Shown: in pieces, positions 1 through 64,000 of the stretch | Layout: the number at the start of each line of letters is the position of its first letter | How positions within the stretch are numbered: the first letter of the stretch is position 1 | Position numbers and translations under genes: made by a program | Virus record (IMG/VR): IMGVR_UViG_3300036762_000065 | Span: 1-64,000 of that record | Reading direction: 5' to 3' (one strand) | From: a virus | Lineage: Duplodnaviria > Caudoviricetes | Length of the DNA stretch: 64,000 bases | Notes under the pieces: generated by a model | Told to the model about the DNA's origin: nothing | What the model saw: the letters and a program-made list of their open reading frames with translations, nothing else | The model's database searches: none

Positions 1-126
1 CCTTCTTCATCACCACCTTCTTCATCACCACCTTCTTCATCACCACCTTCTTCATCACCACCTTCTTCATCACCACCTTCTTCATCACCACCTTCTTCAT
101 CACCACCTTCTTCATCACCACCTTCT
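1..126. repeat. Perfect 15-bp tandem repeat CCTTCTTCATCACCA x8 plus a partial copy (encodes GGDEE on the - strand)
   Basis: Read directly from the sequence. Confidence 0.97.
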
Positions 127-386
127 TTCTTTCCCTTGTCTCCTTTTAGTTTATCTAGTTGATCAGTGCGTTCTTGTTCTTGCTTTTCGACTTTTATATT
201 CTTCTTGTCTTTTTCAAACTTTTCTTTCTTGGCTTTTTCTTTATCTTCTAATTCTTCATCGGACGGTTCTTTTTGTATATGAGTTCCCATGTCAGGATTT
301 GAATATAACCCGCTAACAGAATCTAACGCTAAGGCATCATGATCTTCATGAGTTATGTGTATTTCTATAGGTATGCTTGTAGGCAT
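1..386 (-). CDS. Hypothetical acidic protein, 3' end outside the window; ends in (GGDEE)n repeats
   Basis: ATG at 386-384 just after the stop of 389..658; open frame MPTSIPIEIHITHEDHD...KGKKEGGDEEGGDEE running off the window edge. Confidence 0.75.
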   Translation of the reverse strand, partial: MPTSIPIEIHITHEDHDALALDSVSGLYSNPDMGTHIQKEPSDEELEDKEKAKKEKFEKDKKNIKVEKQEQERTDQLDKLKGDKGKKEGGDEEGGDEEGGDEEGGDEEGGDEEGGDEEGGDEEGGDEE

Positions 387-388
387 AA

Positions 389-658
389 TTAGTTCCTTGT
401 CTTGAACGTTTCTAGTACAACCCACTTATCTTTATCTGTAAAGGAACCAAAATAACGTAAGTGATTTTCTCTAACATCATAGTCGTGCATACGATCTTCC
501 ATAAAAGCATTTTTATGGTGTAGTAACACTTTAGGAATCGAAGGCTCTGTGTTAACGTTTTCAACTCCTAACAATACACAAAATCTAAAGTCTTTCAAAT
601 TATCCGGTATAGGTACTTTTACATTTATGCCTTTGGGGATAAAAATAAGCTTCTTCAT
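389..658 (-). CDS. Hypothetical protein
   Basis: 89-aa ORF coupled to its neighbours (4-bp overlap with 655..1704). Confidence 0.7.
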   Translation of the reverse strand: MKKLIFIPKGINVKVPIPDNLKDFRFCVLLGVENVNTEPSIPKVLLHHKNAFMEDRMHDYDVRENHLRYFGSFTDKDKWVVLETFKTRN

Positions 659-1704
659 ATATTTATGGCCTCAACTAATTTTTGTTTGGCTGCATCAGTA
701 TACTTAAATGTTCTATCTATGAGTTTAAGTTCCCTGTTTAGTTTTTCTTTGTTGAAGCAACTTTCGAGCATAGGGCAAGGAGAGTAAAAACCCATCTCTT
801 CTTCGTAAAACTTTCTAGTAGCACAAGGTTTCTGCTCAACGGCTATAGTGTAGTCGCGCTTATCAAAAGCCTGTACGCCAGCACTAAACTTTCTACGTTC
901 ATCTAGTATAAGTTTGCTTATGTTCGAGTCCCACTTGCCATTCCACTCACGGGAAACTTCAAGATAGTCAAATGGGTTGTCTCTGCTAAAATACAATAGA
1001 CTAAATCCGCGTACATCCAACTTATATTTCTTCTTAAGAACATAACAGTAAGTTGGCAATTGTTTTAAGTGTGATGGAACTGGCAGTTTACCACTATCTA
1101 GCTTATACTTAGTTGTGGTCTTGTAGTCAATAACCCAATATCCGCCATCAGGTAGCTTTATAATTCCATCTATATGTCCCTTCAATCCTCTAAAAACAAT
1201 TTCTTTCTCTATGTACTCCATACCTAGAGAGCACTCTGGACATAAATTATCTGTACTGTTCTTCCTTGTAATTTTACCCGGACGTACAAGCACACCTAGT
1301 TTGTTGTATATATCAAGTCCTTCATTACCTAAAGAACACGATCCGAAGTTGTTGCACTTCCAGTCTCCGAATACTTGACCAGTGTAACCCATGTGAAGTT
1401 GTATATTTTCGTGTGCTTTAGTACCTATAGAAGTAAAAAAATCAGATGCGGCAGAATTCTCTCCTTCGAAGTGTCCGCGCGAGGCGCCCATAACAAGCTT
1501 TCTATATACAAGTATACTACACATAGGAAACGAACTAGGTCTGAATTCCGGCCTACGCCCTTTAGTGTGTACTATATTATTCGCCATAGCTTGTTCGTAA
1601 AGCCGTCCGGCATAAGTAATTGGGTTTCGATCTTTACTTTTATTATTGCGTCTATATTCGGCTTTCATTCGTTCTTTAGGTTTTATTCTGGAGAATGCAC
1701 CCAT
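655..1704 (-). CDS. Cas4-like PD-(D/E)XK exonuclease
   Basis: GTKAHE, GHIDG, IDYKT and QLPTY motifs; Cys near the N-terminus (PMCS) plus C-terminal KPC...CPMLESC, typical of the Fe-S staple. Confidence 0.8.
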   Translation of the reverse strand: MGAFSRIKPKERMKAEYRRNNKSKDRNPITYAGRLYEQAMANNIVHTKGRRPEFRPSSFPMCSILVYRKLVMGASRGHFEGENSAASDFFTSIGTKAHENIQLHMGYTGQVFGDWKCNNFGSCSLGNEGLDIYNKLGVLVRPGKITRKNSTDNLCPECSLGMEYIEKEIVFRGLKGHIDGIIKLPDGGYWVIDYKTTTKYKLDSGKLPVPSHLKQLPTYCYVLKKKYKLDVRGFSLLYFSRDNPFDYLEVSREWNGKWDSNISKLILDERRKFSAGVQAFDKRDYTIAVEQKPCATRKFYEEEMGFYSPCPMLESCFNKEKLNRELKLIDRTFKYTDAAKQKLVEAINI

Positions 1705-1715
1705 ATTAATCGCCT

Positions 1716-1970
1716 TTATTGCTTTTCTAAGTGTTTTATATATCTATCGAGTAGTTTTCTTAGCTTCTTCATTTTATTTATAAAGGCTTTTCTGGAATCG
1801 CTGCCCATTATATGTAGACGAACTTTATTATGACAGTCGCTAATTTCGAGAAAAGCATCTTCGTCTTTATTCCACTTACCGTAACAAGCTACGGCTGTTC
1901 CTGTGCCAAAAGCTTTCTTGCTGTTTAAGAAAACCTGATCTTTATAAGAAACCTTATATTTCTTTTTCAT
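1716..1970 (-). CDS. Hypothetical protein
   Basis: 84 aa with AGGAG SD; TGTAAATA motif upstream on the same strand. Confidence 0.75.
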   Translation of the reverse strand: MKKKYKVSYKDQVFLNSKKAFGTGTAVACYGKWNKDEDAFLEISDCHNKVRLHIMGSDSRKAFINKMKKLRKLLDRYIKHLEKQ

Positions 1971-2040
1971 AGATTACTCCTGACTAAATAAACCTTTACA
2001 AGTTCTTTAAATTAAAGCCTGTTTACGTAGTTCAACGAGT

Positions 2041-2074
2041 TGTATTTACACTATAAATAGTAACTGTAAATACA
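2041..2074. promoter_or_regulatory. Back-to-back inverted TGTAAATA motifs (putative divergent phage promoters)
   Basis: TATTTACA at 2043-2050 and TGTAAATA at 2065-2072, between divergent genes 1716..1970(-) and 2104..3081(+). Confidence 0.6.
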
Positions 2075-2103
2075 CAACATAAATTACAAATGCAGGGCAT
2101 ATA

Positions 2104-3081
2104 ATGTCAGATTTTCAAGATGCTAGGCAAACAATATACGAGGAGCTGTCGAAACTGAGATTAAATCAGTTGGTACAAGGCGACTCCTATATGATCCAAT
2201 GTCCATTTCATGATGACAGTACTCCGTCATGCGGCATTAACATAGCTCTAGGAACAGATATACCACTAGGGTTTTTCCATTGTTTTGGATGCGGAACGAA
2301 GGGCGGTTGGAATAAAATAGCTGCCAAGCTGAATTTAAAACAGATTAAAGAATGGCAAACCTTCGAAGGTGAAGGAACTAAGAAACGTCACAATAAAAGA
2401 GATTTGTTAGGCACAACAAATAATAGTATTACAAGACTGCTTGATGAGATAGGAACTAAGCAAGCTATAGACTGGCCGGTATACATGGAGTGGAGAGGAT
2501 ATAAAGGAGATATAATTCGCAAACTTGGAGGTTTGTACTTCAACGATTATTTAACCGACGAACTTATGTTAGTGTTCCCTGTATATATAAACAAGCGATT
2601 TAAAGGAGGTGTTCGTGCATACTTAGAAAAACAAGTAACAGGAACTAGCTACATTACAACAAAAGGTCGCTGGGCTAAAAGTTACGGTCTATTAGGCTAT
2701 GAGTATGTCAAACGAATAATGCGTAAGTATAACTATAAGTCTATAGTTCTTGTTGAAGGACCGAGAGATTTCTTAAGGCTTGTCACTAACAACATACCCG
2801 CACTAGCTATATTAGGGACATTAAATTTCGATGAACGTAAACTACTGTATATAATGAATATGGTAAGTGACTTGGAGACAATTTATGTATTGTCTGATAA
2901 TGACGCTGCAGGAAAGAAAATGTATGGGAATATAAAAAAGACGGCAGCTAACTCAATAAACGTAAGGCGAATAAAACTGCCTAGAAATAAAGACAAGAAA
3001 GGACGTTTAATAAAGATGGATCCTGACAGTGCCCCACAAGATTTAATAGACGCCATAAAAGAAATAGTAGAATCTAACTAG
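2104..3081 (+). CDS. DNA primase (CHC2 zinc finger + TOPRIM)
   Basis: CPFHDD...FHCFGC zinc finger; VEGPRD and SDND TOPRIM motifs. Confidence 0.9.
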   Translation: MSDFQDARQTIYEELSKLRLNQLVQGDSYMIQCPFHDDSTPSCGINIALGTDIPLGFFHCFGCGTKGGWNKIAAKLNLKQIKEWQTFEGEGTKKRHNKRDLLGTTNNSITRLLDEIGTKQAIDWPVYMEWRGYKGDIIRKLGGLYFNDYLTDELMLVFPVYINKRFKGGVRAYLEKQVTGTSYITTKGRWAKSYGLLGYEYVKRIMRKYNYKSIVLVEGPRDFLRLVTNNIPALAILGTLNFDERKLLYIMNMVSDLETIYVLSDNDAAGKKMYGNIKKTAANSINVRRIKLPRNKDKKGRLIKMDPDSAPQDLIDAIKEIVESN

Positions 3082-3883
3082 AAACAAAAGCATCTGCTTT
3101 TGTCTTACAAGCCAAATAACCCATATTATGTAGTTTTGCAACATCCTTATCTGTCAACTTACTATCGAGTGCGCTGTATGATCCTTTGTCTATGAATACC
3201 ATTTCAGACAAAGGATCTAGTTCAGACAGCCTGTAGTGCAGCCTATCCATATTGTTCATCACCATAGATAATACCCTCATTGCAATATCCGGTATCCATC
3301 GTATTTCATTAAAATAATTCCTAGTATCTTTACTCGTTATTTGAAAGCCTAGTGTTTTATGCTCACTGCCTTTGAATACTTCAATCGGGGTGTTGGTATA
3401 CAACGCGCCATCCATCAACACACGCCCTTCGTAATGGACCGGGGTATATATAAAAGGTAACGATAAAGAAGCTCGCACAGCTAACCACAGCGGCATATCA
3501 GGACAACTCTCTTTGCACAACACATAACCTTCATTTTGATTTATATCAGTTGCTACTATATAAAGCGGTATGTCTAAATCAGAAAACGTGAGATTTGGGT
3601 CTATGACAAACTTAAGCCATTTTTCTACCTCTTTACCTAAACAAAAAGAAGAGCGTAATAGAGCCGAAGCATCGAACTTTATAAAATCAGTAAACCTAAG
3701 GTCCTGCACAATTTCCATCATTGTTTCACTACTTAGACCTATTGCAGCCATAGTAGCAATGATAGAACCTCCACTTGTTCCTGAATACCCTACAATTTTA
3801 GCATTTGTTTCTTCTACTGCTCTTAATGCACCTACATGTATAGGAAATAAAAACCCTGAACCAGAAAACGATAAGTTTATCAT
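3074..3883 (-). CDS. Patatin-like phospholipase
   Basis: SGSG oxyanion loop, GTSGG nucleophile elbow, ASLSLP, DGA catalytic Asp. Confidence 0.92.
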   Translation of the reverse strand: MINLSFSGSGFLFPIHVGALRAVEETNAKIVGYSGTSGGSIIATMAAIGLSSETMMEIVQDLRFTDFIKFDASALLRSSFCLGKEVEKWLKFVIDPNLTFSDLDIPLYIVATDINQNEGYVLCKESCPDMPLWLAVRASLSLPFIYTPVHYEGRVLMDGALYTNTPIEVFKGSEHKTLGFQITSKDTRNYFNEIRWIPDIAMRVLSMVMNNMDRLHYRLSELDPLSEMVFIDKGSYSALDSKLTDKDVAKLHNMGYLACKTKADAFVSS

Positions 3884-3898
3884 GTTACAAACTCCATA

Positions 3899-3935
3899 AA
3901 AAAGGTCGCAGGAAAAATTCCAATACGACCTTTTT
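3899..3935. terminator. Intrinsic terminator-like hairpin (T-tracts on both strands)
   Basis: AAAAAGGTCG...CGACCTTTTT inverted repeat downstream of 3951..4553(-). Confidence 0.6.
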
Positions 3936-3950
3936 GGTTGTTTTAGTCAA

Positions 3951-4553
3951 TTAACGCATAGCAGCCAGTGCCTCACCGGCCCAAGTTTTAATTTCGGCTT
4001 TTGAAGTGTTGTTCATCAACATTTCAACGTCTTGAATAGATAAAGTATCGAGCTTACCTTCGAGTTCTGTTATCAAATCGCCGTGCGGCTCTGAGTTACT
4101 ACGTAGGATAATGTTCTGTATGAAAGGAGAAGCTTGTGCTTGTACCTCTGCAGGTACCTGAGCGTTTATCTGCTTATCTATACTCGGAGCTTTTTCTTCA
4201 GGAGCGAGGTCAACATTGATATCAAGGATTCGATTCAATTCTTTTTCTGCTTTAGAGGAAGAAAGGAAAGCTTCTGCACTTGCAGCACTAACGATATGTA
4301 TCATATTCTTTGCTACCATACGTCGGAAATCCGGATTACGTATAATATCAGACTTTTGTCCGAAGTTAGTCAGGTCCAAAGGCACCCAAGTAACAGGTAC
4401 ACGCATACCAATACGCTGTCCACTAATATCAGTGATATTGAAATTAATATTACCTCTTGTAGGTGTGCTCTTATTTAAGACAAACAAGCGGCTATCTTTT
4501 TCCGCTTCGGCTTGAGGTACGGTTAAACGAACTAAATCTACTGTTTCTGACAT
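3951..4553 (-). CDS. Hypothetical protein
   Basis: 200-aa ORF with GGAG SD, followed by a terminator. Confidence 0.8.
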   Translation of the reverse strand: MSETVDLVRLTVPQAEAEKDSRLFVLNKSTPTRGNINFNITDISGQRIGMRVPVTWVPLDLTNFGQKSDIIRNPDFRRMVAKNMIHIVSAASAEAFLSSSKAEKELNRILDINVDLAPEEKAPSIDKQINAQVPAEVQAQASPFIQNIILRSNSEPHGDLITELEGKLDTLSIQDVEMLMNNTSKAEIKTWAGEALAAMR

Positions 4554-4572
4554 ATCAAACTACTCCGGTTGG

Positions 4573-5160
4573 TTAAATAATACTCTCGAATAAAGTTTTA
4601 CCGCTGCATAAAGTTTTTATTATGTTAACGATATTTGAGTACTCTTTTGTTTTAAGTCCTAAAAGGTGTCTTGTTTTAAATTTATTTCCTATTACTGATT
4701 CCACATACTTGTCATCGAAAACGAATTTAAGCATCCAAGGTTTAAATCCTAAAAGTTTTATTCTTAAAGGCTTTGAATTCAAGATATTATCAATAGCAGG
4801 TGAGACACCAATATCGTATTCAACACCAGATATTGGTGTCTCGTGTTCTGCTATATGTGATATAAGTTTATGTAGTGTCAATATGTGCTTAACATTATCT
4901 ACTGATTTTTTACGTATATAGGAAACATCTTTTATAGATACCTCCTTATCATTAAATTTATAATGAAGTAACTCTATGTCAGAAACAGGCTTGTCATCGC
5001 CTGCAAACTTAACATCTAGTCCTAAGCACCTATTTACTGTGAAGGGTGAGAAATTTTTACAGGATTTTATAGTACATTGCGTGAGAAATCTATAATCATC
5101 ATTAAGCGGACATTGTTTACACATTTGTTGTTTTATCGGAGACTGCATCATTACCCCCAT
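4573..5160 (-). CDS. Hypothetical protein with N-terminal Cys cluster
   Basis: 195 aa; CKQCP...C...C...C; AAAACTGTAAATA motif just upstream. Confidence 0.7.
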   Translation of the reverse strand: MGVMMQSPIKQQMCKQCPLNDDYRFLTQCTIKSCKNFSPFTVNRCLGLDVKFAGDDKPVSDIELLHYKFNDKEVSIKDVSYIRKKSVDNVKHILTLHKLISHIAEHETPISGVEYDIGVSPAIDNILNSKPLRIKLLGFKPWMLKFVFDDKYVESVIGNKFKTRHLLGLKTKEYSNIVNIIKTLCSGKTLFESII

Positions 5161-5180
5161 TATTGTATATACAACTGTAT

Positions 5181-5750
5181 TTACAGTTTTGGACTCTCCA
5201 AAAAGTGGTTCAAGAAAGATTGTTCTCTTTTGTATGTATTAACATTGGCAAAATAAGGCAGATTGTATAAGGCGCACAGTCTATATATACCCATAAGACT
5301 ACAATCAAGCTCATGAACTTGTTTTGGTCTTAGGCTTTTTTTAGTAGAAGCCATTGCGTCTTTTAAATCGTTATAAAGATCATTTAGGTCTAAACTGCTA
5401 TTGTACCTATTTTTCCACGTAGAGGCAGTTAAAAAAGTAACGTCCAAATCATTAAACTCGTTTAGCAGTATTCCCAACATTAGGTTTATACACTCAACAG
5501 TTTTACCTTTTATTCCTCTTGTTTGATACCTCTCTGCAACAATGTGTGTAAAATTATACTTGTTGTGGAGTTCTACTATCTCATTACAGAATGCGTTGGC
5601 TTGTTCTTGTGCCTTTAGAACGTTATTGATAGTGCTTATCATCTTAGTGCCGACGACATTAACAACCAACTTTCCGTCAATCACTTTAGCACGTAGTATA
5701 GAGGCTGCAAAATTAACAGAGCCTGGGTCTAAAGAAAGTATTGTTATCAC
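5181..5750 (-). CDS. RuvC-like Holliday junction resolvase
   Basis: LSLDPGSVN, AERYQ, TWK and HELDC motifs of the RNase H fold. Confidence 0.8.
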   Translation of the reverse strand: MITILSLDPGSVNFAASILRAKVIDGKLVVNVVGTKMISTINNVLKAQEQANAFCNEIVELHNKYNFTHIVAERYQTRGIKGKTVECINLMLGILLNEFNDLDVTFLTASTWKNRYNSSLDLNDLYNDLKDAMASTKKSLRPKQVHELDCSLMGIYRLCALYNLPYFANVNTYKREQSFLNHFLESPKL

Positions 5751-5846
5751 TATTTTTGCCTTTAATTACTGTGTAAAAATAAATTAGAATACAGAGGTTC
5801 AATATTGCTAATTTATAATTATCTATTTACATTATCAGGAATAGTT

Positions 5847-6974
5847 ATGAGTAGAGTAACGAGAGGACCTGCGACTATTAAGAGGACTCATGCCAAAAAC
5901 TACATACAGAGAGAAGCCCAAAAGCGGCTGAACGAAACTGTGGCCCCTTTTAATACACAAACACACAACGCACTGGCTGTAAATGCGGTCGAAGTAGACT
6001 TGTATCAAATACAAGACAGGACAGGATACCCTTGTTCTTGTGAAAAAACAGAACACTTGCCCCAATACGAAAACATACCCAATTCTAACGTACCTCCTGT
6101 AGTACCTACGCAAAATAACGACAGTTCCGAAGGCGTTAAAATAAGATTGAAAGATAACGACCTATTCGGAGATAGTCGTGCAGAGCATATAATGGATGCT
6201 TTGGAATTCGATGTTAGCGGAGAAGATCATCCTTTCACATCGAATGATAAAACGTCAAAAGAGCCTGAAGGTAACGTAGATTATGAAGACGGTTTATTTC
6301 TAGGCAACAACATACAATGCGGCATATGCTATAGAGCAGGATTTCAGCCAGGCTATAAAGCGTGGGGGAAACAACGCCATGTACTTACTCACAAAGATAT
6401 AGAAACCGCTGTTGATTATTGGGTGGACACAACAAAATCACCGCACATCATACGTAAACAAGTACAAACAACGAAACCCTTTGTTGAATTTAAAATAATG
6501 GTACCTAAGTACTTCTCTCATTTAGTGTTTAGTGTTAGAAACAATGAGAAGCTTATCCAAGGGGAAAAGCTCTATGATGAATTTAACGAACAATTAACTC
6601 TAGGCCATTTTAAGACACATGCAGGTCAAGTTATAACAGTGCGAACACGCGCTAAAGAATTCACACATGTGGTAGTAGAATTTGACTTAGGCAACCAAAA
6701 ACTGGTTGCTAATATAGGAGGAGAATCGCAAACACTGGATTACAGTATGTTGGAAACAATAGGCAACATGTCCGTAGTGTTGCCTCCTTCTGTAAACGAG
6801 ATTAAATCTAATGACGTACTTATTATAAAGAAAAGGAGACTCGCATTAAAAATAATCGACAAGGAGCGTAAGATAACTAGCGACCAACGTAGATTAGAGT
6901 GGATGGTTCAAACTAGAGTACTTCAACCTACCGAAGCATTAAAATACATAGCCGAAGGGTTTAAATTGTTATAA
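5847..6974 (+). CDS. Probable virion neck/head-completion protein
   Basis: ATG at 5847 with AGGA SD; CSC...CGICYRAGFQPGY motif seen in myovirus head-closure proteins; weak functional call. Confidence 0.45.
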   Translation: MSRVTRGPATIKRTHAKNYIQREAQKRLNETVAPFNTQTHNALAVNAVEVDLYQIQDRTGYPCSCEKTEHLPQYENIPNSNVPPVVPTQNNDSSEGVKIRLKDNDLFGDSRAEHIMDALEFDVSGEDHPFTSNDKTSKEPEGNVDYEDGLFLGNNIQCGICYRAGFQPGYKAWGKQRHVLTHKDIETAVDYWVDTTKSPHIIRKQVQTTKPFVEFKIMVPKYFSHLVFSVRNNEKLIQGEKLYDEFNEQLTLGHFKTHAGQVITVRTRAKEFTHVVVEFDLGNQKLVANIGGESQTLDYSMLETIGNMSVVLPPSVNEIKSNDVLIIKKRRLALKIIDKERKITSDQRRLEWMVQTRVLQPTEALKYIAEGFKLL

Positions 6975-6983
6975 GGAACTGTT

Positions 6984-7682
6984 ATGAATGAATTAGAAAG
7001 AGATATGGTTATAGCTAGAAACATGATGGCCGTAGCACGTAGATCACGTAAAGGGAAAAGCGCCAATATACGTAGTAAGATGCTTAAAATGATAATGCCT
7101 CATTTAAGTAGAGATACAGGAGACAGGCTTGCAGACGCTATAAGTAAAAACGACAGTAGTGAATTTTCTACTGTTTGGGATAAAATAAAACATGAAATAA
7201 GTGACAAATTAGGTAAGGGAAAGCACAGTGCAAATGCTTCTGCGGAAGTAGAAGGAGCAGTAACGCCTATAACAATAGATATATTAAAACAGTATGTAAC
7301 AGATTCGACTTCTGGAAATCTCACCGACTTTCTCACAGAGCTAGGAGAAAGTGTTGCAAGTGAAATGGAGAGTACTTCTACGGATTACGATTACCATGAT
7401 TACGGTAATGTTTTGCTAGGTAAAGGAAACAATGTAAAAACTAGAGAATTTGTTGCCAACGGCTCTTGTCAGATAGAAGGCAAAGAAGGTACACTTACTT
7501 TACTCACTACAAGCATAAAAGTATTGACCAATACAGACCTGCTAAAAAACATTGAATTAGAAGTAACTGCACAGCTATTGGACGTAAATAAAGTAGTTGT
7601 GAGAACATACAGAGAACGAGGTTGCATGGCAGTGGCCGCAACTGAAATCATATTAAAAGCGTTATCTTTAGCTAGATTATGA
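6984..7682 (+). CDS. Hypothetical protein
   Basis: 232-aa ORF with AAGGA SD. Confidence 0.8.
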   Translation: MNELERDMVIARNMMAVARRSRKGKSANIRSKMLKMIMPHLSRDTGDRLADAISKNDSSEFSTVWDKIKHEISDKLGKGKHSANASAEVEGAVTPITIDILKQYVTDSTSGNLTDFLTELGESVASEMESTSTDYDYHDYGNVLLGKGNNVKTREFVANGSCQIEGKEGTLTLLTTSIKVLTNTDLLKNIELEVTAQLLDVNKVVVRTYRERGCMAVAATEIILKALSLARL

Positions 7683-7683
7683 T

Positions 7684-8004
7684 ATGGAAATCTTGTTTGT
7701 ACTCATACTAATAGGAAATAATGGAACCTTTGAACAATTTGAGTACCCTGTAACTTCTTGGGAAGCTTGTTTAGAGAGCATACAGTTTACTCGAGGTGTT
7801 AATTTAAACACTGTAATTAAAGATAGAGTACCTAATATAAACAACGATGCCGGAGAGTATAGGGCAGTAGTGTTTTGCACTAGAAACGGTGAGGTTTATG
7901 AAGATATATACGAAGATGAAGAGGATTACTTAAGCAAGAATAGCGAGAATGATGCGGATTTTAACGATACTTTAAAAAACATACGTAATTCATTAGATTA
8001 TTAA
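7684..8004 (+). CDS. Hypothetical protein
   Basis: 106 aa, hydrophobic N-terminus, followed by a terminator. Confidence 0.7.
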   Translation: MEILFVLILIGNNGTFEQFEYPVTSWEACLESIQFTRGVNLNTVIKDRVPNINNDAGEYRAVVFCTRNGEVYEDIYEDEEDYLSKNSENDADFNDTLKNIRNSLDY

Positions 8005-8029
8005 GTCGGACTTGTTCCGACTTTTTTTT
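8003..8029 (+). terminator. Rho-independent terminator
   Basis: AAGTCGGA-CTTGT-TCCGACTT followed by a T-run. Confidence 0.85.
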
Positions 8030-8607
8030 GTTTCAAAATAACGTTAAACAGTGCTATTTTTGAAGTTATTGGGTAGTTTTTAGGTATATATCAAAAAGTT
8101 ATAAGCATTTCTTCCAACCTGTCGTTGAGGGTTTTACGGTTTTAGCCAAGTTTTAATTAAAACTTGTAAAAAACTATATAAACAACAATATTCCATACCT
8201 TTTTTGTTGTTTTATGTTCAGGGAAACCGAGCTATTTTCTATGCCTTTTTGATGTTTTTAAATAAAACAGGTTAAATCCAAAAAAAAGCAGCTCCAAGTT
8301 ATTGATTTATAATGTATATAACAAAAAAGTCTAACAAAAACGCCTAAAATCGAAAACCAATAGTGTAAAGTCTCTTTATCTTTTAAATGATTACATTTAG
8401 ATATGACTCATAGAGTCTCCTAAGAAAAAATAAAATAAAGCCGTGCGAAGCACTCCATTAAAGTAATATAAATTGTTTTTGTAATCAGACAGTAAAAAAG
8501 AGTATAGTAAATTGTAAAACAGGATAACCCTAACCTAATTTTTTAAGTTCTTCCAAGAATTAGTCTTACTACTTTCATTCTTACAGTAGTATTGGACTAC
8601 AAACAAT

Positions 8608-8655
8608 GTTTAGGAGTTTAGGAGTTTAGGAGTTTAGGAGTTTAGGAGTTTAGGA
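8608..8655. repeat. Six tandem copies of the 8-bp unit GTTTAGGA (iteron-like)
   Basis: Read directly; lies in the longest non-coding region of the window. Confidence 0.95.
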
Positions 8656-8656
8656 C

Positions 8657-8731
8657 TGTGGTCCTTCGGACCACACGTGCTTCGCACGGTTTTAATCTTT
8701 TCTTACCTACGGTACGGTTTCCTTCGGAAAC
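8657..8731 (-). other. Cluster of four short hairpins with C-GNA-G triloops on the - strand (candidate origin or ssDNA signal)
   Basis: + strand reads TGTGGTCC-TTC-GGACCACA, CGTGC-TTC-GCACG, TACC-TAC-GGTA and GTTTCC-TTC-GGAAAC. Confidence 0.6.
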
Positions 8732-8839
8732 AGGACATCTATGAACTAATGTTCCCAGCACTTTATTATGCGACTTTTTGTCGCATTTTTTATGCAAAAA
8801 TAAACTGTAAATTCTCTCTTAAACAGAGAGTGTTTTATT

Positions 8840-9019
8840 ATGATGAAAAAATTTATAGAATGGCTAGAGCGTTATTTTATGGCAGATATTTCTGAATACG
8901 AAGAATGTCCATATTGCACAAACGTTGAATTTGTAAGTTTCTGTTGCCACTGTTCAGGTAGCGGTTACGTTAGAATAGCAAACCAAGAGGAGATTGAAAA
9001 TGACACAACGCATGACTAA
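8840..9019 (+). CDS. Small zinc-finger protein (59 aa, below the ORF-track cutoff)
   Basis: MMKKFIEWLERYF...CPYC...CCHCSGSGYV; preceded by TGTAAATT and a GAGAG SD-like sequence. Confidence 0.65.
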   Translation: MMKKFIEWLERYFMADISEYEECPYCTNVEFVSFCCHCSGSGYVRIANQEEIENDTTHD

Positions 9020-9611
9020 AGGTGCTTCTACAGTAAAGGACTTAGCTAAAGCTAGTGCTGACTACAACCCGCGAACAATCACAGAAAGAGAACTAAACGG
9101 ACTTAAACATTCGTATGATACGTTTGGGGATTTGAGCGGTATCGTGTTGAACATACGTACAGGTACTCTTGTATCTGGACACCAGCGCATAAAAACACTT
9201 AAAGGAAAGAAAAGTCGTATTGAAAAACATCCGCACACAGATAGCTACGGTACGGTTGCCACAGGCTGGGTTGAATACAAATCTGCTAACGCTGACCATA
9301 TATCAAAGATTCCCTATCGTGAGGTAGACTGGTCTGACGGTAAAATGGAAAAAGCAGCTAACATTGCTGCTAATGCTCATGGAGGGCAATTTGATAAAGA
9401 CAAGCTCGGTGCTTTACTAGAAGAACTAGAGGATGCAACGTTCGATATAGAACTAACAGGACTAGACCCTTTAACCCTGCGTAGCCTTAGAACGGCCAAA
9501 TCTGAAGGCGATAGTGTTGATCGTGAAGAAAAGCACGAAGGCTTCAAAGAATACGATGAAAACAGTTTTGAACTTGATAATTGTTGTCCACGTTGTAAAT
9601 ATAAGTGGTAG
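9000..9611 (+). CDS. ParB/Srx-like domain protein with C-terminal Zn ribbon
   Basis: ADYNPR...LVSGHQR ParB-N motifs; terminal CPRCKYKW; GAGGAG SD before ATG 9000. Confidence 0.85.
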   Translation: MTQRMTKGASTVKDLAKASADYNPRTITERELNGLKHSYDTFGDLSGIVLNIRTGTLVSGHQRIKTLKGKKSRIEKHPHTDSYGTVATGWVEYKSANADHISKIPYREVDWSDGKMEKAANIAANAHGGQFDKDKLGALLEELEDATFDIELTGLDPLTLRSLRTAKSEGDSVDREEKHEGFKEYDENSFELDNCCPRCKYKW

Positions 9612-9614
9612 ATT

Positions 9615-11912
9615 ATGTCTAAATTAATAGAGTACAATAGCACTGAAATAAAAGCAGGTACTGGTGTTGCACGTAATCATTGTGCAATAGCAGAGCCTCT
9701 TGTTGGCGGGAAGTCTTTAGTTCCTTCAATGGAGCGTATTAACAAAAAGAAAAAAGACTTCACTGCAATGAGTTTTTTTGCAGGCTGCGGTGGTGCGTCT
9801 ATCGGAATGAAGATGGCAGGCTTTAATGTATTATACGCGAACGAGTTTATTCCTGCTGCGCAAGATACGTATAGACTAAATCATCCAGATACACTACTCG
9901 ATCCTCGTGATATACGAAAAGTGTGTCCTAAGAAACTGTTGAAAAAGCTTGGACTTAAGCGTGGAGAATTAGACCATCTCGATTTAAGTCCTCCTTGTTT
10001 TGCACCAGGTACAATGATACACACAAATCATGGATTTAAACGCATAGAAGATGTTGTTATAGGAGATAATGTTCTTACTCATACACAGGAGTTTCATCCT
10101 GTGTATGATACAATGGTTCGTAACTACTCAGGCCGCATGTATCGTCTAAAAACTATGGGCTCTATGACAACAGAGGTTACACCAGAGCACCCTTACTATG
10201 TGCGAAGAAAGAAAGGTATAAATAAATACTCATTAGATAAACCTATATGGGTAGAAGCGCAAAATCTACAGAGAGGTGATTATGTTGGTATAGCTGTAAA
10301 TCAGCTAAATGATAACAATCCTTGGTGTGGATTCTCAGACATACGAGAAAAAAGACCAGAACTTCGTGCATATAGATACAAATGGAAAAGTACTCACGTT
10401 GTATATAGGGAGTTAAATGCTTTGCCTATACATCTTAACGATTTTTGGTGGGTAGTAGGCAGATTTGTCGGAGATGGTTGGATAACACATAAAGATCAAC
10501 CAGAACATAGAAATCCAAGGAAACGTGTTAAGAGATTCGTTCGTATTTGTTGCGATAAAACAGACGGTGGAGTAGAACTTCGCGCTATAACAAGTCGATT
10601 GGACGCTTGTAATTTCTCCTATAAAATTTTGGAACGTAGAACGGCATATAGAATCTCTTTATTGAAATCCAGAGAGCTATGTGAATTTCTTTTGCAATTT
10701 GGACAAGGCGCTAAGAATAAGAGAATTCCAGGTTCAGTCCTCTCTATGCCTAAGAGTCTGCTATTGCGATTTATACAAGGTTATATATCTGCTGATGGTA
10801 GTCGACGTGGGTACGGTAAATTCAGATTCAATACTGTCAGTAGGGAATTAGCTATAGGCATAGTACACTGCATCAATAAAGTTTTTGGAAAATCTAGTGG
10901 GAAGATAGGATGTATATCGTCTGAAAAATTGATCAAATATGGATGCGGTGTAATAGAAGGTAGAAAAGTAAACGTATCCGATCGTTACGGTGCTTCATTT
11001 AACTTATTCTCCGATCCAGCGCGCGAACAGTTTATACAAGAAGAGGCTAATGGCATAATATGGGTTCCAGTACGCTCTATTGAGGAATTTCAATATAAAG
11101 GACGTGTATACAATATGTCTGTTGAGAACGATGAAACATACACGGCAAACAATTTAATTGTTCATAACTGTAAAGGCTTTTCTACAGCAGGTGTGCAAGA
11201 AGACGGTTGGAATAAAGAAGTAATGTATTCTGATGGTGTTTATCAACGAGTAGATGATTTGTTTGGTGAAGGCGTCAGGATGTTGATAGGACTAAAACCA
11301 AAAACGTTTCTTGCTGAAAATGTTGCTGGCCTTATCAAAGGTAGTTCGCGCGGTATGTTTATCGAAACACTTAACGATTTTAAAGCATGTGGCTATCGCG
11401 TTAAAGCAGCATTGATCGACCCTGTTGTGTTAGGAGCTCCACAGACGCGGGAGCGTATGATATTTATAGGAGTACGTAATGATCTAAAGATGGACCCTGT
11501 ATTTCCTACGTTGAAAAAACGCACTCCTGTTCGTGTTACTGATGTACTTCCGCATATACGTCTGATAAAAACAAAAGTTCGCAATATGCTAACATATGTT
11601 CCTGCAACAAGACCCAGCCCTACAATAGTAGCCTCAGATTTTGATACAGGGGAGAACGCTAGTTTTTCTTGTGGAGGTTGGTGCGAAGACGACCTAGGAC
11701 GTAGACGTAAATACAATCTATCTGAATTACGCAGATTGATGTGCTTTCCAGACGACTTCAAACTTAGCGGTACCCCTCGCCAACAGTGGGAAAGACTAGG
11801 TAGAAGTCATTTACCTCTTCAAGTATACCACTTAACAAAAGCTGTCCGCACAAACATACTAGAAGTTTACTACGACAGCAAAGGCGCGGATTATTCAGAC
11901 ACAATTAAATGA
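9615..11912 (+). CDS. DNA cytosine-C5 methyltransferase-family enzyme (probable carboxymethyltransferase), intein-containing
   Basis: Motif I FFAGCGG, IV PP|CKGFS, VI ENV, VIII QTRER, IX ELRRLMCFPDDF, and X LGRS in place of the usual GNS/GNA. Confidence 0.93.
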   Translation: MSKLIEYNSTEIKAGTGVARNHCAIAEPLVGGKSLVPSMERINKKKKDFTAMSFFAGCGGASIGMKMAGFNVLYANEFIPAAQDTYRLNHPDTLLDPRDIRKVCPKKLLKKLGLKRGELDHLDLSPPCFAPGTMIHTNHGFKRIEDVVIGDNVLTHTQEFHPVYDTMVRNYSGRMYRLKTMGSMTTEVTPEHPYYVRRKKGINKYSLDKPIWVEAQNLQRGDYVGIAVNQLNDNNPWCGFSDIREKRPELRAYRYKWKSTHVVYRELNALPIHLNDFWWVVGRFVGDGWITHKDQPEHRNPRKRVKRFVRICCDKTDGGVELRAITSRLDACNFSYKILERRTAYRISLLKSRELCEFLLQFGQGAKNKRIPGSVLSMPKSLLLRFIQGYISADGSRRGYGKFRFNTVSRELAIGIVHCINKVFGKSSGKIGCISSEKLIKYGCGVIEGRKVNVSDRYGASFNLFSDPAREQFIQEEANGIIWVPVRSIEEFQYKGRVYNMSVENDETYTANNLIVHNCKGFSTAGVQEDGWNKEVMYSDGVYQRVDDLFGEGVRMLIGLKPKTFLAENVAGLIKGSSRGMFIETLNDFKACGYRVKAALIDPVVLGAPQTRERMIFIGVRNDLKMDPVFPTLKKRTPVRVTDVLPHIRLIKTKVRNMLTYVPATRPSPTIVASDFDTGENASFSCGGWCEDDLGRRRKYNLSELRRLMCFPDDFKLSGTPRQQWERLGRSHLPLQVYHLTKAVRTNILEVYYDSKGADYSDTIK
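9996..11168 (+). mobile_element. Intein (391 aa) with LAGLIDADG homing endonuclease
   Basis: Begins CFAPGT; block B TPEHP; GRFVGDG and GYISADG LAGLIDADG motifs; ends VYNMSV...VHN|C. Confidence 0.95.
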
Positions 11913-11920
11913 GGTGATGT

Positions 11921-12187
11921 ATGGAAGCTTCATGCGTTGAGCAGTTTGAACTTTCGGAAATAAAGGATTTAATGGATCATATTGATCTGGTTGATAAACG
12001 AATTATCGCGTTGCTGAAAGTACGTATAGGTTTAAGTTTCGATATGGATGTAGCTAAAAAACAATTAGGAGTTAACTGTAACGATGTTAATCTAAGACAT
12101 ATTAAACTTAGAACGTATAGAAGCCTAGCCGTTAAATACGATATTGATCCTGATATAGTTGAGAGCGTATTTAAAGCATTAGTGTAA
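11921..12187 (+). CDS. Chorismate mutase (AroQ / CM_2)-like protein
   Basis: IDLVDKRIIALLKVR...AKKQLG...D...DPDIVESVF pattern; some catalytic positions diverged. Confidence 0.75.
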   Translation: MEASCVEQFELSEIKDLMDHIDLVDKRIIALLKVRIGLSFDMDVAKKQLGVNCNDVNLRHIKLRTYRSLAVKYDIDPDIVESVFKALV

Positions 12188-12190
12188 ATA
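12183..12190 (+). promoter_or_regulatory. TGTAAATA motif upstream of the cmoA-like gene
   Basis: Recurrent motif at gene starts. Confidence 0.5.
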
Positions 12191-12223
12191 AATAGTGTGT
12201 TAAATAATTCAGGTGATAGTAAA

Positions 12224-12976
12224 ATGACTGTATTCAATAGCAGCGAACTTTGTGATATAAATATTGATAAGGTTGTTCCAAAAGAAAAATGGGAATTTGA
12301 CGGTGCTGTAGCAGACTGTTTTGATAATATGTTATCTAGGTCTATTCCTCTATATGATCAGATGCGAACTCTGTGTTATAAAATAGGAAGACGCTTTATA
12401 ACAGAAGAGTCTGCTATTATGGATTTAGGTGCCTCACGAGGAGAAGCCTTACGTCCTTTTATAGAAGACAATACAGCCAAGTCTTTTATAGCTATCGAAA
12501 TAGCAGAGCCTATGCGTAAAGTTCTGATAGAGTTATACGGAAATAATGATAAGTTTGTTTTAGCCGACATACCTTCAAGTGATCTACGTTCGTTTGATTC
12601 CGCTAATTACAAAGGCCAACATACTAATTTAATCTTATCAATTTTAACATTGCAGTTTACTCCTATTGAATATAGGATGCATATTATTCAAGCTATTTAC
12701 GACTCTCTTGAAGTAGGAGGAGCTTTTCTTTTTGTAGAAAAGGTGTTAGGAACCTCTCCTGTTATTGACAAAATTTTAGTTGATAACTATTATGAGTTTA
12801 AGAATGCCAACGGATATTCATACGATGACATACAGCGAAAGAAAGCCAGCTTAGAGGGTGTGTTGGTTCCTGTGACAGCCTCTTGGAATGAGGATATCTT
12901 AAAAGGAGCAGGCTTCAAACACGTTGATTGCTTCTATAGACATTTGAACTTCTGTGGATGGATTGCTATAAAATGA
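12224..12976 (+). CDS. cmoA: Carboxy-S-adenosyl-L-methionine synthase (CmoA-like)
   Basis: WEFDGAVADCFDNMLSRSIPLY, DLGASRG, LTLQF, EK and FKNANGYS...KKASLEGVL match CmoA signatures; ATG 12224 with AGGTG SD. Confidence 0.88.
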   Translation: MTVFNSSELCDINIDKVVPKEKWEFDGAVADCFDNMLSRSIPLYDQMRTLCYKIGRRFITEESAIMDLGASRGEALRPFIEDNTAKSFIAIEIAEPMRKVLIELYGNNDKFVLADIPSSDLRSFDSANYKGQHTNLILSILTLQFTPIEYRMHIIQAIYDSLEVGGAFLFVEKVLGTSPVIDKILVDNYYEFKNANGYSYDDIQRKKASLEGVLVPVTASWNEDILKGAGFKHVDCFYRHLNFCGWIAIK

Positions 12977-13848
12977 GCAGGTCTGAAACTACCAATAAAA
13001 TTGGACAAATACGCAGACAAAAAGTCCTTGACTCTTATGCAAGGGAGCCTAACATAAGGCAAGCCCTTCTTGATACTATGGGATTTATACCGAAAGATCA
13101 GAAAGTGTGTGTCTTCTTGTCTGGAGGTATAGATAGTCATGTTATTCTTTTTGCAGCTATGGAGTCAGGACTCGATGTGAGCACTACGTCCTTTACACTA
13201 GACACTCACGATAGTACAGACTTTAAAATAGCGAAAGCGACCTCAGAAGAGTTCAAGTTAGACTTCAATCCTGTTCGTTTAGACTCATCTGAAAAGCACT
13301 TAAAGAAGTGGGTTCGTTACGCCACAGGTACTTTAGGACTTGATTCTAAAAGTTCTATAGAATGTACGTGGCCACTTTATGTAACCATTCTTGCAAACAA
13401 AGACAAGAAGCATTTGATGATGGGGCTTGGAGGCGATTCTTATTTCTTACTAGCCAAAGGCTACTCTATGCACTGTAGAGATATGGTTGCAGAAGTAAGA
13501 AATAAAGCATTCAGAAGATCATTGATACAGAATTCTGTCGTAAAGAATTTAGCTTTCCGTAACGAACAAGTTGTACATCTGCCGTTTTTTGAACTCGGTA
13601 GGGTGTATACAGAACTTGAAAACACAACAGATTACAGTAAACTTAATACGCCTCAAAAATCGTACTATCATAGTGCTTTTCCTGAGTTGCGTAAAAGGTG
13701 TAAAATAAGAGCACACCAGAACTTCCAGTTAGGAGATACCTGCATATCTAAAAACTTCAGCGATAAACTTCTCAACTCGGATTGGAATACTAGAAACAGT
13801 AAAGCAATTATAGCAATATATAATGATGTTATTGCTAATAAAGTTTAA
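12973..13848 (+). CDS. Asparagine synthetase-like ATP-dependent amide ligase (no glutaminase domain)
   Basis: PP-loop LSGGIDS, GLGGDSYF and LPFF; ATGA overlap with the cmoA stop. Confidence 0.82.
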   Translation: MSRSETTNKIGQIRRQKVLDSYAREPNIRQALLDTMGFIPKDQKVCVFLSGGIDSHVILFAAMESGLDVSTTSFTLDTHDSTDFKIAKATSEEFKLDFNPVRLDSSEKHLKKWVRYATGTLGLDSKSSIECTWPLYVTILANKDKKHLMMGLGGDSYFLLAKGYSMHCRDMVAEVRNKAFRRSLIQNSVVKNLAFRNEQVVHLPFFELGRVYTELENTTDYSKLNTPQKSYYHSAFPELRKRCKIRAHQNFQLGDTCISKNFSDKLLNSDWNTRNSKAIIAIYNDVIANKV

Positions 13849-13868
13849 ATTTATTTACAACTTAAAAC

Positions 13869-13876
13869 TGTAAATA
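13869..13876 (+). promoter_or_regulatory. AAAACTGTAAATA promoter-like motif
   Basis: Recurrent motif; inverted copy at 13852-13859. Confidence 0.55.
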
Positions 13877-13948
13877 ATTTAATAGATGCACATGCTTATG
13901 TGTGTTAACCTACCGCCACAATGTGGCTAACCTAAAGAGGAAACTCAA

Positions 13949-14053
13949 ATGAAAAATTATGAGCCAGAAATGACTTCTAAGTTCGATGAGCCAGAAGAGC
14001 CAGAAATGACTTCTAAGTTCGATGAGCCAGAAGAGCCAGAAGTTGTTGCCTAG
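13949..14053 (+). CDS. 34-aa acidic repeat peptide MKNY(EPEMTSKFDEPE)2EPEVVA
   Basis: AAGAGG SD, its own promoter-like motif and terminator; 36-bp direct repeat at 13961-14032. Confidence 0.7.
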   Translation: MKNYEPEMTSKFDEPEEPEMTSKFDEPEEPEVVA

Positions 14054-14073
14054 TTTTAATTAGACAACTAGCT

Positions 14074-14098
14074 AAGGCGGGCAATTGCCCGCCTTTTT
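14074..14098 (+). terminator. Rho-independent terminator
   Basis: AAGGCGGGC-AATT-GCCCGCCTT followed by TTT. Confidence 0.85.
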
Positions 14099-14115
14099 AG
14101 TTATATAGGTTTCTT

Positions 14116-14742
14116 ATGAAAAACTTAAACATAATACCTTTGATGTTAAAACCGAAATCAATATGTCTACGTGAAGGTGACGCTCAGATATACTCTTTAC
14201 AAAATTTTCTATCTGAAAAGGTGTGTAAAGAGCTTATAGAAGAGTCAAAACATTTTCTTACACCTAGTAAGGTAGGTTCGGAGTACGGGGTAATTGTCGA
14301 TAGTTCTGTTAGGACAAGCTCGACAGCAAAGTTAAGTGAGGTTTCTGATAATCCTATGATTGCCGAAGTTCATAGTATGTTATTCGACCTATACGGATAC
14401 TTTGAATTGCCTGGGGATCCTGTCTCTGTACATAACTATCAACTTGGCCAAGAGTTTAAAGATCACCACGACTTTCACGACACAGAAAAAAGAAAAGAAC
14501 GTATAGCAAAAGAAGGTCAACGTACTTGGACATTCGTTGTTTACTTAGATGAAGATTTCGAAGGCGGCGAGACTGTATTTCCAGAGCTTGATCTTACTGT
14601 AGTACCGAAGACAGGACAGCTACTTGCTTGGAACAACCTGTCTTCTACAGGTGAAGGTAATACAAAGACACTACATAGATCAAACCCTGTAACAAAAGGA
14701 GAAAAGAATATCATAACCAAATGGTTCAGATCGTTTATATGA
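14116..14742 (+). CDS. 2OG-Fe(II) oxygenase, prolyl 4-hydroxylase-like
   Basis: NFLS...RTS, Y.LGQEFKDHHD (HxD), RTWTFVVYL, GGETVFP, TLH and KNIITKW. Confidence 0.9.
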   Translation: MKNLNIIPLMLKPKSICLREGDAQIYSLQNFLSEKVCKELIEESKHFLTPSKVGSEYGVIVDSSVRTSSTAKLSEVSDNPMIAEVHSMLFDLYGYFELPGDPVSVHNYQLGQEFKDHHDFHDTEKRKERIAKEGQRTWTFVVYLDEDFEGGETVFPELDLTVVPKTGQLLAWNNLSSTGEGNTKTLHRSNPVTKGEKNIITKWFRSFI

Positions 14743-14758
14743 TGTTCGATAAAACACT

Positions 14759-15199
14759 ATGAATCCTTTTACGCAATTAAAAACACAAGTTAGAAGTGCG
14801 TTAGAGAAAGAAACTAAGCTTTCTCCAGAAGAACGAAAACAACACCAATGGCAATTCCTTACTACAGTAAATGGAGTCACTTATATTGTAGGTAAAGGCG
14901 GCGCTAATACAATGTTCTATATGATAGGCAAAGGCGAACGTAAGATATGTATGCCGAAAGAAATGCTCGATGTTATAGGAACATGGGGAACATCTAAGTA
15001 TCCTATGTACGCTATATGCAAGAAGAAAGGAAGATACACACATGGACCAAATCCTTCATTAGAAGCAATGTTTGATGAGGATCCTGCTGTAGGTAGTTTC
15101 CTCGTAGGGTTTACTAACGATGGGCGTGTTCATCGTCTTTATAAGTATGTTAGTGGACTTATGGGATCGGAATGGGTAGAATTTAAAGCGAGCAAATAA
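14759..15199 (+). CDS. Hypothetical protein
   Basis: 146-aa ORF, TAATG-coupled to the next gene. Confidence 0.75.
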   Translation: MNPFTQLKTQVRSALEKETKLSPEERKQHQWQFLTTVNGVTYIVGKGGANTMFYMIGKGERKICMPKEMLDVIGTWGTSKYPMYAICKKKGRYTHGPNPSLEAMFDEDPAVGSFLVGFTNDGRVHRLYKYVSGLMGSEWVEFKASK

Positions 15200-15948
15200 T
15201 GCGTATAATAACTTGGAATGTAAACAGTGTTAGGGCACGACACACTCATGTTGAATCGCTGCTACATAACGAGAAGCCTAGTGTTTTATGTATGCAGGAA
15301 ACCAAGGTTGTTAATAACGAATACCCGGACTTCCCTAGCTATTCAGGAAGCTGTGTTGCTAATGGGCAGAAATCATACAATGGAGTCTCTGCCCATTGCA
15401 TTAAGCCTCCGTCCGATGTTATTGTTTCTCCTTGGCAACACGGAGAAAAGAGAGTTCTTGCTTTCACATACAACAATATAAGATTTATAAATCTATATGT
15501 TCCAATGGGAGGCAAAGATGAAAACGCTTACTCTGAAAAACTATTGTGGTTAGACAACCTTACGTTTTTTATACTCGAACAAAAGCAAGTGTATAAACAT
15601 GTTTGTATTCTAGGTGATTTTAATATCTGTCCTACAGATGATGATGTTTGGGATCCTGTTGCATGGAAAGGCAGAGTAACCTGTACAAAACCGGAACGTG
15701 ATTGGTTTAAAAATATTATAGCCTGTGGTTTTAAAGACACTCTAAAAGAACACACGGATTCAAGTGACTTTACTTGGTGGAACTATAGACGTAATGGATA
15801 CCAGCGCAATCACGGCTTAAGAATAGACTTTGTTCTTATGACCGACGATCTTGCGTCTTGTGTTGTACGTGCGGAAGTGCTTACACAATATAGGGAGATG
15901 GAAAAACCTTCAGACCATGCGCCTGTACTCGTGGAGATACGAAAATGA
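15199..15948 (+). CDS. xth: Exodeoxyribonuclease III / AP endonuclease
   Basis: TWNVNS, QETK, GQKSYNGV, GDFN, FTWWNYR, GLRIDF, SDHAP. Confidence 0.95.
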   Translation: MRIITWNVNSVRARHTHVESLLHNEKPSVLCMQETKVVNNEYPDFPSYSGSCVANGQKSYNGVSAHCIKPPSDVIVSPWQHGEKRVLAFTYNNIRFINLYVPMGGKDENAYSEKLLWLDNLTFFILEQKQVYKHVCILGDFNICPTDDDVWDPVAWKGRVTCTKPERDWFKNIIACGFKDTLKEHTDSSDFTWWNYRRNGYQRNHGLRIDFVLMTDDLASCVVRAEVLTQYREMEKPSDHAPVLVEIRK

Positions 15949-16295
15949 CAATATTTGTACTTTATCTAAACCCTATTACCGCAAACGCTGAACGTTATAT
16001 ACCTGTTGTGTCGGCCCCTACTGCTGAAAAATTACAAGACTTGCTAGAAGGTGAGTTGTGCGCTGACTATAAAGAACCTGGAATTAATAGTAATGGAGAT
16101 AACGTTGTATTTTCAAAGTGTTTTAAGAAAGGCGGCTTACTTGAAAACTTTAACGCTCCTACACTTAACGGTAAGAATTGTTTTGACGTTAACGAAGGTA
16201 TAATAGAGTGTGTCAGTAGAGAAGATATCGTACAACAGCATTTAGCCGAGTTGCGTATGTATGATAACCATTTCCTTAATGTACCTTCTATATAG
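15945..16295 (+). CDS. Hypothetical protein
   Basis: 116 aa; ATGA overlap and GGAG SD. Confidence 0.75.
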   Translation: MTIFVLYLNPITANAERYIPVVSAPTAEKLQDLLEGELCADYKEPGINSNGDNVVFSKCFKKGGLLENFNAPTLNGKNCFDVNEGIIECVSREDIVQQHLAELRMYDNHFLNVPSI

Positions 16296-16304
16296 GGATT
16301 CTAT

Positions 16305-16457
16305 ATGCATTTTTGTACACAAGAGTTACAGGCATTATTATCACTACTACCTTTTATAAGTATTTTTTATTACTATCTTCTTATGTGCATTCAAGAAGTT
16401 TACGCGACTATAATTTATTGGATAGAACCTGATGACTCCGACTACGACAACCGATAG
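16305..16457 (+). CDS. Possible 50-aa hydrophobic peptide
   Basis: MHFCTQELQALLSLLPFISIFYYYLLMCIQ...; fills the intergenic gap and has an AGGGA SD. Confidence 0.35.
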   Translation: MHFCTQELQALLSLLPFISIFYYYLLMCIQEVYATIIYWIEPDDSDYDNR

Positions 16458-16761
16458 TACCGATATACCTGTAAAGCAAAAACTAAGCGACTTGTCTTGG
16501 AACACTAGGTGGAAACCTATATTCTCAATAGTGTACGTTGTTATTTGCTTGTTTGACTTTGTAGTAGTGCCTGCATTTATAGGAATGACAAGAGAACCTT
16601 ATAGCTCTTTAATACCTATAGTTAAAGACCTGGCGCCGGAAGCACAGTTGATGGTATTGCAGAGGCAAGCTTGGCAACCTCTAACCTTGCAAGGTAGCGG
16701 ACTTATTCATGTTGCTTTCGGAGCAATACTTGGTGTAGTTGCTTGGAAAAGTAAAGACTAA
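16432..16761 (+). CDS. Holin-like membrane protein (GTA 3TM holin family-like)
   Basis: WKP...YVVICLFDF and WQPLTLQGSGLIHVAFGAILG. Confidence 0.65.
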   Translation: MTPTTTTDSTDIPVKQKLSDLSWNTRWKPIFSIVYVVICLFDFVVVPAFIGMTREPYSSLIPIVKDLAPEAQLMVLQRQAWQPLTLQGSGLIHVAFGAILGVVAWKSKD

Positions 16762-16774
16762 TCGGAGAATAAAA

Positions 16775-17761
16775 ATGATTGCAGTAAAAGATGATGATTA
16801 TATTATTGGAGACCATAGAGGAAGAATGGCGTTGATGCTAGTACTTAACGCTAAGTCCGGACGTTGTGTTTTAGAAAAGACTTTAATAGCGGATGAACCT
16901 GAGCATGTTGTTGTAAAGGAAGAGCAAATATACTGTAATTTAGGTCAAGAGCCTCTTTCCGGAAAAGCGTTCGGAATAGATATTAAACCTTACATAAAGA
17001 CGATAGAAACAAAGAGTTACGGACCTATACATATATTTCGTAAACTAGAAGACGGCGATTTAACTGCCCTTAAAAAAGCACTTAAAGCCGTATACTCTTT
17101 GTTTGAGTCCAAAGCAACAGTTTCTTTTTTGCCTTTATACTCTACCAACATAGAGCCTGCTAAAGGTAAGTATGCAGGCAGTTACAAGTTCAAACAGAAG
17201 GGTCTTGAATCGTTTGATACTATGCATTTGCATCCTAAAGTATTAAACGATATAGAGTTTAATAAATACATAATTGCACATGAGTGGTCACACGGTATTT
17301 GGTACAGATGTGTCCCGTTCCAGTTACGTGCTAAGTGGCTAAATCTATATCAGAAGCGGCTACTGTTGTCCAACATATCAGAAAAAGAACTAGAAGAGTT
17401 GTGTATTGATGTTGTTAACTACGAAGGTGGACTTGGTGATTACTGCAAGGAGGTAGGTGATGATCATGTTAAATCTGTTATTAAAGAAGTTCTTATATAC
17501 TTTAAACGCTACCACCACATGGATCAACGTAGCGTTGAACTTATGTTACATGAAGATAGCGGCAAGCTTTCGGAGATTTGGCCTACAAGCGCAAAACTAA
17601 CTGAAGAACGTGCGGATATTTCTGAGTATAGTTTAAAGAATGTAGAGGAGTTCTTCGCAGAGTCCTTTGCAAATTACATTCTAGGGCGTATGTTACCTAA
17701 AGACGTACAAAAAGGAATTGATGCAACTGTTAAAAAACTAAGCTCTGTAACTTACGATTAA
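16775..17761 (+). CDS. Zincin-like metallopeptidase domain protein
   Basis: HEWSH (HExxH) plus EEFFAESF; ATG 16775 with GGAG SD. Confidence 0.7.
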   Translation: MIAVKDDDYIIGDHRGRMALMLVLNAKSGRCVLEKTLIADEPEHVVVKEEQIYCNLGQEPLSGKAFGIDIKPYIKTIETKSYGPIHIFRKLEDGDLTALKKALKAVYSLFESKATVSFLPLYSTNIEPAKGKYAGSYKFKQKGLESFDTMHLHPKVLNDIEFNKYIIAHEWSHGIWYRCVPFQLRAKWLNLYQKRLLLSNISEKELEELCIDVVNYEGGLGDYCKEVGDDHVKSVIKEVLIYFKRYHHMDQRSVELMLHEDSGKLSEIWPTSAKLTEERADISEYSLKNVEEFFAESFANYILGRMLPKDVQKGIDATVKKLSSVTYD

Positions 17762-17771
17762 GGAAAACGCT

Positions 17772-17963
17772 ATGCTTTGGCTATCGTTTGCTCGTTGGAA
17801 TTCAAAGTCAGGATCTATGTTTATTTCCGAACGTGTTTATGCTGATGGATATAGATGGACTCCGTTCATCTATATAAAACCACGATACTCGTTATCTACA
17901 ACGTATCTTGAATCGCCTTCTTGTGTGTGCAAGTGTAACACTAGAAGTACTATCAACAAATAG
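17772..17963 (+). CDS. Hypothetical protein
   Basis: 63 aa with AAGGA SD. Confidence 0.5.
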   Translation: MLWLSFARWNSKSGSMFISERVYADGYRWTPFIYIKPRYSLSTTYLESPSCVCKCNTRSTINK

Positions 17964-17974
17964 GAATCGTTATA

Positions 17975-18706
17975 ATGGTATCTACTTTCTATCTACGAAT
18001 GGTTAAGAAACACACTCCATTGTTTTCTGGATTAGATTCCGTCGAACGTCCTTTTTTGGTGTCTGTAAAACCGTTTGTTCCAAACAAACTAAAGTATGTT
18101 GTAGAACCTGTGCTAGAGTTTGATAATATTGATCACGGCATGTATTTTTTAATGCCTGAAGAGGAGCTTAGTTTTACTCAAATGGAGCTTATAGAGAAAG
18201 ACGTACTTAACTTTATGGAAACAGGTTCCAAAACGTCCTGCTCGTTAAAGCTTTGTAAATCATTTTCTAGTAAATTCCGTGATATGAAACAAAGCTTATA
18301 TTTCAATTCATTCTCTGTTAGAGATAGAAGATTATACTTGAATAACTTAAAACTTATTGTAGATAAAAAACCGATAAGTTTTACAGACTACCAAGTACTT
18401 ATTTCACACCTAGTTAATTATTACATAACCTGCACTAAAATAGGACACGATAGCCCTTTCTTTGCAAAAACACTGGAAAAGAATGTGGAGATATTAAACC
18501 TTAAATTTAAGTCCGATACTATTTCAGTTGAGTATACACATAATAGATTTTCAAACTCTCCTATTTTAAACATAAAGTCCGATATGTTTAATTACATGTT
18601 TGAAAGCAGTGATACAGATAGCTTGTTGGAATTTCTTATGCCTGTTTTGTACAGCATGTACAAAGAGGATACCGAAATATCCAGATACTTAGAGTACAAG
18701 AGCTAA
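17975..18706 (+). CDS. Hypothetical protein
   Basis: 243-aa ORF in an operon. Confidence 0.75.
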   Translation: MVSTFYLRMVKKHTPLFSGLDSVERPFLVSVKPFVPNKLKYVVEPVLEFDNIDHGMYFLMPEEELSFTQMELIEKDVLNFMETGSKTSCSLKLCKSFSSKFRDMKQSLYFNSFSVRDRRLYLNNLKLIVDKKPISFTDYQVLISHLVNYYITCTKIGHDSPFFAKTLEKNVEILNLKFKSDTISVEYTHNRFSNSPILNIKSDMFNYMFESSDTDSLLEFLMPVLYSMYKEDTEISRYLEYKS

Positions 18707-18903
18707 TGGCTAACTATTTAGGATTGCGCCGACATAAAGATGTTAAGTACCAGATCGTAATAAAAAACGAAAAAGGAGTTAACGTAGTAGTAGACGAGGA
18801 TGTTCGAAATTTAATTGTAGCCAGAGAAAGAGCACAGACCCTTACAGATTCCACAGGAATCCGACACTTTGTAAATACTGTAAATATAAGCAAATCACAG
18901 TAG
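18706..18903 (+). CDS. Hypothetical protein
   Basis: 65 aa, TAATG coupling. Confidence 0.65.
   Translation: MANYLGLRRHKDVKYQIVIKNEKGVNVVVDEDVRNLIVARERAQTLTDSTGIRHFVNTVNISKSQ
18870..18886 (+). promoter_or_regulatory. Tandem TGTAAATA motifs upstream of the clamp loader
   Basis: TGTAAATA-C-TGTAAATA. Confidence 0.55.
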
Positions 18904-18922
18904 ACAAAGTAGGAGATTTAAC

Positions 18923-20104
18923 GTGGAGAGAAGCCGTTCTTCTTCAAGAACTTCCAGGAAAACAGTACCGACACCTAAAGCAGAAGTACAGCCTATAAAA
19001 GCTGTACTTAGTGAATCGCTTGCCGTTAAGTACAGACCTCATAGAATAACACATCTTATAGGTCAACCTCATGTAGTAACCCAATTAAAAGGAATGTATA
19101 AATCAAAGAAGTTTCCTGCCGCCTTCTTAATTGAAGGACAATACGGCGGAGGCAAAACCACTGTAGCTCGCTTGATTCACAGTATGTTGAATTGCGAAAA
19201 AGGCACTATATGTGGTAAGTGTAGCAGTTGCTTGATGGGAACTAAAGGACACCCCGATTTAATTAACGTCAATGCAGGCAAAGACGGCAAAGTAGATGAC
19301 ATACGTAATCTTGTTCGAAGCGCGGAAGTTGCGCCTATGTTCAACAAGAAGATAATTGTGGTAGACGAGGCGCATAAGTTGACAGGTGCTGCCGCAGAAG
19401 CTTTGCTTGTTCCAATAGAAGAACCTACTCCGAATACAGTATGGATTCTTTGTACAACAAACCCAGAAAAAATGCTTAGTACGATACGCAGTCGTTGCCT
19501 AAAACTTTCTATGAAGCCTATAGAACCTTCCGATATAATTTCCAGATTGAGCTACATAGCACAACAAGAAGGACACGACCTTTCTGCTCTTCCCGACGCT
19601 AATGAAATTCTGGAGCTTATTGCCGACTTCTCCAACGGTAGTATGCGAGATGCTATAAGTCTACTTGAATCCGTATTATACGCTGTTGCATCAGGCGATG
19701 ACTTTACTAAAGAGAACGTACTCAAGTCCTTTGTAGAAAACACCGAGGTTGACCTAGATAAGGCCGCTGTTAGTCTTGTTGCCGCCTCACTAAACAACGA
19801 TATAAAAGGCGCTATACGTGCAATAAAGAAAACTGCTAATGTTCGCGGGTTAGTGTCTAAATCAAGGTGGCTTATAGATTATCTGGTTTGTAAAATAGTC
19901 AAGTGTGCCAAGTACACTCCATATAGCGGCAGACTGTTTGAAGCTATAGCTGAGAAAGAAGAAATAAAAATAAAATTCAGTTCTTTGTTGTTGTTACAGT
20001 CTGCCATAACAGATGCAGAAATGAAAATGAATAATACAAGTATAGATGAAGGTATTATTATGCAATCTGCAATCACTAAATATTTATTTGGATTGGAAGA
20101 ATAA
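18923..20104 (+). CDS. dnaX: DNA polymerase III gamma/tau-like clamp loader AAA+ subunit
   Basis: KYRP...IGQ, GQYGGGKTT, CEKGTICGKCSSC, DEAH, TIRSRC, GSMRDA. Confidence 0.9.
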   Translation: MERSRSSSRTSRKTVPTPKAEVQPIKAVLSESLAVKYRPHRITHLIGQPHVVTQLKGMYKSKKFPAAFLIEGQYGGGKTTVARLIHSMLNCEKGTICGKCSSCLMGTKGHPDLINVNAGKDGKVDDIRNLVRSAEVAPMFNKKIIVVDEAHKLTGAAAEALLVPIEEPTPNTVWILCTTNPEKMLSTIRSRCLKLSMKPIEPSDIISRLSYIAQQEGHDLSALPDANEILELIADFSNGSMRDAISLLESVLYAVASGDDFTKENVLKSFVENTEVDLDKAAVSLVAASLNNDIKGAIRAIKKTANVRGLVSKSRWLIDYLVCKIVKCAKYTPYSGRLFEAIAEKEEIKIKFSSLLLLQSAITDAEMKMNNTSIDEGIIMQSAITKYLFGLEE

Positions 20105-20105
20105 C

Positions 20106-20645
20106 ATGAAGAATTTTAAATACACACTATCTAATAACAGGCCGCTCCCTGTCTCGGAGCTTACTGAAGATATACTTGTTTCTTGTAGAGCTAAACGAGA
20201 CCTGGAATTGGATTCAGGTAATGCTAAATCGTATGTAATGAATGATTGCTTTATATGTACTCCAGGAACCTACAGGACACGCACCCAATTAACCACAGTA
20301 GATGATGTGTGGTGCTCTGCTTGCGGTAGAAACTATTTTGAAGGTCACGATTTAACCGACTACTCAAACTTTGTTACTTCTGTGGAAATACCCGATGTTC
20401 TTGTTACAGAAGAGACCTTAGAATCCATACACACAGGCATGACTGAATACGTTAAAACAAAAACTAATGAACACAATGAGGTTAGTTTTGAGCAGAAAAA
20501 AGACATATATGACAGTACGCAAATAACGTTTCCAGGCATTACGTTATTTGCGTTAGGTGTATCTGCTTTAGTAACTGTAATCATTGTTGTATTTGGAAAT
20601 CCTACTATCTACAGCATGATTGAACGTATCCTATCTATAGGTTAA
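20106..20645 (+). CDS. Hypothetical membrane-anchored protein with Cys pairs
   Basis: ATG 20106; CFIC...CSAC; C-terminal hydrophobic helix. Confidence 0.65.
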   Translation: MKNFKYTLSNNRPLPVSELTEDILVSCRAKRDLELDSGNAKSYVMNDCFICTPGTYRTRTQLTTVDDVWCSACGRNYFEGHDLTDYSNFVTSVEIPDVLVTEETLESIHTGMTEYVKTKTNEHNEVSFEQKKDIYDSTQITFPGITLFALGVSALVTVIIVVFGNPTIYSMIERILSIG

Positions 20646-20650
20646 TCTCT

Positions 20651-23062
20651 ATGTTGAACGTCACTGATTTGTGGTTAAAAGATGTTGTACTATATAAGAA
20701 AGTACACATCCCGATAAATAAGAATAACGGTTTTGTTGTTATAACAGGCCACAACAGAGACAGTAGAATATCAGGCGAACAAAATAACGGAGCCGGTAAG
20801 TCTCTGTTATTAAGTGCTATACCTAACTTGAGGTATGCATCAGCCCCTTTGTCTACAGCAAAGAACTCTAAAAAGGATATGCTTGATAGTACCCAGTCCA
20901 TGATTCGCATGGCTTTTGAAAATAACGAAGGTAATCTCGTTAGAATAACACAGAATCCTAAGAAATGGATTATAGAAGAGTATGATAGTAATAGGGAATT
21001 GTATGTAGATCAACAGGTACACAGGCTTATAGAACAACAATCTAAGTTAGAAGACCACTTCCCAATTTCCGAAAGCGAGTTTTATAGCTATGTGTACGTG
21101 CAGTCCCAATTAAAGCTAGATTTTCAAGTAGGTAAGCCTTTAGATAGGTTGAAGTTTATAACAGACGTATTCCATCTAAGTGAGTACGATGCTATTAAGA
21201 AGTACTTTACCCAGATGTTAGGAAGGATCAAAGACGAACAAACAAAGTTCGATGTTATACAGTCAAAACTAATCGGTGTAGTCACCACGTTAGATAAACT
21301 AAAATGGAATGACAAGAAACAAAGTGACTTAGAACTAGCAAAGGAAAGATTGGAATCGGTTAAAACCGCACATATAGATTTAGGTAGAGAGATATCAAAA
21401 GCCAAATCAACGTACAGAGGACTGAAGTCTTTAGTAGCTTTAAAGGAAGAAGAAAATAAGATAAAGGAAAAAGATAAATACATTACCGATTTCATAAAAG
21501 AAAAAGGAGGTGTTGATGCCGCAGTAGTGTATTTTAAACAACAGATAGACCTTTTGCACAAAACAGAAAACTACAGCATACAACTGGCTGCTGCCAAGAA
21601 ACAACGCCGCCGCGTACTAGCAAAGCTAGAGGAACTACGAGCACAAAATATACCTTCTTTAACTGTCCTTAAAAAAGAAAAAACAAAGTACCAAGATCAA
21701 CTAGATCAATTACAAGGCAATAAAAGGAGATACGAGTCACACCTTGAGAATATAGATCGGCTCAAAGCTAAGAAAGAGCGTTCCTTACAGTTATTGCAGG
21801 AATTAGGGTTTGATTCTATTGATGATGTTGATACAAAAATAGATATAGATGAGGACATGTCTATATGTAAAACCACAATACGTTTAGAGCGTTTGTTGAA
21901 TAGCGGCGACCACGTTTGTCCTACTTGTTTGCAAGATGTTGACATTGATACGATAGAATCAAACGTAAAAAAAGCTAATATAAAACTTACTAAGTTACGT
22001 ACACTGGAAAAAGCTAGGCAGTTCCGGGCAGATTATTTAGAATCTATGGAGACACTGGAAGAAGACAACACTGACCTTAGTGCAGAGTCCATAGCTCTTA
22101 TAGACAATAAGATAAAATCCAGTAAACGTAGACTAGAATCTATAGAAAAGCATATGGCTTTGTGCGGAAAAGTGAAGGATCTTGAAGAAGACCTTAAGTC
22201 GATAGAAAAACCCAAAGCACCTGCAGAGAATCCTGATGAGGGTATAGATTTAGTGAGTGCTAAAAATGCACTCGATGTTTGTAATCATCTAGGTAAGATT
22301 GCCCACAGTATTGCGAATGTATACCAAGCACACAACTCTCTAAAGAAACTTTTAAAAGAAAAAGGTATTGAAGCTGCTTTTGAGGAAATCCAGGAAGAAC
22401 TAAATACCAACATGTTGCACTACGACGACCTGTCTGAGGAGCAGACTGAACTTATTAGATATGTCAGTAAGATGGATATGAAGTTCGGAGAGTACCGTAT
22501 TCTCACTAAGCAAAGAACAGAATATGAAACAGAAATGGAGGAAATAAAACCACTTCTCGAAAAACGTGATATGTATAAAGCACTAGAACAAGCTTATGGT
22601 TCTAAAGGTCTTAAAGTCGAACGTGCCGATGAGATAGTTACAATACTTGAAGCCAATCTTAATCAGTACAGTCATTTTATATTCGCAGAACCTTTTTCGT
22701 TCCGTGTATATGCTAATGATAGCGGTATACATTGTGAAGTTGACAGAGGTAATGGAAAACCTAGCGATGTTAAACTACTAAGCGGCGCTGAATCTGATTG
22801 CTTCAGGATGTTATTTATGTTGAGTATGCTTGTTATGGTTCCTCATACCAGACGTACAAACTTTGTTGTTCTTGATGAGCCTGACAGTCATATGGATACA
22901 GCAACTAAAGAATTATTTAAAGATAGTTTTTTACCGTACTTACGCGAAGTCGTACCTCATGTGTTTTTAATAACGCCTTTAGACCCTCATTTCTATAGTG
23001 ACTTTGAACACTGGGAAGTTGTAAAAGAGAACGGTATTTCAACAGTCCGAAGAGCCGGTTAG
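20651..23062 (+). CDS. SbcC/Rad50-like ABC ATPase
   Basis: NGAGKS Walker A, coiled coils, CPTC zinc hook, LSGAE signature, LDEPD Walker B. Confidence 0.92.
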   Translation: MLNVTDLWLKDVVLYKKVHIPINKNNGFVVITGHNRDSRISGEQNNGAGKSLLLSAIPNLRYASAPLSTAKNSKKDMLDSTQSMIRMAFENNEGNLVRITQNPKKWIIEEYDSNRELYVDQQVHRLIEQQSKLEDHFPISESEFYSYVYVQSQLKLDFQVGKPLDRLKFITDVFHLSEYDAIKKYFTQMLGRIKDEQTKFDVIQSKLIGVVTTLDKLKWNDKKQSDLELAKERLESVKTAHIDLGREISKAKSTYRGLKSLVALKEEENKIKEKDKYITDFIKEKGGVDAAVVYFKQQIDLLHKTENYSIQLAAAKKQRRRVLAKLEELRAQNIPSLTVLKKEKTKYQDQLDQLQGNKRRYESHLENIDRLKAKKERSLQLLQELGFDSIDDVDTKIDIDEDMSICKTTIRLERLLNSGDHVCPTCLQDVDIDTIESNVKKANIKLTKLRTLEKARQFRADYLESMETLEEDNTDLSAESIALIDNKIKSSKRRLESIEKHMALCGKVKDLEEDLKSIEKPKAPAENPDEGIDLVSAKNALDVCNHLGKIAHSIANVYQAHNSLKKLLKEKGIEAAFEEIQEELNTNMLHYDDLSEEQTELIRYVSKMDMKFGEYRILTKQRTEYETEMEEIKPLLEKRDMYKALEQAYGSKGLKVERADEIVTILEANLNQYSHFIFAEPFSFRVYANDSGIHCEVDRGNGKPSDVKLLSGAESDCFRMLFMLSMLVMVPHTRRTNFVVLDEPDSHMDTATKELFKDSFLPYLREVVPHVFLITPLDPHFYSDFEHWEVVKENGISTVRRAG

Positions 23063-23081
23063 TAGTATAAGGAGATTAGTC

Positions 23082-23498
23082 GTGCCTATACAAATTGCAG
23101 GAGTGGCCAAATATAAGTGTATGTATTGCGGCTCTGAACATATGTCTTATGATGCTGCGTTAGATTGTGAACTGCACGGCCCTTCTTTTGATTTCGCTTC
23201 ACATAAGATAGGAGATACCCTATCGTTTGAGGTTGAGACTAACTTAGGGGGTGTACGTTGGTCTTACAGGAAAGTACATGCCGATATTATTTTTAAGTTT
23301 ATGTCTTACGACAGTAGTATCAATGCACACCGTACTATCTATGTTGTTGGATATGATGGCCAGGAGCGTTTTGTGTTTATGGGAGAATCCTCTTTTGGAA
23401 CCCGCTTGATCGCTCCTAGTGATCTAATATACAGGACAGGATTTGTGGACTCTGTATTAAAAGCCGAGTATTCTGACTTATTTACCGACTTATGTTAA
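23082..23498 (+). CDS. Hypothetical protein with N-terminal Zn-binding motif
   Basis: YKCMYCG...ALDCELH; AGGAG SD. Confidence 0.7.
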   Translation: MPIQIAGVAKYKCMYCGSEHMSYDAALDCELHGPSFDFASHKIGDTLSFEVETNLGGVRWSYRKVHADIIFKFMSYDSSINAHRTIYVVGYDGQERFVFMGESSFGTRLIAPSDLIYRTGFVDSVLKAEYSDLFTDLC

Positions 23499-23532
23499 TT
23501 TATGCTTCTGATGTAAGTCAACAAAGGAAGCA

Positions 23533-23865
23533 TTGTGTATGGGTAGTGCGGAAGGTACGGACATAGACGTTGTAAAGGAATTAAGTCCTAGAGTTAGAGC
23601 ATTTATTAACGAGTTAATGGAAGCACCTGCAGGTTGTGTTAGATATAGTCTTCAAGTTGCTACACTATTAGAAATGCCTAATAAGATGGCTAGATATACA
23701 GAAGATGAATTTGCTGCCTTTACATTGTTTGATGTATTTTGTGTAAAGGAGTTTAATTTGTCTAGGAGTAATAAAAAAGTACATTGTATTGCAGACGGTC
23801 ATTACTCCAGTGCGAAAACAACTCCTTTAGCTATTTGTGCTGTCATGTTGATGTTGAAAGGATAA
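23533..23865 (+). CDS. Hypothetical protein
   Basis: 110-aa ORF, start uncertain. Confidence 0.6.
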   Translation: MCMGSAEGTDIDVVKELSPRVRAFINELMEAPAGCVRYSLQVATLLEMPNKMARYTEDEFAAFTLFDVFCVKEFNLSRSNKKVHCIADGHYSSAKTTPLAICAVMLMLKG

Positions 23866-23946
23866 TACTATGAGTTTAATTTATGCAAATTAAATACAGC
23901 TACCTTTATAATTTAATAAATATTCAACATTAGTATAGAGGATTCC

Positions 23947-24297
23947 ATGAATATATATTCTAGGATTAGAACCAAAACTAAGTTTATGACAACAGAAGAA
24001 TTCGTTAAAAAACTGTTTGAACTTGCACATGTAAAACCTATTATTTCTTGTAAAGAAACTATAAAAGGTGAGGTGTTTTTAACAGACAACGCTTTTTCTA
24101 AGCTCGTAGCTGCGGATCATCTAGTTTCTTCAATATTCTCTCCTAACATATCGACTGAACATCCTGGTGTTATTGGAACATTGCATAATTCGGAAGGTAC
24201 AACATTTTTAATGCGTACAAACGCAATGCAGCGTTCCGTACACAGAGATTACGAAGGTCTCGGTGACGGTGATATGGAATTAAGACTTTTTGCCTAA
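23947..24297 (+). CDS. Hypothetical protein
   Basis: 116 aa with GAGG SD. Confidence 0.7.
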   Translation: MNIYSRIRTKTKFMTTEEFVKKLFELAHVKPIISCKETIKGEVFLTDNAFSKLVAADHLVSSIFSPNISTEHPGVIGTLHNSEGTTFLMRTNAMQRSVHRDYEGLGDGDMELRLFA

Positions 24298-24306
24298 GGA
24301 TATACT

Positions 24307-25077
24307 ATGCGAGTATTTGGTGTTTGTAATCATTGTCCAGACTACATGTTTGTGTGGCTGAAGAAGACTCTCTGTATAGATCAAGACAGTATACTGATAC
24401 TACCTGAACAGGCTTTTTTACCTAAAAGATTAAAATCCAATATACGTGTTATAATGTTCTTATCTAATAGGTCATTTCGTAGAAACCTAGATAAACTAAA
24501 CTCCGATAGATACAAAAAAGTAACAGGTATATTATTCGCAAGTCCATTAGACATAAACGAGTATAATAACATAGTACCTCTAGATTTTGAGGAATCTAAT
24601 GATATACACTTAGATGCCTTTATGTTGAAGTCTATTCAAGGTTCCGAGTTTCAGTTAGATAGCGACCTTACAGTAGTAAGCAAACGTAAGGTAGATTACT
24701 TGAATATTGTCATGGAACATATAAAATCTTTTGGCAGTCTGCTAAACCCGCTAATGTCTTTTATATACACATTACCTAACGGTACGCACCAAAAACCTTT
24801 AAAGGAAATTGTGTGTAGTTGTATATACAACAATGATACAGTTAAAAGCCTAGAGCGTATATTGAAAAGTAAAGAAAACTCTATGCCTCTTTCTGCTAAA
24901 CAAAAGCAGAGAATTATTGAATTAATGTCTTCCGACATTGCCAATAAATACAAAAATGCAATAGTTGCATACAGGGCCTCCGAAGTAAAAGATGAAGATT
25001 TGCTGAAACGCCTTGTTTCCGAATATGAAGTTTCAGCATATGAGTTGAGATACATAATATCTATAATAAACCAATAG
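24307..25077 (+). CDS. Hypothetical protein
   Basis: 256 aa with AAGGA SD. Confidence 0.8.
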   Translation: MRVFGVCNHCPDYMFVWLKKTLCIDQDSILILPEQAFLPKRLKSNIRVIMFLSNRSFRRNLDKLNSDRYKKVTGILFASPLDINEYNNIVPLDFEESNDIHLDAFMLKSIQGSEFQLDSDLTVVSKRKVDYLNIVMEHIKSFGSLLNPLMSFIYTLPNGTHQKPLKEIVCSCIYNNDTVKSLERILKSKENSMPLSAKQKQRIIELMSSDIANKYKNAIVAYRASEVKDEDLLKRLVSEYEVSAYELRYIISIINQ

Positions 25078-25086
25078 GAGGTTATT

Positions 25087-25395
25087 GTGTTAGACGACAA
25101 GGAAGACGGACTATTTGAATCACGAGCCTATGTGTTCCACATACATAAAAATAAACATTCTTTTGTACATGTTTTGCGACCTTCTCAACTGTTGATGAAA
25201 GGAGATACAATAATTGTAAGAATTAATGGTAGTAGGTACTACGGAAAGGTTGATAAACTTGTATTTTTTGAAAATAGGCAAGACCTGAATACAGATGTTG
25301 TTGTAGGAGTCCATTTTCAAAAGTTGGCACTCATTAAACCTAACCTGCTAAAGGAACCTGCTATGGATATTAGTGCGTTAGACGGCATTGATTAG
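25087..25395 (+). CDS. Hypothetical protein
   Basis: GTG start with AGGAGG SD. Confidence 0.7.
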   Translation: MLDDKEDGLFESRAYVFHIHKNKHSFVHVLRPSQLLMKGDTIIVRINGSRYYGKVDKLVFFENRQDLNTDVVVGVHFQKLALIKPNLLKEPAMDISALDGID

Positions 25396-25400
25396 TTAAG

Positions 25401-25408
25401 TGTAAATA
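25401..25408 (+). promoter_or_regulatory. TGTAAATA motif upstream of the SbcD-like gene
   Basis: Intergenic copy of the recurrent motif. Confidence 0.55.
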
Positions 25409-25436
25409 TATAAGAACAATAAATTGGTGTACTTAT

Positions 25437-26498
25437 ATGAAGTATCTAACAGGAATAGCTACAAGTGATTGGCACTTTGGCGGACTACAGAAGCATTTTT
25501 CAAATCATGTTGAACGTACTGTACATGAACTAGATAAAATTTACAGGTACGCTATTGATAACGGTATCAAGCATGTGTTTGTTCCAGGCGATATTTCAGA
25601 TTCTCCAAACATGCCGTGGGAAATTTATATACAACTTGTACTGTTTTTAAAGAAGTATGATGGTATTATTCACACTCACTATATATGCGGTAACCATGAC
25701 TTTTCCGACTTGTCGAAAACAAGTATGGATTTCCTAAGTGTGCTGCAACAGCAAAACTTCTTTAAAACATTCCATCTGTATTTACAAGCAGAGCAGGTAG
25801 TTATAGACGGAGTGACTGTAAATTTCTTACCGTACCCTTCCACAGAAAGCCTCACTTCAGAAAATCCGTGTTTAAACTTCTCTCATGTTACGTATAACGG
25901 AGCACTAGGAGACAACGGACGTAAGTTAAGAGTTAAAGATGAGTTCATACAAGACCCTCGTGATTATAACATTAGCGGTCATATTCATCTATACCAGCAT
26001 CTAAAATCCAAACGTGCTGTATATTGCGGCAACCCGTTTCAAAAGAACTTCGGTGAGAGTTTGCCAAAAGGATTCATACACTTCAGAGCGCGACAGTCTA
26101 GTAAAAGTGAAGTTTTGGAATTTAAACATAAGTTCGTCAACAACGAGCCTGATTTTGAACTCCGTAATCTTGTTATAAACAATACAAGTGACTTTGCAGC
26201 GTTAAAAAAATCAAACGGAATAAGATATAAGTTGTTTGTTGACCCTTCGGTGTTGGTGCCTAAAAATCTACTTATCGAGTATCCGAATATAACCGGCGGC
26301 ATATTTGATATTAAAGGTCAGAAGAAGGCACACGAGGATGATGTTGTTGAACGAACAGTTAGTTCAATAGATAAAGTTAGCTCTACTAATGTACGTAAAG
26401 GACTTACTTCTTTTATGCTTGAAAAAGGATTTGAAAAACTACACATAAAACAAGCACATTTAGAAGTTAAAAAAGCTATGAATGAATTGGGAATTTAA
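25437..26498 (+). CDS. SbcD/Mre11-like metallophosphoesterase nuclease
   Basis: SDWH, PGDISD, GNHD, GHIH, YCGNP..KNFGE. Confidence 0.92.
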   Translation: MKYLTGIATSDWHFGGLQKHFSNHVERTVHELDKIYRYAIDNGIKHVFVPGDISDSPNMPWEIYIQLVLFLKKYDGIIHTHYICGNHDFSDLSKTSMDFLSVLQQQNFFKTFHLYLQAEQVVIDGVTVNFLPYPSTESLTSENPCLNFSHVTYNGALGDNGRKLRVKDEFIQDPRDYNISGHIHLYQHLKSKRAVYCGNPFQKNFGESLPKGFIHFRARQSSKSEVLEFKHKFVNNEPDFELRNLVINNTSDFAALKKSNGIRYKLFVDPSVLVPKNLLIEYPNITGGIFDIKGQKKAHEDDVVERTVSSIDKVSSTNVRKGLTSFMLEKGFEKLHIKQAHLEVKKAMNELGI

Positions 26499-26642
26499 TG
26501 ATATATTTTCTGGCAGTACAACCAGTTAGTGCCTGATTTTAATAATTTAACTACGTAAGCATCCAGTTCAATGTCCTTTGGCGCTGAAGGTTGACTGGCT
26601 GTTACTTCAGTTCCAAAAGTTAACTTATTATGGAGAATTATT

Positions 26643-27644
26643 ATGGCTGTTTCTAAAAAAACAACCGCCGCAAAACCGGCAGCCAGTAAAGGTGCTAAGG
26701 TTAAAAAGGTCACTTCTGTAACCCAGAAGACTAACAAAGTAAAACTGGACATGAGTCCTGAAGCCGTTAAAGCAAGAAAAGAGGCTAAACTAGAGAGAAA
26801 AAAGCCGGCCGCTAAGGCAGCCGCTAAGCTTGCAAACAAGAAAAAAAGAGCTACTATGACGCCTGCTGAAAAGAAAAAAGAAGCAGAACGTAACGTTGTT
26901 CTTCGTGCTCGCCGTACAGGTAAGGACGAGAAGCAAGCTCTAGCCGACTTCAGAGCTAAGAAATCAGGTAAGCCCACTACAGCAGCTAAGAACCGTGCTC
27001 AACGTGTGGCTATTCGTAAGGCACATGCGGCAAAACGTGCAGGGTTTACAGAAGCACGTAAAAAAATTGCTGATGCTTATAAGGCAGCGCGTGAAAAGGT
27101 AAAAACACTGCCTGTTGAGAAACGCCGTGCGGCAAACGCAGCTTTGAAAACAAAGTATGTTAATGCAAAGCAAGCACTAGCTAAAAAACGTGAAGCGGCA
27201 GCGGCAGCGGCAAAAACTAAAGCAGCTAAGTATGCACGAACAGCACGTTCGTCTAAAGCTCCTGCTCCTGTTAAAGCCGCACCTACTACTGTAGCGAGAA
27301 AAGCTCGGACTCCTAAGGCAGCTCCAGCCGCAGCTCCTGCTGCGAAAGCTCCAAGAAAAGCTCGGACTCCTAAGGCAGCCGCAGCTCCTGCTGCGAAAGC
27401 TCCAAGAAAGGCCCGGACTCCTAAGGCAGCTCCTGCTGCTCCGGCAGCTAAAGCCCCAAGAAAGGCCCGGACTCCTAAGGCAGCTCCTGCTGCTCCGGCA
27501 GCTAAAGCCCCAAGAAAGGCCCGGACTCCTAAGGCAGCTCCTGCTGCTCCTGCTGCGAAAGCTCCAAGAAAAGCTCGGACTCCTAAGGCTGCTCCAGCCG
27601 CAGCTCCTGCTGCGAAAGTAGCAAGACGCGGCGCAAAAAAGTAA
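26643..27644 (+). CDS. Histone H1-like basic nucleic-acid-binding protein
   Basis: Extremely K/A/R/P-rich; about six KAPRKARTPKAAPAAPAA repeats; GGAG SD; followed by a terminator. Confidence 0.8.
   Translation: MAVSKKTTAAKPAASKGAKVKKVTSVTQKTNKVKLDMSPEAVKARKEAKLERKKPAAKAAAKLANKKKRATMTPAEKKKEAERNVVLRARRTGKDEKQALADFRAKKSGKPTTAAKNRAQRVAIRKAHAAKRAGFTEARKKIADAYKAAREKVKTLPVEKRRAANAALKTKYVNAKQALAKKREAAAAAAKTKAAKYARTARSSKAPAPVKAAPTTVARKARTPKAAPAAAPAAKAPRKARTPKAAAAPAAKAPRKARTPKAAPAAPAAKAPRKARTPKAAPAAPAAKAPRKARTPKAAPAAPAAKAPRKARTPKAAPAAAPAAKVARRGAKK
27295..27618 (+). repeat. About six tandem ~54-bp coding repeats (K-A-R-T-P-K-A core)
   Basis: Invariant CGGACTCCTAAGGC core in each unit. Confidence 0.9.
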
Positions 27645-27676
27645 AATTAGGTTAGATTCTTTAATTTTACAACTGG

Positions 27677-27712
27677 AATGCGAACCTTGCTTTAAGTTTG
27701 GTTCGCATTTTT
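27677..27712 (+). terminator. Rho-independent terminator
   Basis: AATGCGAACC...GGTTCGCATT followed by TTT. Confidence 0.75.
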
Positions 27713-27732
27713 CATTTATAGGTGTTTAAAAA

Positions 27733-28821
27733 ATGAATTATCTACAGTATATAGATGACGGCAGTAAGAACGTAGATTCTTTGCGAAAGGCACGTACCTT
27801 TAATGAACTTACAGGTATAGTAACATCTATAAAAGGTGCTGTGTCTCAAATAAAAAGTAAATTGGTACGCCAGTTGTCGAAACTAGGACAACAAGAAGTA
27901 CAAATAAACGATTCTCCTGTTGATTTTTCAAGCCTGTCATCTTTATATTCTGACATACAACATTTAAGGTGCTACAGCCTAGAGTTGGAGTACGCTAAAT
28001 CCATAGCATACAATATAAACGGCGAAAACAAGAAGCAAAAATTCGACAAGCTGGTTACAGAGCAATGTTCCGAATGTAATACTGTTTTGAACTTGGTATA
28101 TAAATACATAGACTCTGTAGGTTCGAGACAAGAGCCTAAAGCCCTTGTTCAATACTATACTGTTCTACAAAAGTATTTAGGTAAGCTTGTTAAGTATAGT
28201 ACTGTTAAAAGCTTTGTACTTCCTTCTCCGGACAAACACACTTCATTCAGTAGGCATATAATATTATTTAACGTAGTTACAGAAAAAGGCTTCATAATAC
28301 CTAATGTGATTATATGCATATCTGCCGAAACAAACTACGCCAACGGATTTTTCTATACCTTATCTTTTCCAAGTGAGGTTGAGGTTAAAAGCGTTTCATA
28401 CCCGTTCAATACAAAAGAAGAAATGTTGAGTTTGGTAGAAGATAAGCTAAGTTCCATCTTAGGCGCAGACTTAAAGCCGATTAACTCCATAAACGACAAC
28501 TTATATAAACTCGACGGAGTTAATAGTGTAAGAACCACAGACAGTTCATTACAGGTAGAACTTGATAGCGGCATATCTGCATCTGAGGTTAATAACGTAC
28601 TTACCAAACTGTTGCCTATGATGTATGCGTTAACAGGAGTAAGCAACACAAGAACCGACGTATTGCACCGTATGATACTAAGCAGTAGCGGCAATAGAAT
28701 AATCGAATTTGTTTTAAAGGGTAGAACGTTGAACGAGCGTAGTCATTTAACTAATTTAAAGAAGATATTACCGTTATCTAAAAAATCAATTTCCTCTATA
28801 CTGAATATGCTGGATGCCTAA
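27733..28821 (+). CDS. Hypothetical protein (probable paralogue of the next gene)
   Basis: 362-aa ORF; shares LDGV...TDS...V.L and terminal H...SSSG segments with 28814..30280. Confidence 0.75.
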   Translation: MNYLQYIDDGSKNVDSLRKARTFNELTGIVTSIKGAVSQIKSKLVRQLSKLGQQEVQINDSPVDFSSLSSLYSDIQHLRCYSLELEYAKSIAYNINGENKKQKFDKLVTEQCSECNTVLNLVYKYIDSVGSRQEPKALVQYYTVLQKYLGKLVKYSTVKSFVLPSPDKHTSFSRHIILFNVVTEKGFIIPNVIICISAETNYANGFFYTLSFPSEVEVKSVSYPFNTKEEMLSLVEDKLSSILGADLKPINSINDNLYKLDGVNSVRTTDSSLQVELDSGISASEVNNVLTKLLPMMYALTGVSNTRTDVLHRMILSSSGNRIIEFVLKGRTLNERSHLTNLKKILPLSKKSISSILNMLDA

Positions 28822-30280
28822 TATGAACTTCTTTGAAAAGCTAAAAAACTTAGGTAAAGCTGCTATAATCCGTCTTTTTTCTAAAAGACAGAAAAAATAT
28901 GACGAACTGATCGCCAGATTAAACTCCATATCCGAGATAAATGCCTCTACTTCTGCGTTCGTTGCGTTGTCTCAGGAAGATAGCGATTTCGGCGATGTGA
29001 GTGAAATAAATATTGAACAGGTTGATCACGTTCCAAGAAAACGGAATAAGAAAATTGCACCCGGCACTCTAACGATTAGTAAATTCGTTGCGCCTAATGC
29101 AAATGATTTGATTAAAAATACATCCGATTTTGTCGAGACAGAAGAAGCCTTGGCAGAAATAGAAGGTATGTATACAACATTAAAAGCTAAGTCAACAACT
29201 ACGTTGCTTACTGGAACAAAGCTGACCCGTAAATTAAAGTCCGTTGATTTAGAGGCGTTGAAGAAGATAGATGGCGTTTCTCAAGGTATTAATGGAGCTA
29301 CCTCAACCACAGACAGTATTATAGTTGTACTGAAGGCAGGTTCCGACAAAGCTGTTGTTAGTCGTGCTATTAGAGCGTACATTAAAAAAGCTATAGACGG
29401 TACAGGACTCTCGCCTGTCGGTAAAAGCAGCAAGGTAGGACGTAATGACGTACTTACAATTCAGTTTATGGAAGGTGATAAACTCGATCCTGCTTCCGTC
29501 AAGTTCTTAAACCAGATGATTGTGTATAAGACAGCCTTAGAAAAAGCTAGAGATGCTGCCGAGGATAGTTTGATAGCATTAGCAGAGAAGCACGTTCCGG
29601 ATGACGTTAGCGCATTATCACGTATTGCAATTAAACATATAAATGACACATTAGATGCCTCAGTATACGAGGACTTTCGAGAAACGTTATATTTAACTAC
29701 AGACAAAACCAGTTTATTTACGTTTACCTCATACATTGAAATACTTGGCCTTAATGCAGGTAACCCTCGTGAAAATGAGTTTCAAATAGCAATCACAAGT
29801 CAAGTACGTAATACAGGTTCTACCTACTCTATGAAATCGTATGTCACAGGACTAAATCAATTTACCAGGCCTGGTGATTTTAATGTAGGTACTGAAATAG
29901 ACAGTGCGGAAATAGACAGTGCCAATAAGAATAAAACAAAGTTTAAACGGGAACTTACAAAGATATTGTCTTTGTCCGGAATTCAATTTGCTTTAGAAGG
30001 CTTTAAGTTGAATATAAGCCCAACAGCGTTTAAAGCAAGTGGGATAAATGAACTTGACGGTGTTGTTACTTCCAGACTTCTTCCGGATAGGGTTATAGTT
30101 AAACTAAACAACGTGGACGATAGTATAATAGAGACTGAGATACTTGGAAAGATAATACTAATACTCAGGAAACTTATGCGTACTGTTAAAGGCAGGGACA
30201 AGTCTGTATTTGCCCATCAAATAAACAAGTCAAAGAGCGGCGGCAAGGTTTTAGTAGTAGCCAAAGTGCCGAATAATTAA
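28814..30280 (+). CDS. Hypothetical protein, possibly virion-associated
   Basis: 488-aa ORF. Confidence 0.75.
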   Translation: MPNMNFFEKLKNLGKAAIIRLFSKRQKKYDELIARLNSISEINASTSAFVALSQEDSDFGDVSEINIEQVDHVPRKRNKKIAPGTLTISKFVAPNANDLIKNTSDFVETEEALAEIEGMYTTLKAKSTTTLLTGTKLTRKLKSVDLEALKKIDGVSQGINGATSTTDSIIVVLKAGSDKAVVSRAIRAYIKKAIDGTGLSPVGKSSKVGRNDVLTIQFMEGDKLDPASVKFLNQMIVYKTALEKARDAAEDSLIALAEKHVPDDVSALSRIAIKHINDTLDASVYEDFRETLYLTTDKTSLFTFTSYIEILGLNAGNPRENEFQIAITSQVRNTGSTYSMKSYVTGLNQFTRPGDFNVGTEIDSAEIDSANKNKTKFKRELTKILSLSGIQFALEGFKLNISPTAFKASGINELDGVVTSRLLPDRVIVKLNNVDDSIIETEILGKIILILRKLMRTVKGRDKSVFAHQINKSKSGGKVLVVAKVPNN

Positions 30281-30281
30281 T

Positions 30282-31313
30282 ATGACTATAAAACACTATC
30301 CTGCAATAGCTAACTTTAGGCTTAACGAGTGGCCTAAAGCACAAGCCAGTTATACAATGTTTTTCAACAAACACATGGCTATTCATAATATGTCTGAGGT
30401 TGTTGATTTTCTTTCTGATGTTTTATATAGTTCAAGATGTTCACTCGTTAGATACAGTATTTTTACCTTAGTTAATGTGTCAATGCCTAAAGCCCATGTG
30501 TCTTACGGTACTATGCCTATATGCCACAATTCTTTATACGGACTTAGCGATGTAGTACTAACATTTGCGTATACCAATAAGGTAAGATATACACCAACAC
30601 TTAAACCTAAGTTTGTACTTAAAGTAGGACGAAACGCATATTTGTGGGGTACTAGACTACAGCACAATACAGATTATTTAACAATATTCTTACCTGCTAA
30701 TGTGTACAGAAGTATGAAGATAGGATCGTTAGTTTCTGATGTGGAATTCTTGTACTACGTGTTAGGTTCTTGGTCTAAAAACTTTGTGCGACATAATAAA
30801 TACTTCAGCACTATAGGCAATTATGCTTCGGAGCCTATCGCCCATAATATAGCGTATAGTACTATATATCGTAAAACCATTCCTGACTTGATGCATCGTT
30901 ACTCTTACGATAAGTGGATTTACAACAAAGAAATGTGGGAAAGGCTGCCTACTATGTTGAATCCTAAGTCTGTAGATGATTCTTTCTTGGATTACTTTTG
31001 CAGATACCTTACTGAGTACTATACAAAATCACAAGTGCCTAGTATAAAGCAGATAATGGATTCTGTATATGACTATTTAGAAGGCGCTGTGCTTGATTTG
31101 TTGGAGCTACTTCGAGGCACAAACTCTCCTTATATAAGCAGCGAGCTTAGTGGTAGTACATTAGTTTTTATGTTAAGTACGCAAGAAGGTTCATTGCCTG
31201 ACTTCGCAGCATCCTTGTCTTCTGATTCTATGAACGTAGAAAGGTTCATAAATAAACTGTCTAATGTTGATACGGTTGTCAAAGATTTACTGAACGGTAC
31301 GTTTAAGCTTTGA
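30282..31313 (+). CDS. Hypothetical protein
   Basis: 343-aa ORF in an operon. Confidence 0.75.
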   Translation: MTIKHYPAIANFRLNEWPKAQASYTMFFNKHMAIHNMSEVVDFLSDVLYSSRCSLVRYSIFTLVNVSMPKAHVSYGTMPICHNSLYGLSDVVLTFAYTNKVRYTPTLKPKFVLKVGRNAYLWGTRLQHNTDYLTIFLPANVYRSMKIGSLVSDVEFLYYVLGSWSKNFVRHNKYFSTIGNYASEPIAHNIAYSTIYRKTIPDLMHRYSYDKWIYNKEMWERLPTMLNPKSVDDSFLDYFCRYLTEYYTKSQVPSIKQIMDSVYDYLEGAVLDLLELLRGTNSPYISSELSGSTLVFMLSTQEGSLPDFAASLSSDSMNVERFINKLSNVDTVVKDLLNGTFKL

Positions 31314-31320
31314 GGTAGTT

Positions 31321-31698
31321 ATGACACATGAAGCTAATGAACATGCGTCCTATACCGGAGAGAATAGACGTAAGAGTAAGGATGAGACTAAGTTTACGGA
31401 TGTTGAGTGGCATGATAAATGGAAGCCTATTTTAGCTATTGTGTATGCCGCTGTAATTATTTTTGATTTCATTTTACTTCCTGCGTACAAAGTAGCAACG
31501 CAACCTAGCTTCTCAGACATCGTTCACCAAATTGCAGTGTTAGATGTAGAAGAACAGAAATCAGCATTAGCTGTAGCTCGTCCTGAGTGGCAACCTCTTT
31601 CTATGTTTGCAGGTGGTATGTTCCACATAGCAATGGGCGCTATTCTTACAGGAGCTGCTGTAGCCGGGCGTGGCGGATTGAGTAAGTTAGCTAAATAA
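31321..31698 (+). CDS. Holin-like membrane protein (paralogue of 16432..16761)
   Basis: WKPILAIVYAAVIIFDF and WQPLSMFAGGMFHIAMGAILTG. Confidence 0.65.
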   Translation: MTHEANEHASYTGENRRKSKDETKFTDVEWHDKWKPILAIVYAAVIIFDFILLPAYKVATQPSFSDIVHQIAVLDVEEQKSALAVARPEWQPLSMFAGGMFHIAMGAILTGAAVAGRGGLSKLAK

Positions 31699-31719
31699 TA
31701 TAAATGTGCGGAGAACGTG

Positions 31720-32943
31720 ATGAGCAACATCTTGTACGCGGTAGAAGGCGAAACGGCTATTGCTAAGGAAGTATTTGTCGATGAGTACAACGAACCTTAT
31801 GGTATAGCAAACACTGAAGAAGGCCCTGTAGTAAGACTGTTTGATACAGACAATGCGGTCATTGCCGAACAAGTCGCTATTCCAGACCACGAAGGACAAA
31901 TCGGAGAGTGGGCTGCCAATATACCTGTACCTAAGATGGGCCTTACAAATCGTGTTGAACTACGTCTTGTGTGGACATTTAAAACAGAAGAGAATGACAT
32001 ACATAGAAGTACACAGGTTTGTTTTGTAGAACCTTCTACAGAAGGCAGAGAGACAGATATCGTTGTTCTCGTAGGAAGAGACAGCACTATGCAAGTTAAC
32101 CTGCCGTTTGCTTTTCATCCTACAATTCCTGAGATTCCTGCAAATCTTGCTACAAACTCTCCTGCAGTACCTAGTGTAGTGAAAGACAGTGTTAGATTTT
32201 CTATGTATAGAAACAACACTGCCCTTTATGCTAATGAATATTTAGAGCATACCGACCCCTCCGTGTCGTTCAAAACCTCGGTCAATAAGACAACATTTAC
32301 GTTACCTGCTACAGTAGGTCAAGCAAAACTTGAGCCGGTTTTACTTATTGTTGAACTTACACAGCCTGGCCAAACAATGCCGCAAAACTTTTCTTTCAAG
32401 GTCTGGCCGATAACTCCGCAAATGTTGATTGCAGTTAGTCAGATAGAGGATTTTATAAACAAGGCTAGGCTAGAGAACGTAATTCCAGAACTTGAATACA
32501 CACAAGCCGATATACTACAGTATTTAAAACGAGGGTTGGATTTATTTAATTCCTTACCTCCTCAATTGACTGCATTCACTGGCACTAATATGCAGGGAAA
32601 CATAGCAGATAGCTGGTTAACTTGCGCATCTTACTATGCACTGGCATCACAGTTACAGGCAGAAGGCGCACTTGCGTTTGATTTTAGCGGCCAAACTGTA
32701 AATCTTAACATAGATAGAACCCCTGCTATTGAAAGTGCTTTAGGACGTGTGGAAGCAGCTATTGATAACATTGTTAAACCTTTCAAGAAACTACTTGCCA
32801 AAGCAGGGGTTCTTGGAGGCGACGGCTCTGTCGGCGGAGGTTTTATAAATGGAAGTACGGCACTTGGCACATTGAGTGTCATTAACGCACCTACTACAAG
32901 ACTGCCTCACTCAAGAAGAGGTTCTTGGTTTAGACCTTATTGA
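31720..32943 (+). CDS. Probable virion structural protein (neck/adaptor-like)
   Basis: About 407 aa; beta-rich N-terminus and helical C-terminus with FDFSGQTVNLNIDR; weak functional call. Confidence 0.45.
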   Translation: MSNILYAVEGETAIAKEVFVDEYNEPYGIANTEEGPVVRLFDTDNAVIAEQVAIPDHEGQIGEWAANIPVPKMGLTNRVELRLVWTFKTEENDIHRSTQVCFVEPSTEGRETDIVVLVGRDSTMQVNLPFAFHPTIPEIPANLATNSPAVPSVVKDSVRFSMYRNNTALYANEYLEHTDPSVSFKTSVNKTTFTLPATVGQAKLEPVLLIVELTQPGQTMPQNFSFKVWPITPQMLIAVSQIEDFINKARLENVIPELEYTQADILQYLKRGLDLFNSLPPQLTAFTGTNMQGNIADSWLTCASYYALASQLQAEGALAFDFSGQTVNLNIDRTPAIESALGRVEAAIDNIVKPFKKLLAKAGVLGGDGSVGGGFINGSTALGTLSVINAPTTRLPHSRRGSWFRPY

Positions 32944-32952
32944 TAGTGCAAG

Positions 32953-33309
32953 GTGAATATCATGTTGTCTGATTTTTACTTACTTACAGGAATGATAAAC
33001 GAGATCATAAGTATCTCCGTTTTACTCTATAGTGCTTACGCTATTTATAGGGTATTTACCTGCATACCTAACTCCAAACAGCGTAACTTAGCCGTACTTC
33101 CTTTAGTAGTTATATTTTTGCTATCTCTACACTATTCCTACGCGCAAATGCTTTGGGTACTAGAGTCTAAAGGCGCATCCGTAGGAGAATCAACAGAGTT
33201 GGAGTGGACAATACATGAGGCTATCAGTTTTGTGTTATATTTCCACTTCATTAAAGTATATACGGCTATTGCCGCACATAAAAAATTAAATTTAAGGAGA
33301 GGTATATGA
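32953..33309 (+). CDS. Membrane protein (about 3 TM)
   Basis: Three hydrophobic segments. Confidence 0.65.
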   Translation: MNIMLSDFYLLTGMINEIISISVLLYSAYAIYRVFTCIPNSKQRNLAVLPLVVIFLLSLHYSYAQMLWVLESKGASVGESTELEWTIHEAISFVLYFHFIKVYTAIAAHKKLNLRRGI

Positions 33310-34664
33310 GAGTGTTAGTATCGACAAGTGCAGCACTGAGTGCCGCTGCTAAAAACAAAATACAGAAAGCAGATTGGTTTGACTATAAAGGCAGAAAGGT
33401 ATTGTTTGATAATCACCACAAGTCTTATGATATAGACATAGCGAAAGGTGATAAAGTAGGGTTTATCCCTAATTCCAACGGCACTTACACTCTGTTGCAT
33501 TCAGACGATCCTGCAATCTATTTCAAAGTGTCTTCCGCAGAGCATGATGCGGTAGTGTTAAAATCTGTTCCTTACTACGGGCTAGTGCAAAAAGTACCGG
33601 TAATCTCTGATAAAAAACTTCTTACCTTAAGTTTTTCAGATAGGCATTCCGCAGTACTTTTAAATTCACTTACTGTAGCTAAATTGAAGCAGTTGTGTGA
33701 GTTGCGCGGTATTACAGGCATTTCTAAGAAACCGGAACTCGTTAGAGCCTTGGTCAAAGCAGACAAGACAGGCACTAAGAAAACTGCCGCAGCTCCTGCT
33801 AAAAAAGCCAACTCGACTCGAAGAGGAAACGGTAAAGTAGAGATAACTACACCGAAAGCACCTTTAACCAGACCCTCTAAACCTGTTCAACCTAAGACAG
33901 TTAAACCTAAGGTAAACCCTTCTGAACTCAAAGAAGGTGTTATTGTTAGTGTTAAGATAGAGGATGAAACTGTACAAGCAACCGTTGTAGAAGATGCTGT
34001 AGGAAGTAGAGTTCGTGTTGTTGCGAAAAAAGGTAGCACTAAGAATATGCCTATTTTTGTTGATATATCTAGTATCAATCGCATTGTTCCGCAAAAGGTT
34101 AAAGAACTAACACCGCTACAGAAAGAAAAAGCAGACTATGACACTATGCACGAATTAACAGGTGCCGGAACCGTTGTACGTCATAGAGGTGTGGAATATG
34201 TTGTTGTTTACAAACACAGTCGAAAGGCTACGAGTAAAACACCGTTCGACAATAAACTTGCCCTTGTTCCGATAGATGAAACTAAACCGTTGATAACATT
34301 GGACGTAAATAACTTAGAACACTTGCAAAGTATGTCTATTGATACTTTGAGTTTAGGTAAGTATAACGAGTACAAAGGAATTTTTGATAGGCGTAAATCT
34401 GAACTCGATGAAAAATCCAATGCCGCTGCCGCTATCAACAACGCACAGATTGCGAAGTTCGGTGTAAAAGAAGGAGATTCTACTTCATATCGCTTTCCAA
34501 ACGGTGCTGTGCAATTTGTTATTGTCCGAGCTATAAACTACGAAAAAGGTTTGATAGCAATAAGAGAAGGGTCTAAACTCAGATGGTTGCCAGGTAAGAA
34601 CATAGAGTATATTAAACGTACTGGTGACACTGAAATAAGCATGGATGGTAGCATGGGAAAGTAA
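33306..34664 (+). CDS. Multidomain protein with a SAP/Rho-N-like helix-extension-helix; 0-frame partner of a probable -1 frameshift
   Basis: LNSLTVAKLKQLCELRGITGISKKPELVRAL; AGGAGAGG SD; ends ATG GGA AAG TAA. Confidence 0.75.
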   Translation: MRVLVSTSAALSAAAKNKIQKADWFDYKGRKVLFDNHHKSYDIDIAKGDKVGFIPNSNGTYTLLHSDDPAIYFKVSSAEHDAVVLKSVPYYGLVQKVPVISDKKLLTLSFSDRHSAVLLNSLTVAKLKQLCELRGITGISKKPELVRALVKADKTGTKKTAAAPAKKANSTRRGNGKVEITTPKAPLTRPSKPVQPKTVKPKVNPSELKEGVIVSVKIEDETVQATVVEDAVGSRVRVVAKKGSTKNMPIFVDISSINRIVPQKVKELTPLQKEKADYDTMHELTGAGTVVRHRGVEYVVVYKHSRKATSKTPFDNKLALVPIDETKPLITLDVNNLEHLQSMSIDTLSLGKYNEYKGIFDRRKSELDEKSNAAAAINNAQIAKFGVKEGDSTSYRFPNGAVQFVIVRAINYEKGLIAIREGSKLRWLPGKNIEYIKRTGDTEISMDGSMGK

Positions 34665-34703
34665 GTCCCGCCTCTGAAGAACTAAAGCGTACAGACGGCG
34701 GGA
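34655..34703 (+). promoter_or_regulatory. Probable programmed -1 ribosomal frameshift signal
   Basis: In-frame G GGA AAG heptamer; hairpin TCCCGCC-TCTG...CAGA-C-GGCGGGA begins 4 nt after the heptamer; -1 frame is open from 34652 into the next ORF. Confidence 0.75.
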
Positions 34704-36490
34704 AGGTAAAAGATATAGTCGGGTTATCTTGGGAAGTGCATAACTACATTACACCCGGCACTAAGGAAGTCAGTGTACGTAAAGTAGAAGGAGTGCGTCC
34801 TGATGGTAAGTATTACGTTTCAGAAACAGGCACTAACGTACAAGATATCCTAACGTATGATTATATACTGGATATTAAGAAGAAAGATGAAGCTAATAAT
34901 GAGTACCGTGCTAAACAAGATGTCAAGAATGTTGCTGAGACTAAGCGCCTAGAACAAGAGTCCGTTAAACATAACGACATAGATGGATTTAAGTCTAATG
35001 CAGGAAAGTTGGAGTTAGGTAAAGCGTTGAAGGTACTAAACTCATTACGTAGGTTCAATGGCCAACCTTTGACTATAAAAGAATTTATACGTAATCGTAT
35101 TAAGTCCGGTAGCTATGTAGAGACTGACAGTAAAGGTAATCGCGTATTGATGAATAAAGATGATACGTTTATGGACATTAAAGGTACCACTAAGATAGGT
35201 ATGGATTACGCTGAGTATCTGTACAGCAAGACCGGTAGAGGAAAACAAGCACCTGATTCAGGATCGTTGAAAGGTTTCCTTGAAAGTAAGAATCCATTAG
35301 CACAGGAATATGCATATAACCAACTTACTAAGTCTGGTAAATTCTTAGGTAGAGAATGGGATTTAGTAATTGACTATATAAACGAAGCTATGAATAATCG
35401 TTTAGGTAGAGTTGAAGGTGAAGGTAATTCTCGTAAGTTAATTGTAGCTAAACGTAAGGAGCCTATAACTGTTGCCGAACTTGGTAATATAGGTATGGAT
35501 TACGCTGAGTATCTATACAACCTTACTGACAGAGGTAAGCAAGCTGCTCGCCTAAAAGAGAATAAGGATGCAACAGTACCTCATGTTGATCCAGCTAAAT
35601 CTACTGGTGAGTATATGTACGGGTTGTCCTTAAGACCATTCGGAATAGCAACTCAGCCTGCAGGGCAGACTGGTTACATACCGCCAGAAGAGGTTCCGCG
35701 AGACATTAAAGATAAGTTCGATGCTCGTACCTATCGTCACGGTATCGTAATATATCCGCAAAAGCTATCCGAAAGAGATGCTGATCGTTTCGACTTGATT
35801 GATTTCTCTGTAACCCCTTCTGATGAAAAGTGGCTTGCATTTGTAGAACTTATTAAAGACCTTAAGGAGTATGATTATACCATTACACAGTTTATTGATG
35901 AATTCATTAAACCTAATGGTGAGAGCGTTTCCGAGAACCCTCTTTATAAGAACACTAAGCCTAGTGTTACTATCATTATGGATTATCTGTCTAAGAATGG
36001 TTATCCTGGAAACATGAATGGACTTATCTCTCTCTTTACAAAGACCGGCAAGCAGACACAAGAAATGTCTATAGACGACTTTACACAACAAGTAAAAGAT
36101 GCTTATTACAAACAGTTTCCTAGAGGATGGATAAAAGGAGGACTCGAAAAGAGTATAGGACAGTACGTTGCACTAACGTTTGGTATACAACCGAAAGAGA
36201 AGTGGTTTAACGGATATGAGTCGAACGACCCTGCTCACCAATCTATCATTATACATGAGGTTAAAGACAGTAAGTTCTTGCCTAAGATAGTTGCTGACAA
36301 CGGAAGTACAGGAAGTACAATGTTGATTAAGCCTAAAACTCCTAATCTAGCTTACAGTAGAATAAAGCTTGGATACAGGAAGAAAACAGGAACCCCGGAA
36401 CAAGTCCTAGATCACATAAAGAAATACTTTGTACAAATGCGTAAAATAGTCGATCTAAATCGAGACAAATTAGCCCACGATATAGATTAA
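34661..36490 (+). CDS. -1-frame extension (or separate GTG-34736 ORF): polyvalent-type protein with an internal repeat and a DarA C-terminal-like domain
   Basis: IGMDYAEYLY...GKQA occurs twice; YGLSLRPFGIATQP...RHGIVIYPQKLS...FDL resembles the DarA_C pattern (from memory). Confidence 0.6.
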   Translation, partial: VSPASEELKRTDGGKVKDIVGLSWEVHNYITPGTKEVSVRKVEGVRPDGKYYVSETGTNVQDILTYDYILDIKKKDEANNEYRAKQDVKNVAETKRLEQESVKHNDIDGFKSNAGKLELGKALKVLNSLRRFNGQPLTIKEFIRNRIKSGSYVETDSKGNRVLMNKDDTFMDIKGTTKIGMDYAEYLYSKTGRGKQAPDSGSLKGFLESKNPLAQEYAYNQLTKSGKFLGREWDLVIDYINEAMNNRLGRVEGEGNSRKLIVAKRKEPITVAELGNIGMDYAEYLYNLTDRGKQAARLKENKDATVPHVDPAKSTGEYMYGLSLRPFGIATQPAGQTGYIPPEEVPRDIKDKFDARTYRHGIVIYPQKLSERDADRFDLIDFSVTPSDEKWLAFVELIKDLKEYDYTITQFIDEFIKPNGESVSENPLYKNTKPSVTIIMDYLSKNGYPGNMNGLISLFTKTGKQTQEMSIDDFTQQVKDAYYKQFPRGWIKGGLEKSIGQYVALTFGIQPKEKWFNGYESNDPAHQSIIIHEVKDSKFLPKIVADNGSTGSTMLIKPKTPNLAYSRIKLGYRKKTGTPEQVLDHIKKYFVQMRKIVDLNRDKLAHDID

Positions 36491-36560
36491 ACGTTTAACT
36501 GAAATTGTAATTTAACCATATGTCTATTTCGACACAAACAAAAGATTAGGAGATTAGTAA

Positions 36561-37442
36561 ATGGCTTCTTTAAAAAACGCCAGAAGTGCAGTGAATAATC
36601 TAGTAGCAGATTTAGGTAGAAGTAAGTCTGCCAACGTTATTGTTCAAAGTGCTGAAGAATTAAACGACGGGTTTGCTCGCGTCATTGCAACCGTAGCGCA
36701 TGTTAACGGGAGTCGCGGTACTAAGGCTTCTTTGATGGATGCACTACGAGCGAAGTTTGATAATAAACTTTTTCCTGTAGAGAACTCGTTTTCTGTATTG
36801 TCTTCCAACCCGGTTAGCGATACAGTTACAGGCATTCTTAGTGTTGCTCCGCAAGCAGTATCCTACACAGAAGACTTGCAAGGATTTAAAATACTTGCAG
36901 GTAATATGTTCATGGACGAAGAAGAAAACTTGTGGGCATTACGTAAGACAGAAGCCGGGGACATACTTGTTAAAAGCTTTGGTAAAGATGATGCAGAGGT
37001 AGTTAGCGGCCTTTTGAATTCCGTCTCTTCCTCTTACTCAGGAGCCTACGAGTCTGTAGCTAGTGTACAAAATACAAATAACATGTTAAATTCTATCTGT
37101 GGTGGTGATTACGTCACTTATGTAGAACCTCACAGTAGTAAGGTATCTTTCGGCGCTGTTGTTGCCTCTGTAGATAACGCAGACGGTACAGATAGCGGTA
37201 AGTTATATGTTGCTGATATAGATTGTGGACCAGCGCAATTTGTTGATAGGCGTATGGTACTTGCTTCATGGGACGGTGTTGAAGTAGAAGACGATGTTGA
37301 TGCCAATAGTGAAGTGGCCACTTCTTCTGCTAATGCGAAGAGTCCTGAGGAGATTGCTGCTTATTACCAGAAAGTTTTTCAGAGAAACGACGGTTATTTC
37401 CAGAAGTTTATGGAACGTTGGAAAAGTCACTCGTTCATGTAA
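36561..37442 (+). CDS. Hypothetical protein, probably virion structural
   Basis: 293 aa with AGGAG SD and its own terminator. Confidence 0.75.
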   Translation: MASLKNARSAVNNLVADLGRSKSANVIVQSAEELNDGFARVIATVAHVNGSRGTKASLMDALRAKFDNKLFPVENSFSVLSSNPVSDTVTGILSVAPQAVSYTEDLQGFKILAGNMFMDEEENLWALRKTEAGDILVKSFGKDDAEVVSGLLNSVSSSYSGAYESVASVQNTNNMLNSICGGDYVTYVEPHSSKVSFGAVVASVDNADGTDSGKLYVADIDCGPAQFVDRRMVLASWDGVEVEDDVDANSEVATSSANAKSPEEIAAYYQKVFQRNDGYFQKFMERWKSHSFM

Positions 37443-37468
37443 ACAATCAACCCTGTTCGTGTTTATTT

Positions 37469-37492
37469 AACAGCCCACTACGGGCTGTTTTT
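37469..37492 (+). terminator. Rho-independent terminator
   Basis: AACAGCCC-ACTAC-GGGCTGTT followed by TTT. Confidence 0.85.
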
Positions 37493-37507
37493 GTATCAAG
37501 GTGAATT

Positions 37508-38368
37508 ATGAGAAAACGTAGAGCTTCTGTAGGTAACGTCACTGTCTTTGATGTTAGCGGCGGTGCCGATGTTGATGATCGCGGTAGACTTGTGAATAGA
37601 GACATACCGGACGATGCTCGTAGGTCAGCAGGACACGCTAAATCTAAAGCACGTTCTCAAATGCGCAAGCAAAAGGAAGACGCCAAACAACTCATAGCTA
37701 AAGAAAAAGAATTGGAAGAAAAACCAAGAAGACGGAAACGTGTTGAAAAAGAACCTGAAAGCAAAGTAAGAACAAAACGAACAAGAAAGACAGTCGGCGA
37801 GTTAATTGCTTCCGATAAACCGAGAGACAAGAAACGCGCACAAAAAAGACTCACACGTTTAGGAAGTTCTGTATCCAACCTGGCTGCTGGACTTGATGAA
37901 GAAATCAATCTAAGTCCTGTATTTTTAGAACGTAGCGTTTCTGAGCAGGATTTCCAAACAGAGTATAACAAAATATTTAATACGTTAGGTTCATTGTGTA
38001 GAAAGCTAGAACTTAATATGAATGACCCCGATAGTAAAGTAGGCTCTAGGGATGTTTACGCATTAATGACAATGTATAGTCAAATGAGGGAGACTATCGC
38101 TGATCTACGTAGTATATCCGATGTTAATACCCAGTCCGAAATGTTAATTAATGAAGTATTTAATCCTTACCATAAAACTGTAGGTGAAATGCTGGTAAGT
38201 ATGCTTTATAAAATAATGACACATTTAAGACAATCTTTAAACGAGGCACAAGCTCACCACGTTGGTGAACGTTTAAAAGAAATCATTTCAGAAGAAGCTC
38301 AATCCTTACAGTCTCAATTTGAACATACTACGGAAAAAGTTGCTGTTGTTCTTAACGCGAGTAAATAA
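37508..38368 (+). CDS. Hypothetical protein (basic N-terminal half, helical C-terminal half)
   Basis: 286-aa ORF with AGGTG SD. Confidence 0.75.
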   Translation: MRKRRASVGNVTVFDVSGGADVDDRGRLVNRDIPDDARRSAGHAKSKARSQMRKQKEDAKQLIAKEKELEEKPRRRKRVEKEPESKVRTKRTRKTVGELIASDKPRDKKRAQKRLTRLGSSVSNLAAGLDEEINLSPVFLERSVSEQDFQTEYNKIFNTLGSLCRKLELNMNDPDSKVGSRDVYALMTMYSQMRETIADLRSISDVNTQSEMLINEVFNPYHKTVGEMLVSMLYKIMTHLRQSLNEAQAHHVGERLKEIISEEAQSLQSQFEHTTEKVAVVLNASK

Positions 38369-38694
38369 TGAAACGAATAGGCCCGCCTAAAGTAGGCGTA
38401 AAGCGCCCAAAGACAGTTGCTAAGATACGCCGCACTAAAATACAGTCTTACGGCACGTTCACTAATTGGATGGCTGTTCGTGCTCGTATTATAAAGCGTG
38501 ATGGTAATAAGTGCAGACGTTGCGGTTCCGCTGAACACCTGCAAGTAGATCACATTATACCTATTGCTAAAGGCGGACAGACTGTAGACGCTAATCTTTG
38601 GACGCTGTGTGATATATGCCACAGCAATCGCCCTGGACACAAAACTGCCAAGAAATTAATAATGCACAGTAGAAACAAAAAGCTACACAACTAA
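38368..38694 (+). CDS. HNH endonuclease
   Basis: RDGNKCRRCG...VDHIIPIAKGG...NLWTLCDICH. Confidence 0.92.
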   Translation: MKRIGPPKVGVKRPKTVAKIRRTKIQSYGTFTNWMAVRARIIKRDGNKCRRCGSAEHLQVDHIIPIAKGGQTVDANLWTLCDICHSNRPGHKTAKKLIMHSRNKKLHN

Positions 38695-38709
38695 GCCGAT
38701 GATACCATT

Positions 38710-39480
38710 ATGAAAATAAGCGTTATAGATACGGTAAGAAGCCTCAATAAGGAATTAGGTGTAGACAACTCTGCCGGCTTCCCTAGTATAGTGGATTCTG
38801 ATTATAGGCAGGTCTTTGATAAGTTTATCGACACAACGGTAGTCAAAGATATAAAGAAAAAGTGGCCTGCTGACACTGCGTCTTTATATGTTGCCATGGC
38901 TTTCGTAAATTACATTAGAGGCGTTGATAGTAAATCCGCACCAAGTATAAACTTATTTCAATGTAGTTTAAATCTAATCACGTTACTGCCTAACTCTGAA
39001 AGCATGTATAACTATTTATATTTAAACCGTTTTATAAATCACATGCGACAGTATACGCACACAGCAAGTATAAAGCATTTCGAATACAATGATTTTTTAG
39101 AAGCCTATTTTAATGTTAGTGTAGAAGGTTATATTGCGTATAAAACTAAAGGCAGATACACATTAGACGGACTTATCAATTCTGAAATTAAACCTCTTGT
39201 TTTTCCTCGCATGTTGCCTGACCAACTAAAGACAACGTACCGTGATAAGCCGCGTAAACTACTCGATTTACACCAGTTAAAGAAACGCCCCAACGATTGG
39301 TACAAACTAATACACGATAAGAAACTGGATTTAGTTTTGTATGTATCGAGAGCCAAATTCGGCACACTTGTTTTTAAGTACGAGTTTAATATTCCTAACC
39401 TTATATTCGCTAATGGTTCGAGTAAGCAAACGGTATTCAATACTATACTTGCACGTTGGGATAAAATACGAAAACTGTAA
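38710..39480 (+). CDS. Hypothetical protein
   Basis: 256-aa ORF. Confidence 0.75.
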   Translation: MKISVIDTVRSLNKELGVDNSAGFPSIVDSDYRQVFDKFIDTTVVKDIKKKWPADTASLYVAMAFVNYIRGVDSKSAPSINLFQCSLNLITLLPNSESMYNYLYLNRFINHMRQYTHTASIKHFEYNDFLEAYFNVSVEGYIAYKTKGRYTLDGLINSEIKPLVFPRMLPDQLKTTYRDKPRKLLDLHQLKKRPNDWYKLIHDKKLDLVLYVSRAKFGTLVFKYEFNIPNLIFANGSSKQTVFNTILARWDKIRKL

Positions 39481-39483
39481 ATA
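39476..39483 (+). promoter_or_regulatory. AAAACTGTAAATA promoter-like motif
   Basis: Recurrent motif, 26 nt before ATG 39510. Confidence 0.55.
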
Positions 39484-39509
39484 TGAGTAATAAATTAGGA
39501 GATTAAAGA

Positions 39510-40046
39510 ATGGCTATCAATTTAAAAGAAGCCTTGTTGTCTATGTCAGGCACTTCGAGGTTAGCTAGTACGCTCGTGGACCGTCTTAATGCACTAGATT
39601 ATAGTGAGTATCCTGTAATCGAGTCCACTTCATCTTCAGAGGAAGATGTTAATAATATGGTTGATACCATATTGAGTGAGTTGGAACGATCCGGTACAGA
39701 ATCTACTTACACTAGGATTTCAGAGGCTTTTGTTTATTTGCTGTCTGTGATTGATGATTTGCAGTCCGAGCTTACAGAGTTACGAAATTTATCCGAAACA
39801 AGTGCTATATATGAAGAAAGCACGGAAGAGCAGGTAAGCGACTTTAAATCAAATTTCTTGAAGTCCTTGCATCGCGGTCAAATAAGTTATTTAAAACAGT
39901 TCTATGATAGAAAACAATTCTTGGAAATGAAGCCGGCCACGAGAGCCGTTGTTGCAGACTGTTTATTGGAATACTGTAACGATTTAAATAAAAAACCCTC
40001 AGAACTCTGGGTATCACTCGCTGCGAATAACGGACATTTTAGTTAA
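39510..40046 (+). CDS. Hypothetical acidic protein
   Basis: 178 aa with AGGAG SD. Confidence 0.75.
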   Translation: MAINLKEALLSMSGTSRLASTLVDRLNALDYSEYPVIESTSSSEEDVNNMVDTILSELERSGTESTYTRISEAFVYLLSVIDDLQSELTELRNLSETSAIYEESTEEQVSDFKSNFLKSLHRGQISYLKQFYDRKQFLEMKPATRAVVADCLLEYCNDLNKKPSELWVSLAANNGHFS

Positions 40047-40057
40047 GAGGACATAAC

Positions 40058-46054
<5,997 letters not shown>

Positions 46055-46062
46055 GACATATT

Positions 46063-46707
46063 ATGAAAAACTTGCTGGTAATAACAGGAGCTTCCTGTAG
46101 TGGTAAGACAACTGTAGAATTAAAAATTCGAGAAGAGTTGGGTGTACGTCATTTAAGGACTACAACCACTAGACTGCCTAGAACGACAGATGCTAAAGGT
46201 TATTATCAGCATGTTAGTAAAAGCACGTTTCAAAAGCATTTAAAGTCTGGAGATTTTGCAGAGTATAATTGCTACGGAAGCTCCATGTACGGAGTTCTTA
46301 AGAGTTCATTGAATGATATACTTTCATCCGATGAAGATAACTGGTCAGTAGTACTAGATGTAAATGGAGCTAACGCAATATCAATGTACTGCAAACTACA
46401 TAACTTACCTATTAAATTATGTTGTATAGTTTTAGGAGTACCTACGCAAATTTTAATGCGTAGGTTATTTTCAAGAGTTCTTAGTGAGTACAAATCGGAC
46501 ATGTTAACACAGAGAGAAGCTGCGGATACATTAAATTTCAGGAATTCTGAGATAGTTGGATTTGACCATTTTCAATGTTATGAGACTTTGAATAGACGTA
46601 ATGAAGACGGCATTATTAAATACGCACAGATAAGCCTATTAGATAATGCTTCCGCTGAATCAATAGATAACATAATTTACATTGCAACTAAGTTTTTCGA
46701 GGAGTAA
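46063..46707 (+). CDS. Guanylate kinase-like NMP kinase
   Basis: GASCSGKTT, TTTRLPR, Y..VS...F, EY..YG..YG, LDVNG. Confidence 0.85.
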   Translation: MKNLLVITGASCSGKTTVELKIREELGVRHLRTTTTRLPRTTDAKGYYQHVSKSTFQKHLKSGDFAEYNCYGSSMYGVLKSSLNDILSSDEDNWSVVLDVNGANAISMYCKLHNLPIKLCCIVLGVPTQILMRRLFSRVLSEYKSDMLTQREAADTLNFRNSEIVGFDHFQCYETLNRRNEDGIIKYAQISLLDNASAESIDNIIYIATKFFEE

Positions 46708-46711
46708 CACA

Positions 46712-47224
46712 ATGCAACTTGGCAAAAAGCAACTACAGCGACAACAGGTTATCCTTGCACACTTGGGATTTTATAAACATAAATGTGACGGTATTTGGGG
46801 CCCGGACTCTATAGCTGCGAAGCGTAAGTTTGAGTCTAGTCCTTCTTTCATCCCTGCACTGCCTAATAACGGACTGCCCTTCGGAGAAAAAGAGAAGTAT
46901 CCTAAAGGTATTCGCATAGGAGCAGATCGTTTACTTACATACACTGACCCGAAAGGTAAAGTCGAAAATAACTTGACGCCTGAGCACATAAAGAAACTTG
47001 CAGGCGATTTGCTTATACTAGGTAAAGTAACGCAAGCAAATACACAAACACAGGCTCCTATTCTTATACCAAAACAAGAAGATGCTCCTGTTGTAACTAC
47101 AACTGAGGTTTTACCTCCTACTGCAACGTTAGAAAAAGCAGTTGAAGAAGTTAAGGCAGAGGAAAAGTCGAATCCTAACAACCAGAACAACCAGAACAAG
47201 CACAATCATAATCACAAAAAATAA
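46712..47224 (+). CDS. Peptidoglycan-binding-domain protein with a low-complexity tail
   Basis: QVILAHLGFY...DGIWGPDSIAA (PG_binding_1); ATG 46712 with GGAG SD. Confidence 0.7.
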   Translation: MQLGKKQLQRQQVILAHLGFYKHKCDGIWGPDSIAAKRKFESSPSFIPALPNNGLPFGEKEKYPKGIRIGADRLLTYTDPKGKVENNLTPEHIKKLAGDLLILGKVTQANTQTQAPILIPKQEDAPVVTTTEVLPPTATLEKAVEEVKAEEKSNPNNQNNQNKHNHNHKK

Positions 47225-47235
47225 GAGGTAGTATC

Positions 47236-47946
47236 ATGTATGACGTAAAGTTATCATACTCTTATTTTTTGAGAGGCGCGCACAAAGAACATCACATGTT
47301 CGCTTTTATGGATGGGCCTTTCACTATAGGAGAACACTCTTCTGACTTCTTAGGTTTCTTCGGGTTCGGAAGCTCTAACGTAGATGGGAATGCTGTAAGC
47401 CCTTTAATGAGAAAGACCGAGATGTTCTTTCCTATTAAAGTAAACCCTAATAAGACTTCAACAGAAAGACTAGCTGTTGTTGTTAAATTGCTAAATAAAA
47501 TATGCGATGTGTACGACGTAGGCGATCAAGAGCTTGAGACTGTTATCAGGTACTTCTTTATTGCAGAGGAAGATTACGAAGGTTATGTTATATCAGATAC
47601 GATGTTGTTGAAAGATATAGGCATAATTAATCCAACACATGCAGATAAGTACGTTAGACCTGTGCATCTTGGTGTGTGTTGTGGTGTAGATAGAAATGGT
47701 ATGAAGTTCTTTGGAATAGAAATACCTGACATCAATCTCATTTCTGGATATACAACGGAGTCTGTAGATAATTTCGATGAGTTCAATTGGGAGTTGTCTA
47801 CGCAAGTTAGTGTTTGGGATAACGTTAAAGGCATCCTTAATAAAATGATGAAACATAGATTCGGCTCAAAATCCTTAGAAGATCAAAATAATTACTTACG
47901 TACTCTTAAAGAAAAGATCAGCCACATATCAAACTATTCACAATAA
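47236..47946 (+). CDS. Hypothetical protein
   Basis: 236 aa with GAGG SD. Confidence 0.75.
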   Translation: MYDVKLSYSYFLRGAHKEHHMFAFMDGPFTIGEHSSDFLGFFGFGSSNVDGNAVSPLMRKTEMFFPIKVNPNKTSTERLAVVVKLLNKICDVYDVGDQELETVIRYFFIAEEDYEGYVISDTMLLKDIGIINPTHADKYVRPVHLGVCCGVDRNGMKFFGIEIPDINLISGYTTESVDNFDEFNWELSTQVSVWDNVKGILNKMMKHRFGSKSLEDQNNYLRTLKEKISHISNYSQ

Positions 47947-47963
47947 AGTATAATACTACACTC

Positions 47964-47990
47964 AAAAGAGCGGCAATTGCCGCTCTTTTT
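47964..47990 (+). terminator. Rho-independent terminator
   Basis: AAAAGAGCGGC-AATT-GCCGCTCTTTT followed by T. Confidence 0.88.
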
Positions 47991-48006
47991 GTTTCTATAG
48001 CAAAAC

Positions 48007-48032
48007 TGTAAATATGTTATATGTTATATGTT
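48007..48032 (+). promoter_or_regulatory. TGTAAATA motif plus (ATATGTT)x3 upstream of the DNA polymerase
   Basis: AAAACTGTAAATATGTTATATGTTATATGTT. Confidence 0.6.
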
Positions 48033-48056
48033 ATATATAGTTAAGGAAGCCTTATA

Positions 48057-51041
48057 ATGAAATTCACCAACGTTGAATTTTCGTATCCGCATTACAGCAA
48101 ACAGTTCGATGCTATTGATAAGTTTGATTACGTTCAATTAGCTAAACATAAAGGTAGTAATGGAAAAAAGATTTTACTTGTGTTGGACTATATGCCTCAG
48201 GAAGACCTTAATTCTTCGCGTTTGTTGAAAGGAGCTACCGGCACTCTGTTGAGTAGGTTGTTTGACTTAGCCTACACGTACTACGGCGCATCTAATACAA
48301 TAGATGAATACAGTTGGCTGGCCGTAACATATAACAGCTTTAAAACAGTACGTACAAGTGATGAGTTTAGATTGTCTGCGGATAAAGCGTTTCACAGTAG
48401 AATAGACCACATAATATGTGAATACGCCCCGGACTACGTTGTTACCTTTGGACCAGACCCGTTCAAAGCGTTAGGTTCTTCTGCGATAGATAAGTCTGAC
48501 GGTAAATACGGCAACTGGTACGGTGTACCTATAGAAACGTCCGCATCGTTTGAAGATAAAAGCCATTCTTTTACACTGTTCCCTACATTAAGTATAAACA
48601 CACTGGTAAATACAAACGCAAAAGGTGACGAAATATCATTAGCCGGGTATGTTGCTAGAAATCTCGTTAACGTATTAGAAGGGAAACTTAAATATAGTAT
48701 TCCAAAAGCACCCGAGTTTACTCCTGTGCTAATAGACAGTATACCAAAATTTAAAAAGATGCTTGTCCACATACGTAACAAAAAGCGTGTTGCTATTGAT
48801 ACAGAAACCGACAATCTAAACAGAATTAAAAACAGGGTACTTACAATACAGTTTGCGTCCTGTGTTAGCAGAGCATTCGTTGTTCCGATTTACCACAAAG
48901 ACAGTCCGTTTACTCCAAAAGAATTGAACTTTATTATACGAAATTTAAAGAACTTCTTTGAAGAAAAGAACAACAACGAGTACCATGTCTATACAAATGC
49001 AGTGTTCGACTTAAATGTTATGAGGCAGAACTTCGGCATTCGTTTTTATAAGAATAAAATATGGGATATGTTTGCAGGCGAGTTCGGCCACGATGAAAAT
49101 CTAAAGAACCTAAGCCCTATCACCGGACACTACTATTACAGTCTTTTAAACTTAAGTATGCAGTACGGCTCCACTTGCTACTACGATGCGGAGTTCGGTA
49201 AAAATAAACGTAAAACAATCGTTACGGCAGATTTGGATGAACAGCTTATTCACTATTGCTGTCTTGATGTTATAGTGCCTCTACTTATAATGACACAGCA
49301 AATAAAGCGAGGTCGTGACAGCAACTATGAGAAATATGAATCTATTGTAGGGGAGCAGATAAGCGATATGTTACAGATGTTCAGTACCCTTGAACACAAC
49401 GGTTGTCCGACAGACATTGACTACCTTTTCTTCCTTAAGTCCAAGCAAAGTCCTTTACGTATCAAACTCGAAACAATAATAGAGCAGATGAATAATACTA
49501 AAGGCGCCAAGACAGTCAATAAGATGTTGAATGCGCGTAGCGGTTGTCCTACTATAGGCTTGTTCGGCAAAACTAATGAACAGATGTTTAACCTACGTAA
49601 AGAAGAACATTTGCAAATGCTTTTCTTTGATGCCCTTAAACTAAAGCCTATATCTAATACAGTCAAAGGTGGTGGTAAGATAGATAAGAAATTCCAAGCA
49701 GAATATTCTGACGTACCTGAAGTTTCTTTATTTACAGACTTAGGCAAGCTTAAAAAGCTTATGAGTAGTTATGTACGCGCCTTTATAAAGCAGTGGGGTG
49801 CAGATGACGATATGCGTCACGATAGGCGTATACGGCCATACTTTCAGTTTTTGAAAGTAGTCACAGGACGAACGAGTGCGACAAAACCTTCTTTGCATCA
49901 AATTCCAAGTAGAGGCGAAGACGGTAAGCATATAAAACGTTTGTTTATTACAGAAGACGGCCGCATACTAATTAAAGTGGATTATTCAGCCCATGAGGTC
50001 CGTGGTTGGAGTCTAATAACAGGTGACACTAATATAGCGGCCGTGTTTGAAATAGGCAGAAGTTTACGAGAGAGATTTAAACTCGCGCCTAACGAACAAC
50101 TAGCAAAACGTATAGAGTATGAAGGTGACGTACATAAAATAAACGCAGCTTTTTTCTTTAGTATAGATATAACTAAAATAACCAAAGAGATACGAAACGC
50201 AGTAAAGCAAGTTGTTTTTGGATTGATCTACCAACAAGGAGACAGAGGTCTTTCGGAGTCTACCGGGCAAACTGTAGAAGCAATACGAAAATTGAAGAAG
50301 CAGTTTTTGGCACGCTTTCCCGTCGGCTCTAAGTGGTTTGATGAGATAAAGGCATTTGCACGTAAGCACTTATTTGTTGAAAGTCCTGTAGGAAGAAGAA
50401 GACACTTATGGCAATTCTTACTGCCGAAAAACGCAAAGAACGCTGATGCTGCACTAGCTAAAGCCGAACGGCTCGCTGTAAATAGTCCGGTGCAAGGACT
50501 AGGTTCAGACTATCTTGTACAAGGGTCAAGATGTATAGAGCAGTTGAAGTGGGACCACTTTAAAGCTACAGACCATTACCCTGATTTTTATCAAGCGAAC
50601 TCTGTACACGACTCGATATCTATATCATGTGCTTATGAAGATTTCTGGTTAGCTATACGAATAATAGAGCAGGGTTTAACTTCCGAAGTAGCTAAAGTGA
50701 ATGAAGAACGTCATGGAGTTAAATTCACTATACCTCTTGAGATTGATTTTGAGATAGGTTCTAACGAGCGCGATGCGAAATCCTGGGACTACTCTATAGA
50801 CCAGTTGTCCAATATCATAAAGCAAACAGTTAAGTTTCAGAAAGAGGAACTCGGACATAAGAAAGCTAATGTGTCTAAAGTCCACGATCAAATAATGAAC
50901 TGCCAATATGCTGACATGCCTCATTGGGCACAGAAGCAGTGTTGGAATCTAGGTCTTGAGTTGGAGGGAATGAAAGAAGACGTTAGACAACCTAATGAGA
51001 TACATGATATATCACAAAAACGCAGAGAGGAGGCAGCCTAG
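48057..51041 (+). CDS. polA: Family A DNA polymerase with a degenerate N-terminal UDG-like domain and a 3'-5' exonuclease
   Basis: IDTET exo I, NAVFD exo II, YCCLD exo III; TGRTS...PSLHQIP, DYSAHEVR (motif A), RNAVKQVVFGLIY (B), VHDS (C). Confidence 0.93.
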   Translation: MKFTNVEFSYPHYSKQFDAIDKFDYVQLAKHKGSNGKKILLVLDYMPQEDLNSSRLLKGATGTLLSRLFDLAYTYYGASNTIDEYSWLAVTYNSFKTVRTSDEFRLSADKAFHSRIDHIICEYAPDYVVTFGPDPFKALGSSAIDKSDGKYGNWYGVPIETSASFEDKSHSFTLFPTLSINTLVNTNAKGDEISLAGYVARNLVNVLEGKLKYSIPKAPEFTPVLIDSIPKFKKMLVHIRNKKRVAIDTETDNLNRIKNRVLTIQFASCVSRAFVVPIYHKDSPFTPKELNFIIRNLKNFFEEKNNNEYHVYTNAVFDLNVMRQNFGIRFYKNKIWDMFAGEFGHDENLKNLSPITGHYYYSLLNLSMQYGSTCYYDAEFGKNKRKTIVTADLDEQLIHYCCLDVIVPLLIMTQQIKRGRDSNYEKYESIVGEQISDMLQMFSTLEHNGCPTDIDYLFFLKSKQSPLRIKLETIIEQMNNTKGAKTVNKMLNARSGCPTIGLFGKTNEQMFNLRKEEHLQMLFFDALKLKPISNTVKGGGKIDKKFQAEYSDVPEVSLFTDLGKLKKLMSSYVRAFIKQWGADDDMRHDRRIRPYFQFLKVVTGRTSATKPSLHQIPSRGEDGKHIKRLFITEDGRILIKVDYSAHEVRGWSLITGDTNIAAVFEIGRSLRERFKLAPNEQLAKRIEYEGDVHKINAAFFFSIDITKITKEIRNAVKQVVFGLIYQQGDRGLSESTGQTVEAIRKLKKQFLARFPVGSKWFDEIKAFARKHLFVESPVGRRRHLWQFLLPKNAKNADAALAKAERLAVNSPVQGLGSDYLVQGSRCIEQLKWDHFKATDHYPDFYQANSVHDSISISCAYEDFWLAIRIIEQGLTSEVAKVNEERHGVKFTIPLEIDFEIGSNERDAKSWDYSIDQLSNIIKQTVKFQKEELGHKKANVSKVHDQIMNCQYADMPHWAQKQCWNLGLELEGMKEDVRQPNEIHDISQKRREEAA

Positions 51042-51373
51042 TGACATATTCTAGCGATAATACGCAACAGAAAAAAGACCTCATCCAGAGCGTTGTGGAT
51101 GAGCTAAATAGTGCTCTGGAGCTAGACAGAACGGCCCTGACCTGTTTGTTTAGTTCGTTAACAGCGTGTTCAATATCTCTAGGCAACTCAGATATTGAGA
51201 TAATACCCATATCAATATCTGATGGTACGTTTGCAGTAGGCACTCTTGGAATAATTAACGCTATAGTTAAAGCTTCAGGTAGTGAGCATAGAATAGCTTG
51301 TGTGTGCGGAGAGCACGGACTTATAGATAGATTTTTTATACATAAGTCCGTGCTCGTTGATACAAATGAATAA
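51041..51373 (+). CDS. Hypothetical protein
   Basis: 110 aa; GTG overlaps the pol stop; GGAGG SD. Confidence 0.7.
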   Translation: MTYSSDNTQQKKDLIQSVVDELNSALELDRTALTCLFSSLTACSISLGNSDIEIIPISISDGTFAVGTLGIINAIVKASGSEHRIACVCGEHGLIDRFFIHKSVLVDTNE

Positions 51374-51815
51374 AGACAATCCGACGGCAGGTCTTTATTT
51401 GGAGATAGCCGATAGATTTAAAACTGAGGTTATCTCCAACGGTTTAGAGTATGAAAAATATAGACAACTAATTAAAGTTATGGCCAAGAGTTCTAATTCT
51501 GCTGTTACTGTATCAAAAGGTAAATTGGTCATAGATACATCTGTACTGAATACAATTATCAGTAACGGGTACTCTAGTATTTATTCCAATATAGCCCGAG
51601 ATAAAGGATTCAACTCCATTGAGTCTCTTATAGATACTGTCGGGATAGACGGCCTTATAAAAGTAGATTTATTCTTCTACTCTCTAGTAAAGGACGGCTG
51701 GTATAATATTTACTTAATAGCAGACATGTACCCAATTTCAATAGGATATGTACCTCTATTGCAGAAACGTAATAGTCTTAAGTTTGTAGATAAGCCTGTG
51801 CGTTACATAAATTAA
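51366..51815 (+). CDS. Hypothetical protein
   Basis: About 149-aa ORF. Confidence 0.7.
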   Translation: MNKDNPTAGLYLEIADRFKTEVISNGLEYEKYRQLIKVMAKSSNSAVTVSKGKLVIDTSVLNTIISNGYSSIYSNIARDKGFNSIESLIDTVGIDGLIKVDLFFYSLVKDGWYNIYLIADMYPISIGYVPLLQKRNSLKFVDKPVRYIN

Positions 51816-51848
51816 GTGTAAAGATATAAAAACAATTTGGAGATTTTT

Positions 51849-53045
51849 ATGTTAAGGTGCAAGGTCACAGAATCAGGTCCTTCTTTTTCTTTTATTAGTG
51901 ACACTTCAAAAGTCACGAACGCAATAAACAAAGTTGTAAACGTTACTTCGTTTTCAAAATGTTCCGAAAATGAAAAGCAACATTTAATCGTAGCTTACAA
52001 TTCAGAGTTGTTTATCTTAGGATATTCTCCGGAAACTTTTGTAGTTGTGAGAGTGGAAGGAGTTGTTACAGACAAAGATGCGTCTTTTGGTTTTGTACCG
52101 AAGACAGTTTTAGGACTTATTAAAAATAGAAAGGAATTATCCTTTACTTATGACGGCAGTAGATTAACATTGAAAGCTATACAAGGGCAGTATAGTGCAG
52201 ACCTTACAACAACAGAAATAACATCCTCCCAGTTGCCTTTTATAAACGCTAAACTTAAACCTAAGAAGGAAGCTGAACAGTCGTTAGATGCCAACACTCT
52301 TGCTAAGATTCGCACAGGCGTAAATTATGCAGATATCACGAACGCTTACAACAAAGATGAAAAACCTTTATGCCACATAAAGTTAGAGAAGAAGGAACTT
52401 AAAATAGGCGCTTTCGACAACCACCATTTTGTGCAATATACAACTAAGGTAAATTCGACAGACAGCTTTAAAATTTCTATGTCTACCGAAGTATTTAAAC
52501 TTGTCGATAAATTTATTGCAGATGAAAAGGATACAGATTCCGATTTTTCTATACGTAGTAATTCTTTTGAAGTAAGAGGAACAAACTACACAATAAGTTT
52601 GCCTCCTATTCAGGTTGAAGACAGTGCTTTCAACACTATAGACATATATGTTAAAGGTCTTAAGGCACCTGTTGGTAAATTGAAGTTCAACTCTAGTGGT
52701 ATAGATACAGTAGACAATATGTTTACTTTAGCTAAAACTGATTCCAGACTGACGATGTGTGTATATGACAACAATAAGGTAAGTATATCGTTAAAGACAG
52801 AAGAAGGCAGTATTTCAGATGCCTTTAAATCTAGCCTAGTAGAATTAACAGGTATGGATAAATTTCAGTTTATGGTTAACCCTACTATATTCTCCGATCT
52901 ATTTAATAAGATCGACAAGAAGCAAGATTTACCTATTCAATTATACGCTAAATTAAATAACGGCACTTCTTCTTGTTTCATCATACGCAATAGGCCGGAC
53001 GAAGACAGTAAGTTGCTGTTATTAGGTACTTACTATGAGCAATAA
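51849..53045 (+). CDS. Probable sliding clamp (DNA Pol III beta-like)
   Basis: About 398 aa with three repeated alpha/beta segments; GAFDNHHF resembles beta-clamp ATDGHRL; replisome context. Confidence 0.55.
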   Translation: MLRCKVTESGPSFSFISDTSKVTNAINKVVNVTSFSKCSENEKQHLIVAYNSELFILGYSPETFVVVRVEGVVTDKDASFGFVPKTVLGLIKNRKELSFTYDGSRLTLKAIQGQYSADLTTTEITSSQLPFINAKLKPKKEAEQSLDANTLAKIRTGVNYADITNAYNKDEKPLCHIKLEKKELKIGAFDNHHFVQYTTKVNSTDSFKISMSTEVFKLVDKFIADEKDTDSDFSIRSNSFEVRGTNYTISLPPIQVEDSAFNTIDIYVKGLKAPVGKLKFNSSGIDTVDNMFTLAKTDSRLTMCVYDNNKVSISLKTEEGSISDAFKSSLVELTGMDKFQFMVNPTIFSDLFNKIDKKQDLPIQLYAKLNNGTSSCFIIRNRPDEDSKLLLLGTYYEQ

Positions 53046-53484
53046 AACAAGTTTGATATTTTCACTGGCTGATTCTTTTGAGTATCAGCCTTCAGACTTA
53101 AATGTTTTTATTGAACTAGGGCATGCTGCGTTAGGAACTTACCATATTGCTATATTCAATAAAAATGTGGTAAGTTCAATATTGAATATAGAGTATGATA
53201 ATGTTGTTGAGTTAAACAAATTCTGTTCTGCTTACAATATCATAAACAAAAGAGGGTCAGTTTACGGAACGTTATTTTCTGTCGATATACGCAAAGTGAC
53301 ACTTAATACTAAGCACCTTATTATACATAATGTTGAAACCCCAGTACACGACTACAACGTTTATCCTTACGCTAATGAGAAGTCAAATCTTCTATTCTAC
53401 AAAGACAGCGTAGATACCGTACTTGTGATAACTTCGGTTCCGGAAGAAAATCCTTTCATTGTATTGGACGAAAAAAATGGCTAG
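53035..53484 (+). CDS. Hypothetical protein
   Basis: 149 aa, overlapping both neighbours. Confidence 0.7.
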   Translation: MSNKTSLIFSLADSFEYQPSDLNVFIELGHAALGTYHIAIFNKNVVSSILNIEYDNVVELNKFCSAYNIINKRGSVYGTLFSVDIRKVTLNTKHLIIHNVETPVHDYNVYPYANEKSNLLFYKDSVDTVLVITSVPEENPFIVLDEKNG

Positions 53485-54016
53485 TAGAGAGCAGTTGCAG
53501 TTACTAAAAAGAACTCTGTATAAAGATGAGCGGTTATTGAGGCTCAAGGAAGCCTTCAATAATTTGCCTGAATATAGAATGGACTTCAAGGACTTGCACG
53601 ATGAAATAGATACTATGATGACTACAAGACCTTTGCGTTCTTTAAACAGGAAAGACAACTTCGTTGACAATCTTGTTGAGGCGATGATGGTAGATCAACA
53701 GTATAGAACCCGCGTTACTGAAATCCTTATGTCTTGTGTCAAAACTGAAAAACACTTATCTAGGTCTGTAGATCACCTTAGCGATTACTTAAAGACAGAA
53801 TACCACAGTAACATCTACAGTCTGTATAAAACAAAAGCAGACCGAGAGTCTTTTGTTGATTATGTACTTAGGAAGTTCATTGTTTATTTAGACAAGATAG
53901 ATGAATTAAAGCAAAGATGCGCTTTACTTACAGGAGATATTGATAAAGCGGGTTACATGTTTAAAGGACTCTTGGAAAGTGTCCAAATAAGCGCCCGTAA
54001 GACAGTGGAGTACTAA
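53477..54016 (+). CDS. Hypothetical helical protein
   Basis: About 179 aa, coiled-coil-like. Confidence 0.7.
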   Translation: MASREQLQLLKRTLYKDERLLRLKEAFNNLPEYRMDFKDLHDEIDTMMTTRPLRSLNRKDNFVDNLVEAMMVDQQYRTRVTEILMSCVKTEKHLSRSVDHLSDYLKTEYHSNIYSLYKTKADRESFVDYVLRKFIVYLDKIDELKQRCALLTGDIDKAGYMFKGLLESVQISARKTVEY

Positions 54017-54017
54017 C

Positions 54018-54338
54018 ATGAGTAATGAAAATCGTGTTGATGTGCAGTATTTAAAAGAAACTACAATAATTGAGCCTTATCCTCAAACGCTACTACGTAC
54101 TGTTGATGGTATTATATGTGTAACCAACACCGAACATTCTGTCCGCATCTATATAAATACAAGCCAAAATATAAATGATGCGGAATTGCTTGTAGAGGTA
54201 TTACAGAATAGAGTAGTTGCAACTCGTATCAACGGATTTGTTTCAACCTGTACTATTTACGAACAAGGTACACATGTTTGTGTTGAGTATGGCGAGGAGC
54301 AAACTTGTATTTTAGTACCTACAAATTACTGGAAATAA
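54018..54338 (+). CDS. Hypothetical protein
   Basis: 106 aa with GGAG SD. Confidence 0.7.
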   Translation: MSNENRVDVQYLKETTIIEPYPQTLLRTVDGIICVTNTEHSVRIYINTSQNINDAELLVEVLQNRVVATRINGFVSTCTIYEQGTHVCVEYGEEQTCILVPTNYWK

Positions 54339-54342
54339 AACA

Positions 54343-55020
54343 ATGACTGTAAAAATTAAAAATAAAATTGTAAGTCAGAGAGTGGTGGTCGAGGAAGATC
54401 AAGCGCCGTCTAATGTTGTCGAATTTAATCCTATTGTCATGCACGAAGGAATAGTACGTCCTGATTTACTTCTCGGCACAACGTATAAGATTAAACCTCC
54501 TGAGCACATATCTCCTCATGCTATGTATGTTACAATAAATGATATGTTGTTGAATGAAGGTACGGATCACGAGAGGCTTGTTCCGTATGAGATTTTCATA
54601 AACAGTAAAGCCATGAATCACTTTCAATGGATTATAGCCCTCACTCGCGTTATAAGTTCCGTGTTTCGTAAAGGTGGTGACGTTACGTTCTTGATAGGTG
54701 AGCTAGGTTCTGTGTATGATCCTAATGGAGGGTATATGAAAAAAGGCGGTATCTTGATGCCTTCGCTCGTAGCAGAACTCGGAGGCGTTATTAAAAAGCA
54801 CATGAAACGTTTAGGGCTTGTCGAAGATGAGGAACTTAGCGAACACACTAAGAAAATTCTTGCTGAAAAGCGCGCCGCTTTCGATAAGCAAAATGCTAAC
54901 GCTACAGATAGTGATTATCCTGCCAACGCAACCGTGTGTAACAAGTGTAACGTTAAAGCAATGATACGCATGGACAATTGCGATACTTGCTTAGAGTGCG
55001 GAAACAGTAAGTGTGGCTAG
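54343..55020 (+). CDS. NrdJb-like / TSCPD-domain ribonucleotide reductase C-terminal subunit
   Basis: GTTYKIK, YVTIND, PYEIFINSK, ALTRVISSVFRKGG, PSLVAE; terminal CNKC...CLECGNSKCG. Confidence 0.85.
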   Translation: MTVKIKNKIVSQRVVVEEDQAPSNVVEFNPIVMHEGIVRPDLLLGTTYKIKPPEHISPHAMYVTINDMLLNEGTDHERLVPYEIFINSKAMNHFQWIIALTRVISSVFRKGGDVTFLIGELGSVYDPNGGYMKKGGILMPSLVAELGGVIKKHMKRLGLVEDEELSEHTKKILAEKRAAFDKQNANATDSDYPANATVCNKCNVKAMIRMDNCDTCLECGNSKCG

Positions 55021-55056
55021 TAAACAAACATACCTTGTGCTTCCACGGAGCCTAGA

Positions 55057-56097
55057 ATGTACGACGACAGTACTATTATACTAAGGGATAAGATATATAT
55101 TCCTGCTCTTACACTGGACGAATCTCTGGTAGAGAAGAAATATATCCATTATATTTATGACCATAAGACTTGCGCCAGATGTGAGAACAAACCGGAGAGA
55201 CATAATTATATTTGCGATCAATGTCCAGCGTTTAAAGGACGTGTATCTACGTGCAATAGGGTCGTCAAAAACGATGTTGATTATGTGGGTGTGCCGATAG
55301 GTGATAGGCTTATTGTCGAAAAGAAACTCGGTATAGATTTAGATGACTATACTGTGGTTGATAAGAGGGTTAAGGCAAAGTTTAGATATCCTGTAAAGAT
55401 GGTTAAGTCGTTTAAGCTTAGAGACTATCAAGAGAAAGCTGTTAATGAGTGGTGGGAGTATAAACACGGTCTTATAGTAGCACCTCCTAGAAGCGGTAAG
55501 ACACCAACTATGCTTGCCATGGCAGTTGAATTAGGATATAGAACTATACTGCTTGCACACCAGCATGATTTCTTAACTCAATTCATAGATCACATAGAAC
55601 AGTATACGAACTTGCCTGCATTGTCTGAGAAAGCCGGTAAGAAGTTGTACGGCTTTCCTAAAAAACTAAGTGACTTCGATGATTTTGAAATATGCGTGTG
55701 TACGTACCAGCAATTCATTACAGAAAATACAGGAGTTAAGAGGTTTAAAGCAGCTAGTCCGAACTTCGGTACCCTTCTTGTTGATGAGTGTTTTGTTTAT
55801 GATACTTTGGTCGTTGTAGACTTTGAAGGTCGGACTGAAAAAATTGGAGATATTGTAGAGCATGGCGTTGCTAACGAGGTAGTTAGTTATAACCACGAAT
55901 CCGAGTCGTTTGAACTAAAGCCTATAGAAAGTTGTACGAAGAAAGAGGCTGAAGAATTATACGATGTTGAATATGAAGGCGGCTCTTTTCGATGTACTGG
56001 CAATCACGAGTTTTGGTGTGTTAATAGAAATTCGTATGTGGCTGTAAAAGACTTGTCTGAGGACGACGAGCTTTTATTAGGGCCGCGCGAGGAATAA
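55057..56097 (+). CDS. SF2 (UvsW/XPB-like) helicase N-terminal half fused to N-intein
   Basis: LRDYQ, APPRSGKT, LLVDE|CFVYDT; intein block B CTGNHEF. Confidence 0.9.
   Translation: MYDDSTIILRDKIYIPALTLDESLVEKKYIHYIYDHKTCARCENKPERHNYICDQCPAFKGRVSTCNRVVKNDVDYVGVPIGDRLIVEKKLGIDLDDYTVVDKRVKAKFRYPVKMVKSFKLRDYQEKAVNEWWEYKHGLIVAPPRSGKTPTMLAMAVELGYRTILLAHQHDFLTQFIDHIEQYTNLPALSEKAGKKLYGFPKKLSDFDDFEICVCTYQQFITENTGVKRFKAASPNFGTLLVDECFVYDTLVVVDFEGRTEKIGDIVEHGVANEVVSYNHESESFELKPIESCTKKEAEELYDVEYEGGSFRCTGNHEFWCVNRNSYVAVKDLSEDDELLLGPREE
55789..56094 (+). mobile_element. Split intein N-fragment (102 aa)
   Basis: Starts CFVYDTLV after DE; TGNH block B; acidic end DLSEDDELL, then stop. Confidence 0.9.
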
Positions 56098-56103
56098 ATT
56101 AAA

Positions 56104-57699
56104 ATGCAAGCTCACGTTAAACATTTGGCTAATAACATTACACCTATTGTATTAGAACCGGGTCAAACATGGAAAAATAAATCTACTATATATTCATACA
56201 GATGTACAAAACATAATAGTGTCGGACTCGTTGCAGGTAGACGTGCGTTACGCACAGGGACGAAAGCATTTTGTGAAGACTGCGTATTTGAAGATCGTCC
56301 TAAACATACTAAGTGGTTGAATAGGTTGAGAGCAGGACTAGACACTAAAGGAAAAAAGTCTGGAAAATATATATGTACGGAACACCTTATTGAAAATGTA
56401 AAACCTGTTAAACATATTTATCAATACGGAACATTAACGTTCTGCCGCGAGTGTGAAGAAGAGAATATAGAGAATATTGTAAATCGTAAATTAGAAGCGC
56501 ACACTGATAGGGTACTTAATAAATACCCGCACATTAAAGTAAAACGTAACCAAAAGTTTGATGGCCGTAATAGCATTATATATAAATGCACCACTCATGG
56601 AATTGTAGGTTATGCTAAGCCTAATTACGCATTAACTCATGGTTCGTATTCGTTTTGTTCAGCATGTAAAGAAGAATACTCTAACAGACCTGATAAACCT
56701 ACTAGAAAGAAAAGAAAGAAAGTAAGCATACCGGACTTGCATAATGTTATTTTGAAAAGGGAAAAGTTGGATGAAACCGACTTAGAGCGCATTAGGTTAT
56801 GTGCCAACAAAAACTGTCTTTGTATTAGATACCAATTTCTAAACAATTTAGCAAGGCTTTCGAAGAAAACGACTAAACGTTTTATGTTGTTCGAAGCTAA
56901 ACATAATTACGGAATTAAAAAGACTATTGCATTAGCCTTAGGTGAGTTAGATTTTAAGTATTGCGAAGTATGTAAATCTGACATAACAAATAAAAAGAAG
57001 TCTTTGTTATTCTGTAGCCGTCATTGCGCACACAATTCAAAACAGATAAAAGATAAAAAGAAACAGACCACTTTTAGTAGATATGGTGTATTATGTCCTA
57101 CTAAAAACCCTGTTATATATAAAAAGATGATAGAAAATAATATTCGTAAATACGGAGTAGAGAATCCAGCACATTTAGACTCTGTTCGAGACAAGGCTAG
57201 GAAAACTAATATGGAACGTTATGGCGTTCCTAATCAGATGCAGAACGCAAATGTGTTTGAAAAAATGCAGAGAACTAGCTACGCTAGAAAACGCATTACT
57301 ATTAAAGGCATTGATTTTGACGTACAAGGTTACGAAGGATTTGCTATAAAAGGTATTGTATGTGCTGGCGTTGATCCAAAAGATATTTTATGCGGTGTAA
57401 GTGACGTGCCTCATATACAATACAAACGTAAAGGTATATATAGAGTGTATTTTCCGGATCTTTTTTTACCAAAAACTAATCATTTGGTTGAAGTAAAATC
57501 AACACATACGTTCGGACTATCAGAGTCATCTTACGCAAAAAATTGGTTTGTTACAACAAAACAAAAAGCAAAAGCTGCAATATCGTGTGGATACAAGTTT
57601 TCACTTGTACTTTTACGTGCTGATGGTACTAGAATAAAGTTACCTAAAGATTGGTATAAAATGAAACATGCTCGTATTATTTCTCTAGGACTATCTTAA
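56104..57699 (+). CDS. Free-standing putative homing endonuclease (Zn-binding repeats + YG repeats + PD-(D/E)XK domain)
   Basis: Three CxxH...FCxxC units; RYGV/KYGV repeats; YFPDLF...VEVKS; sits between the two intein halves. Confidence 0.78.
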   Translation: MQAHVKHLANNITPIVLEPGQTWKNKSTIYSYRCTKHNSVGLVAGRRALRTGTKAFCEDCVFEDRPKHTKWLNRLRAGLDTKGKKSGKYICTEHLIENVKPVKHIYQYGTLTFCRECEEENIENIVNRKLEAHTDRVLNKYPHIKVKRNQKFDGRNSIIYKCTTHGIVGYAKPNYALTHGSYSFCSACKEEYSNRPDKPTRKKRKKVSIPDLHNVILKREKLDETDLERIRLCANKNCLCIRYQFLNNLARLSKKTTKRFMLFEAKHNYGIKKTIALALGELDFKYCEVCKSDITNKKKSLLFCSRHCAHNSKQIKDKKKQTTFSRYGVLCPTKNPVIYKKMIENNIRKYGVENPAHLDSVRDKARKTNMERYGVPNQMQNANVFEKMQRTSYARKRITIKGIDFDVQGYEGFAIKGIVCAGVDPKDILCGVSDVPHIQYKRKGIYRVYFPDLFLPKTNHLVEVKSTHTFGLSESSYAKNWFVTTKQKAKAAISCGYKFSLVLLRADGTRIKLPKDWYKMKHARIISLGLS

Positions 57700-57700
57700 T

Positions 57701-57835
57701 ATGAATACAGTCAAAGTAAAATCAATAAAACGGGTGCAACTTGAGCAAGGGCATCCTGTATACGATATAGGCGTATCAGACAATCATAACTATCTAGTTT
57801 CATCCGATGGTGAGTGTTCCGTACTAACACATAAT
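57701..57835 (+). mobile_element. Split intein C-fragment (45 aa)
   Basis: Blocks F and G ending HN, followed by +1 Cys. Confidence 0.9.
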
Positions 57836-58831
57836 TGCCATAAAGCGAATAGTAATACTTTCGCACAAGTTGTTTCTAAGTGGCCTTCTCGTATTAAGCT
57901 AGGCGTTACTGCCACAGAAAAAAGAAAAGATCAACGCGAGTTCTTGATAAAAGAGTTGGTCGGACCTGTTGTGTCTAGGGTTGAAATACCACAGTTGCAG
58001 GCTAGAGTCATATTACATGATATGGATTATGTTAAACCAAAATCTGCTTATAAAGGACCTGCTGGTTTTGTCTATGCTACTAAGTTTTTGTCTAAGCACG
58101 AAAAACGCAATAACACCATCTTAGAGTATGTGCTTAAAGATATTGCCAAAGGTCATTGTATTATAATACCTACACACTTTAGGGAGCATGTATCGTTTCT
58201 TGTTGCTGCAATAAACGAATTAGCAGGACATAAAATAGCAGAAGAATTTGTAGGCGGTTCTGGTAAGAAGAATAAAGAGCATAGAGAAGGCGTTTTAGAA
58301 CGTGCTAAATCAAGGAAGACTCGTGTTGTTGTAGGAATAAGAAGCTTGTTGCAGCTAGGACTAAACGTCCCTGCATGGAGTGCATTGTATTATATAATGC
58401 CGATGTCAAACGAGCCCAACTGGAAGCAAGAGTCTAGTCGTATACTAACACCTGACGACAGCGGCCTAAAGCGAACTCCTATAATTAGGATGTTTGTCGA
58501 TAAGCACATGGGGCTTTCGTTAGGGTGCTGGTCTAACACATACAAACAAAGCTTGAAGTTTAAACATGTGCCTACAGAAGGTGCTCGCAAACTAGCTCAC
58601 GACTTCTTTGAAATACAAGGAAGCAATACTAGAGGTAGCTACAACGAAAGCGATCCTTACGCAGAGTCTTCTAGTCCTGTACGTGCTAAAAAAGCAAAAC
58701 ATAATGCAGACGATCCTTATTCAGGAGAAGCCGTAGCTACAATGAAACACGGTAAGACACCTCGTGAACGTCACAAGTCTTTAAAAGACAGAGCGAGTAA
58801 AAATGCACCTTCCGGTTTATTTAATAGGTGA
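57701..58831 (+). CDS. C-intein fused to SF2 helicase C-terminal half
   Basis: MNTVKVKSIKR...VYDIGV..NHNY...THN|CH; TAT motif III, LGLNVP, QESSRILT. Confidence 0.9.
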   Translation: MNTVKVKSIKRVQLEQGHPVYDIGVSDNHNYLVSSDGECSVLTHNCHKANSNTFAQVVSKWPSRIKLGVTATEKRKDQREFLIKELVGPVVSRVEIPQLQARVILHDMDYVKPKSAYKGPAGFVYATKFLSKHEKRNNTILEYVLKDIAKGHCIIIPTHFREHVSFLVAAINELAGHKIAEEFVGGSGKKNKEHREGVLERAKSRKTRVVVGIRSLLQLGLNVPAWSALYYIMPMSNEPNWKQESSRILTPDDSGLKRTPIIRMFVDKHMGLSLGCWSNTYKQSLKFKHVPTEGARKLAHDFFEIQGSNTRGSYNESDPYAESSSPVRAKKAKHNADDPYSGEAVATMKHGKTPRERHKSLKDRASKNAPSGLFNR

Positions 58832-58848
58832 ACTCTAGGAGAGTATAC

Positions 58849-59445
58849 ATGTCCAGTTACATATTAAACATAATAGGTTCTGATGACGATCTTCAATTGT
58901 CTGTACCTATAAAAACACCTTCTAATGTCGCAGAGTGGTTGTACACTATAAAGCAAGATATGGAAGTTGATGTACATCTTTCTGTGACAAAGAACAACGT
59001 TAAGGGTATATCGTTTAGTGAACTTATATCTTTCTTTGTGTCTTGGAGTGACTCCTACGTAAAACATTCAGAAACAAATAAAAAGTTTGAAATTCAAATA
59101 GTCAACTCCGATACGAACCAAGTACGTATGATTGCGGAATCAATGTGTGTGTCTTTTGACAAGTCAGAGAAGCTTGTATCCTTGTATTTAACTAGCTGTA
59201 AGTTGGGCGCAAATGCTAATGTCGTATACCTCGACGGAAGCGAGTATTTATCTGTACCTACTTTGCTAGAAGAGGCTTCAGAGGCAACGGCAGTCATTAT
59301 AATAATGCAAGAACGTAGCGGTCGAATCACCCATTCTGTTTCTGAAGGTTGGAAAAAAGAAACATTGACATATGCGTTTAGGAAGACTAACCGGCATATT
59401 GAAGATACTTTGTTTGACAATGACCTGTACGATTTTGAGGATTAA
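58849..59445 (+). CDS. Hypothetical protein
   Basis: ATG 58849 with AGGAG SD. Confidence 0.75.
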   Translation: MSSYILNIIGSDDDLQLSVPIKTPSNVAEWLYTIKQDMEVDVHLSVTKNNVKGISFSELISFFVSWSDSYVKHSETNKKFEIQIVNSDTNQVRMIAESMCVSFDKSEKLVSLYLTSCKLGANANVVYLDGSEYLSVPTLLEEASEATAVIIIMQERSGRITHSVSEGWKKETLTYAFRKTNRHIEDTLFDNDLYDFED

Positions 59446-59447
59446 GC

Positions 59448-59912
59448 GTGAAGTACTTACATGTGACACTCGGCTTAGAAGATTCGGAAAAGATAGACTA
59501 CGATGCTGCTTTAAAGTTTTTCGTAGATCAAGGCCTTACTGTAACATCAAAAAGAAACTCTATAACGTGTTGCTTGGTGTTTATCATAGAGTTACAGGAT
59601 AAGAAAATACAAAAATTATTCACTAATGTCGATCTAATGTTGGTAGACAGTGAAACACAAAGCATGGTGTCCTATAAATTAGACCCTGCTGTAGAACTGC
59701 ATGACTTGCCTACGAAATTTCCAAAACAGAAATCTTTATCTAATTTCTGTAAGAATGATGAATACGGTACCCACTCTAATTTTGAATATAATTCAGGAAT
59801 AGACGCTACGGTAACTTTAAACTTACCGGACGGTCCTTTAGACGTACCTTTAAACGACTTCGTTATACTAATTGCAAGTAAGATTAGAGACTTAGAAAAC
59901 GGTATAGTGTAA
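59448..59912 (+). CDS. Hypothetical protein
   Basis: GTG start with GAGG SD. Confidence 0.7.
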   Translation: MKYLHVTLGLEDSEKIDYDAALKFFVDQGLTVTSKRNSITCCLVFIIELQDKKIQKLFTNVDLMLVDSETQSMVSYKLDPAVELHDLPTKFPKQKSLSNFCKNDEYGTHSNFEYNSGIDATVTLNLPDGPLDVPLNDFVILIASKIRDLENGIV

Positions 59913-59915
59913 ATA
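59908..59915 (+). promoter_or_regulatory. TGTAAATA motif
   Basis: Recurrent motif, 31 nt before ATG 59947. Confidence 0.55.
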
Positions 59916-59946
59916 TATAATAACATTAAGAATAAGGTTTACTACA

Positions 59947-60603
59947 ATGACCGACTCAAAAATTAGATTGGATTTTCAGTTCGACACAAAGCGCCAAGCT
60001 ATATTAAAATCCAGAGGTGTTGACGGTAATTTGTTTGCTAATACCAGAAATAAGTTTGAGTTTGAAGAAGCTGTTTGTAGAATGAAGCCTGAGATTCGCA
60101 ATGTAATGAACAGAGGCATACCTGTTAAACGTCAAATACGACAGTTGAATAGTATGTTGGAACATCCTCTTAGAAGTAATGTTGTTGTCGGTATTGGAAG
60201 TTTCCCCAGTGACAACAGGGCTAAGATAATAGCTTTAAATATAATGAATCGTGCAGTAGACATGCAAATTGCTAACACTAAATCTAGCAGAAAAAACAAA
60301 CGTCTAGCAGGCAAGAACTATCCTTTGTGGCATAAGGTGTTTGGCGGATTCGGAGATGAATTGCGAGACAACGGTAAGTTCGACAATCCTAGTATGTTGA
60401 TCATATCAAACATAGGTATAGATTCCACACCTATGAAAGTGGAAAAAGTTAGGGATATATTAGAAAAGTACACCGCAGTGCCAAGAATAGTAATCGTAAA
60501 TGGATGTTGTCCGATGAAATTTTTTGCAACTAAATTATTTTTACCCATGAACTATGGGTTTTATGTAGGGTCAGACAATAAAACAACCGTTTTAGAGTTC
60601 TGA
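59947..60603 (+). CDS. Hypothetical protein (possibly a degenerate P-loop fold)
   Basis: 218 aa; alpha/beta pattern without an intact Walker A. Confidence 0.7.
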   Translation: MTDSKIRLDFQFDTKRQAILKSRGVDGNLFANTRNKFEFEEAVCRMKPEIRNVMNRGIPVKRQIRQLNSMLEHPLRSNVVVGIGSFPSDNRAKIIALNIMNRAVDMQIANTKSSRKNKRLAGKNYPLWHKVFGGFGDELRDNGKFDNPSMLIISNIGIDSTPMKVEKVRDILEKYTAVPRIVIVNGCCPMKFFATKLFLPMNYGFYVGSDNKTTVLEF

Positions 60604-60618
60604 TCTACGGAGGTTATC

Positions 60619-61146
60619 GTGATTTATGAAACAATATCTTATTTCTTATTTACTGATGTTATAAATTCAAACTACAAAGAAGAGCCTGCAAGATTAAACA
60701 ATGATATTTATTGCAGTATCTTCCAACCGATGTTTTCTACTATTGTTCGTAAATATTTAGACGATAAAATTTGTTACATACCCACGTACAACCAATATCA
60801 AACAGATAAGATTTTAAAGGCATTAAAGCGAGGCGTAGGTTACTCAGGGTTTTCTACAAAACATATTGTTACTATAGACGAACACTATAGAAAGACAGGA
60901 GGCCCTTTGATAATAGTAGGAGAGGCGTCAAGGACAAAAGAATTAACACTCAAGGTAGACTGGAGTTTTTTGTATCCAATGCTATCCCATCCTGAACTAC
61001 AAACACTGTTACATATTTCAAACAGTGTTTGTTTTCCTGTACCTTGTAATACTATACCTTGGTACAACACATACATGAATTGGTTTTTAGCAGAACTTGA
61101 TAGGAGCACACAACATGATTATTTTAAAACAATCTCGCAGTATTAA
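60619..61146 (+). CDS. Hypothetical protein
   Basis: GTG start with GGAGG SD. Confidence 0.7.
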   Translation: MIYETISYFLFTDVINSNYKEEPARLNNDIYCSIFQPMFSTIVRKYLDDKICYIPTYNQYQTDKILKALKRGVGYSGFSTKHIVTIDEHYRKTGGPLIIVGEASRTKELTLKVDWSFLYPMLSHPELQTLLHISNSVCFPVPCNTIPWYNTYMNWFLAELDRSTQHDYFKTISQY

Positions 61147-61363
61147 CGAGTGGCATAAGGTCTTTGCTTGGAAGCCTGTACGTATATCGAGAGTCGAACT
61201 TGTGGACGGAACTAAGGTCGAGTCCTCGGAGTTTGTTTTTCTATGCAATGTTGAACGTAGAACCACCTACACATCTGGTGTACGTCAAGGTGTTGAGTAC
61301 AGGCATTGCGTTAAACTTAAACAAGAGCTTGGTAATGTTGTGTCTAGTAAGGTACCAGAATGA
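61115..61363 (+). CDS. Hypothetical protein
   Basis: ATG 61115 with AGGAG SD; WHKVFAWKPV motif common in small phage proteins. Confidence 0.65.
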   Translation: MIILKQSRSINEWHKVFAWKPVRISRVELVDGTKVESSEFVFLCNVERRTTYTSGVRQGVEYRHCVKLKQELGNVVSSKVPE

Positions 61364-61647
61364 GTATTATGAACAACACTATGGATATGTTTGATTCTAT
61401 GTTTGCACAAAAGCGTATCTATACTGAAGTCTTTTTCTTAAACAAGCGAATAGAAGGTAATAATTACGTATTAACCTTACCTTCTATTTTAAACAAAAGC
61501 ATAACTGTGTCTGTTTCTATTTCTATGTGCTGTGAAACCCGTGTTAAGGAAGGCTTTGTAGAAATAGAGCAATGTCACTATGTTGAGGCATTACAGTTGA
61601 CTAAACTTAAAGGATATCTCGATGAACCAGTTGTGTCTGATTGTTGA
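61360..61647 (+). CDS. Hypothetical protein
   Basis: ATGA overlap with the previous gene. Confidence 0.65.
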   Translation: MSIMNNTMDMFDSMFAQKRIYTEVFFLNKRIEGNNYVLTLPSILNKSITVSVSISMCCETRVKEGFVEIEQCHYVEALQLTKLKGYLDEPVVSDC

Positions 61648-62383
61648 AGAGCCTTCGTTAGTAGATAGTTCGGTATTGCTCAAGATAGAAGAATACCGAA
61701 CTATGTTGGTACAAATGAATTCACTCTTAGATCATTTAACGGAATCTTTAGCTACAGTAGATTCCCTATATAGACTAAAGCATACTAAACTTATTTCAAC
61801 CATGTCGGAGTTGATAGCGCAATTAAATTTAATTGACTACGCCAACGCAGTGACTCCAGAACATGCCGAGCCTGAAAGAAAGTTAACAGAGGAAGAAGTT
61901 AATTCCGGTATAAGCCTACTTAAAAAACGTCTAAAGAAACAAGCTGTTAAAACTTACAGGCGCATATGCAACCTAACACACCCGGATAAGACAAAGCGAA
62001 AGTCCTTTTCTCAAGAGGACTTTAATGTACTTACAGGATTGTATCACGAGGCACAAAAAGCGTATGCGTCTCTGGATTTAATTACACTTAGGTTTATATT
62101 AGGCAAAGTTGCGGAAACCTACGGAACCTGCGTCACTAAGCTTGTGGAAGCTTACGACAGTGTAGAGGATTCCCTTGATTTAGAAACAGAACTTAACTTA
62201 ATACAAGATAAAGTTAAGGAAACGGATTCTAAAATACGAGACTGTTATGGCAGTGGATTATATACTGTCTTGCGTATGCATGTTTCCAATAACTCTTTAG
62301 GCGCATCTTCCGTTTATAGAACAATGCTAGAAAGTAAGATTGCCCAATTAAAGCAACAAATAAAATTATCCCTTTCTAAATAA
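61622..62383 (+). CDS. J-domain (DnaJ-like) co-chaperone protein
   Basis: KTYRRICNLTHPDK (HPD motif)...EAQKAY, flanked by coiled coils. Confidence 0.8.
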   Translation: MNQLCLIVEEPSLVDSSVLLKIEEYRTMLVQMNSLLDHLTESLATVDSLYRLKHTKLISTMSELIAQLNLIDYANAVTPEHAEPERKLTEEEVNSGISLLKKRLKKQAVKTYRRICNLTHPDKTKRKSFSQEDFNVLTGLYHEAQKAYASLDLITLRFILGKVAETYGTCVTKLVEAYDSVEDSLDLETELNLIQDKVKETDSKIRDCYGSGLYTVLRMHVSNNSLGASSVYRTMLESKIAQLKQQIKLSLSK

Positions 62384-62469
62384 GCGCGAGCATAACTTAA
62401 TAATTTAAGAGTGGAAGTAGTTGTTTCGATAACTACTAAATAAGAAACTCTTTCTTTCGAGGTTAAGTT

Positions 62470-64000
62470 ATGCCTGCTACATCTGTACATCCTAGTGCTG
62501 GCGTATACACCAATGAAATCGACTTATCGCAGCGTGTTCGTGCTGCAAGTACTTCCATTGGTGCTATAATTGGTGCCGCTCCAAAAGGTCCTGTAGGTGA
62601 ACGAACTTTAGTTACTGATAAAGAAGAACTAAGGTTGAATTTCGGCTATGGCGATGCAAAAAAATACGGGTATATGTTATTCTGCGCTGAGCCTTTTCTA
62701 GCTCAAAGTAGTCAACTGTATGTGACTCGCCTAGTTAACGGTGCGTTAACTGCCGGAGCCTACTTAACTGTTGATAACCCTGCTGCCGCAGTTCCCCAAT
62801 TATCTTTGACAAACTTTGATGATGGTTCCAACAATCCGCTCGGTATTGTTGATCCTATGAACAATCTTGCGTTTGATCCTAGCGACCCTTCTATTACAAA
62901 CACATTAATGTTCTTCGCTGCCGCTAATCCTGGTGAGTGGAATAATAAAATTGCAGTTAAATTGCGCCCCTCTAACCCTAAAGGGTTGCCTGTAGGGCAG
63001 GGTCATGATGTTAACCATTTTTATATTGATGTGTTTTACGACTACACAGGTCCAAATAACATGCCTGTGGAAAGCTTCCTTGTAAGTAGAACCCATGAGC
63101 TTGACGGTGGCGGTCGCCAGATGTTTGTTGAAGATGCAATTAATGGTTCTTCTAATTACATAAGGGTTAAAAACAATCCACTATGTCCTATTGTAGGCGT
63201 ACTATCCGAGGTGTTTGAGTTTCTTGACGGAGGAACTGACGGAGATGCAGTTACAGCCGATCAAGTTGCCGTTGCTTGGGATTTATATGACGATCCTGAA
63301 ACACTAGACGTTAATCTACTTATCTCTAGCGGATATGATGTTCCTGTAGTACATAGAAAGATGGATCAAGTAGCCCGTCTACGTGGCGATGCCATTGCTA
63401 TACTGAACGTTCCAGATTCTGAGTTTGAAGTGTCTAGTGCTGTAAACTACAAGCGAAACACGTTGAACTTAAATAGTAGTTATAGCGCACTGTATGGACC
63501 TTTCATACAAATCAGAGATACTGCTAATAATAGGCTTATCTATATTCCGCCTTCTGGACATATTGCGGCAGCGTATGCATTTACAGACACAAATAGAGCG
63601 GTTTGGTTTGCACCCGCCGGTTTGTCTCGTGGACAGGTTCGAGTTCTCGGTGTGCGTAAGAAGTACAACCAAGGAATGAGAGATGCACTTGATAAAGCAC
63701 AAGTTAACGTAATTCGTTTCTTTCCGGGAAGAGGTTATGTTATTTGGGGGCAAGAAACTTGCCAATCTCATGCTAGTGCCTTCTCTAACGTTAACGTTAG
63801 ACGTTTGATAAACTTTATGAAAAAGTCTATTGCTACAGCCGCACTTGTTGGAGTGTTTGATCCGAATGATGCGTTTTTACGATTACAGTTAAAAAGGCTG
63901 GCAGAAGATTTCCTCAAGCCTATAAAACGAGGTCGTGGTTTGTACGATTTTGATGTTATTTGCGATGAGCGTAATAACAAGAATGACACTATTGCAAACG
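62470..64000 (+). CDS. Contractile tail sheath protein (3' end outside the window)
   Basis: MPATSVHPSAGVYTNEIDLS...GAAPKGP; PPSGHIAA; WFAPAG..RG; IWGQET; NVRRL; FDPND; DVICDERNN. Confidence 0.93.
   Translation, partial: MPATSVHPSAGVYTNEIDLSQRVRAASTSIGAIIGAAPKGPVGERTLVTDKEELRLNFGYGDAKKYGYMLFCAEPFLAQSSQLYVTRLVNGALTAGAYLTVDNPAAAVPQLSLTNFDDGSNNPLGIVDPMNNLAFDPSDPSITNTLMFFAAANPGEWNNKIAVKLRPSNPKGLPVGQGHDVNHFYIDVFYDYTGPNNMPVESFLVSRTHELDGGGRQMFVEDAINGSSNYIRVKNNPLCPIVGVLSEVFEFLDGGTDGDAVTADQVAVAWDLYDDPETLDVNLLISSGYDVPVVHRKMDQVARLRGDAIAILNVPDSEFEVSSAVNYKRNTLNLNSSYSALYGPFIQIRDTANNRLIYIPPSGHIAAAYAFTDTNRAVWFAPAGLSRGQVRVLGVRKKYNQGMRDALDKAQVNVIRFFPGRGYVIWGQETCQSHASAFSNVNVRRLINFMKKSIATAALVGVFDPNDAFLRLQLKRLAEDFLKPIKRGRGLYDFDVICDERNNKNDTIAN

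Follow-up and report, generated by a model that had tools for sequence, protein, structure and literature searches.

A candidate replication-priming element with mini-hairpins on both strands in a jumbo phage related to PaBG and Lu11

Genomic setting of the element

The window analyzed in this work is a 64,000-nt stretch of viral DNA (positions 1 to 64,000 of IMG/VR record IMGVR_UViG_3300036762_000065). The region at 8030-8839 was described in the sequence-only reading as the longest non-coding and very AT-rich stretch of the window. This was confirmed, and the description extends to the entire 241,706-bp genome, of which 8005-8839 is the longest ORF-free stretch. The GC content over 8030-8839 is 0.307 versus 0.390 genome-wide. 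The region starts with the intrinsic terminator of the upstream gene (7684-8004), located on the + strand at 8003-8030 and consisting of an 8-bp stem and a T run. It is followed by an AT-rich spacer (8031-8361; not assigned to a strand) with a GC content of 0.275 and without hairpins of the special type described below, which may serve as an unwinding region. The element proper spans about 8362-8793. The canonical promoter word ACTGTAAAT (8804-8812, + strand) and the leader hairpin at 8814-8830 (+ strand), ahead of the ATG at 8840, belong to the downstream genes and not to the element. All neighbouring genes are located on the + strand, and those downstream form a ParB-like/methylase module in this phage. 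Two small ORFs overlapping the element, at 8642-8797 (- strand) and 8677-8895 (+ strand), were rejected as genes because their frames are not kept in relatives; an ATG-led proline-rich frame in the equivalent gap of the related locus L029 was rejected for the same reason. No tRNA or tmRNA was found within the window.

The element is surrounded by replication genes, coding for a primase, a Holliday-junction resolvase, a Cas4/RecB-like nuclease, a clamp loader, SbcC, a helicase, and a DNA polymerase. The primase (gene at 2104-3081) is of the DnaG type, and the window ORFs of at least 800 aa are those of the helicase, the DNA polymerase, and SbcC. Gene orientation flips at 5750/5805. The cumulative GC skew has its minimum at 4-6 kb and its maximum at 124 kb, half a genome apart. 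The element lies about 3 kb from both the strand switch and the skew minimum. GC skew, proposed earlier as a check on an origin at this site, did place a minimum nearby; however, it tracks gene orientation, so skew alone cannot locate an origin.

Mini-hairpins on both strands

The features named in the sequence-only reading were all found at their positions. Four hairpins are clustered at 8657-8731. Hairpin 1 (8657-8675; + strand TGTGGTCC-TTC-GGACCACA) has an 8-bp stem, hairpin 2 (8676-8688) reads CGTGC-TTC-GCACG on the + strand, hairpin 3 (8704-8714) reads TACC-TAC-GGTA, and hairpin 4 (8717-8731; GTTTCC-TTC-GGAAAC) has a 6-bp stem. On the - strand, their loops are GAA, GAA, GTA, and GAA, respectively, each closed by a C:G pair; hairpins 1 and 4 contain the CCGAAGG core, and hairpin 2 contains GCGAAGC. 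The left mini-hairpin GTGC-GAA-GCAC (8443-8453) is in the opposite orientation, with its GNA loop on the + strand. Further structures include the palindrome TAAATG-ATTA-CATTTA (8384-8399) and the hairpin GACTC-ATA-GAGTC (8405-8417), which together make up the part at 8384-8417, a long imperfect hairpin of 13 base pairs in the centre of the element (8561-8599), and a palindrome at 8768-8786 that scores as an intrinsic terminator.

The clustering of these loops is not expected by chance. Perfect C-GNA-G/C-TNC-G hairpins with a stem of at least 4 bp occur 22 times in the genome, five of them within a 289-bp stretch of the element, where 0.026 would be expected (Poisson probability about 1e-10). 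All three C-TTC-G hairpins of the genome with a stem of at least 5 bp are located in the element. The C-GNA-G loop type is a DNA mini-hairpin motif whose stability is far lower in RNA: r(GCGAAAGC) has a melting temperature of 39 °C, and C:G-closed triloops have no special stability in RNA (PMC13037366). The motif occurs at the complementary-strand origin of phage G4, in ssiA of RSF1010 (as CCGAAGG), and in N4 promoters (PMC13037366).

Hairpins with stems of 5-8 bp and 3-nt loops closed by C:G match the geometry of the N4 promoters (PMC13037366), and the earlier reading had offered hairpin promoters or a packaging signal among its explanations. We regard promoters of the N4 type, read by a virion RNA polymerase, as very unlikely. 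In N4, the middle base of the loop is G, whereas here it is A or T, and four hairpins packed into 75 bp could not each begin a transcript of its own. The largest ORFs of the window code for the helicase and DNA polymerase and not for a giant RNA polymerase, and a T7/N4-like RNA polymerase domain (PF00940) had no match in a search that the control genomes cannot validate. In the PaBG genome paper, sigma factors only are reported for the PaBG group. A packaging or genome-end signal is just as improbable. Two metagenomic contigs (L019 and L030) and the NCTB record do break inside the equivalent gap, but the present contig ends elsewhere, in a coding tandem repeat away from the element, and neither terminase-linked evidence nor any other support for a packaging signal was found.

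Repeat array and inverted-repeat arms

The array (GTTTAGGA)x6 is located on the + strand at 8608-8655. Its six units are exact (100% matches) and arranged head-to-tail without spacers, as claimed before. The name iterons, given to them in the sequence-only reading, is an interpretation: since the array is perfect and the relatives lack a counterpart, it may also be a recent product of slippage. TTAGG/CCTAA words cluster in the equivalent gaps of Lu11, L027, L031, and L049, and TTAGGATTAATTC occurs twice in L049. An exact search of IMG/VR with three repeat units gave one match, which lies in an unrelated coding region and was judged to be due to chance. Readings of the AGGAG array as a CsrA/RsmA sponge or an anti-Shine-Dalgarno sequence, and of TTAGG as a telomere repeat, were dropped since no supporting feature was found.

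The element also has an inverted repeat, which escaped the first reading. Two 33-nt arms (8421-8453 and 8677-8709) are 79% complementary, with a perfect core of 13/13 positions, and are separated by a centre of 223 bp. None of 300 shuffles reached the score of this pair. The left arm (8421-8453, + strand) is composed of a purine-rich tract and CCGTGCGAAGCAC, and it holds the mini-hairpin at 8443-8453. The right arm (8676-8709, - strand) is composed of hairpin 2 and a tract that is pyrimidine-rich on the + strand. Within the centre, TAAAACAGG and CCCTAACCTAAT are found at 8515-8539 (+ strand); the former is repeated at 8263-8275, and the latter resembles CCCAACCTAAT, located upstream of the promoter in Lu11, HRDY3, and L029. 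Nested long-range inverted repeats are also present in L014, L049, L015, and L045, with sequences that are not alignable between phages.

Mismatches in the arms comprise 10 GT, 12 AC, and 17 other pairs, so that there is no G:U excess. A comparison of G:T with A:C wobbles in stems and arms showed no bias. The terminator-like control hairpins, which act as RNA, were equally unbiased (GT 10 versus AC 9), and therefore this test has no power to separate RNA from DNA.

Promoter and terminator signals

The element begins with a candidate promoter word, AGTGTAAAG (8362-8370, + strand), which reads into it. The word matches the middle/late consensus A[C/G]TGTAAA(T) of this phage, derived from 47 gene-proximal sites in the genome, and the same word carries a promoter annotation in Lu11. 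At the other end, the intrinsic terminator ATGCGAC-TTTTT-GTCGCAT with a T run (8768-8793, + strand) would end a + strand transcript of the element. These motif matches bracket the element, an arrangement that the first reading had missed. A sigma-70-like match, TTGTAA-18-TATAGT (8479-8508, + strand), lies in the centre; it fits the consensus weakly, and such sites are fewer in this DNA than in shuffles, so it is not evidence by itself. Hairpin 2 with its T-rich tail scores on the + strand as a weak terminator (8676-8700).

Such signals could mean that the region is an ordinary regulatory spacer, in which terminators, promoters, and operator palindromes of the flanking operons, a slippage microsatellite, and hairpins that stabilize or terminate transcripts have accumulated without a collective function. 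In agreement with this, four + strand terminator-like sites are present within 7600-9200 versus 0.7 expected, the equivalents of hairpin 2 in PaBG, L015, L028, and L014 likewise resemble weak terminators, and the perfect 8-bp array fits recent slippage. We consider this explanation improbable, as it does not account for the uniqueness of the cluster in 242 kb, for the enrichment of one loop type by about 110-fold on both strands in more than 20 divergent phages, or for long-range inverted repeats that are kept in each genome despite sequence divergence.

The same bracketing is what would be expected of a structured RNA, which the sequence-only reading had mentioned as an alternative. The element would then be a new non-coding RNA gene on the + strand, giving a transcript of about 330-430 nt from the promoter word at 8362-8370 to a 3′ end at the hairpin and T tract (8676-8700) or at the terminator (8768-8793). 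Pairing of the two arms would close the fold, with the small hairpins branching off at the side. The six UUUAGGAG units, in which Shine-Dalgarno-like GGA words are frequent, would stay single-stranded as a platform on which a protein or the ribosome could bind. Promoter word and terminator are on the same strand as all neighbouring genes, and the + strand folds with z = -4.6 to -5.2. However, the - strand folds equally well, and the minimum free energy has no strand bias across 18 loci. The stems are almost purely Watson-Crick without a G:U excess, with the lack of power of the wobble test applying here too. C:G-closed triloops would gain no special stability in such an RNA (PMC13037366), and about a third of the special loops have the G..A sense on the other strand, for which an RNA accounts only where the arms are paired to one another. 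Rfam gave no match at gathering scores for the window, and only noise at E up to 10 for this phage, L029, and PaBG. The RNA nevertheless proved a stronger candidate than it had first appeared, on account of the bracketing signals and of the relatives described below, and we consider it a real possibility, short of the reading preferred here.

Occurrence in related phages

Hairpin clusters of the same kind were found at the same syntenic spot in about 25 PaBG/Lu11-like jumbo phages, a recurrence that the first reading did not notice. In all groups, this spot lies downstream of phrog_21298 and phrog_31583-like genes and a terminator. Across subgroups, only the upstream neighbour is conserved and the downstream genes vary. 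The element marks where a conserved block of genes gives way to a variable accessory one, and it can be used as a landmark for annotation in this phage clade.

The loop type and its polarity recur as well. In 23 related loci, 63 of 117 perfect hairpins inside the element (54%) have C-[G..A]-G on either strand, compared with 13 of 475 (2.7%) in the remaining 262 kb of these loci, a density difference of about 110-fold. The G..A sense falls on the opposite strand in about a third of the special loops. In this phage, PaBG, L014, L028, L045, L049, and L057, the left-hand GNA loops are on the + strand and the right-hand ones on the - strand. In Lu11-like phages, the - strand loops of hairpins A and B are GCA/GAA/GCAA/GCGA and GTA/GTTA/GATA, respectively. 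Individual hairpins are also shared. L057, an AT-rich metagenomic relative, is alone in sharing the right arm; it has the GTGGTC/GACCAC stem of hairpin 1 and an identical hairpin 2. The 12-mer TTACCTACGGTA of hairpin 3 is identical in HRDY3, L029, and L030, and the PaBG equivalent of this hairpin is GCC-TAC-GGC. The Lu11-like gaps hold the palindrome TTCAAATGATTTGAA, which is similar to that at 8384-8417.

Sequence similarity is limited. A blastn search ("distant" mode) with 7600-9700 against 50,697 phage records gave no match, the nhmmer profiles (A2, A9, and single gaps) did not find the element of this phage, and neither the ParB-like neighbour, used as a synteny probe, nor the phrog_21298 protein, searched against metagenome contigs, revealed relatives and close relatives, respectively. 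A profile search gave 24 distant loci, in which no marker protein exceeds about 50% identity. Because the copy in this phage is not alignable overall, "conserved" means here the same place and design, plus the partial homologue in L057. Conservation, one of the checks put forward earlier, therefore holds for hairpin design, polarity, and place, but not for the 8-bp array, which is without counterpart, or for alignable sequence. Its persistence in related phages, in both design and location, indicates that the element is functional. The model of the upstream phrog_21298 protein from 22 sequences (pLDDT 66; 31 for the single-sequence model) has a beta-rich C-terminal half. It gave weak neck/head-tail-like and CBM-like matches and neither a nucleic-acid enzyme fold nor RuvC, and it is thus uninformative on the element.

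The Lu11-like phages provide further arguments for RNA. In 13 loci, a canonical CTGTAAA promoter stands 20-40 nt ahead of a conserved 430-nt element. Its 3′ domain shows double changes in 20 of 25 base pairs, some of them in a helix within which another hairpin is enclosed. The observed values were not reached in any of 500 shuffles, and slid controls were 6-fold lower. In PaBG-like phages, L014, and L049, the word A[C/G]TGTCAA is found just ahead of the first hairpin. Some relatives have GNRA tetraloops in place of GNA triloops, and the repeat unit resembles CUUUUAAGGA(U/G)AG, which is conserved in single copy within the Lu11-like element. The RNA of this phage would correspond, in AT-rich form, to the large RNA that has been proposed in Lu11-like phages, and the two would belong to a new family of large RNAs with loops that imitate DNA mini-hairpins. 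The covariance model R1, built on the Lu11-like 3′ domain, recovered the 13 Lu11-like loci (E = 9e-35 to about 1) and did not find the elements of this phage and the PaBG-like phages, in which single hairpins alone scored with the filters off (E = 0.12 or worse). For the PaBG-like sequences, RNAalifold was run on three, too few to judge long-range pairs.

Next to the element in all Lu11-like loci comes a gene of a single downstream protein family (alignment A4), whose profile gave a weak match (E = 0.046) to the RNA-guided nuclease chain 9yyg. On this reading, the element would be an RNA that guides or partners a nuclease-dead protein resembling TnpB. We consider such a role hardly credible. 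The PaBG-like phages have an unrelated 268-aa family downstream of the element, in line with the variation of downstream genes between subgroups, and hhalign gave a probability of 0.1% for A4 versus A5. In the genome studied here, a search with the A4 profile (hmmsearch --max, all ORFs) revealed no homologue of that family, the TnpB zinc-ribbon domain PF07282 is absent, and the neighbouring proteins have no TnpB-like Pfam or PHROG match. With the partner gene missing, this role is close to refuted for the present phage.

A possible role in replication priming

Among the explanations considered, replication priming or an origin appears the most likely, with a structured RNA as a close second. 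We tentatively propose, at somewhat less than even chances, that the element is a conserved fold-back module which acts as single-stranded DNA, that is, a single-strand initiation or origin element with a logic like that of ssiA/ssiB in RSF1010. Transcription from the promoter word (8362-8370), or a protein bound to the TTAGGA array, would open the AT-rich duplex. The opened arms would then expose the C:G-closed G-N-A mini-hairpins, the left one (8443-8453) on the + strand and the four right ones (8657-8731) on the - strand. Such mini-hairpins combine extraordinary stability in DNA with poor binding of SSB, so they would mark the entry points for the DnaG-type primase (2104-3081) on each strand. 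A left primer made on the + strand would be extended leftward and a right primer made on the - strand rightward, and the resulting divergent leading strands would run with both arms of gene orientation and GC skew.

The cluster is unique in the genome and lies within its longest ORF-free stretch, and its loops have the chemistry of DNA mini-hairpins, to which the 110-fold enrichment in the element applies. The G..A sense is found on both strands, and U..C loops would serve no known purpose in a single + strand RNA. The arms are mirror-symmetric, a property not reached by the shuffles and free of G:U excess, and replication genes and a skew minimum are nearby. The oriV of RSF1010 offers a precedent by analogy. 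The bidirectional origin or primase-loading site suggested in the sequence-only reading thus gained the inverted-repeat arms, the recurring polarity, and the replication-gene region, and lost GC skew as an independent argument, which is confounded with gene orientation. Other observations speak against an origin. The promoter word and terminator on the + strand, and the covarying Lu11-like structure that begins right after a canonical promoter, are as expected of RNA, and nested covarying helices of 400-700 nt exceed the needs of known double-stranded DNA origins. The array, being perfect and without counterpart in relatives, may be slippage. Furthermore, the genome has no match to the RepB′-type primase (PF16793) and no recognizable initiator gene.

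To our knowledge, and in the literature searched, the replication origin is yet to be mapped for any jumbo phage of this group, and the region is not discussed in the PaBG genome paper. The locus is a sharply defined candidate, and one that recurs in the cultured phages PaBG, Lu11, and HRDY3. A broader proposal, which we regard as unlikely but worth stating, is that the PaBG/Lu11-like jumbo phages share a kind of replication start that has not been described. In it, transcription from a phage promoter would cause the two arms of a fold-back element of several hundred bp to extrude G-N-A mini-hairpins, each arm on a different strand, and each would recruit the DnaG-type primase for a leading-strand start. 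The "leading-strand-only" logic known from RSF1010 would then have evolved independently in viruses of 240-310 kb, with the TTAGGA words as putative initiator sites in the present phage.

Comparison with known systems

The early promoters of N4, used by its virion RNA polymerase, resemble the mini-hairpins in having stems of 5-7 bp and 3-nt G-N-A loops closed by C:G, which can be extruded from supercoiled DNA. They differ in that N4 has one hairpin per early transcription unit, with G in the loop centre, whereas the hairpins of this phage are clustered, present on both strands, and have A or T in the centre; no N4-like polymerase gene was found here. The large RNAs GOLLD and ROOL and the Lu11-like element are likewise hairpin-rich non-coding phage elements of several hundred nt behind a phage promoter, and the helices covary in the Lu11-like relatives. 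However, no covariance model of GOLLD, ROOL, or Rfam 15 (also 6S and riboswitches) matched here, and the loops of the present element are triloops like those of DNA mini-hairpins, located on both strands, and not mostly GNRA tetraloops on one. Transcription-activated origins, exemplified by T4 oriF/oriG, the T7 primary origin, and ColE1 RNA II, share a promoter directly upstream of an easily opened, structured region among replication genes. Unlike the phage element, they lack mirrored arms with mini-hairpins.

The complementary-strand origins of G4, St-1, and alpha3 contain a hairpin cluster with SSB-resistant GCG(N)NAGC mini-hairpins that is used by a DnaG-type primase (PMC13037366). In these ssDNA phages, the signal is naturally single-stranded and confined to one strand, whereas here the genome is dsDNA and both strands carry it.

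A likeness of design is also seen with oriV of the IncQ plasmids RSF1010/R1162, in which RepC iterons accompany the priming signals ssiA and ssiB, a pair of 40-nt inverted repeats on complementary strands (PMC8567376). In both cases, direct repeats adjoin two mutually inverted hairpin signals, one per strand. The phage has 33-nt arms (79% complementary, 13/13 core) with a mini-hairpin in each, which is a resemblance of design and not homology. The ssiA signal has a CCGAAGG mini-hairpin, and the - strand of the phage has CCGAAGG twice and GCGAAGC once (PMC13037366). By analogy, one leading-strand start per strand would be the common logic (PMC8567376, PMC13037366). The differences are considerable. 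RSF1010 encodes a RepB′-type primase, the RepA helicase, and the RepC initiator, whereas the phage, with no PF16793 match, has a primase of the DnaG type. The plasmid iterons are about 20 bp long, bound by the initiator, and located next to an AT-rich stretch beside the priming signals; in the phage, six contiguous 8-bp repeats with AT-rich flanks lie between the arms. The arms are unequal, with four hairpins at the right and a single one at the left, the replicon is that of a 242-kb phage, and there is no sequence similarity. We conclude that the fold-back element of this phage, although without sequence homology to RSF1010, appears RSF1010-like in design. Should it be an origin, what is known of DNA mini-hairpins from small ssDNA phages and IncQ plasmids would extend to giant dsDNA viruses.

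A hairpin cluster in the longest ORF-free stretch

The sequence-only reading had reported six 8-mers in tandem (8608-8655), four adjacent hairpins with GNA loops on the - strand (8657-8731), an oppositely oriented hairpin with a GAA loop on the + strand (8443-8453) and further palindromes. All of these features were present at those positions. The stretch was also AT-rich, as claimed, with a GC content of 0.307 over 8030-8839 against 39% in the genome, and the ORF-free region (8005-8839), described as the longest non-coding stretch of the window, proved to be the longest in the whole genome. Perfect C-GNA-G or C-TNC-G hairpins with a stem of at least 4 bp occur 22 times genome-wide, and five of them lie within 289 bp at the element, where 0.026 would be expected (Poisson 1e-10). 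All three of the C-TTC-G hairpins of the genome with a stem of at least 5 bp are found here. When the cluster was folded, the two strands gave z = -4.6 and -5.0 as DNA and z = -5.2 and -4.8 as RNA relative to shuffles.

We also found a 33-nt inverted repeat (8421-8453 / 8677-8709), 79% complementary, which had been overlooked by the sequence-only reading. Its score was reached by 0 of 300 shuffles. It contains the perfect 13-mer CCGTGCGAAGCAC, and its core is GTGC-GAA-GCAC at 8443, so the oppositely oriented hairpin is not a stray. The arms pair a purine-rich tract with a pyrimidine-rich one. They are separated by a 223-bp centre, in which the six 8-mers, a 13-bp hairpin, a weak sigma-70-like match and the words TAAAACAGG and CCCTAACCTAAT are located. 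The element is real and unique in its genome, and its design is conserved across a jumbo-phage clade.

Promoter words and terminator

The middle/late promoter word of the phage, A[C/G]TGTAAA(T), was derived from 47 gene-proximal sites in the genome and is annotated as a promoter in Lu11. A motif match on the + strand, AGTGTAAAG (8362-8370), stands directly before the first palindromes, and a canonical copy, ACTGTAAAT (8804, +), serves the downstream gene. Between them lies a good intrinsic terminator (8768-8786, +). The first promoter word and the terminator therefore bracket 8362-8793 (432 nt) like a + strand transcription unit. At 48005-48036, immediately upstream of the gene for DNA polymerase, ACTGTAAAT is directly followed by (ATATGTT)x3.6, another short, perfect, promoter-proximal tandem array.

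The proposal that the hairpins are N4-type promoters was rejected. A T7/N4-like polymerase was not found in the genome, by a search whose control was uninformative; the large ORFs encode helicase, DNA polymerase and SbcC; sigma factors alone are described for the PaBG group; and as promoters, four hairpins in a span of 75 bp would be senseless.

Genome and gene neighbourhood

The genome is 241,706 bp long, circularly assembled, and the window is its first 64 kb. By its predicted proteins the phage belongs to the PaBG/Lu11 ('Lupandier') group of jumbo phages; its phrog_21298 marker protein (5805-6974) is 48% identical to that of PaBG and 42% to that of Lu11. Genes left of 5750 lie on the - strand, including those of a Holliday-junction resolvase and a Cas4/RecB-like nuclease, with the exception of a DnaG-type primase (2104-3081, +). 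From 5805 onward the + strand encodes a ParB-like/methylase module, clamp loader, SbcC, a 1998-aa helicase and DNA polymerase. The cumulative GC skew is lowest at 4-6 kb and peaks at 124 kb, two points separated by half a genome. Since the skew follows the orientation of the genes, no origin can be located from it alone.

The phrog_21298 protein is conserved in PaBG and Lu11 and in the jumbo phages of Erwinia and Dickeya. In its structural model, moderate overall, the beta-rich C-terminal half was modelled confidently and the N-terminal half, with invariant CxC and CGxC motifs, at low confidence. The C-terminal half resembled head-tail/neck proteins and carbohydrate-binding modules only weakly, and this predicted fold has no bearing on the role of the element. 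The ParB-like domain protein (8994-9611) precedes a C5 cytosine methyltransferase split by an intein (9615-11912; Hint and intein-splicing domains, weak LAGLIDADG match), and PHROGs links the ParB-like protein to methyltransferases too. Inside + strand ORFs we noted a 54-bp unit x5.9 (27297-27618), an Ala/Pro/Lys-rich coding repeat with a local GC of 0.47, and a perfect 36-bp unit x2.2 (13961-14041). The 15-bp unit CCTTCTTCATCACCA x8.5 occupies both contig ends (1-127; 241,580-241,706). Because this tandem repeat is inside a (- strand) coding region at both ends, what the record lists as a 'direct terminal repeat' is probably an overlap of the circular assembly, not a physical end.

Conservation and limits of homology in related phages

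The same gene order, i.e., resolvase (-), phrog_21298 (+), one to four small genes, a terminator and a 0.5-1.5-kb gap without annotated gene, was seen in PaBG, Lu11, HRDY3, NCTB, Yoloswag, 26 IMG/VR loci and 24 metagenome loci. The gene immediately upstream of the gap (here 6984-7682) is homologous across all subgroups; the genes downstream are not homologous between them. Nearly all PaBG/Lu11-clade loci carry a cluster of the same special hairpin type in the gap, with quite different stems. At 23 loci, C-[G..A]-G on either strand accounted for 63 of the 117 perfect hairpins inside the element and for 13 of 475 in the remaining 262 kb, a density difference of about 110-fold. In this phage, PaBG and five further loci (L014, L028, L045, L049, L057), the G..A loops at the left belong to the + strand and those at the right to the - strand, and the Lu11-like group has the same order plus one extra + hairpin at the far right. 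Nested long-range inverted repeats similar to those of this phage occur in L014 (three), L049 (four), L015 and L045. Conservation in relatives, by which the sequence-only reading had proposed to judge the element, holds for hairpin type, place and loop order; the perfect 8-mer array is confined to this phage.

Lu11-like phages share an element of ~430 nt that aligns well; a CTGTAAA promoter directly precedes it and a C-rich tail closes it. Its 3' domain shows double changes in 20 of 25 pairs, well above shuffled and slid controls. A covariance model of this domain found 13 Lu11-like loci and did not match the element of this phage or the PaBG-like ones; searches with nhmmer profiles were negative too. 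The copy studied here therefore has place, design and a few words in common with its relatives. TTACCTACGGTA is identical in this phage, HRDY3 and two further loci (L029, L030), CCCTAACCTAAT resembles CCCAACCTAAT, and clustered TTAGG/CCTAA words recur in Lu11, L027, L031 and L049. Clear homology, and that partial, was seen in a single case, the AT-rich metagenomic contig L057, whose right arm has, as here, GTGGTC..GACCAC, then CCGTGCTTCGCACGG, then a pyrimidine-rich tail. The 8-mer unit is similar to CTTTTAAGGA(T/G)AG, a conserved block present once in the Lu11-like element, and the array may have arisen when a functional word was recently expanded. Its closest counterpart is found in L049, a 260-kb relative with 38% GC: TTAGGATTAATTCTT occurs twice, 34 bp apart, in the centre of the mirrored element (7443-7495), and the left arm has three CCTAAT words.

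Two independent metagenomic contigs (L030, ending at 9745; L019, ending at 9553) break in the C-rich tail of the Lu11-like element, and the NCTB genome record (record start; end of L010) is linearised inside the equivalent gap, finishing in a poly-A run. These breaks may reflect assembly difficulty at the structure or hint at a physical discontinuity.

Protein family A4 (L029:9639-10586, Lu11 L023:9572-10957 and homologues) always follows the element in Lu11-like phages; it has no Pfam match and no detectable relationship to A5, the PaBG-like downstream family. The A4 profile weakly matches an RNA-guided nuclease chain (PDB 9yyg, E = 0.046), which lends weak support to a reading of the element of Lu11-like phages as the RNA partner of a TnpB-like protein. 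The present genome lacks A4, PF07282 and any homologue that profiles could detect, and the downstream genes vary between subgroups; for this phage the reading is very unlikely. The mirrored type of element can thus occur with no TnpB-like gene beside it.

DNA or RNA element

A structured RNA of a new kind, with no part in replication, would agree with the promoter-terminator bracket on the + strand, the promoter directly ahead of the covarying element in relatives, the nested helices and the common orientation with all neighbouring genes. We consider this reading only slightly less probable than the DNA one. On the side of DNA, the G..A loop type is that of a classic DNA mini-hairpin, which loses much of its stability as RNA and has been described at sites of priming and initiation (PMC13037366). 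Other features also speak for DNA. A third of these loops carry the G..A sense on the opposite strand; for hairpins A and B of the Lu11-like phages, the - strand sequences are GCA/GAA/GCAA/GCGA and GTA/GTTA/GATA. The arms are mirror images whose complementarity is kept within each genome while their sequence diverges between genomes. Arm mismatches showed no G:U excess (GT 10, AC 12, other 17); this test was given little weight because its positive control, terminator-like hairpins acting as RNA, failed (GT 10 versus AC 9). Minimum free energy revealed no strand preference.

We tentatively favour a single-strand-DNA initiation or origin element, at somewhat less than even probability; an ordinary regulatory spacer and minor readings share what remains and are unlikely. 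Transcription from the phage promoter that precedes it might open such a DNA element. In its logic the element would resemble the oriV of RSF1010, in which iterons are accompanied by a pair of priming hairpins that form an inverted repeat, one on each of the complementary strands (PMC8567376).

Follow-up and report, generated by a model that had tools for sequence, protein, structure and literature searches.

The closest described system is the CmoA-CmoX-CmoY route to 5-carboxymethylcytosine (5cxmC) and 5-glycylcarboxymethylcytosine in the Synechococcus phage S-B43, published in December 2025 (Yang et al., 2025; PMC12783734; PDB 8YF3). That study counted 5,615 CmoX homologues and assigned ammonia use to ligases having a glutaminase domain; chorismate mutase, inteins and oxygenases are not mentioned in it, and it left two questions, namely what amines the ligases accept besides glycine and where the prephenate comes from (PMC12783734). 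In jumbo phages resembling Y3, Yoloswag, AD1 and PaBG, genes of the present kind are merely listed, as 'oxygenase' or 'asparagine synthase', and the consulted portions of the papers concerned discuss neither a pathway nor a peptide (PMC6143709; PMC7412058). Here we analyse a 64,000-base window, bases 1-64000 of the complete 241,706-bp genome of a jumbo phage, whose predicted modification system is the published CmoA-CmoX-CmoY core in variant form, with a previously unpublished add-on consisting of a repeat peptide and a P4H-family oxygenase.

A predicted carboxymethylation cassette in a jumbo phage

The first-pass annotation had described an operon of five tightly packed, co-oriented genes at 9000-13848, running from chorismate through carboxy-SAM (Cx-SAM) and 5cxmC to an amide. 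All five ORFs were confirmed at these coordinates, with intergenic gaps of 3, 8, 36 and -4 nt, the last reflecting overlap of the ligase ATG with the cmoA stop codon (ATGA at 12973-12976). Independent assemblies carry the identical gene set, including the 88-amino-acid chorismate mutase homologue with its TAA stop, which excludes an assembly artefact. The operon was drawn too short, as the cassette continues beyond the ligase end at 13848 to approximately 15199, and the peptide and P4H genes lie past the original boundary (Table 1). The core ACTGTAAA of the promoter-like motif 5' of the cassette occurs genome-wide in 30 copies on the plus strand and 8 on the minus strand.

Table 1. Features of the cassette, in positions of the window.
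Feature	Position	Strand	Basis or remark
Promoter-like motif AAACTGTAAA, putative phage promoter	8802..8811	+	5' of cassette; inferred from recurrence
ParB-like protein	9000..9611	+	phrog_620, E 9e-30
CmoX, C5-MTase precursor (predicted)	9615..11912	+	PF00145, E 1e-35; 374 aa once spliced
LAGLIDADG intein, 391 aa	9996..11168	+	Directly before catalytic Cys of SPPC
Arg730 codon, motif X (GRS), Cx-SAM selectivity residue	11802..11804	+	Aligned to SpCmoX R350
Degenerate AroQ chorismate mutase homologue, CM_2	11921..12187	+	PF01817, E 1.5e-7
CmoA, carboxy-SAM synthase homologue, 250 aa	12224..12976	+	TIGR00740, E 7e-39
CmoY-like ATP-dependent amide ligase, distinct clade	12973..13848	+	PF00733; glutaminase domain absent
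Promoter-like motif preceding peptide gene	13865..13874	+	CTGTAAA recurrence in relatives
Acidic proline-repeat peptide, 34 aa	13949..14053	+	Five E-P-E units; strong Shine-Dalgarno
Intrinsic terminator 3' of peptide gene	14074..14095	+	9-pair stem, 7 G-C, T tail
P4H-family 2OG-Fe(II) oxygenase	14116..14742	+	B. anthracis P4H, E 1e-25
146-aa protein accompanying cassette	14759..15199	+	phrog_23597

The ParB-like protein, for which Pfam gave no match, has counterparts at the equivalent position in PaBG and six other loci (L012, L021, L023, L034, L038 and L040), and co-occurrence of ParBc with CmoX has been reported (PMC12783734). The best PDB match of the methyltransferase is SpCmoX (8YF3, E 7e-41). 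Once the intein is removed, the SPPC catalytic motif is present as S125-P126-P127-C519; R730 aligns with SpCmoX position 350, where it provides Arg instead of Asn, and F55, E77, F78 and D99 align with the cofactor-binding residues F25, E47, F48 and D69. Because both defining marks of the published family are present (SPPC and the Arg at R350; PMC12783734), we assign the spliced enzyme to CmoX, a predicted DNA cytosine C5-carboxymethyltransferase. The proposed order of Cx-SAM, 5cxmC and amide agrees with the published route, while the core pathway, ParBc neighbour included, has lost its novelty to that publication.

The intein is complete in its features (N-terminal Cys, C-terminal His-Asn, +1 Cys and endonuclease motifs) and interrupts SPPC before the catalytic Cys, so that splicing is required for activity. 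We rejected the suggestion that it is distinctive of this phage, as AD1 and fHe-Yen9-02 carry an intein at the identical insertion site. With respect to target sequence, the GC dinucleotide ratio is 1.11 in the phage versus 0.65 (depleted) in S-B43, whose CmoX targets GC, and the CC ratio is mildly low in the phage and its relatives (0.69-0.89). An attempt to derive the target motif from palindrome avoidance was abandoned because the control, S-B43, also avoids GC-containing sites.

The cmoA gene lies 311 nt downstream of cmoX and is served by a separate ribosome site at 12224. Its product matches TIGR00740 across positions 13-239, under the equivalog cut-off, as well as E. coli CmoA (4GEK, E 6e-23) and the assayed SpCmoA (29% identity). 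The position of Arg199 of E. coli CmoA, which we take to be a functional residue, is Lys in the phage protein and Arg or Lys in its relatives; the active SpCmoA is also non-Arg here. Judging from these family memberships, it is highly probable that CmoA converts SAM and prephenate to Cx-SAM, as in the known pathway, and that CmoX, with its intein spliced out, carboxymethylates C5 of cytosines in finished DNA.

A chorismate mutase homologue with a degenerate active site

The first-pass annotation had further proposed that a dedicated, active phage chorismate mutase feeds CmoA and that ammonia converts the product to 5-carbamoylmethyl-C. With PF01817 the gene product reaches 32 bits, over the cut-off of 27, which places it in the AroQ fold alongside E. 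coli EcCM (1ECM) and the regulatory chorismate mutase-like domains. Of the active-site set R11, R28, K39, D48, R51, E52 and Q88 (PMC5526877), only three of seven residues are kept, the equivalents of R28, K39 and D48 (R35, K46 and D55), and regulatory domains too retain those polar residues (PMC5526877). The remainder depart from the AroQ enzymes: R11 is M18, R51 is L58, E52 is R59, and the chain terminates at the equivalent of I81, shortening the last helix before S84/Q88. We considered whether read-through of the TAA might join the homologue to cmoA, with which it shares a frame, and rejected this, since residues beyond the stop fail to restore S84/Q88, the stop is found in independent samples and cmoA has a ribosome site of its own. 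The phage protein is thus classed, by its residues, as a degenerate homologue with an incomplete AroQ active site, and because of this degeneration the prephenate used by CmoA would probably be derived from the host.

An active mutase would fit the intact copies found in L040, where the gene separates cmoX from cmoA, and in L046, where it precedes cmoA, and the reading frame is kept among strains (one synonymous and no other changes); however, the copy in L034 is more decayed than that of the phage, and most relatives lack the gene (0/80 cmoA loci; none in Y3 or Yoloswag). The ammonia step is opposed by the ligase, which has no glutaminase domain, leaving an amine conjugate as the surviving part of the amidation claim. 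We regard the combination of active mutase and carbamoylmethyl product as highly improbable. A few jumbo phages have recruited chorismate mutase into the cassette; two of them carry an intact copy, and in two others it is decaying. This slot is rare and unpublished; scans for the gene in viral contigs and phage records gave no result, and our search for phage chorismate mutases in open-access papers returned nothing relevant.

The ligase is linked to a proline-repeat peptide and a P4H

The ligase has an AsnB/beta-lactam synthetase fold with a PP-loop synthetase domain. It is 57-60% identical to its homologues in Yoloswag, Y3 and Sen-NF versus 27% to SpCmoY, a glycine ligase, from which trees place it in a separate, well-supported clade, and it is therefore classed by sequence as CmoY-like rather than as a glycine ligase. 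A ligase scan of bacterial genomes gave no result. Each genome examined has only one ligase, and in sister phages its place is taken by other CmoY-like ligases. In further cassettes the ligase is paired with different small-molecule enzymes, DgcN/DUF1611 in AD1 and L021 and an ornithine-cyclodeaminase-family gene in L143. By the chemistry of its family the enzyme would adenylate a carboxylate and form an amide, and we consider it quite likely that 5cxmC is what it acts upon.

Downstream, the small peptide is the single ORF among 1,280 small ORFs of the genome with at least two [D/N/E]-P-[A/E] motifs. All of the prolines in 13 such peptides (105/105) lie within this motif; Pro codons vary while the motif does not, indicating selection on the protein, in which Pro is the sole invariant residue. 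Length is variable, with 22 amino acids in a sister strain versus 34 in the phage. CTGTAAA occurs within 260 nt upstream of the peptide in 11 of 12 peptide loci, as well as in L039, and hairpins resembling the terminator are also found in relatives. In the oxygenase, H117, D119, H187 and K197 are intact, with the HxD...H triad and 2OG-binding Lys invariant in the alignment; its closest solved relatives are P4Hs, and its sequence is of the collagen type. Collagen-type P4Hs act on peptide-bound proline. No relevant open-access paper was found on phage P4H together with DNA modification.

Peptide and P4H accompany this ligase clade in 12 of 13 loci. Among 50,697 phage records, a close P4H (43-44%) occurs in six, exactly those with a close ligase; P4H does not occur in genomes that carry a different ligase (G001, G004, G007, PaBG and S-B43), and 76 other viral P4H loci contain no ligase (0/76). 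P4H copies from cassettes form one clade (support 99). The trio is found at three genomic sites, where it follows cmoA, separates cmoX from cmoA or lies beside recA, with its order unchanged. The L039 contig lacks P4H, and its peptide slot has shrunk to 8 codons while keeping its signals; this short ORF could be an assembly collapse of the repeats; an Atlas search with the 244-aa protein of L039 gave no result. With three changes on the ligase tree, the association is mostly that of one clade and hence near a single evolutionary event. Taken together, peptide, P4H and ligase probably form one functional unit.

The 146-aa protein gene also lies between cmoA and the ligase in PaBG and next to cmoA or the ligase in L012, L021 and L142; an Atlas search with the protein returned no usable match.

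These data bear on an ordinary CmoAXY system whose ligase takes glycine or some other amino acid free in the host, peptide and P4H being a separate passenger unit that might, for instance, provide a hydroxylated acidic decoy for a host defence protein or an inhibitor of it. Glycine is the substrate of the published enzyme (PMC12783734), the peptide's own promoter-like motif and terminator would allow it to be expressed alone, and acidic repeats resemble DNA mimics. We nevertheless consider this unlikely, given the divergence of the ligase from SpCmoY and the way in which the three genes move together, with no case of peptide and P4H lacking a ligase of this clade. In addition, position 168 is Lys or Arg in 14 of 15 other ligases and Ser or Gly in 11 of 12 peptide-linked ones.

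The trio is distant from cmoA and cmoX in L035, L036, L222 and Sen-NF. Such a distance, as in the recA-linked group, would suit a RiPP-like unit in which the ligase works off DNA, amidating or cyclising Asp/Glu side chains of the peptide like a lasso cyclase while P4H hydroxylates its prolines and the DNA keeps bare 5cxmC. A precursor-like repeat peptide flanked by two enzymes, and the many CmoX contigs without a ligase (PMC12783734), are consistent with such a unit. However, cmoA and cmoX themselves stand 15-20 kb apart in Erwinia phages, so the distance of the trio says little, and cmoA is present in the recA-linked lineage. The ligase is nested among CmoY-like ligases as a one-for-one replacement, is coupled to cmoA in the phage and overlaps cmoX in L012 and L038, and the acidic residue of the motif is not constant (D, N or E), all of which make a RiPP-like unit distinctly unlikely. 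We rejected Sen-NF as an example of a genome with the trio but without CmoA and CmoX: CmoX was not found in the Sen-NF and Afa-NA1 records, but both are partial. In the Sen-NF record genes abut, and the portal, a terminase-like gene and gyrase B are missing; over 50 kb it matches Afa-NA1 at 99.7%, and cmoA is present in Afa-NA1.

A disposable peptide as a possible source of the amine

The reading that we prefer is that the genes next to the ligase supply its amine. The small peptide would be produced in bulk as a disposable scaffold, P4H would hydroxylate its prolines, and peptidases, none of which is evident in the cassette, would free 4-hydroxyproline or a short fragment containing it, with which the ligase would cap 5cxmC. 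In the AsnB family, carbapenam synthetase acylates the ring nitrogen of a proline, using a carboxymethyl group. A hydroxyproline-capped nucleoside would have a predicted [M+H]+ of ~399.15, versus 343.1 for glycine. Attachment of the entire 34-aa peptide to each site is unlikely, as we estimate that it would add about one quarter to the DNA mass if 10% of C were modified as in S-B43 (~9,400/94,372). By analogy with S-B43, the cap may shield the DNA from host nucleases. We put forward the whole chain, ending in hydroxyproline or a short hydroxylated fragment, tentatively, as a possibility falling somewhat short of an even chance.

The order of the last steps could also be reversed, with the ligase first joining 5cxmC to free proline or to a piece of peptide that contains proline, P4H then tailoring the DNA-bound adduct by hydroxylation, and the peptide acting as a reserve of proline or as a regulator. 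An identical product mass would result, and putative tailoring enzymes (DgcN/DUF1611) occupy the equivalent slot of sister cassettes; yet the closest relatives of the oxygenase act on peptides, it has no added DNA-binding domain, and the strict X-P-Y repeats resemble a P4H substrate, so that we find late hydroxylation very doubtful.

The locus bears on both questions left by the published study, further amines and prephenate supply (PMC12783734): peptide and P4H, which cultured Erwinia phages also carry, are together a candidate source of the amine, with a mass to seek. If the peptide feeds the ligase, the phage would have a new DNA base, a new route to a non-standard amino acid and the first link of ribosomal-peptide modification to DNA hypermodification, and the ligase may take secondary amines, which would be useful for DNA labelling. 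If it does not, the locus is one more among thousands of CmoX cassettes.

Comparison with known systems

Like the S-B43 system, the phage cassette combines a CmoA homologue, a C5-MTase with SPPC and R350, an AsnB-like ligase minus the glutaminase domain and a ParB neighbour, with cmoB not nearby. It differs in the clade of its ligase, in the diverged target-recognition region of CmoX (118 identities over ~373 aa), and in having an intein, a chorismate mutase-like gene, the repeat peptide, P4H and the 146-aa protein gene. Among related jumbo phages, PaBG has the gene order ParB-dcm-cmoA-hyp-ligase, and Y3 and Yoloswag share cmoA-ligase-peptide-P4H but not the chorismate mutase.

With collagen-type P4Hs (B. 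anthracis P4H, 3ITQ/5HV0; algal and human enzymes), the oxygenase shares the iron triad and the 2OG-binding Lys, whereas it forms its own clade and adjoins a short, glycine-free [D/N/E]-P-[A/E] peptide and a DNA-modification ligase. Lasso-peptide cyclases are AsnB-like, ATP-dependent amide formers encoded beside a small peptide gene, and pearlins are made in a scaffold-peptide pathway in which the peptide serves as the scaffold for making a modified amino acid. The phage locus resembles these pathways in its AsnB-like amide former, its small peptide gene and the idea of a peptide scaffold; a lasso leader motif, a B protein and a transporter were not seen in it, and its ligase groups with CmoY-like proteins.

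Cassette layout

The window covers the first 64,000 bases of a complete 241,706-bp phage genome related to the Y3/Yoloswag/AD1/PaBG jumbo phages. All five cassette genes that the first-pass annotation had joined into one operon were present at the tabulated coordinates, tightly packed and in a single orientation, and the reading frames are confirmed by near-identical copies recurring in independent assemblies. That five-gene boundary left out the peptide, prolyl 4-hydroxylase (P4H) and 146-aa genes beyond it.

Features of the cassette and of ParB-fusion-type cmoA loci
Feature	Position	Remark
ParB-like protein	9000-9611	co-oriented with next four genes
C5-methyltransferase, filed as CmoX	9615-11912	co-oriented
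Intein, 391 aa		immediately before the methyltransferase's catalytic Cys
Chorismate-mutase-like	11921-12187	co-oriented
CmoA-like	12224-12976	co-oriented
Asparagine-synthetase-like ligase	12973-13848	co-oriented; own ATG overlaps cmoA stop
Promoter-like motif	13865	3' of ligase, ahead of peptide gene
34-codon ORF, five Glu-Pro-Glu units	13949-14053	strong ribosome site upstream
Terminator	14074-14095	after peptide ORF
P4H-family oxygenase	14116-14742	downstream of terminator
Conserved 146-aa gene, function not assigned		after P4H gene
cmoA loci of ParB-fusion type	L166:4021-5535, L154:4449-6002, L029:5439-6998	similar among L146-L221

Upstream, ~800 bp without a long ORF (window 8005-8839), with an 8-bp repeat run near 8608-8655 and several hairpins, is a possible origin, and a 59-aa ORF with two CxxC pairs (8840-9019), overlapping the start of the ParB gene, may be the operon's first gene. 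Downstream, an exonuclease III/AP-endonuclease-family gene (15199-15948) is coupled to the 146-aa gene; none is found in the cassettes of relatives.

The methyltransferase and its intein

In phage S-B43, CmoA makes carboxy-SAM (Cx-SAM), CmoX makes 5-carboxymethylcytosine at GC and CmoY ligates glycine; 5,615 CmoX homologues, defined by SPPC and R350, were counted and ParBc neighbours recorded (Yang et al., 2025; PMC12783734). The nearest solved structure to the window's methyltransferase is SpCmoX of S-B43 (8YF3), and in alignment to it the protein minus its intein retains SPPC, R350 (as R730) and all four cofactor contacts; we file it as CmoX. With enzymes that belong by sequence to this assayed family, the phage is predicted to synthesize Cx-SAM and carboxymethylate cytosine. 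The pathway first proposed for this DNA holds as a member of the published CmoA/CmoX/CmoY route, but its novelty does not (Yang et al., 2025; PMC12783734), and the intein is weak as a distinctive trait, being common to AD1 and fHe-Yen9-02 at the identical insertion site. Strain differences cluster in the intein (window 9996-11168 compared with locus L030), which accounts for 19 of the 24 amino-acid changes across the methyltransferase ORF.

The GC dinucleotide is depleted in S-B43 and not in this phage, and palindrome avoidance as a guide to the CmoX target motif failed its S-B43 control. Across the whole genome (G000), six-base palindromes are strongly avoided, with ACTAGT, AGATCT and ATCGAT at zero against 38-85 expected.

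A peptide and hydroxylase linked to the ligase

Gene-neighbourhood comparison, one of the checks proposed at first pass, showed that the ligase-peptide-P4H layout recurs at loci with this ligase (Yoloswag, Y3, L011/L012, L034-L038, L040-L042 and L222). Its position varies: the trio can follow cmoA, separate cmoX from cmoA, or sit next to recA, the recA-linked contigs being 36-88 kb pieces. At the whole-record level, a close P4H occurs in exactly the same six phage records as a close ligase, and genomes whose ligase is of another kind lack it; the cassette P4Hs form a single clade, and a ligase is found at 0 of 76 other viral P4H loci. Within the ligase clade (n = 13), the sole exception is L039, a 10-kb contig without P4H and with a peptide slot of only 8 codons. 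As the loci are mostly one clade, independent linkage events are few. A somewhat unlikely alternative is that the ligase attaches an ordinary amino acid and that the peptide belongs to an unrelated unit.

The L039 slot (L039:6120-6986) retains the promoter-like motif, ribosome site and terminator, and the place of the P4H is taken by a 244-aa protein that matches no known family. Sen-NF has a P4H, and its record holds no intergenic DNA at the peptide position.

The peptide ORF is alone among 1,280 small ORFs of the genome in having at least two Glu-Pro-Glu-type motifs. Peptides at related loci span 22-54 aa, and in 13 of them every proline (105/105) lies within [D/N/E]-P-[A/E], with varying Pro codons. 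RiPP-like processing of the peptide appears unlikely. Collagen-type P4Hs require proline bound in peptide, and hydroxylation by the P4H of the adduct on DNA is quite unlikely.

The ligase, the only one in each genome examined, has an AsnB/beta-lactam synthetase fold, and from family chemistry it would form an amide in an ATP-dependent manner. Ammonia, the amine of the 5-carbamoylmethyl-C first suggested, is unlikely because the ligase has no glutaminase domain. In the same superfamily, carbapenam synthetase uses a carboxymethyl group to acylate a proline nitrogen. In the simplest joint reading, which we favor tentatively and in which the amine is our conjecture, the peptide would be a scaffold produced in bulk, the P4H would hydroxylate it, and its degradation would provide the ligase with hydroxyproline or a short fragment. 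Attachment of whole peptides to DNA is rejected on grounds of mass.

The chorismate mutase slot

The S-B43 study mentions no chorismate mutase and treats the source of prephenate as unsettled (PMC12783734). Such a gene is uncommon: it occurred at 0 of 80 viral cmoA loci, and four near-complete relatives also lack one. Its link to the cassette is real, since intact copies adjoin cmoA in L040 (between cmoX and cmoA) and L046 (5' of cmoA). On a 202-kb phage contig, another intact copy (L038:135-428) precedes the ParB gene of the cassette by ~4.5 kb.

The window's copy keeps three of seven conserved polar residues, R28, K39 and D48 (E. coli EcCM numbering; list from PMC5526877); R11, R51 and E52 are substituted, and the chain stops short of S84/Q88. 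Decay is more advanced in the L034 copy. These residues suggest that the window's protein is probably weak or dead as an enzyme, perhaps a relic or binding protein, and CmoA would then draw on prephenate of the host. So degenerate a copy is a poor distinctive trait, and the first-pass version, combining ammonia as the amine with an active mutase, is highly improbable given this degeneracy and the lack of a glutaminase domain.

Other cmoA loci and comparison with known systems

Other cassettes couple the ligase to different small-molecule enzymes. A DgcN/DUF1611 gene lies between cmoA and ligase in AD1 (L008:6801-7856) and L021 (5965-6981), with two distinct ligase clades. L143 (2814-6762) has the order cmoX, ornithine cyclodeaminase/mu-crystallin-family gene, divergent ligase, cmoA, and the second of these may provide another amine.

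At the majority of the 80 viral cmoA loci, neither CmoX nor a ligase lies within 6 kb. Seven of these were inspected (L029, L147, L152, L154, L166, L184 and L196), and they carry ParB genes and a ~510-aa ParB-fusion protein, then cmoA, with terminase-like genes close by. The fusion protein belongs to phrog_5475 (no assigned function), has a weak methyltransferase match, and may be a different user of Cx-SAM.

Sen-NF (PV359490.1) and Afa-NA1 (PV550095.1), labelled complete genomes with differing hosts, are partial records of one jumbo phage: they have 50 kb in common at 99.7% identity, and the 108-kb Sen-NF record, in which genes abut, lacks the portal, terminase-like gene and gyrase B that the 78-kb Afa-NA1 record carries alongside cmoA. 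As both records are one phage, to which L036 is closely related, cmoA is present in that lineage; neither partial record yielded a CmoX.

Compared with SpCmoY of S-B43, the window's ligase is 27% identical and falls in a separate clade. Neither the peptide-P4H add-on nor the chorismate mutase slot was found in the open-access literature searched; the core pathway is already known.

Follow-up and report, generated by a model that had tools for sequence, protein, structure and literature searches.

A probable CmoX-type DNA cytosine C5-carboxymethyltransferase, predicted to be interrupted by an intein, in a jumbo phage

DNA cytosine C5-carboxymethyltransferases of the CmoX class were shown experimentally in December 2025 (PMC12783734). 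Wild-type SpCmoX of Synechococcus phage S-B43 (UniProt A0A514ABG7) accepts carboxy-SAM (Cx-SAM) as its sole cofactor and targets GC only (PMC12783734). In its crystal structure (8YF3), Arg350 touches the carboxymethyl group of Cx-SAM and stands in the place of Asn304 of M.HhaI, and the R350N variant is dead with both cofactors (PMC12783734). By a rule of SPPC plus Arg, Yang et al. (Nat Commun 2025) found 5,615 CmoX candidates; ParBc proteins were present in 1,660 CmoX contigs, and the published ligase product is 5cxmC-glycine amide (PMC12783734). Carboxymethyltransferase activity has also been conferred by engineered Asn-to-Lys substitutions in M.MpeI (N374K) and M.MedI (N377K) (PMC12015181). 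With a positive side chain at the position of the motif-X Asn, these CG-specific bacterial enzymes use carboxy-SAM and form 5-carboxymethylcytosine.

The transferase gene described here lies in the window, i.e. the whole stretch of 64,000 nucleotides that was analysed. The virus is a 242-kb jumbo phage and kin of PaBG and the Erwinia jumbo phages, whereas S-B43 is a cyanomyovirus. A megablast search of positions 9000-16000 against the phage collection gave no match; searches at the protein level were needed. The following features were assigned:

8994..9611, + strand: ParB-like protein, directly upstream of cmoX (phrog_620, E 9e-30; 51% identity to PaBG_00176)
9615..11912, + strand: predicted CmoX precursor, a C5-cytosine transferase homologue with an intein (765 aa; matches to PF00145, 8YF3 and S-B43 CmoX)
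9615..9995, + strand: N-extein, residues 1-127 (motif I FFAGCGG; cofactor contacts E77/F78 and D99; ends in SPP of motif IV)
9996..11168, + strand: predicted intein of 391 aa, residues 128-518 (Cys1, TPEH block B, two LAGLIDADG-type motifs, terminal HN)
11169..11912, + strand: C-extein, residues 519-765 (ENV of motif VI, QTRER of motif VIII, an 83-aa variable region, motifs IX and X)
11781..11816, + strand: motif X, QQWERLGRSHLP, residues 723-734 (Arg730 corresponds to SpCmoX Arg350 and M.HhaI Asn304)
11921..12187, + strand: AroQ-like protein (chorismate mutase type II) of 88 aa, between cmoX and cmoA (PF01817)
12197..12976, + strand: CmoA, carboxy-SAM synthase homologue, two genes downstream of cmoX (TIGR00740, 1IM8, 4GEK)
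12958..13848, + strand: CmoY-type ATP-dependent amide ligase (asparagine-synthetase C-domain only, without a glutaminase domain)

The open reading frame at 9615-11912 matched PF00145 (Pfam, E 1e-35) and also passed as a match to the TIGR00675 domain (NCBIfam). SpCmoX of S-B43 with bound Cx-SAM (8YF3) was its top PDB match in phmmer (E 7e-41) and was again the best PDB match of the family profile (E 6e-86). In BLASTP, S-B43 CmoX (translated from MN018232.1) was 34% identical over 356 columns (E 4e-56). Although the two proteins are only 34% identical and the window protein has an intein at the catalytic Cys, they have in common the C5-methyltransferase fold, SPPC, the motif-X Arg and the cofactor contacts F25, E47, F48 and D69 of SpCmoX, which are conserved as F55, E77, F78 and D99 in the precursor (BLASTP). 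The SPPC of CmoX would be formed by SPP (residues 125-127) and Cys519 once spliced; as the intein begins with Cys, the precursor likewise contains a literal SPPC. In a MAFFT alignment, SPPC was found in all of the 120 best homologues. The residues contacting cytosine N4/O2 are present in ENV (568-570) and QTRER (610-614), and the E, Q, R and R columns of motifs VI and VIII are invariant across 121 sequences. The ten-motif architecture and the catalytic Cys mechanism are shared with M.HhaI and M.HaeIII, but these enzymes differ in having Asn at motif X (N304 in HhaI), SAM as cofactor, no CmoA partner and longer variable regions. We conclude from these comparisons that the 765-aa product of the reading frame is very probably a CmoX-type DNA cytosine C5-carboxymethyltransferase in precursor form. 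As the CmoX class is already published, the window enzyme would be a further example and no discovery.

The fold was compared using an AlphaFold2 model of the intein-free allele P0002, which was chosen as proxy because it permits a clean single-domain search. Its motif X is identical to that of the window protein and its C-extein is 81% identical. The best fold match of this ligand-free model, in which a close allele stands in for the window's own chain, was 8YF3 (Z 34.1, rmsd 2.5 Å, 291 residues), with lower scores for HaeIII (Z 30.0), HhaI (29.4) and M.MpeI (4DKJ; 25.7).

The original prediction held that motif X reads GRS in place of GN[SA]. This was confirmed by translation, by the pairing with 8YF3 and by the family profile; the Gly-Asn of canonical C5-methyltransferases is absent, as GRS and no GN(A/S) is found. 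The position given for Arg730 was exact: the AGA codon at 11802-11804 encodes Arg730 of the 765-aa precursor. Removal of the 391-aa intein, which lies before it, would make this residue Arg339 in a spliced enzyme of 374 aa. Arg730 pairs with residue 350 of the 8YF3 chain in an ungapped stretch (phmmer), and BLASTP against S-B43 CmoX agrees. It had also been proposed that the natural Arg forms a salt bridge with the Cx-SAM carboxylate, which is supported by the Arg350 contact in 8YF3 and the alignment of Arg730 on Arg350. A structure-based alignment to M.HhaI had been put forward as a check, and a sequence profile agrees with the proposed position: in a profile of 32 homologues, which matches M.HhaI and M.HaeIII from end to end at E 4e-34 to 4e-40, the family GR column falls on G303-N304 of M.HhaI and on GN of M.HaeIII.

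The use of Cx-SAM by M.MpeI N374K had been cited correctly (PMC12015181). M.MpeI and M.MedI are distant in sequence from the window protein, and the engineered Lys variants retain methylation with SAM, whereas the Arg of the window protein is natural. At the sequence level the motif-X region could not be aligned to M.MpeI, with 4DKJ matching the family profile over positions 57-252 only. The fold comparison with 4DKJ spans this region (model 44-360, chain 8-393; Z 25.7) and yields no residue pairs. The equivalence of Arg730 to M.MpeI N374 rests on the link through HhaI N304 and on the published work (PMC12015181, PMC12783734).

An ordinary SAM-dependent C5-methyltransferase forming 5-methylcytosine, with the Arg tolerated in this lineage and CmoA serving tRNA modification or SAM depletion, would also pass both PF00145 and TIGR00675. 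Moreover, three close relatives carry the canonical Asn, meaning that the scaffold can be a methyltransferase. We nevertheless regard this explanation as very unlikely. Wild-type SpCmoX, which has the same Arg, takes only Cx-SAM, and a CmoB-type tRNA partner is not described for such phages (PMC12783734). In addition, of the 120 best homologues in the MAFFT alignment, 117 have Arg in the motif-X column and 3 have Asn, and among nine genomes and contigs that were examined the Arg tracks CmoA. Chance substitution would not account for the Arg in this alignment. CmoA is encoded in all seven Arg-bearing genomes checked (the window, PaBG, Alexandra, fHe-Yen9-02, Yoloswag, L008 and L011), and neither CmoA nor CmoY was found in the 17 and 11 kb context of two of the three Asn-bearing relatives (P0117 and P0111), an absence that is weak evidence because these contigs are incomplete. 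The homologues PaBG_00177, Alexandra gp46 and fHe-Yen9-02 gp275 are 44-52% identical to the window C-extein and have ERLGR in motif X. As in the window, a ParB-like gene lies upstream and CmoA and a CmoY-type ligase are encoded in the genome. These homologues are uncharacterised, and most carry the annotation of a hypothetical protein or a plain cytosine methylase.

The intein is inserted between SPP and CKGFS of motif IV, so that Cys519 is both the catalytic Cys of this motif and the +1 nucleophile of the intein. The residues of a class 1 intein of the homing type are present, with a CFAPG start, TPEH at 189-192 and VHN|C at 516-519. The intein scored 44.2 bits against PF14890 (cut-off 35.8). 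Its Pfam matches were Intein_splicing, Hint_2 and, weakly, LAGLIDADG_3, and it also matched TIGR01443 and PI-PkoII (PDB). The same SPP|C site is also filled in gp46 of Erwinia phage Alexandra and gp275 of Yersinia phage fHe-Yen9-02, whereas the intein-free allele P0002 reads SPPCKGFS. Judging from these motifs, transferase activity would depend on splicing of the predicted intein. If splicing at the catalytic Cys were poor, the gene would be disabled, with little or no active transferase and the Arg as a relic. The unspliced enzyme could not work, since SPP and Cys519 stand 391 residues apart, and the block F Asp is replaced by Asn in the inteins of the window, Alexandra and Yen9-02. However, the predicted splicing residues are complete (Cys1, the TPEH of block B, the terminal HN, the +1 Cys), the frame of 765 codons is open, and the exteins retain all catalytic motifs at 76-81% identity to intein-free alleles. 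Together with the filled site in two cultured phages, this makes a disabled gene highly improbable.

We also looked at the variable region, which had been described as short and taken to imply a short recognition site and dense modification. The region is indeed short: 83 residues separate R614 (the last Arg of QTRER) from the motif IX Arg (R698), compared to 106 in M.HhaI, 115 in SpCmoX and 117 in M.HaeIII. As SpCmoX has 115 residues and yet targets GC, the comparison lends no support to this implication, and site length is not predicted by a short variable region. BLAST and HMMER align the region with that of SpCmoX only with long gaps, and therefore GC specificity cannot be assumed for the window enzyme. 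If GC were the target, 22% of the window's cytosines would lie in its 2,623 GpC sites. A variable region that is 32 residues shorter than that of SpCmoX and unaligned with it might be read as a sign that the enzyme uses another SAM analogue to transfer some other group, or that its substrate is not cytosine in double-stranded DNA but, for instance, RNA or single-stranded DNA. We regard this as extremely unlikely given that CmoA is the sole SAM-analogue synthase in the operon, that both proteins share the cytosine-contacting Glu/Arg and the PSPT(I/L)xAS stretch within the variable region, and that a ParB-like DNA-binding partner is encoded upstream.

The ParB-like gene, of a kind that often accompanies CmoX, is also found upstream of the transferase at seven other loci (L003, L004, L008, L011, L014, L015 and L016). 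The best NCBIfam match of the window CmoA was TIGR00740 (E 7e-39), with 133.9 bits against a curated equivalog cut-off of 193.3, and its top PDB matches were the CmoA structures 1IM8 (E 9e-27) and 4GEK (E 6e-23). It is 29% identical to the biochemically active CmoA of S-B43. The position of Arg199 in E. coli CmoA is Lys in the window protein; we considered that this might disable CmoA and dropped the idea, as the active S-B43 CmoA is also non-Arg at the aligned position.

The ligase matched PF00733 (E 2e-11) and phrog_26038 (E 4e-108). It is 27% identical to SpCmoY (E 2e-14), compared to 57-60% for Yoloswag gp17 and the Sen-NF asparagine synthase. As expected for a CmoY-type enzyme, a predicted adenylating domain of the asparagine-synthetase type thus stands beside CmoA and CmoX. 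SpCmoX of S-B43 is likewise linked to CmoA and an asparagine-synthetase-like ligase, but the order there is cmoA, cmoY, cmoX, whereas it is cmoX, AroQ-like, cmoA, cmoY in the window. At five loci (the window, two IMG/VR contigs and Erwinia phages Yoloswag and Y3), a ligase gene of this subtype is followed by a micro-ORF of 34-49 aa that consists of (D/E)-P-(A/E) repeats (13949-14053 in the window). Next comes the gene of a prolyl-hydroxylase-like 2OG-Fe(II) oxygenase (14116-14742 in the window). A conserved neighbour protein of 146 aa gave a fold model with a pLDDT of 95.5. Foldseek returned no match for it at E <= 0.001, and the best VIA scores (Z 6.8 for YkuJ and 6.0 for Pur-alpha) covered half of the model only, none being convincing.

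The AroQ-like protein scored 32.0 bits against PF01817 (gathering score 27), and its weak PDB matches were all chorismate mutases. The catalytic Arg of helix 1 (Arg11 type of E. coli) was not found, as the Arg of 'LRKEID' pairs with the Met of 'LMDHID', a provisional result from a weak HMMER alignment to 1YBZ (E 0.1). Homologue searches with this protein returned only itself. A 105-aa reading frame at the same position in the marine relative L008 had no chorismate mutase match in Pfam or BLAST, and therefore conservation of the AroQ-like gene is not supported. In the inspected stretches of PaBG, Alexandra and fHe-Yen9-02, no such gene lies between cmoX and cmoA.

Based on SpCmoX, the following mechanism can be proposed for the window enzyme. 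Splicing out of the 391-aa intein, as the intact splicing residues suggest, would join SPP to Cys519 and give the 374-aa enzyme with a full SPPC. By homology, the phage CmoA would make Cx-SAM locally from SAM and prephenate. Arg730 (Arg339 after splicing), in place of the motif-X Asn, would pair with the Cx-SAM carboxylate, so that Cx-SAM is chosen over SAM. Cys519 would attack C6 of a flipped-out cytosine, the carboxymethyl group would be moved from carboxy-SAM to the C5 carbanion, and beta-elimination would free 5-carboxymethylcytosine. The carboxyl handle may next be amidated by the adjacent CmoY-type ligase.

Both the mechanism and the Arg signature are already in the literature (PMC12783734), and the locus extends the published system in three respects. 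Modification could start only once the predicted intein has been removed at the catalytic Cys, the AroQ-like phage gene may address the question of prephenate supply raised in the 2025 paper (PMC12783734), and the ligase is of a different subtype with conserved companions. The transferase itself appears to be a standard CmoX. Tentatively, the lineage may carry the carboxymethyl handle beyond 5cxmC-glycine amide: the trio of ligase, micro-ORF and oxygenase could make a cytosine adduct that is hydroxylated, amidated or derived from a peptide, with the AroQ-like gene perhaps feeding prephenate to CmoA. If true, this product would be a cytosine adduct of a kind not yet described. The locus further suggests that the motif-X Asn-to-Arg switch is a reliable marker of natural DNA carboxymethyltransferases, here in a distant jumbo-phage lineage with 34% identity to the sole characterised enzyme.

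The motif X stretch of the predicted cytosine C5-carboxymethyltransferase CmoX was located at 11781-11816 (+ strand), where it encodes QQWERLGRSHLP within an ORF of 765 codons (9615-11912). Codon 11802-11804 is AGA and specifies Arg730 of the precursor, exactly as placed in the original prediction. The window covers the first 64 kb of a 241,706-bp virus record, which is complete and has terminal repeats; the features in and around the gene are listed below.

Features in and around the cmoX gene of the window
8994-9611, ParB-like gene (phrog_620)
9996-11168, intein, residues 128-518 of the CmoX precursor; runs from an initial CFAPG to a final VHN, which precedes Cys519; block B is TPEH, and two LAGLIDADG-type motifs are present
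11921-12187, AroQ-like protein of 88 aa (PF01817 above gathering score)
12197-12976, CmoA (carboxy-SAM synthase; best NCBIfam match TIGR00740, below its cut-off; PDB 1IM8 and 4GEK)
12958-13848, CmoY-type ligase without glutaminase domain
13949-14053, repeat micro-ORF of 34 aa with EPE repeats
14116-14742, prolyl-hydroxylase-like 2OG-Fe(II) oxygenase
14759-15199, conserved protein of 146 aa (phrog_23597)
15199-15948, exonuclease III

In the domain search, the C5-cytosine methyltransferase model PF00145 matched the ORF as two pieces (E 1e-35), with PF14890, Hint_2 and a weak LAGLIDADG_3 match between them. Two further models, TIGR00675 and TIGR01443 (intein C-terminus), matched the ORF. The intein is inserted after SPP and before CKGFS, so one residue serves as both the +1 Cys of the intein and the motif IV catalytic Cys. 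A CmoX of 374 aa is present only once the predicted splicing has taken place, and Arg730 is Arg339 in its numbering. An intein at this SPP|C site is shared by gp46 of Erwinia phage Alexandra (709 aa, L003:4642-6771) and gp275 of Yersinia phage fHe-Yen9-02 (692 aa, L004:4666-6744), both annotated as hypothetical proteins. No intein was found at this site in PaBG or in the closest metagenomic alleles, which are up to 81% identical. In addition, a relative on a 245-kb JGI contig carries a 650-aa primase-like gene with a LAGLIDADG_3 match (L011:791-2743, - strand), which hints at a further intein or homing element within this group of phages.

Exactly this CmoA-CmoX system was described by Yang et al. 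(Nat Commun, December 2025; PMC12783734), who do not mention inteins. The CmoX of Synechococcus phage S-B43 (SpCmoX) uses carboxy-SAM (Cx-SAM) from the phage CmoA to form 5-carboxymethylcytosine, and CmoY, an asparagine-synthetase homologue, attaches glycine to the carboxyl group (PMC12783734). In the 1.9-A structure, Arg350 replaces Asn304 of HhaI and directly touches the carboxymethyl group; wild-type SpCmoX accepts Cx-SAM only, while the R350N variant is inactive with either cofactor (PMC12783734). With the rule SPPC plus Arg350, 5,615 CmoX candidates were collected from IMG/VR, UniProt and MGnify, and ParBc neighbours are frequent beside them (PMC12783734). The enzyme class is already published, and the CmoX of the window is a further member.

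Among solved structures, the precursor matched that of SpCmoX (8YF3) best (E 7e-41). The third aligned stretch, query 698-744 on chain residues 318-364, is free of gaps, which places Arg730 opposite residue 350. For comparison, the S-B43 genome (MN018232.1) was fetched and its CmoX gene translated; the product has S95-P96-P97-C98 and R350, in agreement with the published protein. When the joined exteins were compared to it by BLASTP (34% identity over 356 columns, E 4e-56), the two Arg were paired again, and the published cofactor contacts F25, E47, F48 and D69 of SpCmoX were kept as F55, E77, F78 and D99. A profile of 32 homologues (E 6e-86 to 8YF3) put the family ERLGR on KQFGN of M.HhaI, and thereby the Arg column on N304; the column also fell on the GN of M.HaeIII. 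M.MpeI (4DKJ) matched the central part of the profile only, so this sequence alignment did not reach its N374. We also built an AlphaFold2 model of P0002, an intein-free metagenomic allele with 81% identity over the C-extein and an identical motif X (mean pLDDT 88). Its top structural match was 8YF3 (Z 34.1, rmsd 2.5 A, 291 residues), followed by HaeIII (Z 30.0), HhaI (29.4) and M.MpeI (25.7), the last match spanning a range that includes motif X. The solved and mutated homologue SpCmoX gives residue-level support to the proposed contact of this Arg with the Cx-SAM carboxylate (PMC12783734), and the engineered precedent, M.MpeI N374K with its Lys-carboxylate salt bridge, was confirmed (PMC12015181).

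The variable region had been predicted to be short, and to indicate a short recognition sequence. From the last Arg of motif VIII to the Arg of motif IX it has 83 residues, compared to 106 in HhaI, 115 in SpCmoX and 117 in HaeIII, so 'short' was correct. However, SpCmoX has the longer region and recognises GC only (PMC12783734), and the variable regions of the two CmoX proteins align poorly; length tells little about the recognition site. If the site were GC, the 2,623 GpC sites of the window would cover about 22% of its cytosines.

As in the window, PaBG has the ParB-like gene, CmoX, CmoA, the 146-aa protein and a ligase in one block. The ligase of the window is only 27% identical to SpCmoY, while it shares 57-60% identity with those of Erwinia phages Yoloswag and Y3, of Salmonella phage Sen-NF and of two IMG/VR contigs. 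Downstream of the ligase, these loci encode the same oxygenase (43-48% identity), and in five of the six loci, Sen-NF being the exception, a (D/E)-P-(A/E)-repeat micro-ORF lies between the two. The micro-ORF of the window is flanked by ligase and oxygenase, and an ORF of 35-49 aa with DPA repeats holds the equivalent place in the two IMG/VR contigs (L015:4980, L016:4979), Yoloswag (gp18, L017:4967) and Y3 (L018:4934). Neither micro-ORF nor oxygenase accompanies the other ligase subtypes, those of the PaBG and L008 (225-kb Tara contig) type and of the L025 locus.

The 146-aa protein, with about 90 representative relatives, is a companion of the cmo genes in all jumbo-phage cmo loci examined in this group (PaBG, Yoloswag, Y3, L008, L011, L015, L016, L020, L021 and L025). 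For S-B43, Sen-NF and L019, no copy was detected within the stretches that were retrieved. Its AF2 model (pLDDT 95.5) has two helix-plus-four-strand repeats and found no convincing structural match, the highest scores being Z 6.8 (YkuJ) and 6.0 (Pur-alpha).

According to PMC12783734, prephenate availability needs study; chorismate mutase is not mentioned there, and our literature search found chorismate mutase, phage and Cx-SAM nowhere linked. The AroQ-like protein between cmoX and cmoA, a putative chorismate mutase judging from its domain match, might be a prephenate source for CmoA. It is divergent, the catalytic Arg of helix 1 apparently being Met, and searches of the phage collection and of a 5.8-billion-protein set recovered only the protein itself.

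Among the best 120 database homologues of the C-extein, 117 have Arg in the motif X column and 3 have Asn (P0103, P0111 and P0117, with ERLGN). SPPC, the Glu of ENV and the residues of QxRxR show almost no variation. CmoA was present in all seven Arg-bearing genomes examined (window, PaBG, Alexandra, fHe-Yen9-02, Yoloswag, L008 and L011). Two Asn-bearing proteins, P0117 and P0111, could be placed on contigs (the two placements being L013:8001-9176 and L014:1720-2856). Both contexts are those of small phages, and 17 and 11 kb of sequence there showed neither CmoA nor a ligase. The Arg goes with CmoA in the expected direction, in a small sample in which the Asn contigs are incomplete. The occurrence of P0111 and P0117 in small phages without cmoA nearby suggests that one lineage switches naturally between methyl and carboxymethyl transfer.

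Follow-up and report, generated by a model that had tools for sequence, protein, structure and literature searches.

The gene at 12973..13848 of the window (the whole stretch of 64,000 nucleotides that was analysed) raises the question of what an asparagine synthetase-like protein does in a phage and, if it forms an amide, from which amine. The window belongs to a complete genome of 241,706 bp with direct terminal repeats, that of an uncultured jumbo phage. With good confidence, the gene can be read as that of a CmoY-family amide ligase in a phage DNA hypermodification pathway, as suggested jointly by its sequence, a structural model and analogy. Fold, motifs, family and gene context were computed here, the chemistry is taken from a homologue of 24-27% identity, and activity and substrate are what we infer. 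The gene and its two diagnostic motifs are placed as follows.

12973..13848, + strand: putative CmoY-family amide ligase, an AsnB-type synthetase domain only, 291 aa (from homology, the model and an ATGA start)
13120..13137, + strand: PP-loop SGGIDS (ATP pyrophosphatase motif), residues 55-60 of the 296-aa frame
13423..13437, + strand: GLGGD motif, residues 156-160 of the 296-aa frame (from HMM alignment and column statistics)

The full open reading frame covers 12958-13848 (+) and 296 aa. Translation probably begins with the ATG at 12973, from whose Met the homologues align and which shares an ATGA with the stop codon (TGA) of CmoA, the gene upstream; the database form (P0002) has 291 aa. A preliminary description had reported about 291 aa with SGGIDS and GLGGD, and the frame 12973-13848 (+) does carry both motifs. 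Among 142 CmoY family members, S55, G57, D59 and S60 vary little or not at all, and by HMM alignment GLGGD is the counterpart of GEGSD in AsnB and GYGAD in beta-lactam synthetase, with its Leu where AsnB has Glu348. The match to AsnB-type synthetases is far above chance (Pfam Asn_synthase, E 1.8e-11; family profile against E. coli AsnB, E 3.5e-15). The AF2 model of the ligase (pLDDT 96.9, pTM 0.92) superposes on residues 223-523 of human ASNS with Z 21.5 and on residues 207-503 of AsnB with Z 19.3, followed by CarA (Z 19.2) and beta-lactam synthetase (Z 17.8), with the next tier at about Z 11.

The same synthetase fold as in AsnB (PDB 1CT9) and human ASNS (6GQ3/9B6C) is therefore present over about 255 residues (Z 19.3-21.5), together with the same PP-loop, GxGxD Asp and EK-motif Lys, but those enzymes have an N-terminal Ntn glutaminase domain and the window ligase does not. 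The model covers only the C-terminal synthetase domain of the asparagine synthetases; about 45 residues stand ahead of the PP-loop, and the DNA upstream is CmoA. The complete 241.7-kb genome has no match to the GATase_7 (PF13537) glutaminase domain, for which the control was positive in 14/14 genomes, and its one Asn_synthase domain is the ligase itself. The missing Ntn domain of the preliminary description was thus confirmed, the model aligning to AsnB 207-503 only, and with no glutaminase domain in protein or genome the nucleophile would not be glutamine-derived ammonia.

Homologues of the ligase are annotated as 'asparagine synthase' in databases, which could point to an ordinary metabolic gene, an ammonia-dependent asparagine synthetase, and weak Pfam and NCBIfam QueC matches over the PP-loop only could point to a QueC-like deazapurine enzyme. 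Such readings are extremely improbable. The ligase scores 39.8 bits with TIGR01536 against a cut-off of 267.1 and 21.4 bits with TIGR00364 against a cut-off of 150.3, the genome has no TGT/DpdA-family gene, and the ligase gene is located in a CmoX/CmoA operon. The residues that would bind Asp are also replaced: of the acidic cluster E348, D351 and E352, which in ASNS holds the amino group of aspartate (PMC6748925), D351 alone is kept, E348 being Leu and E352 Ser. Where AsnB has its TTIRAS segment, the ligase has the family motif K..IEC.WP, and the acyl substrate, aspartate for AsnB and ASNS, would be a DNA base for the window ligase. Around the ligase gene, the window holds the following features.

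8994..9611, + strand: ParB-like (ParBc) protein, first gene of the operon (phrog_620, E 9e-30)
9615..11912, + strand: CmoX-type DNA cytosine C5-carboxymethyltransferase with an intein (Pfam DNA_methylase, E 1e-35)
about 9996-11168, + strand: CmoX intein, directly before the catalytic Cys of SPPC, reading SPP/C...HN/C
11921..12187, + strand: AroQ-type chorismate mutase, 88 aa (Pfam CM_2, E 1.5e-7, 32 bits against a cut-off of 27)
12197..12976, + strand: CmoA-like carboxy-SAM synthase (TIGR00740, E 7e-39; phrog_4752, E 4e-71)
13949..14053, + strand: ORF of 34 aa with acidic Glu-Pro-Glu repeats and an AAGAGG-type ribosome-binding site
14074..14095, + strand: intrinsic-terminator-like hairpin of 9 pairs, 7 of them GC, with a T tail, the strongest of the region
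14116..14742, + strand: prolyl 4-hydroxylase-type (P4H) 2OG-Fe(II) oxygenase (Pfam 2OG-FeII_Oxy_3, E 3e-15)
14759..15199, + strand: p146, a conserved 146-aa protein (phrog_23597, E 2e-39)

The transcription unit runs from the ParB-like gene through CmoX, chorismate mutase, CmoA, the ligase as fifth gene and the small peptide, which is the last ORF ahead of the terminator, and the hairpin at 14074..14095 closes it. The genome has no C5-methylase homologue besides CmoX. This protein also matches Intein_splicing, Hint and LAGLIDADG in Pfam, its motif X has an Arg (GRS) at the place of SpCmoX R350, and its activity would require splicing of the intein, a predicted event here. CmoA reaches 133.9 bits with TIGR00740, under the NCBIfam equivalog cut-off of 193, and is 29% identical to SpCmoA (E 2e-29). 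The chorismate mutase, which NCBIfam chorismate mutase models match below their cut-offs, is likely to supply prephenate for CmoA, and CM_2 genes lie within or close to the module in loci L027 and L025 as well. Beyond the terminator, the oxygenase at 14116..14742 matches P4H of B. anthracis (E 1.4e-25), the human C-P4H alpha-2 (E 5e-21), and P4H of Chlamydomonas (E 5e-16) and PBCV-1 (E 6e-9), and to judge from these matches it is taken as a true prolyl-4-hydroxylase homologue. Roles as an ALKBH8-like base hydroxylase or a PAM-like glycyl-amide trimmer were set aside as less likely, in view of its closeness to known P4H sequences and of the Pro-repeat ORF that always accompanies it. For p146 there was no Pfam match and no clear fold match: the best matches of its model (pLDDT 88) were YkuJ (Z 7.1) and Pur-alpha (Z 5.9), and a Foldseek search gave nothing below E 0.05. 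Its homologues adjoin CmoA or CmoY in PaBG, L008, L009, L013, L014, L026, L027, Yoloswag and Y3.

A CmoA/CmoX/CmoY system was published in December 2025 for one cyanophage (Yang et al., Nat Commun 2025, PMC12783734), in which SpCmoY of Synechococcus phage S-B43 (UniProt A0A514ABJ0), a protein without a glutaminase domain, ligates glycine to 5-carboxymethylcytosine (5cxmC) in an ATP-dependent manner, as demonstrated both in vivo and in vitro (PMC12783734). The window ligase is 24-27% identical to SpCmoY (BLASTP, 27% over 260 residues, E 2e-15), and by tblastn it matches S-B43 at the cmoY locus. Each of the two proteins consists of an AsnB-type synthetase domain alone, about 270-290 aa long, which includes a PP-loop and lacks any glutaminase domain; each gene has CmoA and CmoX as neighbours, and the motifs SGG.DS, K..IEC.WP, G.G.D, N.P.QK and H.N.QLG are shared. 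With the synthetase fold and SGGxDS, the SpCmoY homology and the CmoA/CmoX (SPPC, Arg) context all found, the window ligase belongs to the CmoY type; on sequence it is classed as a distant CmoY relative and not as a new kind of enzyme.

The proposed pathway would begin with the phage chorismate mutase making prephenate, from which, together with SAM, CmoA would produce carboxy-SAM. Spliced CmoX would then move the carboxymethyl group onto C5 of cytosine in the phage DNA to give 5cxmC. As proposed also for SpCmoY, the PP-loop would allow the ligase to use ATP to adenylate the carboxylate of 5cxmC, with release of PPi, and an amine would attack the acyl-adenylate to form the amide and release AMP. 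That an amine is ligated onto a carboxymethyl handle had been suggested from the window alone, and the suggestion gains from the CmoX/CmoA operon, the SpCmoY family, natural fusions (below) and the lack of a fused glutaminase; its novelty does not stand, since the amide-ligation concept and the reasoning on the amine were already published in December 2025, with glycine as the answer for S-B43. The further idea that the ligase neutralises the added negative charge has precedent against it, as 5-glycylcarboxymethylcytosine (5gcxmC), the one known CmoY product, retains a free carboxylate and so a negative charge (PMC12783734). For its nucleoside, 5gcxmdC, an m/z transition of 343.1 to 227.1 has been reported.

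A family search gave 357 cluster representatives, the majority of them stand-alone proteins of 260-300 aa, and related loci were collected with a 19-sequence clade alignment. The ParB-CmoX-CmoA-CmoY core is also present in PaBG, Yoloswag and nine metagenomic loci, and the ParB-like gene also precedes CmoX in PaBG, L008, L009, L013 and L014; ParBc proteins adjoining CmoX have been described before (PMC12783734). A search for CmoA in the L012 contig and the Sen-NF record found nothing, and since both records look incomplete no conclusion was drawn from this. The window's ligase (P0001) falls in a jumbo-phage clade apart from that of SpCmoY, the support being 99 for the P0001 clade in both its 17-row and its 22-row form and 99 for SpCmoY's own clade of 13 rows; the cultivable Erwinia phages Yoloswag and Y3, whose ligases are 57% identical, belong to the same jumbo-phage lineage. 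In P0046 and P0054 a CmoX domain (SPPC and ER.GR.VPP motif) and a ligase domain form one protein, and such natural fusions, as read from their motifs, would tie the ligase family to DNA. A megablast of the module against phage records, from which the window's own record may be missing, gave no match, a comparative genomics study of jumbo phages (PMC7824862) does not mention CmoA, carboxy-SAM or asparagine synthetase, and no literature later than PMC12783734 was found on phage 5cxmC derivatives. What is new at this locus is the repeat ORF with a true P4H behind the ligase, DUF1611 at that place in sister lineages, and the recurring p146 and chorismate mutase; compared with S-B43, the window module has in addition the chorismate mutase, the Pro-repeat peptide, P4H, p146 and the CmoX intein, none of which is mentioned in PMC12783734.

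The ligase proteins differ as well. The window ligase clade has an additional N-terminal helix (residues 10-28) compared with SpCmoY, and beside the GxGxD loop it has Leu in place of G130, which never varies in the SpCmoY clade. Two basic positions are lost: at K134 of SpCmoY, P0001 has Gly and the greater part of the core clade Ser, and at R208 the core clade has His or Asn; the SpCmoY clade and the bulk of the CmoY family conserve both. The window clade gains R186, R187, R215 and K228, and the window ligase retains the family-wide basic residues K167, R181 and K234. These core-clade changes suggest that substrate handling would differ from that of SpCmoY and, since conserved positions and neighbours both differ from the SpCmoY clade, a chemically different end product is possible.

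As to the amine, a free alpha-amino acid is quite possible, if short of an even chance. Glycine itself, with 5gcxmC as the base as in S-B43, is somewhat unlikely when set against all the options: it is the sole amine proven for the CmoY family (PMC12783734) and the family-universal K167, R181 and K234 are kept in the window ligase, but P0001 lies in a separate, strongly supported clade, two conserved basic positions are lost and Gly has become Leu beside the GxGxD loop, and the accessory genes are unlike those of S-B43. The residues of the pocket that binds the glycine carboxylate define the glycine-using ligase clusters, and for clusters whose pockets differ the same authors consider other amines probable (PMC12783734). 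Another small amine is unlikely though worth serious consideration, and an improbable remainder lies beyond the alpha-amino acid, ammonia, small-amine and peptide-derived options.

AsnB-type synthetase domains can use free ammonia, a capacity which, carried over to this ligase, would give the neutral primary amide 5-carbamoylmethylcytosine, the charge-neutralising option of the preliminary description; a bulkier Leu 164, taken with two missing basic residues, would suit a nucleophile that is smaller and carries no charge. Ammonium chloride has served as the nitrogen source for asparagine synthetase (PMC6748925). Free ammonia is nonetheless improbable here: AsnB E348, which governs the attack by ammonia, is Leu in the window ligase, and the phage cluster of A0A7T0Q3R0, a presumed ammonia user, has a fused glutaminase domain (PMC12783734), whereas the window clade has none. 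That cluster shares with the window ligase the association with CmoX/CmoA and the presumed amidation of 5cxmC, and differs in carrying its own glutamine-hydrolysing domain. A search for longer homologues, which could have included this glutaminase-fused cluster, returned only ordinary cellular asparagine synthetases (E 1e-11 to 1e-6).

Amines other than glutamine-derived ammonia are used by beta-lactam synthetase, carbapenam synthetase and the lasso-peptide cyclases, which have the AsnB fold and adenylate a carboxylate; the GxGAD loop resembles the GYGAD of beta-lactam synthetase. These enzymes keep a degenerate N-terminal domain, which the window ligase lacks entirely, and they act on small molecules or peptides, whereas the window ligase sits in a DNA-modification module. 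The AsnS-like lasso-peptide cyclases couple the N-terminal amine of a peptide to an adenylated carboxylate, and by this analogy the amine could come from the co-transcribed acid/amide-Pro repeat peptide, as its alpha-amine or as a fragment, possibly after hydroxylation by P4H. In the window the peptide is encoded after the ligase and ahead of the operon terminator, and the succession of ligase, acid/amide-Pro repeat ORF and P4H is found in six sequence-distinct relatives (repeat ORFs at the same position in L008, L009, Yoloswag, Y3, L025 and L027), where the block stays contiguous even though the repeats differ (Glu-Pro-Glu in the window, Asp-Pro-Ala or Asn-Pro-Glu in the relatives) and CmoA, CmoX and p146 shift position. 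Wherever P4H stands beside CmoY the repeat peptide is present, and at 76 other viral P4H loci P4H has neither Cmo genes nor a Pro-repeat ORF as neighbours. A peptide-derived amine is improbable all the same. P0018, which has both peptide and P4H, shares its variable ligase motifs with the DUF1611-associated P0019/L014 and not with the core clade; P0023, of the same clade, has neither peptide nor P4H; the N-termini of the repeat peptides are not conserved; and a polyanionic 4-kDa adduct at many DNA sites would be hard to square with packaging. Complex prediction for the ligase and the 34-aa peptide (score 0.00, mark 0.32) speaks neither for nor against binding.

An AsnS-like enzyme beside a small acidic peptide might also suggest that ligase, peptide and P4H form a RiPP-like unit, in which Asp/Glu carboxylates of the peptide would be amidated or cyclised in the manner of a lasso cyclase. 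This is highly improbable, as the ligase keeps every family-wide CmoY motif just as in clades without the peptide, is translationally coupled to CmoA, and belongs to a family that the CmoX-ligase fusions link to DNA. Nor does the complete genome hold a lasso B-protease (PF13471) or a PqqD-like RRE, rare families whose controls were positive in 2/14 and 4/14 genomes. Ligation to DNA remains the preferred reading. Its boldest form, in which 5cxmC would be coupled to the repeat peptide or a fragment, with P4H modifying that peptide, to give a peptide- or hydroxyproline-bearing base, is itself improbable; in a milder form some amine other than glycine would give a new base.

The module adds to the CmoA/CmoX/CmoY system genes that are new to it, namely chorismate mutase, the Pro-repeat peptide with P4H, p146, DUF1611 in sister lineages and a predicted intein that would gate CmoX. 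The chorismate mutase bears on the supply of prephenate, a question left open by the authors of the S-B43 study (PMC12783734). The window also reveals a lineage of jumbo-phage ligases with altered conserved positions, one that includes the growable Yoloswag and Y3. An amine other than glycine, if true, would add to the known natural DNA bases and offer DNA-labelling tools a ligase of new specificity, and a peptide- or hydroxyproline-bearing base, if true, would represent a so far undescribed type of DNA hypermodification.

The gene at 12973–13848 of the window encodes a ligase of the CmoY family, a divergent branch of an already known system. In Synechococcus phage S-B43, CmoA produces carboxy-SAM, CmoX produces 5-carboxymethylcytosine (5cxmC), and CmoY, an asparagine-synthetase homologue, uses ATP to ligate glycine to 5cxmC in E. 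coli as well as in vitro, with the glycine-ligated product found in virion DNA (Yang et al., Nat Commun, December 2025, PMC12783734). A survey of 2,251 ligases in the same paper placed the largest cluster, with glycine-carboxylate-binding residues, around the S-B43 enzyme (SpCmoY); a second, uncharacterised cluster carries a fused glutaminase domain, and further clusters have other pocket residues and unknown amines. The preliminary description had proposed a ligase that joins an unknown amine to a carboxymethyl handle, which follows the same logic but is a re-derivation rather than a new idea, because that paper described the system. Its suggestion that the added negative charge would be neutralised is not borne out by the sole known product, which retains a carboxylate.

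The module genes in the window all lie on the plus strand and are close-packed from the ParB-like gene through a 34-aa ORF to a terminator, with p146, a conserved 146-aa protein, further downstream:

8994–9611, +, ParB-like protein
9615–11912, +, C5-methylase homologue (CmoX), 765 aa, intein-bearing
9996–11168, +, CmoX intein with LAGLIDADG domain
11921–12187, +, AroQ chorismate mutase, 88 aa
12197–12976, +, CmoA homologue (TIGR00740, E 7e-39; 29% identical to S-B43 SpCmoA)
12973–13848, +, ligase, after CmoA
13120–13137, +, SGGIDS motif in the ligase
13423–13437, +, GLGGD motif in the ligase
13949–14053, +, 34-aa ORF, the last before the operon terminator
14074–14095, +, terminator, the strongest of the region
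14759–15199, +, p146, 146 aa, phrog_23597

Within the ORF at 12958–13848 (+), the most likely start codon of the ligase is the ATG at 12973, which shares bases with the TGA stop of CmoA just before it, as ATGA; the database form has 291 aa. It matches Pfam Asn_synthase (E 1.8e-11), with weak QueC/ThiI matches confined to the PP-loop, and belongs to phrog_26038 (PHROGs, E 4e-108; function unknown). A highly confident AF2 model built from 142 homologues (pLDDT 96.9, pTM 0.92) was compared with known structures by Foldseek and VIA-align, and aligned with the C-terminal synthetase domain of human ASNS (residues 223–523, Z 21.5), E. coli AsnB (residues 207–503, Z 19.3), carbapenam synthetase (19.2), beta-lactam synthetase (17.8) and TsnB9 (16.9), against about 11 for the remaining PP-loop enzymes. 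Structural comparison with AsnB-type synthetases found no counterpart of their N-terminal glutaminase domain in the model. The complete IMG/VR jumbo-phage genome (241,706 bp, with terminal repeats) gave no GATase_7 match, in a search whose control detected this domain in 14 of 14 genomes, and its one Asn_synthase domain is that of the ligase. The motifs, fold alignment and genome search thus uphold the earlier claim of a ligase with both motifs and no N-terminal glutaminase domain.

An exhaustive HMMER search gave a family of 357 cluster representatives, most of them free-standing proteins 260–300 aa long, and the window ligase (P0001) is 27% identical to SpCmoY over 260 residues (E 2e-15). 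The PP-loop and K131, E135, C136, G156, D160, R181, P209, K234, H253 and Q257 are conserved family-wide. In the HMM alignment, K..IEC.WP replaces the aspartate-binding TTIRAS segment of AsnB, and the window ligase has Leu for AsnB Glu348 and Ser for Glu352; the matching ASNS residues are part of an acidic cluster holding the aspartyl amino group (PMC6748925). In three representatives, an N-terminal C5-methylase domain and the ligase domain form one polypeptide, two of the three having SPPC and the signature Arg, and the family is therefore tied to CmoX irrespective of gene order. Natural ligase-domain fusions were seen in P0046, P0054, P0063, P0108, P0133 and P0134, some with CmoX-type methylase domains in either order and two with a uracil-DNA-glycosylase-superfamily domain (weak Pfam matches, E ~1e-4). 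The ParB-CmoX-CmoA-ligase core also occurs in PaBG, Yoloswag (with CmoX 13 kb from the rest) and nine metagenomic loci. The window ligase probably amidates 5cxmC in DNA; no later paper was found that addresses the amine of its branch.

The genome holds no C5-methylase homologue other than CmoX, whose motif X has Arg (GRS), like R350 of S-B43 SpCmoX, where ordinary enzymes have Asn. The SPP of CmoX is followed by the intein (first residue Cys, ending His-Asn) and then Cys, so that the insertion point lies exactly before the catalytic Cys, which is therefore the intein +1 residue. In Yoloswag, CmoX (26399–28441 of the phage record) carries an intein, 28% identical, in the equivalent position, and the gene is uninterrupted in PaBG and loci L009, L013 and L014. 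The CmoX match of L008 is broken into pieces, possibly by a frameshift, and L013 has an intein in a neighbouring 491-aa ORF.

In a ligase tree of 162 rows, P0001 falls in a 17-row clade (support 99) that lies within larger ones of 20 rows (95) and 22 rows (99), and SpCmoY in a separate 13-row clade (99); identity between the two is 19–29%. P0001's clade has an additional N-terminal helix (residues 10–28 of the AF2 model) and differs at the following positions.

Residues of P0001's jumbo-phage clade (core clade) and their counterparts in the SpCmoY clade and other family members (P0001 numbering)
118: core clade Trp; rest of family Asp
164: core clade Leu; SpCmoY clade Gly in all members, elsewhere Gly, Ala or Cys
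168: core clade Ser (P0001 Gly); rest of family Lys
173: core clade Cys; rest of family Tyr or Phe
186, 187: core clade Arg, Arg; rest of family small or polar residues
215: core clade Arg; SpCmoY clade acidic, elsewhere mixed
228: core clade Lys; rest of family Glu
238: core clade Asn or His; rest of family Arg (the Arg of AsnB's EKHILR)

The window, Yoloswag, Y3, L008, L009, L025 and L027 all carry, after the ligase gene, a small ORF of acid- or amide-Pro repeats and a 2OG oxygenase. The repeat ORF (25–49 aa; from 10980 in L008, 6546 in L009, 10967 in L010, 10934 in L011, 8204 in L025 and 7983 in L027) always lies between ligase and oxygenase in the window and six loci, and its units vary by genome (Glu-Pro-Glu, Asp-Pro-Ala or Asn-Pro-Glu) with the X-Pro-X periodicity kept. 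Judged by sequence, this oxygenase is truly homologous to prolyl 4-hydroxylases (P4H), with matches to the enzyme of B. anthracis (E 1.4e-25), human collagen P4H alpha-2 (E 5e-21) and PBCV-1 P4H (E 6e-9), and on the simplest reading the peptide is probably its substrate and is hydroxylated by it. The ligase-peptide-P4H block stays intact though the positions of CmoA, CmoX and p146 vary, the peptide-P4H pair lying between ligase and CmoA in L008 and L009. Cmo genes or a repeat ORF stand beside P4H in 4 of 80 viral P4H-homologue loci, all four from P0001's lineage. Against a direct link of the pair to the ligase, P0018, which has peptide and P4H, shares the variable ligase motifs of P0019, which has a DUF1611 protein, and not those of the core clade. 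In Salmonella phage Sen-NF the oxygenase directly follows the ligase, in a record without intergenic DNA able to show a peptide ORF. That record (L003, PV359490.1; 108.5 kb, abutting CDS, no intergenic bases) contains neither CmoA nor CmoX and looks like a partial or concatenated jumbo-phage record, not a complete genome.

In sister lineages a DUF1611 protein (PF07755 and PF17396) replaces the peptide-P4H pair, immediately upstream of the ligase, in L013 (8872–9978), L014 (8905–9981) and Erwinia phage Alexandra (6777–7832), which suggests yet another end product; the L026 and S-B43 loci have neither. Nearly all jumbo-phage versions (PaBG, Yoloswag, Y3 and six metagenomic loci) have p146 with CmoA or CmoY. 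The protein consists of two similar halves, each helix plus sheet, and its GK.G.NT..Y motif is invariant; Pfam gave no match, and no structural relative stood out clearly (best Z 7.1). Directly downstream lies a full-length exodeoxyribonuclease III (Xth) homologue (15199–15948; TIGR00195, E 1e-65, above cut-off). A Zn-metallopeptidase-like protein (16739–17761; phrog_17197, E 3e-78, and a weak ATLF Pfam match) has counterparts a few genes off the module in PaBG, L008, L009, L013 and L026.

At least three jumbo phages have a chorismate mutase (CM_2) gene within the Cmo module or close to it, inside it in L027 (5718–6161) and 7 kb upstream in L025 (135–428). The 2025 paper (PMC12783734) named prephenate availability as an open issue and left chorismate mutase unmentioned; the phage enzyme likely supplies prephenate for CmoA.
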